A stretch of 33,501 nucleotides of DNA from Bdellovibrionota bacterium FG-1 (GCA_051382295.1 JBBCAW010000122.1:1-33501); one strand, 5' to 3'. Numbered from the stretch's first letter, positions 1 through 33,501 are shown. The notes: a model not told the origin generated them from the letters alone. Program-made: numbers and translations.

Positions 1-1
1 C

Positions 2-793
2 CAGCTCTCGTTTCAGATGCTGGCGGAGGTCGGTGAAGCGGCAGGGTTTGATTCCAATTTCGGCATTCCTTCTGGATCGCCCATCGTGCCCCCTATTGAA
101 AACCTCTTTCTTTTGCCCCTCGATATCAACTTTCATCACCTGTCCCCTGAGTCTTTTTATGCGAGATATGGCGATGATTTTCTGTTCGCGTCCGTCAGCA
201 AAGAAAGCTGCGAAAAGGCTTCAGCCCAAATCGAGGCGATTACGGGCGAATTGGGTCTTCACGTCTCAAAAGAAAAAAAGGCGGACCTGCTTTTATGCGG
301 CACGAAGAAGTCGCAGGTAGAACCCTTTACCGCCGCGCTCGGAGTCGACTGGCTGGGGATGAGAGTCCTCAGAAACGCCAAAATTGGAATCAAACCCTGC
401 CGCTTCACCGACCTCCGCCAGCATCTGAAACGAGAGCTGGATTCGCTGGTGACCCGAGCGTACCGCGAATTACGCGACCGTCCCGCGGCACGCAAGGCGA
501 TGATTCGCGCTGGAATCGGGGAACTCCTGAGCGGCGAACGGGCCACCGGCCTCACGGCTCTTTTGCATCAACAGCACAACGAGCAGCTTCTCAAGGAGGC
601 TGATTGCTTCGTTGCCGAACAGCTCGTGCGCGAACTCGCCCGCCGCGGAAAAACCGGGCGACGCGAAGCCTGGAAAATTTATCGAGAGCTCGCAGTCCCG
701 TCATTGCTTCAACTCTTTCGAAAGGCACATTACGATTCCTCCAACCGAACCCCCGAGCAAACCTATGAACGGAACATTGCTGAAGCGGCTTGA
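2..793 (+). CDS. Reverse transcriptase (RNA-directed DNA polymerase), 5'-truncated by the window edge; atypical, probably 'unknown group'-type
   Basis: Frame open from base 2. RT motif-4-like FGIPSGSPIVPPIENLFLLPLD, catalytic FYARYGDDFLF, then LGLHVSKEK and VDWLGMRV (motifs 6/7), followed by a basic helical thumb region. Confidence 0.88.
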   Translation, partial: QLSFQMLAEVGEAAGFDSNFGIPSGSPIVPPIENLFLLPLDINFHHLSPESFYARYGDDFLFASVSKESCEKASAQIEAITGELGLHVSKEKKADLLLCGTKKSQVEPFTAALGVDWLGMRVLRNAKIGIKPCRFTDLRQHLKRELDSLVTRAYRELRDRPAARKAMIRAGIGELLSGERATGLTALLHQQHNEQLLKEADCFVAEQLVRELARRGKTGRREAWKIYRELAVPSLLQLFRKAHYDSSNRTPEQTYERNIAEAA

Positions 794-3700
794 GCCAGGG
801 CTCAAGGCCACGGAAAAACGGCGACAAAGAGGACTCCTGGCTTGGTCTCCCCAGGCGTCCGACTTGGCGATCTACGTCCTCTTCAGAAGCCGAGGTTTTC
901 TCTGGCGGGGAACTTGCCGCCTCATTACCGACACGGCCGAAGCCATGGCCATTGCGTGGATCGCCTCGCCCATGCTGGTTCTTTCGTCCATGCTTCTGAG
1001 CGTCGCGGGCGCTCTCGCACGAGCCTCGATGGACGGAATCCTTTCGACCTACCGAAATGCCCGCCTCGAGGGGCGAGACCTCCCGCCCTGGGGAATCGCC
1101 GGCCTCTGCATGGCATCGGCGGCGGTCCCGTACGCGGCGGGTGCTCTTTACCTGCGCACAAATTGGTTTCAGCATCCCGACTACGCGTTTCTCTTCCTGA
1201 CGCGGGCCCTTGCCTTCACCGGCGAAATTTTTGCGACGGCTTGGACTGCGCCCATTACCGCCCGCCATCGAGTGTACATCCCGGGGTGGATTAACTCGCT
1301 TGAAGCAGCGCTGGCGTGCCTCACGGCCGCTGCGATCTCGATGATCGGCGGGCGTACGGGTTTTCTCGCGGCCCTGATCTTATTTATGGTCTTGCGCCTC
1401 GGAACGCAGGCCGGCATCGCCTGGATGACCGTCCGCCAATCGAAAAGTCGGAAGGCGAAAACGGGGCGGCGAGGTGAGCTTGCCTCGGGAACCGCTTTTA
1501 CTGGCTCTCGCGATTGGTTGCGCTGGGCTGCCGCGGCTTCGCACCACGTTCCCGCGACGATCTTGACCGCGCTGTTTTTACAGGAAGGCGCAATACGCCC
1601 CGTGTTTGCCCTTTGGCTTTTTAAAGCGGTCACCTGGAATCTTTCCATGCGGCCCCTCAGATCGCTCTATATCGACATTAGCAGAGCGCTGGAGCGACGA
1701 GACGAATCGAGAGCGGCGCGGCTCCTCTCCCGAACGACCGCATTTGGGCTGATCGGAATTGGAATCTGGACCCCAGCGTGGATCCTGTTTGCTCTACGCA
1801 CCCCGGGAGGTTTTACCACGGCGTTGATCCTGGCCTGGATCGGCGCGACCAGTGCGACCCGTCTGACCTGGACCTCCATGGCGCCGGGAGATCTCGATGC
1901 CGGTCTTCGAATACCCGCACTCTTGACCCGCATGGCCCAGGCCACTCTCATGGCTTGGCCTTGGCTCTCCGCAGCCCTGACTTCGCGATTCCCGGTTTTT
2001 TCGCAGCCCGACCCGCGCGTGATGGGCGCACTGTTACTCGAGATCTTGCTCCTGGTGCTGGCCGCAATGCGCTGGCATTCCCTCAACCGCACAGAGGCGC
2101 TCCGTGCGACACACCCCTTTGGTCCTCCTTGCGGGTTATGGGCGCCGCGACTTTTTCACGCAACCCGGGCCCTGATGCAATCGCCCGAAAAGCCAACCAG
2201 TCTTCCCGGCTCGGCTCTCCGGTTGCGTCTCACTCACCGCACGAGCGAGACGACCCGAGAGTTCCTAGAGCGGGTCGATACGATCCTCAATCAGAAAGCC
2301 TTCCTGCTGGCGCTCGATCCAGTTCATATCATCGCCTGGTTTCCTGAGGTACCCCTAACGAGCGCCGAGGAGCTTCACGTCGCCAAGGAAAATCTACTCA
2401 CGGCGCTCCCGCTTGAGGTCGAATCAATTGCGATCATCCCCGCTGAAAATCTGAATTTTCAGCAAGCACTCCACCCCGGAGACTACCACTACGGCCGAGA
2501 CGCCGGATGGCGCGATCACGAAGGACGCGCCCCTACAAATCCCCTGCTCATCTCCGAACTCTCTCGCCTCAGATTTGACAGCGAATGCGACTGGTTTGAG
2601 CACCTCCCCAGGCGTCGACTCCAGGTCGCAAGCCATACCCACCTACTGGCGATCGTCACCGAGGGGAGCTTCGTCGCCGCGAGCGAAGTGCCCATCGATG
2701 TCCCACCTGCGCTCCGTGATTCAAAATTCACGGAAGCCCGCACTCTGCCCATCGAGTTGACTGAACCGCAATTCAATCTCATCACGCTTCGGCTTTCAAA
2801 ATCGAAGATTGGCCGCACTTTCGAAAAAAACACCCCCGTTCCCCCGCAGGATCGCGACGAAGCGATTGCTTACTGCAAGAGCCAAAAAGGCGGCTTCAGA
2901 TGGCTCCGGCCGGCGAGAATCCGCGCGCTGGCACTCGCGCTCATTCTCTTCGCGGCGACTTTTTCGGTGCCGGCAAGAGCGGCTTCGGACTCTTGGCGCT
3001 TGGCTTGCGACTCCGAGGATAGTGCATTTCCCCTACTCTACCGAAGCCCACAAGGTAAAATCTATGCCATTGCGGATCTCAATTTTAATCTGAGCCCCCA
3101 TATTCGCACTACGTTTCTTTGCGAAAAATGGCTTGAGAGAAATCATTTTCTGCTCGATACAATCGAGGTCGAACCGCTGTACAGCCCCTCGGGCCCCGCT
3201 TTGGCTCGTCTCACCGGAAAATCGAGAGCGCTTTTACATCGGGCTTGTCGCCAGTCAAAAGAATGTAAACTCCGATTTCCTTATGGCGTCGATCTCAATC
3301 CCCAAGCGTGGCTGGATGCCTGGAATGAATTATGGAAAGGGTCACCCTTGGGTGCAGAGGCCGCGGTATGCGAGGGAGAAAGTTGGACCCACCTCCCTCA
3401 GTTTCCGGCTGAACCACTCAAAGAATCCCAGCGTCCCACCCTGGAGGACCTCGACTCCGTACACACCTGGTTCATTCCCGTGACGACCTACAGTGACGAA
3501 GTTGCAACGCTTATCGAGCATTCGGGCGAGGGCCTGGTCTGGGTCTCCACGCTGGCGATGAGTGCCGGCGAGGTGGCCAAGCTTGAACGCGCGCTCGATC
3601 GAAATCCGCAGGCTCGCGTGGTCCTCCTTTTTGATCTTTCCGCCGGACTTCATGAGGGCGCCATCTTTGAAACTCTCGCCCTGCGAAGAAAACAACTCTT

Positions 3701-4733
3701 GATATTACCCGTCTTTCGATCCCCGCGTTTACTTCGCTATTACCACGTCAAAGGCGCCGCCAGCGCCAGAGCAGGGCTGCTCTCCTTCACCTCCGGAAAT
3801 TTGAAAAGCTATGGGCGCCACGCGCTACTGGATCTCGGCTTCTCGGCCCACTCCGCCACGGCGGCGCGGGCCCTTGCGGGATCGCTCGCGCGAATCGCGG
3901 CGCAGGTCTGCACCGAAGCGCCTTATCTTGCATGCACCCTCAAGGCGAGGTTTGAAGACAACGACCCCCGCGCGGCCGAAATAACCACTTCATTTCGCGA
4001 GACCTGCGCGGCACTCGCAAAATCCGAAGAAGCCACCGCATTGGCCGGGCAATCGGCCGAAAACTCGCCCTTCTTCACCACCCAGGAGACTGATGTCACC
4101 CAGACAATAAAATCACTCATTAGCCGGACTACCCGTCGTCTGGATGGCGCGGTCCACCAGTTTAACGCCTCTTCCTTGGCAGAAGCATTCAGTCATGCCT
4201 CGGACCGAAAGCTGGAAACCCACCTCTTTTTAGGGTCCTCAGCCGCGATGGATCTCGCCGGCTGGGAGGCCCACGCAAAATTTCTGATCTCCGACTTCAG
4301 CACTCTTCTCTGGGGATCTGGTAACTTCACCTCCAATGGATTGTCTAAATCGTTGGAGATATTTTTCGTCACGCATCATCCACAGCTCTTAAATGCCGCG
4401 CAGTCCTATCTGGCCACTTTCTACGAGTTACAGGGCGCTTACCTGCCTCCTGCGTCTTGGCCAGTCGCCGTAAATCCTGATCAGGGACAGCCTCCGTTAG
4501 AGCAGGCATGGGCGTTACTAAAACCTTCGGAAGTTTATCGGTTGAAACTCAAACACCCCACCACTGCGAGTGGCCTTCACGCGGAAGGTCCCCAAGAATG
4601 GGCAACACTGCCTGAGCACGTCCCCACGCTGGTGCGATTACCTCAAGCCATGCTGTCTTGCCTCTCATTGCTCGGTCAGAAAAAACAGCGGCCGCTTCTC
4701 TACGGACTCGCAAGCGTGGAGCATTGTCTTTAA
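765..4733 (+). CDS. Large membrane protein: about 11-12 N-terminal TM helices, a soluble linker, an internal TM/signal-like segment and a C-terminal phospholipase D-superfamily domain
   Basis: ATG at 765 overlaps the RT stop. Repeated hydrophobic helices to about 2070. PLD half-motifs YHVKGAASA...FTSGNL (about 3744-3803) and HAKFLISD...WGSGNFTSNG (about 4272-4340). Confidence 0.8.
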   Translation: MNGTLLKRLEPGLKATEKRRQRGLLAWSPQASDLAIYVLFRSRGFLWRGTCRLITDTAEAMAIAWIASPMLVLSSMLLSVAGALARASMDGILSTYRNARLEGRDLPPWGIAGLCMASAAVPYAAGALYLRTNWFQHPDYAFLFLTRALAFTGEIFATAWTAPITARHRVYIPGWINSLEAALACLTAAAISMIGGRTGFLAALILFMVLRLGTQAGIAWMTVRQSKSRKAKTGRRGELASGTAFTGSRDWLRWAAAASHHVPATILTALFLQEGAIRPVFALWLFKAVTWNLSMRPLRSLYIDISRALERRDESRAARLLSRTTAFGLIGIGIWTPAWILFALRTPGGFTTALILAWIGATSATRLTWTSMAPGDLDAGLRIPALLTRMAQATLMAWPWLSAALTSRFPVFSQPDPRVMGALLLEILLLVLAAMRWHSLNRTEALRATHPFGPPCGLWAPRLFHATRALMQSPEKPTSLPGSALRLRLTHRTSETTREFLERVDTILNQKAFLLALDPVHIIAWFPEVPLTSAEELHVAKENLLTALPLEVESIAIIPAENLNFQQALHPGDYHYGRDAGWRDHEGRAPTNPLLISELSRLRFDSECDWFEHLPRRRLQVASHTHLLAIVTEGSFVAASEVPIDVPPALRDSKFTEARTLPIELTEPQFNLITLRLSKSKIGRTFEKNTPVPPQDRDEAIAYCKSQKGGFRWLRPARIRALALALILFAATFSVPARAASDSWRLACDSEDSAFPLLYRSPQGKIYAIADLNFNLSPHIRTTFLCEKWLERNHFLLDTIEVEPLYSPSGPALARLTGKSRALLHRACRQSKECKLRFPYGVDLNPQAWLDAWNELWKGSPLGAEAAVCEGESWTHLPQFPAEPLKESQRPTLEDLDSVHTWFIPVTTYSDEVATLIEHSGEGLVWVSTLAMSAGEVAKLERALDRNPQARVVLLFDLSAGLHEGAIFETLALRRKQLLILPVFRSPRLLRYYHVKGAASARAGLLSFTSGNLKSYGRHALLDLGFSAHSATAARALAGSLARIAAQVCTEAPYLACTLKARFEDNDPRAAEITTSFRETCAALAKSEEATALAGQSAENSPFFTTQETDVTQTIKSLISRTTRRLDGAVHQFNASSLAEAFSHASDRKLETHLFLGSSAAMDLAGWEAHAKFLISDFSTLLWGSGNFTSNGLSKSLEIFFVTHHPQLLNAAQSYLATFYELQGAYLPPASWPVAVNPDQGQPPLEQAWALLKPSEVYRLKLKHPTTASGLHAEGPQEWATLPEHVPTLVRLPQAMLSCLSLLGQKKQRPLLYGLASVEHCL

Positions 4734-4735
4734 AA

Positions 4736-5476
4736 TCACTTCACCAGTTCCTGCGAACGAAGAAAGACGGTACGTCTGAGTGCCATCTGCATTCTGGGAT
4801 CACCGGCCTGCGCGGCGAGTGCATCGCGAACGGCATCTTTCTGTTGGATCCATGAAGGCTCTAAATCAAGCAGACCATACAGAGCCAGGAGCGGTATTTC
4901 TGCCCCTGGCTCGTCCGCGCTCACGGCGTGGGCCAATAGACTCCGATAGATTCGCTTCAGCTCCACGTTCACTTCGCCCCTGCCTGGCAGCGCGAGCAAG
5001 AGCCTCACGAGCTGAACTCTCTCACGCCAGGCGCCCACCGGTAGGGTCTGAAATGCCCGATTTACCGCTGAAATCGTCTGAGCAGGCTGAGAGGCCAATT
5101 CGTGAAACGAACGAGTCGAGTAGGCTTGTTGTTCGCGATCCGATCCTTCGACGGCAGCCAGAATCGCAACCTGAGTCGCCAGGGTTTCTTGATTTTTAAA
5201 ATAAACTAAAATTTGCGGCAATAATCCCGCTGCAATCGGAAAGTCACGCTCTGTTAAAGTCCCGCTCCGCTCCTGCGGTATCAGAGGTAAAACCGCCAAC
5301 CAGCTCAGCGCATATTCGAGGCGCGAGGGCAGTCGATGCTGAGCGGATACCCGAGCATGAAAAAAATGCGGCCCTTTTGTCGCAAGAAGTGTCGTAAAAA
5401 TCCCAAACGAAAAAGCGACCCCTACCGACACCCAGCCAAATCGCCGCAGTCTTAGACGGACCCAGACCGAACTCAC
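4736..5476 (-). CDS. Hypothetical protein with N-terminal TM anchor and helical (HEAT-like) C-terminus
   Basis: GTG at 5476 overlaps the upstream TGA (GTGA coupling). Basic patch RLRLRR followed by hydrophobic FGWVSVGVAFSFGIFTTLLA; Leu/Ala/Arg-rich helices. Confidence 0.6.
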   Translation of the reverse strand: MSSVWVRLRLRRFGWVSVGVAFSFGIFTTLLATKGPHFFHARVSAQHRLPSRLEYALSWLAVLPLIPQERSGTLTERDFPIAAGLLPQILVYFKNQETLATQVAILAAVEGSDREQQAYSTRSFHELASQPAQTISAVNRAFQTLPVGAWRERVQLVRLLLALPGRGEVNVELKRIYRSLLAHAVSADEPGAEIPLLALYGLLDLEPSWIQQKDAVRDALAAQAGDPRMQMALRRTVFLRSQELVK

Positions 5477-7716
5477 ATAGACCCCCAGAAGGACCATCCC
5501 GCATCCAGATACATGGACTTCTGATCGGCCTTCTCATCTCCGATGGTATTGCCGTGTTCCGATCCTGACGGGCACTCGACGGCGTAATCGCCCACCCCCT
5601 TATAGCCGAGTTCAAATTTATTCTTCGGAACCCCGAAGGCGTCAGTTGTAATATTTCCGAACTCATCCAGAACCATATAGGCGCCATTAAGCGCTTTAAC
5701 CGCACCTACCGTGATCAGGGCCGTGCGAAAAAGATAATTGCGCTGTTCATAGCTCAGATTCCACAGTTCACGCGAAAAATAATCACCCGCGACATGTTTT
5801 GAAGTCGAACTCCCATACATGTCAAGATGCATGCGCTCGAGTAGTTGATCATATTTTGAACCCGTCGGATCGATTGCAAGGCGCACCACCGCGCCCTTGG
5901 GCAAGGAGGACACTTCAAAATCGCAGGCATAATATTCGCGCTTACCTTCGACAATTTTTTTAAAGGTCCCACCAGTGATTTTTGCCGCAAGAGGCTTGGA
6001 CCACACCGGGAGAATCTTTTTGTTACTTCCCAGGTTCGTATTTCCAAACGTGCCCACCACCGAAGAAACGTACGAATAAACCTGCAGATCCTTTTTAAGG
6101 TAGTCCGCACAAGCCTTATTCACGACATCCCCATTGACATGATCAAGGCCATGAGATCCCCAGGAGTAGTCCCATTGACTTGCGTCCCCCTGTCCGCCGA
6201 CTGAGTAGTTGCAAGTGTGACCTGGCAGCAGTAGCCTACCGAAAATACTGGCCGAGGTATCCTTGGGGACGGGAAATTGAATCCCGCTCGATGCGGTTGC
6301 GTCCTGAACCGGAAATTTGGCCGGCGCCCAGCCGCCTGGATAGTCAGCACTGGAATGATTCGGAGTCACGCCCCATTCATCCCAATTAAAGAGAGCGTAG
6401 TTTCTGGAAAGTGTGACGCCATAACCACTGATGAGCTTCTTCTGTACCGTGTTAAAGTAATATTCAAACGACGAGATCGTATCTTTCGTTTTTTTGATGA
6501 CAGCAGAGTGAGCTTTTACCTGCGCGTCGATGAGCTTCGTGTACTGCTCGGTAACTTTATTTATCGACTCTTTAAGAAAGTTCTGAAACGCGCTTTTCAT
6601 CTGGTACTCGAGGTAGTTTGCACCGGTTTTCCCCCCGGCAATTGCGCCAACAATAGAGACAAACGGCCCCGCCAGGTTTCCGGCCAACGCTCCATAGAAC
6701 GCAAACATCTCAGAAAGTCCCTGAAGTTCAAGCTTTCCGTCCGAGATTCCGGGCTCGATAAATACGTGATCCTTGTTGATTTTTCCATCAGCACCGAGGA
6801 TTTGCTCGGGCTTCAACCCGTCCAAAGAAATATTCTGGATCGACACATGCGCGTAAGCTTCGACATAAACCTTGGCTGGAAGGTTGTTTCCCCCGTAGCT
6901 TTGCAGATCGACAAAAGCCCACACACTCAAGGCACCGACGATCTTAAAATCGATCGTGACGGTATTGTCCTTATTCAGGGTAATCTGGGGAGCCGGTGCA
7001 GAGAGTAGATCCAGTTTCCACAGGTCCGAGATCAGGATATCGGCGCCGTATTGATCAATGTGGCAGACATAATTGGGATATTTTTTTCCGTTGCAGAAAA
7101 GATGAGAGTCCAACTTAAGGAGGGCATCCGCTGCATCCGTGAATGTTCCTTGAGGAACGAGCGATTCGATTTTGAGTACCGCTTGTTTTGGTTTTTGTAT
7201 GACGGTAATTTTGAACGGCGCACTGAGCCCTTCCATAGCTGTCTGCAAGTGAGTAAGAATATCAATAGCCGTGTCTCCATTGATCGGCGTATAAGAATAC
7301 TCGATACCATTCAGTTTAACCCAGTATTTATGTCCGACAGAGATGCCATCTTTCAGCGTGATTTCGTCATATTGGGGCGCCGCAAACGCGGCTACCATCT
7401 GCTTTGTAAGCTCGGCACGGGCGGTATCCAAGAGTTCTCGATAGGGAATCGTATACCCTCCATCCTGGGCACCCAAGAAAGGGGTTTGGTCATCAATTCC
7501 ATATAAGAATAACGGAGACGCATTGAGCTTTGAGATATCATCAGGAAGGGGCGGCAGACTTTGAATCGGCGCAAAAATCTGTGCGAGCGCCATGCCACTG
7601 ATATAAGGAAGCCGCGGCCCATCGTTGGCCCCATCGGCAGGATCAGCCTGAGTTGCCGTCGAGACCGCCGCTGAGGCCGTCAACAGTAGCGCGATCATTT
7701 TTTTATTGAGATGCAT
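5473..7716 (-). CDS. Large secreted hypothetical protein
   Basis: Long ORF. ATG 7716 is preceded by a GGGGG RBS and gives the signal peptide MHLNKKMIALLLTASAAVSTATQA. Alternative start 7758 overlaps the upstream stop. Confidence 0.75.
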   Translation of the reverse strand: MHLNKKMIALLLTASAAVSTATQADPADGANDGPRLPYISGMALAQIFAPIQSLPPLPDDISKLNASPLFLYGIDDQTPFLGAQDGGYTIPYRELLDTARAELTKQMVAAFAAPQYDEITLKDGISVGHKYWVKLNGIEYSYTPINGDTAIDILTHLQTAMEGLSAPFKITVIQKPKQAVLKIESLVPQGTFTDAADALLKLDSHLFCNGKKYPNYVCHIDQYGADILISDLWKLDLLSAPAPQITLNKDNTVTIDFKIVGALSVWAFVDLQSYGGNNLPAKVYVEAYAHVSIQNISLDGLKPEQILGADGKINKDHVFIEPGISDGKLELQGLSEMFAFYGALAGNLAGPFVSIVGAIAGGKTGANYLEYQMKSAFQNFLKESINKVTEQYTKLIDAQVKAHSAVIKKTKDTISSFEYYFNTVQKKLISGYGVTLSRNYALFNWDEWGVTPNHSSADYPGGWAPAKFPVQDATASSGIQFPVPKDTSASIFGRLLLPGHTCNYSVGGQGDASQWDYSWGSHGLDHVNGDVVNKACADYLKKDLQVYSYVSSVVGTFGNTNLGSNKKILPVWSKPLAAKITGGTFKKIVEGKREYYACDFEVSSLPKGAVVRLAIDPTGSKYDQLLERMHLDMYGSSTSKHVAGDYFSRELWNLSYEQRNYLFRTALITVGAVKALNGAYMVLDEFGNITTDAFGVPKNKFELGYKGVGDYAVECPSGSEHGNTIGDEKADQKSMYLDAGWSFWGSM

Positions 7717-7750
7717 TGTCGCCCCCGTGTTTCTATCAGTGAGAGATTGA

Positions 7751-8722
7751 TCATTCATTCACCGGAACCAAAAAAGGCTTAGCCCCCGACGAAAGCGAAC
7801 GAAGGACCAACTTGCCACGGAGCGGAATCGACCTGATTTTGCCTTGATTCGCGCGCATTTGCTCGCGAGCGGCTTTGATCGCAGCCCCCATCTGCTTCGC
7901 GCTGAGTGCCCGCTGTCCCACCGCCGCGATAAAATCCGCATTGTTTTGCCTACGAAGTGAAGCGTCGGTCTCCATCTCGTTATAAAAATTCAGGGCCATC
8001 AGGCGCACGCGAAACGACCTCCGCTCGTTGGCCCTTGAGGTTTTGGGTAGGGCGGCGCCGATCAGGATGGCCCTGCCTTGTGCCAGGTTCCCAGAAATTT
8101 TGGCCAGCCCGCCCGCAAGTCGGAGCAACTCAATGGTCTCCTTGGCCGAACTGGTCCCGACCCGCACGAGGGCGGTTTCGATATCCGCGAGGGCCTGGGT
8201 TGCATTATTTTTGAGACTACCGAAGTACGAAGTGCGAAAGGCATAACGATGATAATGTCCCGCCTGCCCGCGAATACTGTATTTGGCCCCGGGTTCATCC
8301 ATACCGGTCACTATTATACGACGAGAGGCCGATTTTTTTCGGCGAATCACTTCGTCGCGGAAGAGCTGGTATCCGACCTGCTTCATGAGTTTTGTCGAAG
8401 TAGACAGCCCCGCGTAGTGCTCTTGAAAATCGGGTGTCGCGAGCAATTGATACTGGGCAAAACCTTCGAGCCTTTTATTCTTCGTCAGACGAGAGATCTT
8501 GAGAGCACGAAACCCCCCTTTTTGTCCGAGAATCCGGCGAATTGCCGCTTTGTCCGAGGACTGAAGAAATTCTGCGACATCGGTCGTCACTTTCACTTGC
8601 TCGCGCACCGTGGACTCGTCGGCATGATTACACCCCGCCAACGATGCGAGAATGATCACGCCAATCAACGCGCGCTTCATCAACAACATTAACAACATTT
8701 TCCACTCTGAAAAGTGCGACAT
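7751..8722 (-). CDS. Hypothetical lipoprotein
   Basis: MKRALIGVIILASLAGC lipobox. AAGGGG RBS 8 nt before ATG 8722 (alternative start 8680). Basic, helical body. Confidence 0.7.
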   Translation of the reverse strand: MSHFSEWKMLLMLLMKRALIGVIILASLAGCNHADESTVREQVKVTTDVAEFLQSSDKAAIRRILGQKGGFRALKISRLTKNKRLEGFAQYQLLATPDFQEHYAGLSTSTKLMKQVGYQLFRDEVIRRKKSASRRIIVTGMDEPGAKYSIRGQAGHYHRYAFRTSYFGSLKNNATQALADIETALVRVGTSSAKETIELLRLAGGLAKISGNLAQGRAILIGAALPKTSRANERRSFRVRLMALNFYNEMETDASLRRQNNADFIAAVGQRALSAKQMGAAIKAAREQMRANQGKIRSIPLRGKLVLRSLSSGAKPFLVPVNE

Positions 8723-9081
8723 CCCCATCACCCCTTGTATGGCTATTAAGAATAGTTTATTTTACTTGATTATTTTAGTCAAGCATTGGAGATCAACTAA
8801 TATTATCAATAAATTACATGCATTTATGTGACTTAATTTAAACGGCGACTTATGGAATAGCGGGGTCAGACCTCCACTACCCGCCCAGGATTGGGCCATT
8901 TATTTGAAGCCGTTGTCTTTACAGTTTGTGTTTGCGTTTAAGGCCCATAAGCTCTTTCGCAAGATGAGCTGAGACGCCTTTCATTTAGATTTGACCACGG
9001 TTTGTCTTGACCGGATTGTCTGATTCGATTCTTGAGATTTATAAATAACCGTTTAAACTATTTATATGGAACAGGGGATTT

Positions 9082-9846
9082 ATGCGTAAAATTATTTTAT
9101 TGATCAGCATTTTCGCATGCGGGCCGGCAATGGCCGCAAGTCCGGCAGACTATCTAGGATGTGCGAAAGTGTTGCTTGATTCCATTTGTTTCTATTCTTC
9201 CTCATTATCACCACTCACGCAAGATGGGCTAATGATCGGCAATTCTGCCAAAGGATTGAGTTTTTGGATTTACAAGGGAAACCATGCTTATTACATCCCG
9301 ATCCCCAAGGAGATGAAGTGCATAGACTATAATATAGATACTAGCCCAGGATGTTATAGTAATGTGAAAACCCTGATTCCAGGCGATGGAATCATGGAAA
9401 AATCAAAACCACTTTACATTTACATCGAAAGAATAAAGACTAAAAATGGGTTCGCTCCGATCACCGAAAAGGACACCTATAAGTTTGCTAGACCCAGCTT
9501 ATTAAGACCTGAAGATTCAAAATTCACGACGAACGTCGAAGCCGGCGACAACTGGGGGGCAGACGCCGAAAACCAGATTTTGAATCGTATCATTGGGATG
9601 AGCGAAAATCTCGCTCGCCGTTATTGGGGAGCTAAAGCCCAAGAGTCAAACGGCAGAGGCAAAGAGGCCCCAGAGATCGGGTCAACAAAGATACCTAACG
9701 AGGCTTTTCTAAAACCGTGCTTTGATCTCCAAAATTCGCAGATCAACCAAAATATACGAGATCAAATTAAGAAAATTCAGGACTCTAATGCGTTGCCCAC
9801 TGGAAGTGAAGCAGCACCAAGTAGATCAGCTGCTGCGGCCAAATGA
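9082..9846 (+). CDS. Secreted hypothetical protein
   Basis: AGGGG RBS; signal peptide MRKIILLISIFACGPAMA; AT-rich coding sequence. Confidence 0.75.
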   Translation: MRKIILLISIFACGPAMAASPADYLGCAKVLLDSICFYSSSLSPLTQDGLMIGNSAKGLSFWIYKGNHAYYIPIPKEMKCIDYNIDTSPGCYSNVKTLIPGDGIMEKSKPLYIYIERIKTKNGFAPITEKDTYKFARPSLLRPEDSKFTTNVEAGDNWGADAENQILNRIIGMSENLARRYWGAKAQESNGRGKEAPEIGSTKIPNEAFLKPCFDLQNSQINQNIRDQIKKIQDSNALPTGSEAAPSRSAAAAK

Positions 9847-9950
9847 CTTCGTTCAGCGACTTCGGTCGAGTTTAAGATGTTCAAACCACCTTTTTTTATT
9901 TCAGTGGGGGGTTTTACCCAGATCCAAAGCTAGGGGAGAGACGGGTCAGC

Positions 9951-10370
9951 TCACGCTCGCTTTAGGACAATGCTCAAAGTTGGATCGATCGCGTGTAAAA
10001 GCTTTTCAAATTGCTCAACTGATGGCTTTCGATTTCCCTGCTCGTATCTCGCGAAAGCGTTCGGAGAGCTAGATCCAAGGCGTTCGGATGCCTCCATTAG
10101 TTTCACGTTCTGCGCCACTCGGATGCTTCGCAGGATAAATGGAAGGAATACCGACAAGTCGTTTCCACTCACCAGAAACGTGTTGTCATCGGATGCCTCG
10201 CACATTGCTTCAAATCCGGCGTGATCAACTGCAATCTCCACGGCCTCCTTCGCCATACGGAGCGCGTTTGTACGTGACTTACCCTGGGTATAGATCGCAA
10301 GATCCTGGATCTCTACTGACCAGTGTTTCTCTTTTCCCTTCGGGGGATGAAGGCGCCCTTCAACTTTCAT
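9951..10370 (-). CDS. hicB: HicB-family antitoxin with C-terminal XRE HTH
   Basis: N-terminal WSVEIQDLAIYTQGKSRTNALRMAKEAV (HicB fold); C-terminal EASERLG..SPNAFARYEQGNRKPSVEQFEKLL (HTH); AAGGAG RBS. Confidence 0.8.
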   Translation of the reverse strand: MKVEGRLHPPKGKEKHWSVEIQDLAIYTQGKSRTNALRMAKEAVEIAVDHAGFEAMCEASDDNTFLVSGNDLSVFLPFILRSIRVAQNVKLMEASERLGSSSPNAFARYEQGNRKPSVEQFEKLLHAIDPTLSIVLKRA

Positions 10371-10425
10371 TTTCGCTCCTTTGGCGGATTCGCTTGAGTT
10401 GTGTTTCCAGGTCCCGCTTCTTCAT
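10360..10425 (-). pseudogene. hicA: hicA toxin remnant with an internal frameshifting deletion
   Basis: ATG 10425 reads MKKRDLETQLKR (HicA-like N-terminus) and stops after 21 aa. A shifted frame reads ANPPKERK* with TGA overlapping the hicB ATG. Confidence 0.7.
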
Positions 10426-10460
10426 GATTCAAGTATTACACCTAGTGGTGTAATGGTCAA
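10426..10460 (-). promoter_or_regulatory. sigma70 promoter of hicAB with palindromic operator
   Basis: TTGACC-N17-AATACT-N6-ATG; inverted repeat ATTACACC-TAGT-GGTGTAAT at 10435-10454. Confidence 0.7.
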
Positions 10461-10468
10461 TGCGTCAG

Positions 10469-10621
10469 AAACTGGTCCCTCACTCTAGGTTTTCTAGAAG
10501 GTAACTCTGCTAAATTTTAGGGAAATATCTATTTCCGGTTAAAAAATTTAGCTGGTTTTAATGATTTTATTTAAATATCAGTCACTTACACTACTTAAAA
10601 CCTAGGCAAGGGGACCAGTTT
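10469..10621. repeat. 153-bp AT-rich element bounded by imperfect 25-bp inverted repeats (MITE/REPIN-like)
   Basis: 10469-10493 AAACTGGTCCCtcactCTAGGTTTT versus reverse complement of 10597-10621 AAACTGGTCCCcttgcCTAGGTTTT (20/25 identical, no gaps). Confidence 0.55.
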
Positions 10622-10676
10622 TAGCCATGCACACAGTTGGAGGTCACTTTCGTATTGCGTAGAGTCAAAAAAGGGG

Positions 10677-10711
10677 TTGACGTCGTGTCCCAGATATGGG
10701 ACACTTCCTGA
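10677..10711 (+). promoter_or_regulatory. sigma70 promoter of the relE-like/XRE TA pair with palindromic operator
   Basis: TTGACG-N17-GACACT-N6-GTG; inverted repeat GTGTCCCA-GATA-TGGGACAC at 10685-10704. Confidence 0.7.
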
Positions 10712-11044
10712 GTGAAACCAGCTCGATTTCACCAGAAAGCACGAATTGCGATTCAGGAATTTCCCGAGGACGTTCGCCGGGAGCTTGGCAAGGCGATTTT
10801 TGATCTCCAGAAGGGCGAAAAAATAGGAATGCCTCTTTCCCGTTCGATGCCGTCAGCTGGAACCGGCGTGGAGGAGCTTCGAATTAAGGATCGCAGCGGC
10901 GCCTTTCGCGTCTTTTACCTGGCAAGACTGGCCGATGAGGTTTTAATTTTCCATGCGTTCACGAAAAAGACACAAAAGACGAAAAAATCCGAAATAGTCC
11001 TCGGAAAAAAACGATTAAAGGAATTGCTCGATGAAAAAAAATAA
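10712..11044 (+). CDS. Type II TA toxin, RelE/ParE superfamily (Gp49/HigB-like)
   Basis: GVEELRIKDRSGAFRVFY and IFHAFTKKTQKT motifs; toxin-first order with the overlapping HTH gene. Confidence 0.85.
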   Translation: MKPARFHQKARIAIQEFPEDVRRELGKAIFDLQKGEKIGMPLSRSMPSAGTGVEELRIKDRSGAFRVFYLARLADEVLIFHAFTKKTQKTKKSEIVLGKKRLKELLDEKK

Positions 11045-11330
11045 GACGAATGTCGCATGTTCAGCGAAAGAGCTGGCGGAACTCCTGGGACTCTCTTCGG
11101 CTGATGGGCTTGAGATTGAGATCCGAAGCGACCTGAACGACAAAATTGTGGAAATCATTGAGCACAAAGGTCTAACCCATGCTCAGGTTGCAAAGCTCGC
11201 CCATACGTCGCGGACGCGTGTTACCGCCCTCGTCAACCGCAACACAGCGGACATATCGACAGATTTGATGCTTCGGATTCTCTCGGCTCTCGGCGTGCGG
11301 GCAAAAATTCGATTTGATCAGGCTGCGTAA
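11031..11330 (+). CDS. XRE-family HTH antitoxin (HigA-like)
   Basis: GLTHAQVAKLAHTSRTRVTALVN..ISTDLMLRILSALG HTH; overlaps the toxin stop. Confidence 0.85.
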   Translation: MKKNKTNVACSAKELAELLGLSSADGLEIEIRSDLNDKIVEIIEHKGLTHAQVAKLAHTSRTRVTALVNRNTADISTDLMLRILSALGVRAKIRFDQAA

Positions 11331-11352
11331 AAACCCAATCTTAACCTCGTAC

Positions 11353-11898
11353 CTAAGGTTGTCGTTGCTGCTGAGTCTGCTGCTGCTGTCTTTGTAAATA
11401 TCCATCTGGCCAGTTTAAAAATTGGATATTCTTTTCGGATTCACAACGGTAGTTCCATAAAACAAAGTTTTCCGCATTAAGTCTAGCGGCCTGAATATCC
11501 ATTCGATATTCAGGGTAAGACCAAACGCATTCTTGCTGAGGAATATTGGGATTTTGCTGCTGTTGTTGGCACTGCTGGTCCCCTCCGCATTTGTCAGGTA
11601 CCCGTTGACCGCTGGCATCGTAAAAAACAGAGGAAGGGGACACCTGATCGTTTATTTTACAGATCTTGACTGCTTGAACACTCTCATCAAAGTTTTCAAA
11701 AATCTCCAAAGATCCGCTCCAGGAATCCCCGGTGTACTCAGAGCAGGATTTTCCGCCCCCTACATGCGGCGTACAGTTCGAAACTTCTGTACCATAGCAT
11801 CGCATCGCTACTGCTTTCATACTCCTGCCCTTTGCCCACCCGCCCGTGCTCCATAAAATACACACCGTAAACACCAAACCCATGATTCCGTTTTTCAT
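11353..11898 (-). CDS. Secreted Cys-containing, Gln-rich hypothetical protein
   Basis: AGGAGG RBS before ATG 11898; signal peptide MKNGIMGLVFTVCILWSTGGWA; several Cys; two poly-Q tracts. Confidence 0.75.
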   Translation of the reverse strand: MKNGIMGLVFTVCILWSTGGWAKGRSMKAVAMRCYGTEVSNCTPHVGGGKSCSEYTGDSWSGSLEIFENFDESVQAVKICKINDQVSPSSVFYDASGQRVPDKCGGDQQCQQQQQNPNIPQQECVWSYPEYRMDIQAARLNAENFVLWNYRCESEKNIQFLNWPDGYLQRQQQQTQQQRQP

Positions 11899-12030
11899 AA
11901 ATCCTCCTGTCTCGTCAGAGACGAGAGGATGATTAATCCAATTAATGCCGCAATGCATCGATGTAATCATTCAATAGGCATCTTTCCGTAGCATTATTGC
12001 TACAACATTTGGTTTAACTATTCATATTTA

Positions 12031-12065
12031 TTGACAAAGCTGTCGCTGATTTACACACTAACTCA
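12031..12065 (+). promoter_or_regulatory. sigma70 promoter, probable leaderless start
   Basis: TTGACA-N17-CACACT-N6-GTG(12066), no Shine-Dalgarno. Confidence 0.6.
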
Positions 12066-12827
12066 GTGAAATCCAACCTCCGCCGATACCTGAAACAAGA
12101 ATTTAACCGACGCAAGAAAAAGAACTCTCGCTACTCAATCCGCAGCTTTGCGCGTGATTTAAAAATCGACCCGACGGCACTCTCACGTATTCTGGCCGGC
12201 GCTCGTGCAATCGGCTCCAAAACAGCACAAAGGATTCTCTTGCATCTAAAGCTCGATCCCGCGACTCGCGAGACATTGCTCCACTCGCTCGTGGCCCCCG
12301 AAGATCATGCAGTACCGGTAGATGCAGACTATGTCGAGCTCACAGCCGATCAAATGGATCGCATGGACGAATGGATATACTCAGCAATTCTCGAGCTGGC
12401 GCGCTCCAAAAGTGTTCGCAAAGATTTGACAGGGATGGCGGACTACTTTGGAATCCCGATCGCACAGGCCGAAAAATACGTGAACGTCCTGCTCGATATT
12501 GGATTGCTGCGCCGAACGGAGAATGGTTTTCGCAAGCTGCATGATAAAGCCACGGCACCTAAGATCAACTCCGCCGCACTTAAAAGGATCTTTTCGGGCT
12601 ACATCGATCGCGCCAAAGCCGCGCTCGAGAACCACCCCGATGACAGTCACGACATCAGCGGCATCACCCTACTGATCTCACGGGATAAGCTCGCTGAAGC
12701 CCCTAAGCGGATCAAGGAGTTCAGACGCAGCCTGGCCCACTTTATCGAGTCCGATGAGGGCGAGGACCTCTACCGCATCAATGTGCAGCTATTTGCACTC
12801 AAAGGGCCCATTAAGACACCTTTATAA
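12066..12827 (+). CDS. TIGR02147/DUF4423-family HTH protein
   Basis: YLKQEFNRRKKKNSRYSIRSFARDLKI N-terminal HTH; W.Y.AILEL; C-terminal IKEFRRSL...LYRINVQLF. Confidence 0.85.
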   Translation: MKSNLRRYLKQEFNRRKKKNSRYSIRSFARDLKIDPTALSRILAGARAIGSKTAQRILLHLKLDPATRETLLHSLVAPEDHAVPVDADYVELTADQMDRMDEWIYSAILELARSKSVRKDLTGMADYFGIPIAQAEKYVNVLLDIGLLRRTENGFRKLHDKATAPKINSAALKRIFSGYIDRAKAALENHPDDSHDISGITLLISRDKLAEAPKRIKEFRRSLAHFIESDEGEDLYRINVQLFALKGPIKTPL

Positions 12828-12907
12828 TGCGGTGCTTCTTGGATTTTTAGCAACCCAATCGCAAATTTGTTTCAAAATTTCTATTTTCATTTATAAACTC
12901 GGAGAAC

Positions 12908-12985
12908 GGATCTAAGGAGCGTTGCGAGGCACCCACCCTTTGGTGTGCCCTAGGCTTGGATTCGGTTTTTACAACGGCGCTCACC
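12908..12985 (+). ncRNA. SAH riboswitch
   Basis: AAGGAGCGTTGCGA...TAGGCTTGG...CAACGGCGCTCAC matches the SAH riboswitch consensus, including the GAGCG/CGCTC pseudoknot; lies directly upstream of ahcY. Confidence 0.9.
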
Positions 12986-13088
12986 TATTTAATCGTGTCA
13001 GGCACGAAAACAAGGTGAGAGTCTCTCTTTTCTGCCTTGCCTTTTTTTCCTGACAATTCAATTCGATTCAAACAAGGAGTTATCGCTC

Positions 13089-14489
13089 GTGGCAAATTCT
13101 AACGATTACGTGATTGCAGACATTAAACTGGCCGACTGGGGCCGCAGGGAAATCAAAATCGCTGAGACCGAAATGCCGGGCCTCATGGCGATTCGCGAAG
13201 AGTTCGCAGCCTCTAAGCCCCTCAAAGGCGCTCGCATCACCGGTTCCCTTCACATGACCATCCAAACTGCCGTGCTGATCGAAACCCTGCACGCACTCGG
13301 AGCCGAAGTCCGCTGGGCTTCGTGCAATATCTTTTCGACGCAAGATCACGCGGCCGCTGCGATCGCCGCTGCGGGCTTTCCAGTCTTCGCAGTCAAGGGC
13401 GAAACCCTTACCGAGTATTGGGATTACACCCACCGCATTTTTGATTGGCCAGATGGCAACCACGCGAACATGATTTTAGATGATGGCGGCGATGCCACGC
13501 TCTTGCTTCATCTCGGAACTCGGGCCGAAAAGGACCTCTCGGTTCTTGCTAAGCCGACTTCCGAAGAAGAAACCATCTTGTTTGCCTCGATCAAAAAGAA
13601 GCTCACCGTTCACCCGAATTGGTACTCCAAGCGCCTAGCCCAAATCAAAGGCGTGACCGAAGAAACCACCACCGGAGTGCACCGCTTGATTCAGATGCAT
13701 GCTCGCGGAGATTTGAAGTTTCCAGCGATCAACGTCAATGACTCCGTCACCAAATCCAAGTTCGACAATCTCTATGGTTGCCGCGAATCTTTGGTCGATG
13801 GCATCAAGCGCGCCACCGATGTGATGATCGCCGGCAAAGTAGCGGTCGTGGCCGGTTACGGCGACGTCGGCAAGGGCTCTGCCCAAGCACTGCGCGCGCT
13901 TTCAGCTCAAGTCTGGATCACCGAAATTGACCCCATTTGCGCACTTCAAGCCGCGATGGAAGGCTATCGCGTTGTGACCATGGATTACGCCGCCAAACTG
14001 GCCGACATTTTTGTCACCACGACCGGCAATTTTCATGTCATCACGCATGACCACATGAAGGACATGAAGAACCAAGCCATCGTTTGCAATATTGGGCATT
14101 TTGACAATGAAATCGATGTCGCTTCGCTCGAAAAGTACAAGTGGGAAGAAATCAAACCTCAGGTTGATCACGTCATTTTCCCCGATGGAAAACGGATCAT
14201 CCTGTTGGCCAAGGGGCGCTTGGTCAACCTGGGCTGCGGCACGGGTCATCCAAGCTACGTGATGTCTTCTTCATTTGCCAATCAGACGATTGCGCAGATC
14301 GAGCTTTTCACCCGCGCTGATAAATATCCGCTTGGCGTACATGTTCTACCCAAGCACTTAGACGAAAAGGTCGCCCGCTTGCAGCTAAAGAAGCTCAATG
14401 CGCAGCTGACGGTCCTCAGAGATGACCAGGCCAAGTACATTGGTGTGCCGAAAGAAGGCCCCTACAAGGCCGAGCATTACCGCTATTAA
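13089..14489 (+). CDS. ahcY: Adenosylhomocysteinase
   Basis: [63 protein letters not shown]-terminal HYRY; AAGGAG RBS. Confidence 0.98.
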
Positions 14490-14501
14490 TTGAAGTGTTT
14501 C

Positions 14502-14528
14502 GAAGGGAGGGGAGTTTCTCCTCCCTTC
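14502..14528 (+). terminator. Stem-loop after ahcY, possible terminator
   Basis: GAAGGGAGG...CCTCCCTTC 9-bp perfect stem; weak U-tract. Confidence 0.5.
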
Positions 14529-14538
14529 ATTCATTCCA

Positions 14539-15261
14539 ATGCCACTTCGAATTCTCTACCAAGATCCCCACCTAGTCGCAGTCGATAAGCCCTCGGGATT
14601 TCATGTTCATCCCCCTGAGGACCAAGCCATTCGAATTCGTCCGTCCATCAATTGCCTCCACATTTTGGGCCGCCAACTGGATCAGTATCTTTACCCCGTG
14701 CATCGAATCGATTGCGCAACCTCGGGAGTTCTCATTTTTGCCCTGGATCAAGAAACCGCCCGACAGCTCAGCCAAGGGTTTCAAAATCGTTTGATCAAAA
14801 AGACCTATTACTGCGTGGTTCGAGGGTGGATGCCCGACTCGCTCACCATTGATCGCCCTTTAAGCTCCGAAAATGACCCGGATACCTATATGCCGGCTTC
14901 AACCGCTTTTTTGCAAATTTCTCAACTTGAGCTGCCACTTGCGATCGGTCAACACCCCACCGTCCGATATTCATTGCTTCAAGCGCAACCAGCCAGTGGA
15001 AGATACCATCAAATTCGGCGGCATTTGGCGGGACACTCCCACCCGATTATCGGCGATGCTATCCGGGGCGATGGCATTCACAATCGACTCTTTCGTGACC
15101 AGCTTCAAATTCCTTCGCTTCTTCTCAAAAGCCAACGGCTTGAATTCACTCATCCCCGTACGGGCGAGCCGTTAAGAATTGAATCGCGATGGACCAAGAA
15201 ATGGCATAAAATTTTCGATCTGTTCGGAGTTTGTCCGGTTAGAATGAGTGAGCCAGTTTAA
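14539..15261 (+). CDS. RluA/TruC-family RNA pseudouridine synthase (TruC-like)
   Basis: VAVDKPSG, PVHRIDCATSG (catalytic Asp), GRYHQIRRHL..HPIIGD; no S4 domain. Confidence 0.9.
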   Translation: MPLRILYQDPHLVAVDKPSGFHVHPPEDQAIRIRPSINCLHILGRQLDQYLYPVHRIDCATSGVLIFALDQETARQLSQGFQNRLIKKTYYCVVRGWMPDSLTIDRPLSSENDPDTYMPASTAFLQISQLELPLAIGQHPTVRYSLLQAQPASGRYHQIRRHLAGHSHPIIGDAIRGDGIHNRLFRDQLQIPSLLLKSQRLEFTHPRTGEPLRIESRWTKKWHKIFDLFGVCPVRMSEPV

Positions 15262-15760
15262 GCCTCACCACTCGCCCCAACTCAAACGACAAAACGCCAC
15301 CCAGTAAGCCACCTAAAACCCAGGCGAGGCCCAAAGTTAAAACCCGCTCTCCGCTGAGGCAAACAAACACTCCCGCAGAGAGCAAGGTCATTACACTGAG
15401 CTGCAAGACCCTTGAATTCCGAATGACTCTGATCTCTTCCGAGCGCAGTACGGCGCTTCCGATTAAACCACTCGCACCCAAAAACACCGAACCACAGCCG
15501 ACCATGCAGCCCGCCTCACCAAAACGCATAAACAAAGCCATCAAACCCATGCCGGGAAATAAAGAAATACCAAATTGCGGACAGAACAAAAGAACAAGAG
15601 CTCCCACCAACAATTGAATCACTCCCAGCTTCGAAAAAACGCGCCATACCGAAGGATTGAGATCCGCTCGGACGGTTGCCAAAATCTGGTCGGTGCGTGC
15701 GGCAGGCGGAAGGGCTTCCGGGCTATTTAAAAATTCTGAATACATCGTATCGGGTTTCAT
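15239..15760 (-). CDS. Multi-pass membrane protein, putative anti-sigma factor
   Basis: ATGA overlap with the ECF sigma stop; several TM helices with Cys (LFCPQFG, GCMVGCG). Confidence 0.65.
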   Translation of the reverse strand: MKPDTMYSEFLNSPEALPPAARTDQILATVRADLNPSVWRVFSKLGVIQLLVGALVLLFCPQFGISLFPGMGLMALFMRFGEAGCMVGCGSVFLGASGLIGSAVLRSEEIRVIRNSRVLQLSVMTLLSAGVFVCLSGERVLTLGLAWVLGGLLGGVLSFELGRVVRLKLAHSF

Positions 15761-16281
15761 TGGACTGACCTCAACTTTTTCACGGCTCTGCTAATGAGTT
15801 GGCGAACATTCACCGGAGACGTGCTGAGTTTTTCCGCGATTTTCTCAAAAGATAGATCTTCGGAATATCGGAGTTCAATGGCCTGCCTTTGGGTCACGGA
15901 AAGGACGGCCAAATCAGGAAGTATGTGTCCTTCTTCTTGCACTCTTTCTTGGGCATTCTCGATGGCGACGGGATCAGCGTCCTCTTGAGTTCGCTGTTTT
16001 TTTCGAACGGCATCAATCAGGGTGTTCCGACAAATCGTAAAGAGCCACGGTAAAAAGCCAAAAGCCGGATCATAACTCGCGCGCGACTGGTGAAGTTTGA
16101 GAAAGGTCGCTTGAAAAACATCGTCCGCCATGGCTTGATCTCTCAGTTTTTTAACCAAAAACCCGTAAACTTTACGCGAGTGGCGTTGGTAGAGTGCCGC
16201 AAAAGCCGCCTCATCGCCCTGCTGGTACGCCGTCATCAGGGCCTCGCTACTCGGGTCATTTACTGGGTTCATCGCATTCAC
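15757..16281 (-). CDS. ECF RNA polymerase sigma factor
   Basis: GDEAAFAALYQRH, ADDVFQATFLKL, F.PWLFTICRN (region 2); LS..QRQAIELRY.EDLSFEKIAEKL (region 4). Confidence 0.92.
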   Translation of the reverse strand: MNAMNPVNDPSSEALMTAYQQGDEAAFAALYQRHSRKVYGFLVKKLRDQAMADDVFQATFLKLHQSRASYDPAFGFLPWLFTICRNTLIDAVRKKQRTQEDADPVAIENAQERVQEEGHILPDLAVLSVTQRQAIELRYSEDLSFEKIAEKLSTSPVNVRQLISRAVKKLRSVQ

Positions 16282-16375
16282 TCTATCATACTGAGGAATA
16301 CGCGCCCCCCCTCTTTTGTGACAATTCTCAAAAAAGACAATTATTATGCACTCTTAGGGGGCCAGACCGAACACA

Positions 16376-16414
16376 ATGACGCAGGCCTCAACCAAAAGGT
16401 AGGGACTACCTTTT
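16376..16414 (+). repeat. 39-bp direct repeat, copy 1 (upstream of the triterpene cyclase)
   Basis: ATGACGCAGGCCTCAACCAAAAGGTAGGGACTACCTTTT, identical to 18327-18365. Confidence 0.95.
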
Positions 16415-16438
16415 AAAGATGAGGTATTCGCAGGGGCT

Positions 16439-18325
16439 ATGCTTTTTCGAATTCTGCTCGGGTTGGCACTGACGGTCTCAAGCGCTACGGTTAGCATCCC
16501 CTGTAGGGGTGATTCGCTAGAGCTTTTGGACCGAGCGGTGCGGACCGCACGCACCCACGTGATGGCATCTAGAACCGATAATCAGTATTGGAATTTTCCA
16601 TCGTATTTGGGCACTCACTATATTTCGCAATATGTTTTGCTATCAAAATGGCTTTCGATTCCAAAATCACAACTCGATCCAGAAAGATTAAAGGACCTCG
16701 TTCTAAGAACCCAACTTGCTGACGGTTCTTGGTACGCGGTTTTGGACACCAACGTACACTCAGGTGACCTCAACGCCACCATTCTGAATTACTGGGCCCT
16801 CAAAGCGATGGGACTGGATCCCACTTCCACTCCTTTGGCGCATGCACGACAGTTTATTTTGAAACATGGCGGTCTCGAGAAATCCTCTCTTTTTATCAAA
16901 ATCGTGTCGGCCCTTTTTGGAAACTACCCGTGGAACTCAATTCCTAAGATTCCTTATGCGTTATTTGTGGAGTCCTCGCCTCTCAATTATCATCAGTTCG
17001 CCCAATGGGTGGGGCCCCATCTCATGCCGATCGCCTATCTGCGTGAGTTACGAGTTTTTAAAACCTTGGGCCCCGATTATAAAATCGACGAACTTTGGGC
17101 GAACCGTGACAGCCTCCAAAAATTTCGAGGTAAGCCGCTCAGCCGAGATCAACCCTCGTTACTTTCTACCCATACTCTTCTGATTAAAAAGATCCTCGAG
17201 AAACAAAGGCCCGGTGGAAGCTGGGGTGGGTATACCAGCGCCACACTTTTCACCCGAGTGGCCCTAGCGGATTATGTACAGATCACTCGCCACCTTGTCC
17301 CAGAAATCACGACTGCGATAGATAAAGCCCACAACTTCATCGAAGGCATGTTCTTCGAATCAGGGGATCAAGCTTACCTGGGCGTCGTCGATGATGGGCG
17401 AATCTGGGATTCCGCATTAATCGGTATCGCAGCCTTGGATTCCGGCGAGCCGCTGGACCAGCTTAAAATAACCGCTGATTTTTTAGTTTCCAAACAGACC
17501 CCAGAAGGGGGGTTCCCTTTTGGCTTTGACTTCGAGTATGCGCCTGACACGGACGACACCGCCGAGATTTTACTTTTTCTTTCGCGCTTTGGAAACGAAT
17601 ATCAGGACCCGGTTTCGCGGGCCAAAGACTGGCTTTTTCGGATGCAAAATAATGATGGCGGCTGGGGTGCATTTGACCGCAATAATACGGGCAACTTTTT
17701 GCTCGCCACGTTGGCCAAGGATTTTCAAGATTCAGCCGACTTGTTTGACGAAAGCTCCCCTGACGTGACCGGACACATTTTGGAAGCATTAGGGACCTTG
17801 GGTGATTCAATTCATCATTCAGCCTCAGTCGTGCAGGCCGTCGCCTATTTACGAAACTCCCAAAACCCCGTGATGGGTACATGGACAGGCCGGTGGGGTG
17901 TCAACTACCTTTATGGAACGAGTGCGGCAGTCGTCGGGCTCATCAAGGTCGGAATTTCGCCTGAAGATCCTATGCTTGTTCACGCCCTTCAGTGGTTGAT
18001 GTCCAAACAAAATCCTGACGGCGGATTTGGTGAAACCACACTTTCGGACATTGACGCCTCTCTGGCCGGAATCGGAGTCAGCACCGCGAGTCAAACAGCT
18101 TGGGTTCTCATTGCTCTTATTGAGAGCGGAAACATAAAATCGGCGGCTGCCACTCGAGCCGCCGATTATCTCGTGCGCGAGTGTTCGCCGCTGGGAGTTT
18201 GGAAGGATCAATCGGCGGTGGGCACGGGACATCCCAAAATCGTGTATATGAACTATCCTTCGTATCCTCATGCGTTTCCGCTAACGGCGCTGGCGCGGTA
18301 TCAATACAGGATGCGAACGAAGTAA
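16439..18325 (+). CDS. Squalene cyclase (SHC/STC family, tetrahymanol-cyclase-like) with N-terminal signal-like peptide
   Basis: Catalytic APDTDDTA; QW repeats (TQLADGSW, KQRPGGSW, MQNNDGGWGAFD, KQNPDGGFGE); GRWGVNYLYGT; STASQTAW; GTGHP...FPLTALARY. Confidence 0.92.
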   Translation: MLFRILLGLALTVSSATVSIPCRGDSLELLDRAVRTARTHVMASRTDNQYWNFPSYLGTHYISQYVLLSKWLSIPKSQLDPERLKDLVLRTQLADGSWYAVLDTNVHSGDLNATILNYWALKAMGLDPTSTPLAHARQFILKHGGLEKSSLFIKIVSALFGNYPWNSIPKIPYALFVESSPLNYHQFAQWVGPHLMPIAYLRELRVFKTLGPDYKIDELWANRDSLQKFRGKPLSRDQPSLLSTHTLLIKKILEKQRPGGSWGGYTSATLFTRVALADYVQITRHLVPEITTAIDKAHNFIEGMFFESGDQAYLGVVDDGRIWDSALIGIAALDSGEPLDQLKITADFLVSKQTPEGGFPFGFDFEYAPDTDDTAEILLFLSRFGNEYQDPVSRAKDWLFRMQNNDGGWGAFDRNNTGNFLLATLAKDFQDSADLFDESSPDVTGHILEALGTLGDSIHHSASVVQAVAYLRNSQNPVMGTWTGRWGVNYLYGTSAAVVGLIKVGISPEDPMLVHALQWLMSKQNPDGGFGETTLSDIDASLAGIGVSTASQTAWVLIALIESGNIKSAAATRAADYLVRECSPLGVWKDQSAVGTGHPKIVYMNYPSYPHAFPLTALARYQYRMRTK

Positions 18326-18326
18326 T

Positions 18327-18365
18327 ATGACGCAGGCCTCAACCAAAAGGTAGGGACTACCTTTT
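18327..18365 (+). repeat. 39-bp direct repeat, copy 2 (downstream of the cyclase)
   Basis: Identical to 16376-16414; begins after a single intervening base following the cyclase stop codon. Confidence 0.95.
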
Positions 18366-18369
18366 GGTT
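18341..18369. terminator. Perfect hairpin between convergent genes, possible bidirectional terminator or REP-like element
   Basis: AACCAAAAGGTAG-GGA-CTACCTTTTGGTT, 13-bp stem and 3-nt loop. Confidence 0.55.
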
Positions 18370-21367
18370 ACCGCAGCATCCGGTCACGCGTCTCCGGCGA
18401 GAGTTCAGCCGCAGGCTTCAGAATAATCCCCTTACCCTGAAGACCGTTCATGCGCGCCGTGATCGGCGAGTCCAGGCGCAGATGCCTGCTGAAGGTTTTT
18501 TCTTCAACCACGGGCTGGTGTTTAAGCCATTCCCAATCGATAAAACCTGACTCCGACATATCACTCACAGTAAAGTAGCCCACGCGTAACGAAGTAATGT
18601 TCTGAAAAAAATGAGACCCCTGCGAGGGCGCCACCGAAATGTCTTTGAAGCCAGCCTCGACGATTGCTGTCGCGCCCGAAATCTGGTCCCAAGTAATGGG
18701 GATACCCAGCCAGGGATCCAGGGAACCCCAGCGCCCCAGACCGATCAATAAATAGGGCCTTTTTTCGCCTACGAGCTTAACATTGAACTGCGTGATTTCG
18801 GCTGCAACCTGACGCGATACGGAACGCTCAAAAGTCTCCGGATCAACGAGCACAATATCGTAAATATCAGGGATAGATCCGTTACCTAAGATCTGCATAC
18901 TCTCGACGATCACCTCGCCGGCCTTAACACTCTCAACGTCGAGGGCCTCGCTCTCGCCACTCAAAACCATCGGACGCATCTGAAGAATCCCGAACTCCTT
19001 ACAATCCTCGGTGTTGGGCGACATATTGACCGCGAATTCAATCTCAACCGGTCCGCCCATTCCTGAACTTCCAATCTCAAGAATCTGATTAATAATCTCA
19101 GGAAGCGGAAAAATATCATGTTTGAGAACGGGTGCCAGCGTAACGATCCGTTGTCCAGACCTGGAAAGTCCGTCGTAAACGATATCGTTAGCGGCCGAAT
19201 AAGTCGAACCGGAATAAAAAAGCGGACCATCTTTCTCGGCTTCCAAAAGATCAAAGCGCTGGACGAGCTTGTCCTGCGCGGATTTAGTCGCATTCGGGAT
19301 ATCCGAAGAGACGTTCAGCGCAAAAAAATCCTGTTGCGCGTTCTGCATCGTTTCCCGGGCCGAGGAGAATTGAGGTAAATGCCGGGGATAACGCGGGCAA
19401 AAACGCACCGAATTGCCGCCATCTACCACCATTTGGCCCAGGCCCAGGGCAACCATCGCGATGCCGTCGGTGGGTTTTTGAGGGGGCGTGGGATAAAAAT
19501 TGTGAGACTTGGCCACGCCCGAGAAATCAGGATAGTAGCGACACCCATGGGGCGTGCCAACGATCCGCTGGATCACCACCGCCATTTTTTCTTCCTCGGG
19601 ACGATACTCGGTGGCGCGCATATAATCCTTAGCGCGCAAGAAAAAAATCGAGGCATAGACCCGCTTAATGCTGTCGAGCAATTCCTGAAGCCGAACTTGA
19701 GGATCACCGTCATTGTTCGGAAGCATATAGGTCTGATAAACACCGGCGAACGGCTGATATTGTGAGTCTTCGAGCAGACTTGAGGATCGAACCGCGAGTG
19801 GCTCCGTCACAAGCTCGAGAAACTCCCCCAGGCGCGCAATCACGTCGCGCGGAAACAGTGGGGCATTCAAAAATCGTCGAATAATTTCATCGTCGTCAGT
19901 TGCCGAGAGCGCGAAATTAACGAGCTGATTAGCCTCCATGAACTGATCGAACGCGTCCGTCGCCACGACTACGGCAGAAGGAACGAGAATCTCGACGCCC
20001 TTAAACCGCGAACGCATATCGTGACGTGCACAGAGATTTTTAACGAATCCCAAGCCACGAGCCTTGCCACCGAGCGATCCACCGCCAATACGGGCAAACG
20101 AGCTACGCCGGTCGAAGGTCGCTCTATCGAATTCCGTGATGATCCCTCGTGTGCGCATCGCGCGGTACTCCCGCAGCGCCGCCACCAGAAATTCTCTCAG
20201 GCCCTCGGCGTCATCGAAGTCACCCGCCTTGCGCGGGCGCAACCGGTGCGCCAAGCTGAACTCGGCACGCGCCTTGAGCCAATTTGAGAAGTGGTTACGC
20301 TCAGCGTGAAATACAATGCTCTCGACGGGTACGATCTTGAGCATATCCTCGAGAGCTTTGAGATTTTCGGCGCGGCCGACGGTCACTCCGTCCGATGTAC
20401 GGAAGACGAAATCACCAAAACCAAAATTATTGATGATGAAATCTCTCAGATCGTGCAAAAGCCTGGGCGAACCCTTATATAAAAATGAGGTATTAGCCTC
20501 GTGCGCCAGGGTGGCATTCTCCTCGTGGCTCGACTGCAAGAGCGCGGGAATATCGGCATGGATCGCGCGAACATTCTTGATAAACTCCAGGCCTGCATGC
20601 GGATCTTTGACACCCCCGTGCTTGAAATTCATGTCTGAAATAATACCCAGGATGTAGGCCGAATATTTTTCGTAATAAGCCCAGGCTTCTTCGTAGTTCC
20701 CACACACCAGGATTTTCGGACGCGTGCGCATCCGTAGGAACTTCAAAGTAAGATTAGCCCCTTCTGAAATCAAGCGCTGCGTTTGATTGATCACCTCGGT
20801 ATAGATGATCGGCAGATAGGAAGAGGAAAACTTCACGTTGTCCTCGATCAGGATAATAGCCTGCAAACCCGCCGTGCGCGTGTCATTCTCGACATTGAGG
20901 CGATCCTCGATCGATTTGATAATCGCCACAATCAATCGGTAATCGCCCATCCAGATAAAAATGCGCTCAAAGATGGACAGATCGTAATTGTACTTAAGAT
21001 TCCTCCGCTCATTGTTGTCGAACACCAACAACACAATCGGAATCTCAAAGCCCGCCTCCCGAATCATCTGCGCCAAACGCACGACGTGCACATCCTTAAT
21101 GTGCGGTGTCATGATAATCAGATCATAGCGGGTCCGGCTGAGTGCCTCCAAGGCCTCGCTAGCGCTGGCAGCGTGACTGACCTCGGGAGTATCAATCAGG
21201 TTAAGCCCTTGATATTCGCGACGCACCAGCTCGTGCAGCCGGCCCTCTTCCTCGACCAGGTACGAGTCATAAAGACTTGAAACCCAAAGCACAGTGCTCA
21301 CCCGGTGAGGGATCAGATTCTGGAAGCTCTCGAGCTGTTTGTCCTGAAGGTATTCAAATTTTTTCAT
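18368..21367 (-). CDS. Receiver-domain-containing PEP/pyruvate-binding (PPDK_N, PEP-synthase-like) protein
   Basis: Two REC-like segments (EALEALSRTRYDLII; IILIEDN...LGIISDMNF); GSLGGKARGL, PLAVRSSSLLEDS..FAGVY, EEEKMAVVIQ, VEIEFAV, LQMRP. Confidence 0.88.
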   Translation of the reverse strand: MKKFEYLQDKQLESFQNLIPHRVSTVLWVSSLYDSYLVEEEGRLHELVRREYQGLNLIDTPEVSHAASASEALEALSRTRYDLIIMTPHIKDVHVVRLAQMIREAGFEIPIVLLVFDNNERRNLKYNYDLSIFERIFIWMGDYRLIVAIIKSIEDRLNVENDTRTAGLQAIILIEDNVKFSSSYLPIIYTEVINQTQRLISEGANLTLKFLRMRTRPKILVCGNYEEAWAYYEKYSAYILGIISDMNFKHGGVKDPHAGLEFIKNVRAIHADIPALLQSSHEENATLAHEANTSFLYKGSPRLLHDLRDFIINNFGFGDFVFRTSDGVTVGRAENLKALEDMLKIVPVESIVFHAERNHFSNWLKARAEFSLAHRLRPRKAGDFDDAEGLREFLVAALREYRAMRTRGIITEFDRATFDRRSSFARIGGGSLGGKARGLGFVKNLCARHDMRSRFKGVEILVPSAVVVATDAFDQFMEANQLVNFALSATDDDEIIRRFLNAPLFPRDVIARLGEFLELVTEPLAVRSSSLLEDSQYQPFAGVYQTYMLPNNDGDPQVRLQELLDSIKRVYASIFFLRAKDYMRATEYRPEEEKMAVVIQRIVGTPHGCRYYPDFSGVAKSHNFYPTPPQKPTDGIAMVALGLGQMVVDGGNSVRFCPRYPRHLPQFSSARETMQNAQQDFFALNVSSDIPNATKSAQDKLVQRFDLLEAEKDGPLFYSGSTYSAANDIVYDGLSRSGQRIVTLAPVLKHDIFPLPEIINQILEIGSSGMGGPVEIEFAVNMSPNTEDCKEFGILQMRPMVLSGESEALDVESVKAGEVIVESMQILGNGSIPDIYDIVLVDPETFERSVSRQVAAEITQFNVKLVGEKRPYLLIGLGRWGSLDPWLGIPITWDQISGATAIVEAGFKDISVAPSQGSHFFQNITSLRVGYFTVSDMSESGFIDWEWLKHQPVVEEKTFSRHLRLDSPITARMNGLQGKGIILKPAAELSPETRDRMLR

Positions 21368-21538
21368 GAGGGCCCATTACATGACCAATAAACGTACGAC
21401 TAGGTTAGTACAGTTCTTCTAATATTTCTGTAATATAGCATGGAAAAATACAGCCAAGGGAGCAAATCCTATGTTAAGAAAATAAGCCTAAACGCAATCG
21501 CTTCACAACCTATTTGTGATCTTCAATAAGAGGGAGCT

Positions 21539-22891
21539 ATGCCTACAACATCTTCCGAGTATCTTAGCAAGATAGTAGCAGAAGTAAAAAAGAAGAACCC
21601 TTCGGAGCCTGAATTTCATCAGGCCATCGAGGAATTCACCGAATCCCTCCAGGTTGTGTTCGATCGACATCCCGAATATCGCTCCGCCAAAATCATGGAA
21701 CGCATGGTGGAAGCCGAGCGCATCATCTTGTTCCGAGTCCCTTGGATGGACGATCAAGGCGAAGTACAAATCAACCGCGGCTTTCGCATCCAGATGAATA
21801 GTGCCATCGGTCCCTACAAAGGGGGTCTGCGCTTTCACCCTTCGGTCACTCTCGGCATTCTCAAATTTTTAGCATTTGAACAGGTTTTTAAGAATAGCCT
21901 CACCACGTTGCCCATGGGCGGCGGTAAAGGCGGATCGGACTTCAATCCTAAAGGCAAGAGCGACAACGAAGTGATGCGCTTCTGTCAGAGTTTTATGAAC
22001 GAACTCTATCGGTTCATCGGCCCTGACACCGACGTGCCAGCCGGCGACATCGGGGTAGGCGGTCGCGAGATCGGCTATCTGTTTGGTCAATATAAACGCT
22101 TGAAGAACGAATTCACAGGCGTGCTTACCGGAAAAGGCCTCAACTGGGGTGGTTCCCTGGTCCGTCCTGAAGCGACAGGGTTTGGAGTGGTGTACTTCGC
22201 ACAGGAAATGCTCAAAAACAAAGGCAAGTCCATCGAGGGCATGACGGTCGCGATCTCCGGCTTCGGCAATGTCGCCTGGGGTGCTGCGCGCAAAGCCGCG
22301 CAACTGGGCGGAAAGGTCGTGACTATCTCGGGGCCAGACGGCTTCATTTATGACAAGGACGGCCTTAAGGACGATAAAATCGAGTACATGCTTAAACTTC
22401 GTGCGAGCAATCGCGACATCGTTGAACCTTACGCAAAAGAGTTCAAGGTTCCTTTCTATGCGGGCAAGCGCCCGTGGGGCGTGAAGGTAGACGTAGCGCT
22501 GCCCTGTGCTACCCAGAACGAACTGGACGAAGGTGATGCACGCGAACTCGTCAAGAACGGCTGTTTTTGCGTGACCGAAGGTGCGAACATGCCCACGACG
22601 ATCGCCGGTTACAAGGTCTTCCGCGACGCCGAGATTCTCTTTGCACCGGGCAAGGCCTCAAACGCGGGGGGTGTTGCAACCTCCGGCCTTGAGATGTCCC
22701 AAAACAGCATGCGCATGTCTTGGGGATCCGAAGAAGTTGATGGCAGACTTCATGAGATCATGAAGCGAATTCATGATAACTGCATGGAAACTGCAAAACG
22801 CTTCGGCACGCCCGGAAATTACGTCAACGGCGCCAACATCGCAGGCTTCCTAAAGGTTGCTGACGCAATGATGGATCAGGGGTTGGTCTGA
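21539..22891 (+). CDS. gdhA: NADP-specific glutamate dehydrogenase
   Basis: GPYKGGLRFHPSV, LPMGGGKGGSDF, DVPAGDIGVG, RPEATGFG, SGFGNVA, PCATQNE, NAGGVATSGLEMSQN. Confidence 0.97.
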   Translation: MPTTSSEYLSKIVAEVKKKNPSEPEFHQAIEEFTESLQVVFDRHPEYRSAKIMERMVEAERIILFRVPWMDDQGEVQINRGFRIQMNSAIGPYKGGLRFHPSVTLGILKFLAFEQVFKNSLTTLPMGGGKGGSDFNPKGKSDNEVMRFCQSFMNELYRFIGPDTDVPAGDIGVGGREIGYLFGQYKRLKNEFTGVLTGKGLNWGGSLVRPEATGFGVVYFAQEMLKNKGKSIEGMTVAISGFGNVAWGAARKAAQLGGKVVTISGPDGFIYDKDGLKDDKIEYMLKLRASNRDIVEPYAKEFKVPFYAGKRPWGVKVDVALPCATQNELDEGDARELVKNGCFCVTEGANMPTTIAGYKVFRDAEILFAPGKASNAGGVATSGLEMSQNSMRMSWGSEEVDGRLHEIMKRIHDNCMETAKRFGTPGNYVNGANIAGFLKVADAMMDQGLV

Positions 22892-23323
22892 TTAAAACCG
22901 CTTTCGAAAATCAGGATAATCGTACGGAAGTTTGCCAATCCGCGCCTTGAAATGCTTTTCTGCTATTAAGAGCATCAAGTCGACGTGGCAAAACTCCGAT
23001 CGATCACACTGACAGATCAGGAAAACGTTTTGACCATCAGAAGCGCTAGCCAAGCGTGCCAGGTGCGTCATACCCTCTTTGCTTAAGGCAAAGTCTTGTT
23101 CATATCCGGCTAACTGAAAGGCCTGATTTTGATGACCAGAGTGTTTCTTAAACTCGCGGTAACGCCCAAACAGTGCGGCATCAGGCGAAAGGCTATTCGC
23201 ATATTCGTCGATTAGGATTTTAGGCAAAAAGCGGGGATAAAGTCGCATGGCAACGACCAGGTACCCGTGGGACTTCGATACCTTTTCAGTTTTTACCTCG
23301 GCAATCGATGCACGGTCGAGCAA
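22892..23323 (-). CDS. DUF488/YeaO-like protein
   Basis: GGAGG RBS before TTG 23323 (ORF open to 23365); VAMRLYPR, LSPDAALF, LICQC...CH motif. Confidence 0.65.
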   Translation of the reverse strand: MLDRASIAEVKTEKVSKSHGYLVVAMRLYPRFLPKILIDEYANSLSPDAALFGRYREFKKHSGHQNQAFQLAGYEQDFALSKEGMTHLARLASASDGQNVFLICQCDRSEFCHVDLMLLIAEKHFKARIGKLPYDYPDFRKRF

Positions 23324-23388
23324 TTGATCAATCCTCCATTTGAAATGTCCTTGGCGAACCCGCATTTCTGGGGTGAGATGCCCGTATC

Positions 23389-24033
23389 ATGACATCACCT
23401 GAAAAAACCAGCTCCGGCATCATTTCGAAATCGGACTATCGCCGCGCCACCTGGAAAAACGGTCTGGGCTATACCGATGAGATTGCTATTTTCCCCGAAG
23501 GATCAGACCTCCGGCGCGGCGACTTTCTGTGGCGCCTCAGTTCGGCGCGAATCGAAAATTCCTCGGCTTTTTCGACTTTTCCGGCGCATGACCGCACCCT
23601 CGTGATTCTCAAAGGCGCGGGCGTTCGCCTCATCCATACCTTTGATGGAGAGGGCGAAGAAGACCAAGTCGACGTACCGCTGCTTTCACCCTATGAATTT
23701 CCGGGTGACGTCCCTAGCCGTTGCGAACTGATCTCAGGCCCAATTACCGACCTGAGTATTTTTATCCGCAAGGCTGAAGTCGAAGCCACTACTGAAGTGA
23801 TTGAAGTGGAAGTCGGTGAAACCCATGATTGGGTGCCTTGCGTGCGCTGGAACTTTGCCTTTGCGGCCAAAGGAAACTTTGAAGTGGTGACGACCCCAAA
23901 CCACCCCGCTCGCCCCCTCCCAGAGGGCGATACCTTTCGAATAGACCTGCACGCACCACTCCCAGAAAATCAACCCATCCGCATTCAGGCCTCCCAAACG
24001 GTAGGCAAGCTAGTGATTATTGGGTTGTCGTAA
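23389..24033 (+). CDS. HutD/Ves-family cupin protein
   Basis: YRRATWKNGLGYTDEIA, FLWRLSSA, FSTFPAHDRTLVILKG. Confidence 0.85.
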   Translation: MTSPEKTSSGIISKSDYRRATWKNGLGYTDEIAIFPEGSDLRRGDFLWRLSSARIENSSAFSTFPAHDRTLVILKGAGVRLIHTFDGEGEEDQVDVPLLSPYEFPGDVPSRCELISGPITDLSIFIRKAEVEATTEVIEVEVGETHDWVPCVRWNFAFAAKGNFEVVTTPNHPARPLPEGDTFRIDLHAPLPENQPIRIQASQTVGKLVIIGLS

Positions 24034-24267
24034 ACTGGAATTATCCAACAGCGGTTTAAATAAATACTCGAGCCCATTGACCTTAATTTCATAGACAATC
24101 GCCAGCATCGTTCCCAACTCTCCGTCCGGAAAACCCTGGTTCGAAAACCAAACGACGTAAGGTTCAGGGAGTTCGACGAGCAGCCGGTCCTTGTACTTGC
24201 CAAAAGGCATACGGGTTTGAATAAGTTTCAGCAAAAATTCTTGATTGCTCAATAAATTCAAGGACAT
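24010..24267 (-). CDS. DUF3820-family protein
   Basis: MPFGKYKDRLLVELPEPYVVWF..GFPDGELG..L..YEIKVNGLE. Confidence 0.85.
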   Translation of the reverse strand: MSLNLLSNQEFLLKLIQTRMPFGKYKDRLLVELPEPYVVWFSNQGFPDGELGTMLAIVYEIKVNGLEYLFKPLLDNSSLRQPNNH

Positions 24268-25046
24268 TTGCTCTTTTTAACCTTTTTTTTTCGAATTTTG
24301 ACTTTTTCTTCCGGGGCTGGGGCTGCTGCCTCCAACTCAATTCCAAAAAGTGCTGATAAATCACCAGATTGAATAGCCTTCTTGGGTCGAGCAGCACGGG
24401 TAGATACCGATGCAGCACTCGCGGCAGTGATTAAATCGGCATGATCTACATTTCGAAGTTCAAAAAAAAGCTCGGGCTTTTCATCTAAACGAGCCCCCAC
24501 GCCGTAGAGAACGGCCGCGACATGCTTACACATCATCGCACCATCGGGACACGAACAATCCAAGTCGATTTGCTCGGGGGCAGGAAAAAGGCCCCTTTGC
24601 GGGCAAGTAATGACTTCCATGACCCCCTGGGAAAGCTTGCCCTGTAGCAACTCGACCAGCGAATCAATCTTGCCCGAACAGTGATCAATCACGGCCTTCC
24701 ATCGCTTTTTTTCCAAGGCACGAATAGAGATTTTTACCGTGTAAATGGAAGACCCGCTCACCATGGCTAGGACTTCACCTTTTCCAACTTGCAGGTCAAT
24801 CACCGAACCGTTTCTCACATAGGTCCGGCCCCGTGGGAGGCGATTAGAGAAATCACTGTAGGCCTCCAGATTATTGCACCACGCCTTGCCCCAAAAAGTC
24901 CGCGCAATCGCGCGCCCTTCGATGTGAACTGGGTTACAGGCCTTTCCCTTCTTACGAAGACCGGCGACCTTTTTTTCAGCTTGTTTGCGCCGCTCGGCTA
25001 CCGAAACATAAGGTGCCCAACCGCCATAATATCCGCCTCTAGCCAT
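24258..25046 (-). CDS. SWIM zinc-finger protein
   Basis: NRLPRGRTYVRNGSV; CSCPDGAMMCKHVAAVLYGVG; follows the SNF2 gene. Confidence 0.9.
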   Translation of the reverse strand: MARGGYYGGWAPYVSVAERRKQAEKKVAGLRKKGKACNPVHIEGRAIARTFWGKAWCNNLEAYSDFSNRLPRGRTYVRNGSVIDLQVGKGEVLAMVSGSSIYTVKISIRALEKKRWKAVIDHCSGKIDSLVELLQGKLSQGVMEVITCPQRGLFPAPEQIDLDCSCPDGAMMCKHVAAVLYGVGARLDEKPELFFELRNVDHADLITAASAASVSTRAARPKKAIQSGDLSALFGIELEAAAPAPEEKVKIRKKKVKKSKCP

Positions 25047-25078
25047 GCCCCATTCCCCTTCCTTCCCCGATTTTCGGC

Positions 25079-27772
25079 CTAAGACTCGGTCTCCGCACTG
25101 CGGATGTCAAGTGCAACGAGCTTGAGTAGCTCGCTGTTTGAAAGTTCGGTAAGCACGGCCTCCCCGCCCCCCTCTAAAATTTCTTGCGAAAGACTTTGCT
25201 TCGAAGCAATGAGGAGTTCGATCTTTTCTTCGATCGTGCCGCGGCAAACAAATTTATGCACCAAAACGTTCTTTTTTTGACCAATTCGGTAAGCGCGATC
25301 AGTCGCCTGGTTTTCGACTGCCGGATTCCACCAACGATCAAAATGAATGACATGGCTGGCGGCTGTGAGATTCAGGCCCGTACCCCCGGCCTTAAGCGAA
25401 AGAACAAAAAATGGGGGCCCCAATTTTTCTTGAAAAGAATCCACGAGTTCCTTGCGCTTCTTGACCGCCGTCTCGCCGTGCAAAACCAGCCCGGAACGCC
25501 CAAAGACTTGCGCAAGAAACTGCGAAAGCGGGTCCGTCATTTCCCGGAATTGGGTGAAAATGAGGACTTTTTCTTGTTTGGCGGCGATTTCCTCACAAAT
25601 TTCGCGCAACCGCGTAAATTTTCCGCTTCCTTCGGGTAGGTACCGTCCGTCCGAAAGCCACTGCGACGGATGGTTGCAGATCTGCTTGAAACGCATCAGA
25701 TAGGACAGCACGATACCTCGGCGCTGAATGCCATCCAGAGTCTCAATCTTCTTGGCCAACTCTTCCACTGATTGTTGATAGAGTGCCGCCTGAGTTTTAG
25801 TCAGGCCACAATAGGCGGAGACCTCAGTTTTTTCAGGAAGATCCGCGATGATGCGCTTGTCGGTCTTCAGTCTTCGGAGCAAATAGGGCCGCACGAGCTG
25901 GCGTAAAGAAGCATAACCGTGTTGCGCGGTCTGGTCTGCACCCTTGAGGTAACGCTCGAACTCTTTGGCGGACCCCAAAAGCCCCGGGCACAAAAAGTCA
26001 TAGAGCGACCAAAGATCTGAAAGTCGATTTTCAACCGGTGTCCCTGTGAGGGCAATGCGGTGGCGCGCCTTCAGCGCCTTCACTGCGCGGGTTTGTTTGG
26101 ATCCGGCATTTTTGATCGCCTGTGCCTCATCAATCACAACGAGATCCCAGATGGTTTCAGTCAGCCAGGGCAGTCGCCCGAGATAGCCATAGGTCGTAAT
26201 CACAAGGTCGGCGCCCTGGGCATTTTCGACCGCCAGATTCGACGAAGGATGGGCGATCCGATAATGCAGACTCGGCGCGAAGCGATCCAGCTCGGCTTTC
26301 CAGTTTCCAATCAGAGAGGCCGGAACTACCAAAATGGATTTCTTTCCTTCTCGTTTCAAGAGCAAAAGAAGCGAAATCACTTGGATGGTTTTACCCAGAC
26401 CCATATCATCGGCCAAGCATCCACCCAGTCCCAAACGATTGAGAAACCAAAGCCACTGCAAGCCTACTTGTTGGTAGGGCCGAAGTATCGTTTTTAACGC
26501 GTCTCCCAGTTCGATTTGCTCTTTGAGTTTTCCACCTGGCTCGCGAAGCTGCTCCAATTGTTGCGCCAGGGCCGAGCCCGCAATCACTTGAGACCACTGC
26601 GAAACCGCAGCAAGCTGAGCTTCTTCTTCAGAATTCCGGCCAATGCCCGCGCCTGAAAGGAGACGCATGCCTTCGATAAAGGAAAGACCGCCCCCACCCG
26701 CTGCGCGTTCGACCTTCTTCCAATGAGCCAGTACTTCTTTGAGTTTCTCCCGATCGATCTCCACCCACTTGCCGCGTATGAGCGCGAGCCCACTCGTGCC
26801 GGCCAGGAGATCACTGAGTTCTTTGCGCGTGAGGCTCTCTCCTTCGAGCGTGACTTCGACAGAAAAATCCAAGAGCGCGCCCGCGCCTACGAATGAATCC
26901 GTTTTTCCGCCTACGGTGACCGATACCTGTGGCCGAGGAGGATGGCGCGTTTTCCACCAATCCGGAACCCGAACCACCACTCCCGAAGATTCAAAAACGG
27001 GGATATCCCTCAGAAACCGAAACGCTTCTTCGGGGGTCCACGCAAGTGGATGGAAAATTTCGCTCGTTTCCACGAGATCTTTAAGAAAAGGGCTCGCGGC
27101 TGAAGCTTTTTGGACTGGTAAAAGTAACTTTAAAAGCAGCGCTTTGTTTTTCTCCCCGGCGTACTCCTGAAGCGCGCGGCCCAGGGGCAAGTGCTGCGCC
27201 TTGCCTTGTGAAGAAAGTTTGTGGCTATAGGTCGCTAAAAAAGCAAAGGGGGCGGATTCATCGGATTTATTCTCGGCGAGATGAAAACAAACTTTCCCAA
27301 CCCCGCTCCACGCCGCCCCCCGACTCTCAAAAAAAGACTGAACGGTTCCGTTACTTTCTTTGAGTGCCTGTCGAAAGGATTGGTCGAGCTGCTGCCAAAG
27401 ATCGGCCAGAACCTCGACGCTGAGGTACTCTGCCCCCAACATCGGCGGCGCATCTGGCACCCGTTTTTCAAGCTCCTCACGTGGTGGTGGGCAAGAGGCT
27501 ACTTCATCGGCTTTGGATTCGGACAGCCCAGGCAAAGCACAAAGCTGCGAAAAATAGAGGCGGGCAAAGTCCCGCCAATAACTGAGGCTCGGCGAAAGAT
27601 CAGCGGCCATTTCTGAAAGGCCAAGGTAAAAAAGCCCTTGGGATCCTCCCTGTACAAAAGCCTTGCGAATCTGCGCCGGAATAGCGACTGACTCTTGTCC
27701 TTCGGGGATGTAAAGAGCGCCATGAGGCGAAAGGGCGATCATATCCAAAAAAATTTCGTTGTTTCGGTCCAT
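25079..27772 (-). CDS. SNF2-family (DEAD/DEAH-box) helicase
   Basis: LRPYQ, LADDMGLGKT, DEAQAIKN, ALTGTPVEN, SLKAGGTGLNLT, WWNPAVENQATDRAYRIGQ. Confidence 0.95.
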   Translation of the reverse strand: MDRNNEIFLDMIALSPHGALYIPEGQESVAIPAQIRKAFVQGGSQGLFYLGLSEMAADLSPSLSYWRDFARLYFSQLCALPGLSESKADEVASCPPPREELEKRVPDAPPMLGAEYLSVEVLADLWQQLDQSFRQALKESNGTVQSFFESRGAAWSGVGKVCFHLAENKSDESAPFAFLATYSHKLSSQGKAQHLPLGRALQEYAGEKNKALLLKLLLPVQKASAASPFLKDLVETSEIFHPLAWTPEEAFRFLRDIPVFESSGVVVRVPDWWKTRHPPRPQVSVTVGGKTDSFVGAGALLDFSVEVTLEGESLTRKELSDLLAGTSGLALIRGKWVEIDREKLKEVLAHWKKVERAAGGGGLSFIEGMRLLSGAGIGRNSEEEAQLAAVSQWSQVIAGSALAQQLEQLREPGGKLKEQIELGDALKTILRPYQQVGLQWLWFLNRLGLGGCLADDMGLGKTIQVISLLLLLKREGKKSILVVPASLIGNWKAELDRFAPSLHYRIAHPSSNLAVENAQGADLVITTYGYLGRLPWLTETIWDLVVIDEAQAIKNAGSKQTRAVKALKARHRIALTGTPVENRLSDLWSLYDFLCPGLLGSAKEFERYLKGADQTAQHGYASLRQLVRPYLLRRLKTDKRIIADLPEKTEVSAYCGLTKTQAALYQQSVEELAKKIETLDGIQRRGIVLSYLMRFKQICNHPSQWLSDGRYLPEGSGKFTRLREICEEIAAKQEKVLIFTQFREMTDPLSQFLAQVFGRSGLVLHGETAVKKRKELVDSFQEKLGPPFFVLSLKAGGTGLNLTAASHVIHFDRWWNPAVENQATDRAYRIGQKKNVLVHKFVCRGTIEEKIELLIASKQSLSQEILEGGGEAVLTELSNSELLKLVALDIRSAETES

Positions 27773-27830
27773 TCGGATGAAATTACTGATAACATAACCT
27801 TTTGATGACGACTAGATTGGAAAACCGTCG

Positions 27831-29000
27831 GTGACATCCACATTCTGCGATTCCTTCAATCTGGGTCTGTGCCGCTCCTGTGAATGGATCGAGCAGGACT
27901 ATCCCAGTCAACTCCTGAGGAAAACTGAAATTCTCAAGAAAACGTTGAGCTTTTTTCCGTCTTTTGAGGTGGAGCCGTCCGTCGAGTGTCCGCCCACGGG
28001 CTTTCGAAACCGCGCAAAGATGTCAGTGACGGGAACGATTGAACATCCAATCATCGGCCTACTCGGTGAAGAGAACTTGGATGCTGGCCGTGAATTGCTC
28101 TCTTGCCCGATCCACCATCCACGCATCAATGAGCTTTTGGCACTTTTGCCCGAGTGGATCCATAAAGCGGGCCTGGAGCCCTATCGCATCCGCGAACGCC
28201 AGGGAGAACTCAAGGGACTGATCGCGTTTTACTCGCCCGACAACGAGCAAATGTACCTGCGATTTATTCTGCGCTCCCATGCACTCGTAGCGCGGCTCAA
28301 AAAACTTTTACCCGAACTGCAGCACCTATTTCCAAGACTCGTTTGTGTTTCAGCCAATATTCAGCCAGTACCCCACGCGGTTCTTGAAGGTCCTGAAGAA
28401 ATACTATTCACTGAAAAAAAACACCTCGACCTCAGGCTGGGCCCGGTCACTTTACGGCTTGCGCCACAAGCCTTTGTGCAAACCAACCTACGAGTCGCGA
28501 CCGCACTCTACCAGACAGCGGCTGAGTGGATTGCGGCCGCACATCCGGCTCGTATGCTCGAGCTGTTTTGCGGACAGGGGGCTTTCAGTTTTTTTGCGGC
28601 CGCAGCAGTGCCACGAATCCTGGGAATAGAAATCAATACCGATGCCGTCATAGCCGCCACTCAGACCGCGCAGGAATTGGGTTTCACCCACCTCCAGTTT
28701 AAAAAAGCCGACGCCACCCAGGCCGACACCGAACTTCAAGAATTTAGCCCGGACCTAGTTCTGGTCAATCCCCCGCGCAAGGGCTTAGGCCAGAAGGGAA
28801 TTCGCCTGCTTCAGAAAAACCTGCCCCAACACCTCATCTATTCCAGCTGCGACGTCGAAACATTGGGCGAAGATCTGGCCGAGTTGAGGCCCCATTATCC
28901 TCAAATAAGGCGCGCTCAGATCTTTGACATGTTTCCTCATACGCGGCATTTTGAGACACTGATTTGGGTGGAGCGAGGGGCTGATTGGGCCGAAGGCTAA
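27831..29000 (+). CDS. rlmC: 23S rRNA (uracil-747-C5)-methyltransferase RlmC/RumB-like
   Basis: N-terminal C...CRSC Fe-S motif without TRAM domain; FRNRAKM; F.QTN; LELFCGQG; VNPPRKG; IYSSC; DMFPHTRHFE. Confidence 0.85.
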   Translation: MTSTFCDSFNLGLCRSCEWIEQDYPSQLLRKTEILKKTLSFFPSFEVEPSVECPPTGFRNRAKMSVTGTIEHPIIGLLGEENLDAGRELLSCPIHHPRINELLALLPEWIHKAGLEPYRIRERQGELKGLIAFYSPDNEQMYLRFILRSHALVARLKKLLPELQHLFPRLVCVSANIQPVPHAVLEGPEEILFTEKKHLDLRLGPVTLRLAPQAFVQTNLRVATALYQTAAEWIAAAHPARMLELFCGQGAFSFFAAAAVPRILGIEINTDAVIAATQTAQELGFTHLQFKKADATQADTELQEFSPDLVLVNPPRKGLGQKGIRLLQKNLPQHLIYSSCDVETLGEDLAELRPHYPQIRRAQIFDMFPHTRHFETLIWVERGADWAEG

Positions 29001-29007
29001 CCCCGAT

Positions 29008-30198
29008 ATGGCACACGTCATTCCCCTTTTTAAAGCGCTTCCCAGTTTAGCTTTGGCGATCCCTCGCATTGAATTACTTTCCCACACCACCCCATTGGAG
29101 CCGATGAATGAGCTGCAGGCGAAGCTTCTTGCCGAGCCTCACAACACCTCTTGTTCGGGCCCACTCCTTTGGGTAAAACGCGACGATACCCCAGATTCAC
29201 GATGGGGTGGCAATAAGGCCCGCAAGCTTGAATTTTTATTAGCCGATGCGCGCCATCATGGCGCGACGACCCTAGTGACCTCGGGCATGTACGGCTCGAA
29301 CCATGCGCTTGCGACGGCCCTCATCGCTCAACAGTTTGGCATGAAGACTATCCTGACCTTAGGGCCACAACCGATCACTGAAGACGTAAAGAAAACGTTA
29401 CTTGCGATGCGGGCACTCGGTGCGGAGTTAAGATACTCTGCGACGCAGGCGGGGCTCGGTGTGGACATCGCCAAGACTTGGGTGGAAAGCAAGCTCGGCA
29501 AAAATCAGTATTTCATCCCCCCAGGAGGCTCGACGGCGATTGGCGGGCTAGGTTATGCAAACGCCTTCTTGGAGTTGCAAGAACAGTTCAAGGGGCAGAA
29601 TTTTCCGGAACGGATTGTGCTGCCGATCGGAAGTGGGGGCACTACGGCTGGATTACTGGCCGGCATTTGTCTTGCCGGGATGTGGGGCAAGGTACGAGTT
29701 GAGGGCGTTGGCGTAACATCCTCCCTGCTGAAGAGCGAGCGCGACGTGCGTAGAGACGCTCAGGCTGCCTACGATTGGATCAAGTCACGCGTCAGTCCCG
29801 AAGACCGTGCGCGACTGCCTCAGTGCGATTTCAGAAAAAATAAGAACGCCTTTCGATATGTACCAGGCTATTTTGAGCCGGGTTACGGCGCAGCCAAGCC
29901 GGAAGTCCACCAAAACATTGAATTCGTAAAAGCAACCCAAGGCCTACAACTTGAGCCGACTTATTCAGGGAAGGCCATGACTTACCTTCTGGATAGCGTT
30001 CGAGACTCGCTCAAAGCGAGCCACTGCCCTGCTAAAACTGTATTTATTCAGACCTATCGCCCCTACGATCTTGATCGGATTATTGCTTCCTACCCTTGGA
30101 GTGACTCAGAAAGACCATGGAAGGATCTTCCACCGAAGTTCTGGCCGATTTTTGAAATCCGCGAAGAACTCCAGCTGCGCGCAACCGGATGTCCTTGA
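29008..30198 (+). CDS. PLP-dependent D-cysteine desulfhydrase / ACC deaminase-family enzyme
   Basis: LWVKRDD..GGNKARKLEF, GSNHALATA, IPPGGS, GSGGTTAGL, LEPTYSGKA. Confidence 0.88.
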   Translation: MAHVIPLFKALPSLALAIPRIELLSHTTPLEPMNELQAKLLAEPHNTSCSGPLLWVKRDDTPDSRWGGNKARKLEFLLADARHHGATTLVTSGMYGSNHALATALIAQQFGMKTILTLGPQPITEDVKKTLLAMRALGAELRYSATQAGLGVDIAKTWVESKLGKNQYFIPPGGSTAIGGLGYANAFLELQEQFKGQNFPERIVLPIGSGGTTAGLLAGICLAGMWGKVRVEGVGVTSSLLKSERDVRRDAQAAYDWIKSRVSPEDRARLPQCDFRKNKNAFRYVPGYFEPGYGAAKPEVHQNIEFVKATQGLQLEPTYSGKAMTYLLDSVRDSLKASHCPAKTVFIQTYRPYDLDRIIASYPWSDSERPWKDLPPKFWPIFEIREELQLRATGCP

Positions 30199-30367
30199 TT
30201 CAACTTCTACCCCCGGGACAGTGGCCCATGACCAGCCACTGAGGATGACTGCTTATTTTGCTGATCCCGTTGACTTTAGGTAAGCGCCGGCGCCAATACG
30301 CGCCGCTTCGACTTTACCTTTGCATTCAGGCGACGAGATGGTCACAAAGCACTCACTGGCGGAAAAA

Positions 30368-33300
30368 TTAGTGGCAGGTGACGCCGCTGAAACGAGAGGC
30401 CAGGGCAAAACAGTTCTGTTGGACTTCAGCTTGCGAGAGCGCGCGGTTATAGACGCGCACGGTTGCAATTGAACTCCCCGCGGAGAGTCCGGCAGCGCTT
30501 CCGCCTACAGCCAATGAAGTGGTACTCAGCGCAGCGTTTGATACGGTGTTGCTTGTTGTTTGGGTAATACCATCCCCGTAAATATAATGGGTGGTTCCTG
30601 ATCTTACCGAAACGAGCTGATGCCAAGCGCCATCCGCTAATGAAACGTAAACCCCATACGGGGGCACGCCCTCCTCGACCCCGCCACCCCAAGAGCCTGC
30701 CGTGGTACTGCTTCGACCCATCCAGAATCCTGATATATAGTTTTTATCAATAAGTCGTTCGTAGCCACCTATTGTACTATTGCTCTTAAACCAGACTTCA
30801 ACGGTAAAATCATTGAAGGCCGTCGCCAGTGATGTCAAAACATTTTGCGTGCCGACGTTGAAGTCCAGCCTATAAGGATCAGTTGAAATTCCACTGCCGT
30901 TCCAACCTCGGCTGCCGCTGCAGGTTGAAAAGTTTACAAGTGTACCGTTAAGAAGGTTGGCGGATAGGTCAGACCACGTGGTGTTGGAGGTACACCCCGT
31001 CCCAGCGGTGTAATGGGTGAGTCCTCCGTTTGAATTGGCGGCATCGAGATTGAGGACGAGGCCGTTCGTCGCGATATCCGGCACGGTGGTCGCGCGGTAG
31101 CGGTTGGCCTCTGCATTGAAGTCGCTTTGGATATTTGTCGCGGCTCCGACAGTGGTGCCGCCGCTTGCGCCAAACACCTTCAAGGCGGCAAGCGCGCCGC
31201 TCCACCAGCTCGCACCCCCGGAGGTGGCGCCGACGGTGAGTGAGGTCGCGGGCGTACCGTAGGTTGTTCCGGGGGTAATGGAGCATTCTTGCTGACCGTT
31301 CACATACATGGAGAGATTGGCGCCGTCCCAGAGGCCGGAGAGCATACTCCAAGCGTTATCGGTGAAGATCGTCTTTGAGAGGCATTTCCAGAAGGCGCTG
31401 GAAGTAAAAATTTCGGAAATTTGCTGCGCGGATAGCGGATAGCGGAAGACCGCGACTTCGTCGATGAGGCCGTTGAAGTAATACAACGGCGTACTATCCG
31501 CAGACGCTCCAAGGCGGTTGAGCCCATAAGCGGCATCGCTTGATACGGCTACTGAGACTTCTGGCGTCGTATTGCCATCGACATAGGCATTGGTACCCGT
31601 ACTGTCCCCTACCGTTGCGACATAATGCCAGCTGCCATCAACATAAGTGTGCGTTCCGATCGCACAATTTGGATTGCAGACACGGAGGTGACCCGAGGGA
31701 TCAAGGTGAATGGGATGAATAGTGCCACCACCCCCATACGCAGGATCCCAAGCAGAGTAAATCATTTGGTAAGTTCCGCCATTCGTAGTTGAAGTCTTGA
31801 ACCAGGCTGAAACAGTGAATGAATTGGTGACGTATCCACCCGACGAAATATCGACGTAGCCAGTAGTGCCATTAAAAGTGACTGCAGTGTCATTGTCATT
31901 GGCGATATTACCGGCAGCTCCGAGAGTCACTCCACCCGTATAAGTACCGTTTATTGCGTTGGTCGAAAGATCGTACGCGGTAAGTCCGCTTTTTTCTCCT
32001 AAGCGCCAGTAACCATAAGGTTGCCAGGAGAGAATATTATTGGGATAGAACTTGCCAAGGCCTGCGTCGTGGTGGGCTGCGATTTGGCCGGAGGAGAGGG
32101 CGTAGTTGTAAACGGCCCCCTCATCCATTGATCCAATAAAACTTACATTAAATAAATCATGATTGGACCAATATAACCCATACGCAGCGTTGTAATATAA
32201 AGTAGCTGCCGATAGTGGGGTCGTTACTGAGGATGCAAGCGCGCCGTCAATATAAATTTTCTGAGTAGATAGTGTTCCATCCCGAATTGCCACGACATGA
32301 TGCCAGACTCCAGTGCTCAAAGCGGCAGTCGTGGATGTTGAATTGTAAAACGGTGTAGTGACACCACAGCTTTGCATTCTAAGCTGTCCATTGGTTTGAA
32401 GGTAGACAGCGTTTTGGCACCATCCGGTGTTCCCATAATACCAGAGAAACTGGATGCTGGATGGATTTGCGGCAAATTTCATCCAGAACTCCGCAGAAAA
32501 GTTCGAAGTCAAGTAGTTTCCTATTGGAGACTTGTAAACGCTTTGATTGGCGGCCGTGAATTGAATCGCACTGTCGCTGTCTCCCGTAAGGGTCTGTGCC
32601 GCGCCAAGAGTAGGCGCGTTGTGATAGGCTAAAGTATTGCTCCCTATTTGATCTACTGCATTAGCAGCTCCGCCCGCCTCGCCCAGTCTCCAATAACCCA
32701 CCGGCGCATCCGCAAGAATAACATCTCTGTAAGTTTTCCGGCCGATCTGCAGCTCCACTCTCCCGTTCACGTTATCCGATTGCTTGAACATGAAACCTGT
32801 GCCCGTGCTGGTATCCGCACCATTGGTGAGAATCACCGAGCCATTGGAAGAGGCGTTGATACTGGCCGGTGCCACCCAGGTATTGACCATGAACTTGGTC
32901 GCGCCACTGAGTGGATCACTTGAGAACTGCATCTTGTCGTTCGTACCGTCAAAACTCAATTTATACGGCGTGGCCAGTGCGCCCGTTCCACCCCATGGTG
33001 AGGCGGTGGTCATTTGTGAACTCAGTGTGCCGTTGATTCCGCCAATGAGGCCAAGCCACGCGTCCGTATTGTTGTTCAGTCCTCCGACTGGCGCTTTGGG
33101 TACGTTCGGTTTGTTTGCGACGCCGGTGTCCCAGGCGTAGGCCGCATCAAGAACGGTTGAGAGCGTAGCGAGATTTGCGGAGTTGTAGTTCTCGCGCACG
33201 GTCACGTAAAATGATTGGCTCGTGGTGCTATTTGTTCCGTAACCATCATCGGCGGTGAGCGTAAATTTGTAAGTGCCAAGTTGCGTCCGGGTCGGCCACC

Positions 33301-33499
33301 AGGTGAGCACGCCAGTGGAGGTACTCAATGTTGCCGTGCCGGTCTTGATATAGGCTGGCGATCCGGTTGTAATGAGTGAAGGCAGGGATGTACACGCCGT
33401 GCCGCTTCCCGCGTAGTTGATATCCGAAGCGTTCATCCCAGGTGTTTGATACGTGCAAGAGAGAGTAACCGTCTGACCGCCATCCACATCACTAAACGT
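30368..33499 (-). CDS. Large surface protein with cadherin/Ig-like and multiple LamG-like jellyroll domains, 5'-truncated by the window edge
   Basis: Frame open to the window end (TFSDVDGG). TGVLTWWP..GTYKFTLTADDG Ig-like strand; repeated YWRLGE, WHHVV, IYIDG, DEVAVF, VRVYNRALSQAEV. Confidence 0.88.
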   Translation of the reverse strand, partial: TFSDVDGGQTVTLSCTYQTPGMNASDINYAGSGTACTSLPSLITTGSPAYIKTGTATLSTSTGVLTWWPTRTQLGTYKFTLTADDGYGTNSTTSQSFYVTVRENYNSANLATLSTVLDAAYAWDTGVANKPNVPKAPVGGLNNNTDAWLGLIGGINGTLSSQMTTASPWGGTGALATPYKLSFDGTNDKMQFSSDPLSGATKFMVNTWVAPASINASSNGSVILTNGADTSTGTGFMFKQSDNVNGRVELQIGRKTYRDVILADAPVGYWRLGEAGGAANAVDQIGSNTLAYHNAPTLGAAQTLTGDSDSAIQFTAANQSVYKSPIGNYLTSNFSAEFWMKFAANPSSIQFLWYYGNTGWCQNAVYLQTNGQLRMQSCGVTTPFYNSTSTTAALSTGVWHHVVAIRDGTLSTQKIYIDGALASSVTTPLSAATLYYNAAYGLYWSNHDLFNVSFIGSMDEGAVYNYALSSGQIAAHHDAGLGKFYPNNILSWQPYGYWRLGEKSGLTAYDLSTNAINGTYTGGVTLGAAGNIANDNDTAVTFNGTTGYVDISSGGYVTNSFTVSAWFKTSTTNGGTYQMIYSAWDPAYGGGGTIHPIHLDPSGHLRVCNPNCAIGTHTYVDGSWHYVATVGDSTGTNAYVDGNTTPEVSVAVSSDAAYGLNRLGASADSTPLYYFNGLIDEVAVFRYPLSAQQISEIFTSSAFWKCLSKTIFTDNAWSMLSGLWDGANLSMYVNGQQECSITPGTTYGTPATSLTVGATSGGASWWSGALAALKVFGASGGTTVGAATNIQSDFNAEANRYRATTVPDIATNGLVLNLDAANSNGGLTHYTAGTGCTSNTTWSDLSANLLNGTLVNFSTCSGSRGWNGSGISTDPYRLDFNVGTQNVLTSLATAFNDFTVEVWFKSNSTIGGYERLIDKNYISGFWMGRSSTTAGSWGGGVEEGVPPYGVYVSLADGAWHQLVSVRSGTTHYIYGDGITQTTSNTVSNAALSTTSLAVGGSAAGLSAGSSIATVRVYNRALSQAEVQQNCFALASRFSGVTCH

Positions 33500-33501
33500 C
33501 G

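Follow-up and report, generated by a model that had tools for sequence, protein, structure and literature searches.

The window analysed here, a 33,501-nucleotide stretch from Bdellovibrionota bacterium FG-1 (JBBCAW010000122.1:1–33501), carries at positions 16439–18325 (+ strand) a gene whose assignment to a bacterial branch of the squalene-tetrahymanol cyclase (STC) lineage is well supported by sequence comparison. STC provides tetrahymanol in place of sterols in oxygen-starved protists and gut fungi. Judged from our trees, eukaryotic STC has no closer known relative than the family to which the encoded protein belongs, and probably derives from it; this family bears on both the origin of the eukaryotic enzyme and one-step tetrahymanol synthesis in bacteria. 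This branch is apparently undescribed in published text, although part of it is present in a published data set.

According to the accessible portions of earlier studies, the bacterial donor of STC was not identifiable and no STC occurred in the metagenomes then available (Takishita et al, 2012; PMC3317845). The same portions indicate that STC was placed near Firmicute cyclases (Santana-Molina et al, 2020; PMC7306690), that a bacterial donor was assumed but not named (Wiersma et al, 2020; Bouwknegt et al, 2021), and that STC was listed among ciliate genes from poorly known prokaryotes (PMC13198582). McShea et al (2025; PMC12324236; PMC12414744), in the text accessible to us, term the STC group “from microbial eukaryotes”. 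The supplementary alignment of that study (PMC12414744), as far as it was accessible, has about nine prokaryotic or metagenomic sequences alongside the STCs, including Bdellovibrionales, Myxococcaceae, Verrucomicrobia, Methylotetracoccus oryzae and SG_bin7. The SG_bin7 sequence is P0074 in our trees and the others, with WP_139558993 of M. oryzae, were assigned by eye; members of the family apparently stand in these data without comment in the accessible article text. Our literature search turned up no description or assay of a bacterial STC; the 2023 review by Hoshino and Villanueva and Banta (2015) may mention homologs.

Gene product and phylogenetic position

The gene is an intact open reading frame of 628 codons with no internal stops, and its product matches the Pfam families SQHop_cyclase_N and SQHop_cyclase_C. 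Pfam, NCBIfam and AlphaFold describe an STC-like class II triterpene cyclase with a beta-gamma double alpha-barrel. The DTDDT motif, the QW-type repeats and every segment quoted in the original prediction are present in this reading frame. The AlphaFold model, computed with a 30-sequence alignment, has a pLDDT of 91.8, and the closest structure is that of Alicyclobacillus acidocaldarius SHC (TM 0.85, 31% identity). Upstream, a candidate sigma-70-like promoter at 16318–16347 (+) is a consensus match only (10/12). This is the sole cyclase-family gene that we found in the host genome.

The query scored 474.6 bits against TIGR04277, the NCBIfam STC model, for which the cut-off is 500. Five of the eight scored proteins of the eukaryotic STC clade also fell below this value, with Stygiella at 426, Paratrimastix at 467 and Piromyces at 491, whereas T. 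thermophila THC1 reached 1334; the cut-off is biased to ciliates. The corresponding SHC model (TIGR01507) gave 345.5 bits, under its cut-off of 431, and the OSC comparison (TIGR03463) gave 152.8 against a cut-off of 851. By BLASTP, the query scored 365–442 bits against nine named eukaryotic STCs and 249–275 bits against the six SHCs among the matches listed. Its identity to eukaryotic STCs was 35–40%.

The best 120 of 1796 homologs were 40–52% identical to the query, and those named among the matches listed came from Bdellovibrionota FG-2, Bdellovibrio sp., Pseudobdellovibrionaceae, SG_bin7, Phycisphaerae and Pseudomonadota. We count approximately 150 apparently bacterial proteins in this family, the named ones being largely from Bdellovibrionota, and prokaryotic origin is shown only for the few named proteins and nine genomes. 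Orthologs occurred in 4/24 genomes of the host's own family, which also contained the closest homologs (51–53% identity), and in 8/301 genomes of the phylum including the host (E<1e-140). A search of the ESM Atlas returned generic cyclase clusters only. Two family proteins, P0136 (1171 aa) and P0096 (901 aa), carry the STC-like domain behind a long N-terminal region, and one genome (G018) has a pair of closely related STC-like genes, each on its own contig (L085 and L095). Same-family genomes also encode DCT-motif OSC-like proteins (L090 in G022 and L091 in G014), so that SHC, OSC-like and STC-like cyclases are all present within the host's own family.

The named eukaryotic references for the trees were T. 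thermophila THC1 (Q24FB1), T. utriculariae, Stygiella (BAL50000), Paratrimastix (BAL49999), two Piromyces proteins, Anaeramoeba, Furgasonia and one EukProt protein; the outgroups were ordinary SHC and SqhC, nearly all that the related-locus search gave. A FastTree phylogeny of 225 rows (222 distinct) contained a single clade (support 99) made up of the query, about 155 proteins of bacterial type and the eukaryotic STCs, the last as a sub-branch (99). In this tree P0104, first labelled bacterial, was placed among the eukaryotes, and it was regrouped after the tree had been seen. IQ-TREE (LG+G4) on a 58-row subset recovered the joint clade, apart from SHC, SqhC and OSC, at 100/100 with a stem of 0.55, and a 99/95 node set three bacterial-type proteins outside the rest. 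The eukaryotic STCs formed a 100/100 clade with the query outside, which disfavours a bacterial recipient of a eukaryotic gene. A quick tree of 32 rows under a C20 mixture also contained the joint clade (99) and the eukaryotic STCs (99). The stem of the eukaryotic STCs measured 0.23–0.27, and two proteins, P0005 and P0008, were closer to them than the query in two trees, with weak support; P0132 is a basal member of the family.

AU tests, run on 32 rows, rejected grouping of the query with SHC (p=2.6e-22), as well as grouping of eukaryotic STC with Bacillus SqhC once the bacterial STC-like family was included (p=1.9e-54). Because of the latter result, and because the bacterial family is much closer, the link of STC to Bacillus is displaced. 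Placement of all bacterial members as one sister clade of the eukaryotic STCs was not rejected (p=0.103); since all free trees favour nesting of the eukaryotes within the bacterial members, this nesting is preferred, not proven. A lone bacterial recipient of a eukaryotic gene was ruled out by FastTree and IQ-TREE. The proposal that the protein is a bacterial sister, donor or recipient of STC therefore stands as to a bacterial relative of STC, but the query is neither alone nor the immediate sister or direct donor of the eukaryotic enzymes (AU p=0.002), and the role of recipient is disfavoured. The phylogeny that had been suggested as a check places the query in the STC clade, away from SHC clades, and the predicted affinity to STC over SHC is borne out by the trees (99 to 100/100), AU tests, BLASTP bits, and the alignment columns and indels described below.

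Active site, indels and N-terminal leader

The catalytic DxDD motif (D370, D372 and D373; 17546–17557, +) was located by alignment and is of the kind that protonates alkene substrates; it occupies the place of the OSC-type DCTA motif, which is absent. The equivalents of SHC residues W169, W312, W489, Y495, Y609 and Y612 are retained in the alignment. By contrast with SHC, residues F601, F605, I261, T173, E93 and R127 are replaced in the query by H, V, Y, H, L and S, respectively. Eukaryotic STCs show like changes at F601, F605, I261 and T173; they also lack the SHC residue at E93 and R127, mostly with residues other than those of the query. The first two positions lie in a GTGH motif (18221–18244, +), in which His598 aligns with SHC Phe601 (Nostoc 608) and Val602 with SHC Phe605. 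A histidine at Nostoc SHC position 608 is the STC marker according to the accessible part of file S1 of Takishita et al (2012; PMC3317845). This marker was found in 143/153 bacterial members and in none of the 26 SHCs.

We defined 27 STC-diagnostic columns as those in which at least 17/20 eukaryotic-clade proteins have the same residue and SHCs a different one. The query matched 21 of the 27, compared with 20–27 for the eukaryotes, a median of 19 for the bacterial members, 0–1 for SHC and 2–6 for SqhC; only 1/18 SHC-diagnostic columns was matched. The query departs from the eukaryotic majority at F361 (Tyr in 16/20), G192 (Tyr in 15/20), Y61 (Phe in 15/20), P599 (Arg in 15/20) and S267 (Val in 14/20), all of which are cavity sites or close to the cavity. 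Paratrimastix is the sole named eukaryotic STC with both P599 and Y61.

Three indels are shared with eukaryotic STCs. The segment W190–Q256 (17006–17206, +) is ~20 residues shorter than in SHC, with 67 residues in the query, medians of 68–72 in eukaryotic STCs (65–72 over the groups that share the shortening) and a median of 89 in SHC; the missing stretch is presumably the membrane-inserting helix of SHC. W323–F361 (17405–17521, +) carries a 15-residue deletion and measures 39–40 residues in the query and eukaryotic STCs versus 54 in SHC and SqhC. The loop F412–D442 (17672–17764, +) has a three-residue insertion (31 residues in the query and eukaryotic STCs versus 28 in SHC), which the AlphaFold model renders as a short helix. 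Judging from this model, the inserted helix may be a substitute for the SHC membrane anchor.

Hydropathy and the model both delineate a signal-peptide-like leader (approximately residues 1–16) and a short disordered linker (to about residue 23) at 16439–16507 (+). The N-terminus contains an uncharged 9-mer with a mean hydropathy of 2.7, and the model has a separate helix at residues 2–13 and a disordered linker at 14–23 (pLDDT<50) ahead of the fold. Orthologs L083–L086 have a leader of like kind. A hydropathy rule scored a signal-like N-terminus in 95/154 bacterial members, 9/9 named eukaryotic STCs and 17/20 eukaryotic-clade proteins versus 0/26 SHC and 0/11 SqhC. Because this rule cannot score short N-termini, we also applied a second, simpler one, by which 93/154 bacterial members and 0/92 further SHC controls bore a leader. 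The original prediction, which held such an N-terminus to be unusual for SHC, was accurate on this point, and the feature extends to every named eukaryotic STC. Since the leader occurs in bacterial members and eukaryotic STCs and not in SHC or SqhC, it is a trait of the lineage. Export is nonetheless not universal in the family, as 59/154 bacterial members lack the leader by the hydropathy rule, and one large bacterial sub-clade is without it; P0074 is one leader-less member. As the hydropathy rule and the model concur on a hydrophobic leader, we infer either a cleaved Sec signal or an uncleaved anchor.

All named eukaryotic STCs, P0383, P0161, P0141, P0257, P0154 and P0275 among them, have a signal-peptide-like N-terminus, and our literature search found no paper on this feature of the eukaryotic enzymes. 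Signal-like leaders also occur in other divergent cyclase-family proteins from related genomes (L092 in G016, L093 in G037, L115 in G167, P0179, P0206, P0227, P0230 and P0379). Several of these have no clear DxDD, and PF00494 had no match in G016 or G167. By sequence, such proteins possibly represent further exported families.

Genomic surroundings and squalene supply

No neighbouring gene was common to the window and any of the loci of seven relatives (0/7), and hpn genes were absent from the 43 flanking proteins scanned near relatives. A conserved operon or partner gene was rejected, the neighbours in relatives being unrelated. The cyclase gene is flanked by two identical copies of a 39-bp REP-like hairpin repeat. 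The upstream copy lies at 16376–16414 (+), and the downstream copy (18327–18365, +), between convergent stop codons, is likely a bidirectional terminator. We found 28 related copies genome-wide versus none in three shuffled-motif controls; they were mostly intergenic and often directly after stop codons, and contig C10 has a further identical pair, spaced by 4265 bp (35720 and 39985). None of the nine Y1-transposase hits in the host genome had a repeat beside it. The relatives' loci contained a loose copy in 1/7 only; given this and the 28 dispersed copies, a dedicated att or cassette site is not supported. The flanking repeats may have helped to mobilise the cyclase gene, yet they look REP-type.

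The repeat family also occurs on contig C18, which supports the binning of the cyclase contig. At C18:9095–19420 (L229), the best matches were MamA, MamQ, MamB/M, several MamE/HtrA-like proteins and a magnetochrome protein, all the Mam-like matches being under curated cut-offs. This mamA/Q/B/E/M-like cluster suggests that the host may inhabit low-oxygen settings at an oxic-anoxic interface.

Elsewhere in the window, 15239–16281 encodes an ECF sigma factor and an overlapping 173-aa reading frame (candidate anti-sigma, no family), divergent from the cyclase; an ECF sigma factor is likewise found near the cyclase at locus L131. The contig starts with a reverse-transcriptase fragment (1–793; weak RVT_1, Drt2 and group II hits) and a 70-nt inverted repeat of 96% (1–70 versus 371–440) that may be an assembly fold-back. 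The region 612–8731 looks like a defence island; it encodes a 1373-aa protein whose C-terminal part is PLD-like (DrmC-like), and the three reading frames that come next (253, 761 and 326 aa) matched no Pfam or NCBIfam family.

The 25 reading frames scanned in the window include no hpn or squalene-synthesis genes, as had been stated from the sequence, and this now extends genome-wide in a draft that is 97.7% complete with 5.0% contamination. In the host genome, a profile search gave no squalene/phytoene synthase (PF00494), tblastn with the synthases of two relatives found no squalene synthase, HpnE and HpnH had no match over cut-off, and neither squalene epoxidase (PF08491) nor curcumene synthase (PF10776) was found. 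Because the genome is a draft, a squalene synthase could be missing from the assembly. The host encodes the mevalonate pathway, with HMG-CoA reductase and one polyprenyl synthase present and DXR not found.

Against a background of 126/301 phylum genomes, PF00494, which also covers carotenoid synthases, occurred in 19/19 carriers of a GTGF-type SHC versus 4/8 carriers of an STC-like gene in the same sample. The 19 SHC carriers are not independent since 11 belong to one family, and the genomes with divergent cyclase hits (G016, G102, G167 and G209) were excluded from both counts. A ninth STC-like carrier, G007 (79% complete), had no PF00494 match. Among all nine carriers the match was not found in five; it was present in 2/7 whose cyclase has a leader and in 2/2 without one. 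In G018, the PF00494 copy adjoins a flavin oxidoreductase gene.

Proposed function and comparison with known cyclases

We consider it moderately probable, on sequence grounds, that the gene encodes a stand-alone, exported cyclase converting squalene to tetrahymanol in one step, and that eukaryotic STC arose from or beside its bacterial family. In such an enzyme, DxDD would protonate the terminal alkene of squalene, and the changes of Phe601 to His, Phe605 to a small aliphatic residue, Ile261 to Tyr and Thr173 to His would remodel the far end of the cavity. The last ring would then close as a six-membered ring and the cation would be quenched by water, giving tetrahymanol. The leader would direct the protein through Sec to the periplasmic membrane face or outside, where it may attach to the membrane via its remodelled surface. 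Because searches of the host genome gave no squalene synthase, the substrate would be foreign squalene from prey, neighbours or detritus. Tetrahymanol could serve the bacterium as an oxygen-independent membrane stiffener, and with its leader the gene would already have been suited to ER targeting upon transfer to a protist. Within the joint clade, T. thermophila THC1 yields tetrahymanol in yeast (PMC7440791, accessible portion); among cyclase relatives, the accessible text of PMC12324236 indicates that the product is labile.

More tentatively, and as something that we would not yet expect to hold in full, squalene-less bacteria, largely Bdellovibrionota, would have widespread exported STCs that act outside the cytoplasm, making tetrahymanol from squalene scavenged or obtained from prey, and one member, leader included, would have been transferred once to a protist as the founder of all eukaryotic STCs. 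The fossil biomarker gammacerane is attributed mainly to ciliates that feed on bacteria (PMC6351664), and ths is the marker used in genomic screens for bacterial tetrahymanol producers (PMC12583986), as far as these sources were accessible. Because the screens use ths, a one-step bacterial route would escape them. If bacterial members make tetrahymanol, gammacerane could also derive from bacteria. If the exported-STC reading is true, a second, Ths-independent bacterial route older than the eukaryotic one would exist, gammacerane could be a trace of predation by bacteria rather than by ciliates, and an exported cyclase uncoupled from squalene synthesis would be a new bacterial way to membrane triterpenoids.

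It is also conceivable, though we think it unlikely, that the protein is an ancestral-type cyclase of the STC lineage whose product is still a hopanoid, either diplopterol or diploptene, or else a mixture or a truncated tri- or tetracyclic alcohol, with tetrahymanol specificity arising only on the eukaryotic stem. SHC mutants without Phe601 give truncated products, which counts in favour of this. So do the separate stem of the eukaryotic clade (0.23–0.27) and its cavity residues absent from the query, as well as the early-branching metagenomic cyclases of the SHC clade that gave hopenes or hopanol in the accessible portions of McShea et al. However, of six tested SHC-clade cyclases of that study sought in its accessible supplement, the one traceable there is an SHC of ordinary sequence. 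The shared stem already bears all three indels and most of the STC-specific changes, the equivalent of His598 is retained in nearly all bacterial members (143/153), and searches of the genome and of the surroundings of relatives gave neither HpnH nor any other hpn gene.

Decidedly improbable, in our view, is action on another linear isoprenoid (a polyprenyl product of the host itself or a terpene from the environment), or use as a secreted tool that alters the membrane lipids of prey or host and does not supply the bacterium's own membrane. The carriers in which the squalene synthase family was not found (5/9), the mevalonate pathway and single polyprenyl synthase of the host, the export leader together with the lost SHC membrane segment, and the want of a conserved partner gene all fit this picture. 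DxDD and the C30-type cavity residues are nevertheless those of STC, no curcumene synthase (PF10776) was found, and squalene is used by eukaryotic members with a like leader and indels.

That the bacterial genes came from eukaryotic STCs, or that this copy is a passenger, either mis-binned or in decay, is very improbable and largely refuted for this gene: patchiness (8/301 phylum genomes), 0/7 relatives with common neighbours, identical flanking repeats and the survival of bacteria as a separate sister clade in the AU test (p=0.10) are outweighed by a eukaryotic clade that is monophyletic without the query (100/100), a broader and deeper-branching bacterial set, closest homologs (51–53%) in same-family genomes, a 39-bp repeat family present on further contigs of the host, the mam contig C18 among them, and an intact reading frame with all catalytic residues present.

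The favoured one-step, exported cyclase can be set beside four known systems. With eukaryotic STC it shares a 100/100 clade, His at Phe601, an aliphatic residue at Phe605, Tyr at Ile261, His at Thr173, three common indels and the hydrophobic leader. It differs in being a bacterial gene outside the eukaryotic crown, with divergent residues at F361, G192, Y61, P599 and S267, in a host in which no squalene synthase was found. The fold, DxDD, cavity aromatics and QW repeats are common to A. acidocaldarius SHC (TIGR01507), whereas Phe601, Phe605, Ile261, Glu93 and Arg127 are all replaced in the query, which has lost a ~20-residue segment, carries a leader and has neither an hpn cluster nor a tight link to squalene synthase. 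Bacillus sporulenol synthase SqhC resembles the query in lying near the base of the STC lineage, lacking Phe601 and having Tyr at Ile261. Unlike the query, SqhC has no marker His, no leader (0/11) and none of the STC indels (54 and 29 residues versus 39 and 31 for the second and third segments), and the host genome gave no match to PF10776, the curcumene synthase that partners SqhC. SqhC is also without Phe601 and yet is no STC; this, with the residues at F361, G192, Y61, P599 and S267, speaks against an unqualified STC assignment of the query. Tetrahymanol would likewise be the product of the bacterial two-step route; that route requires SHC and Ths, whereas the only cyclase-family gene of this host is STC-like.
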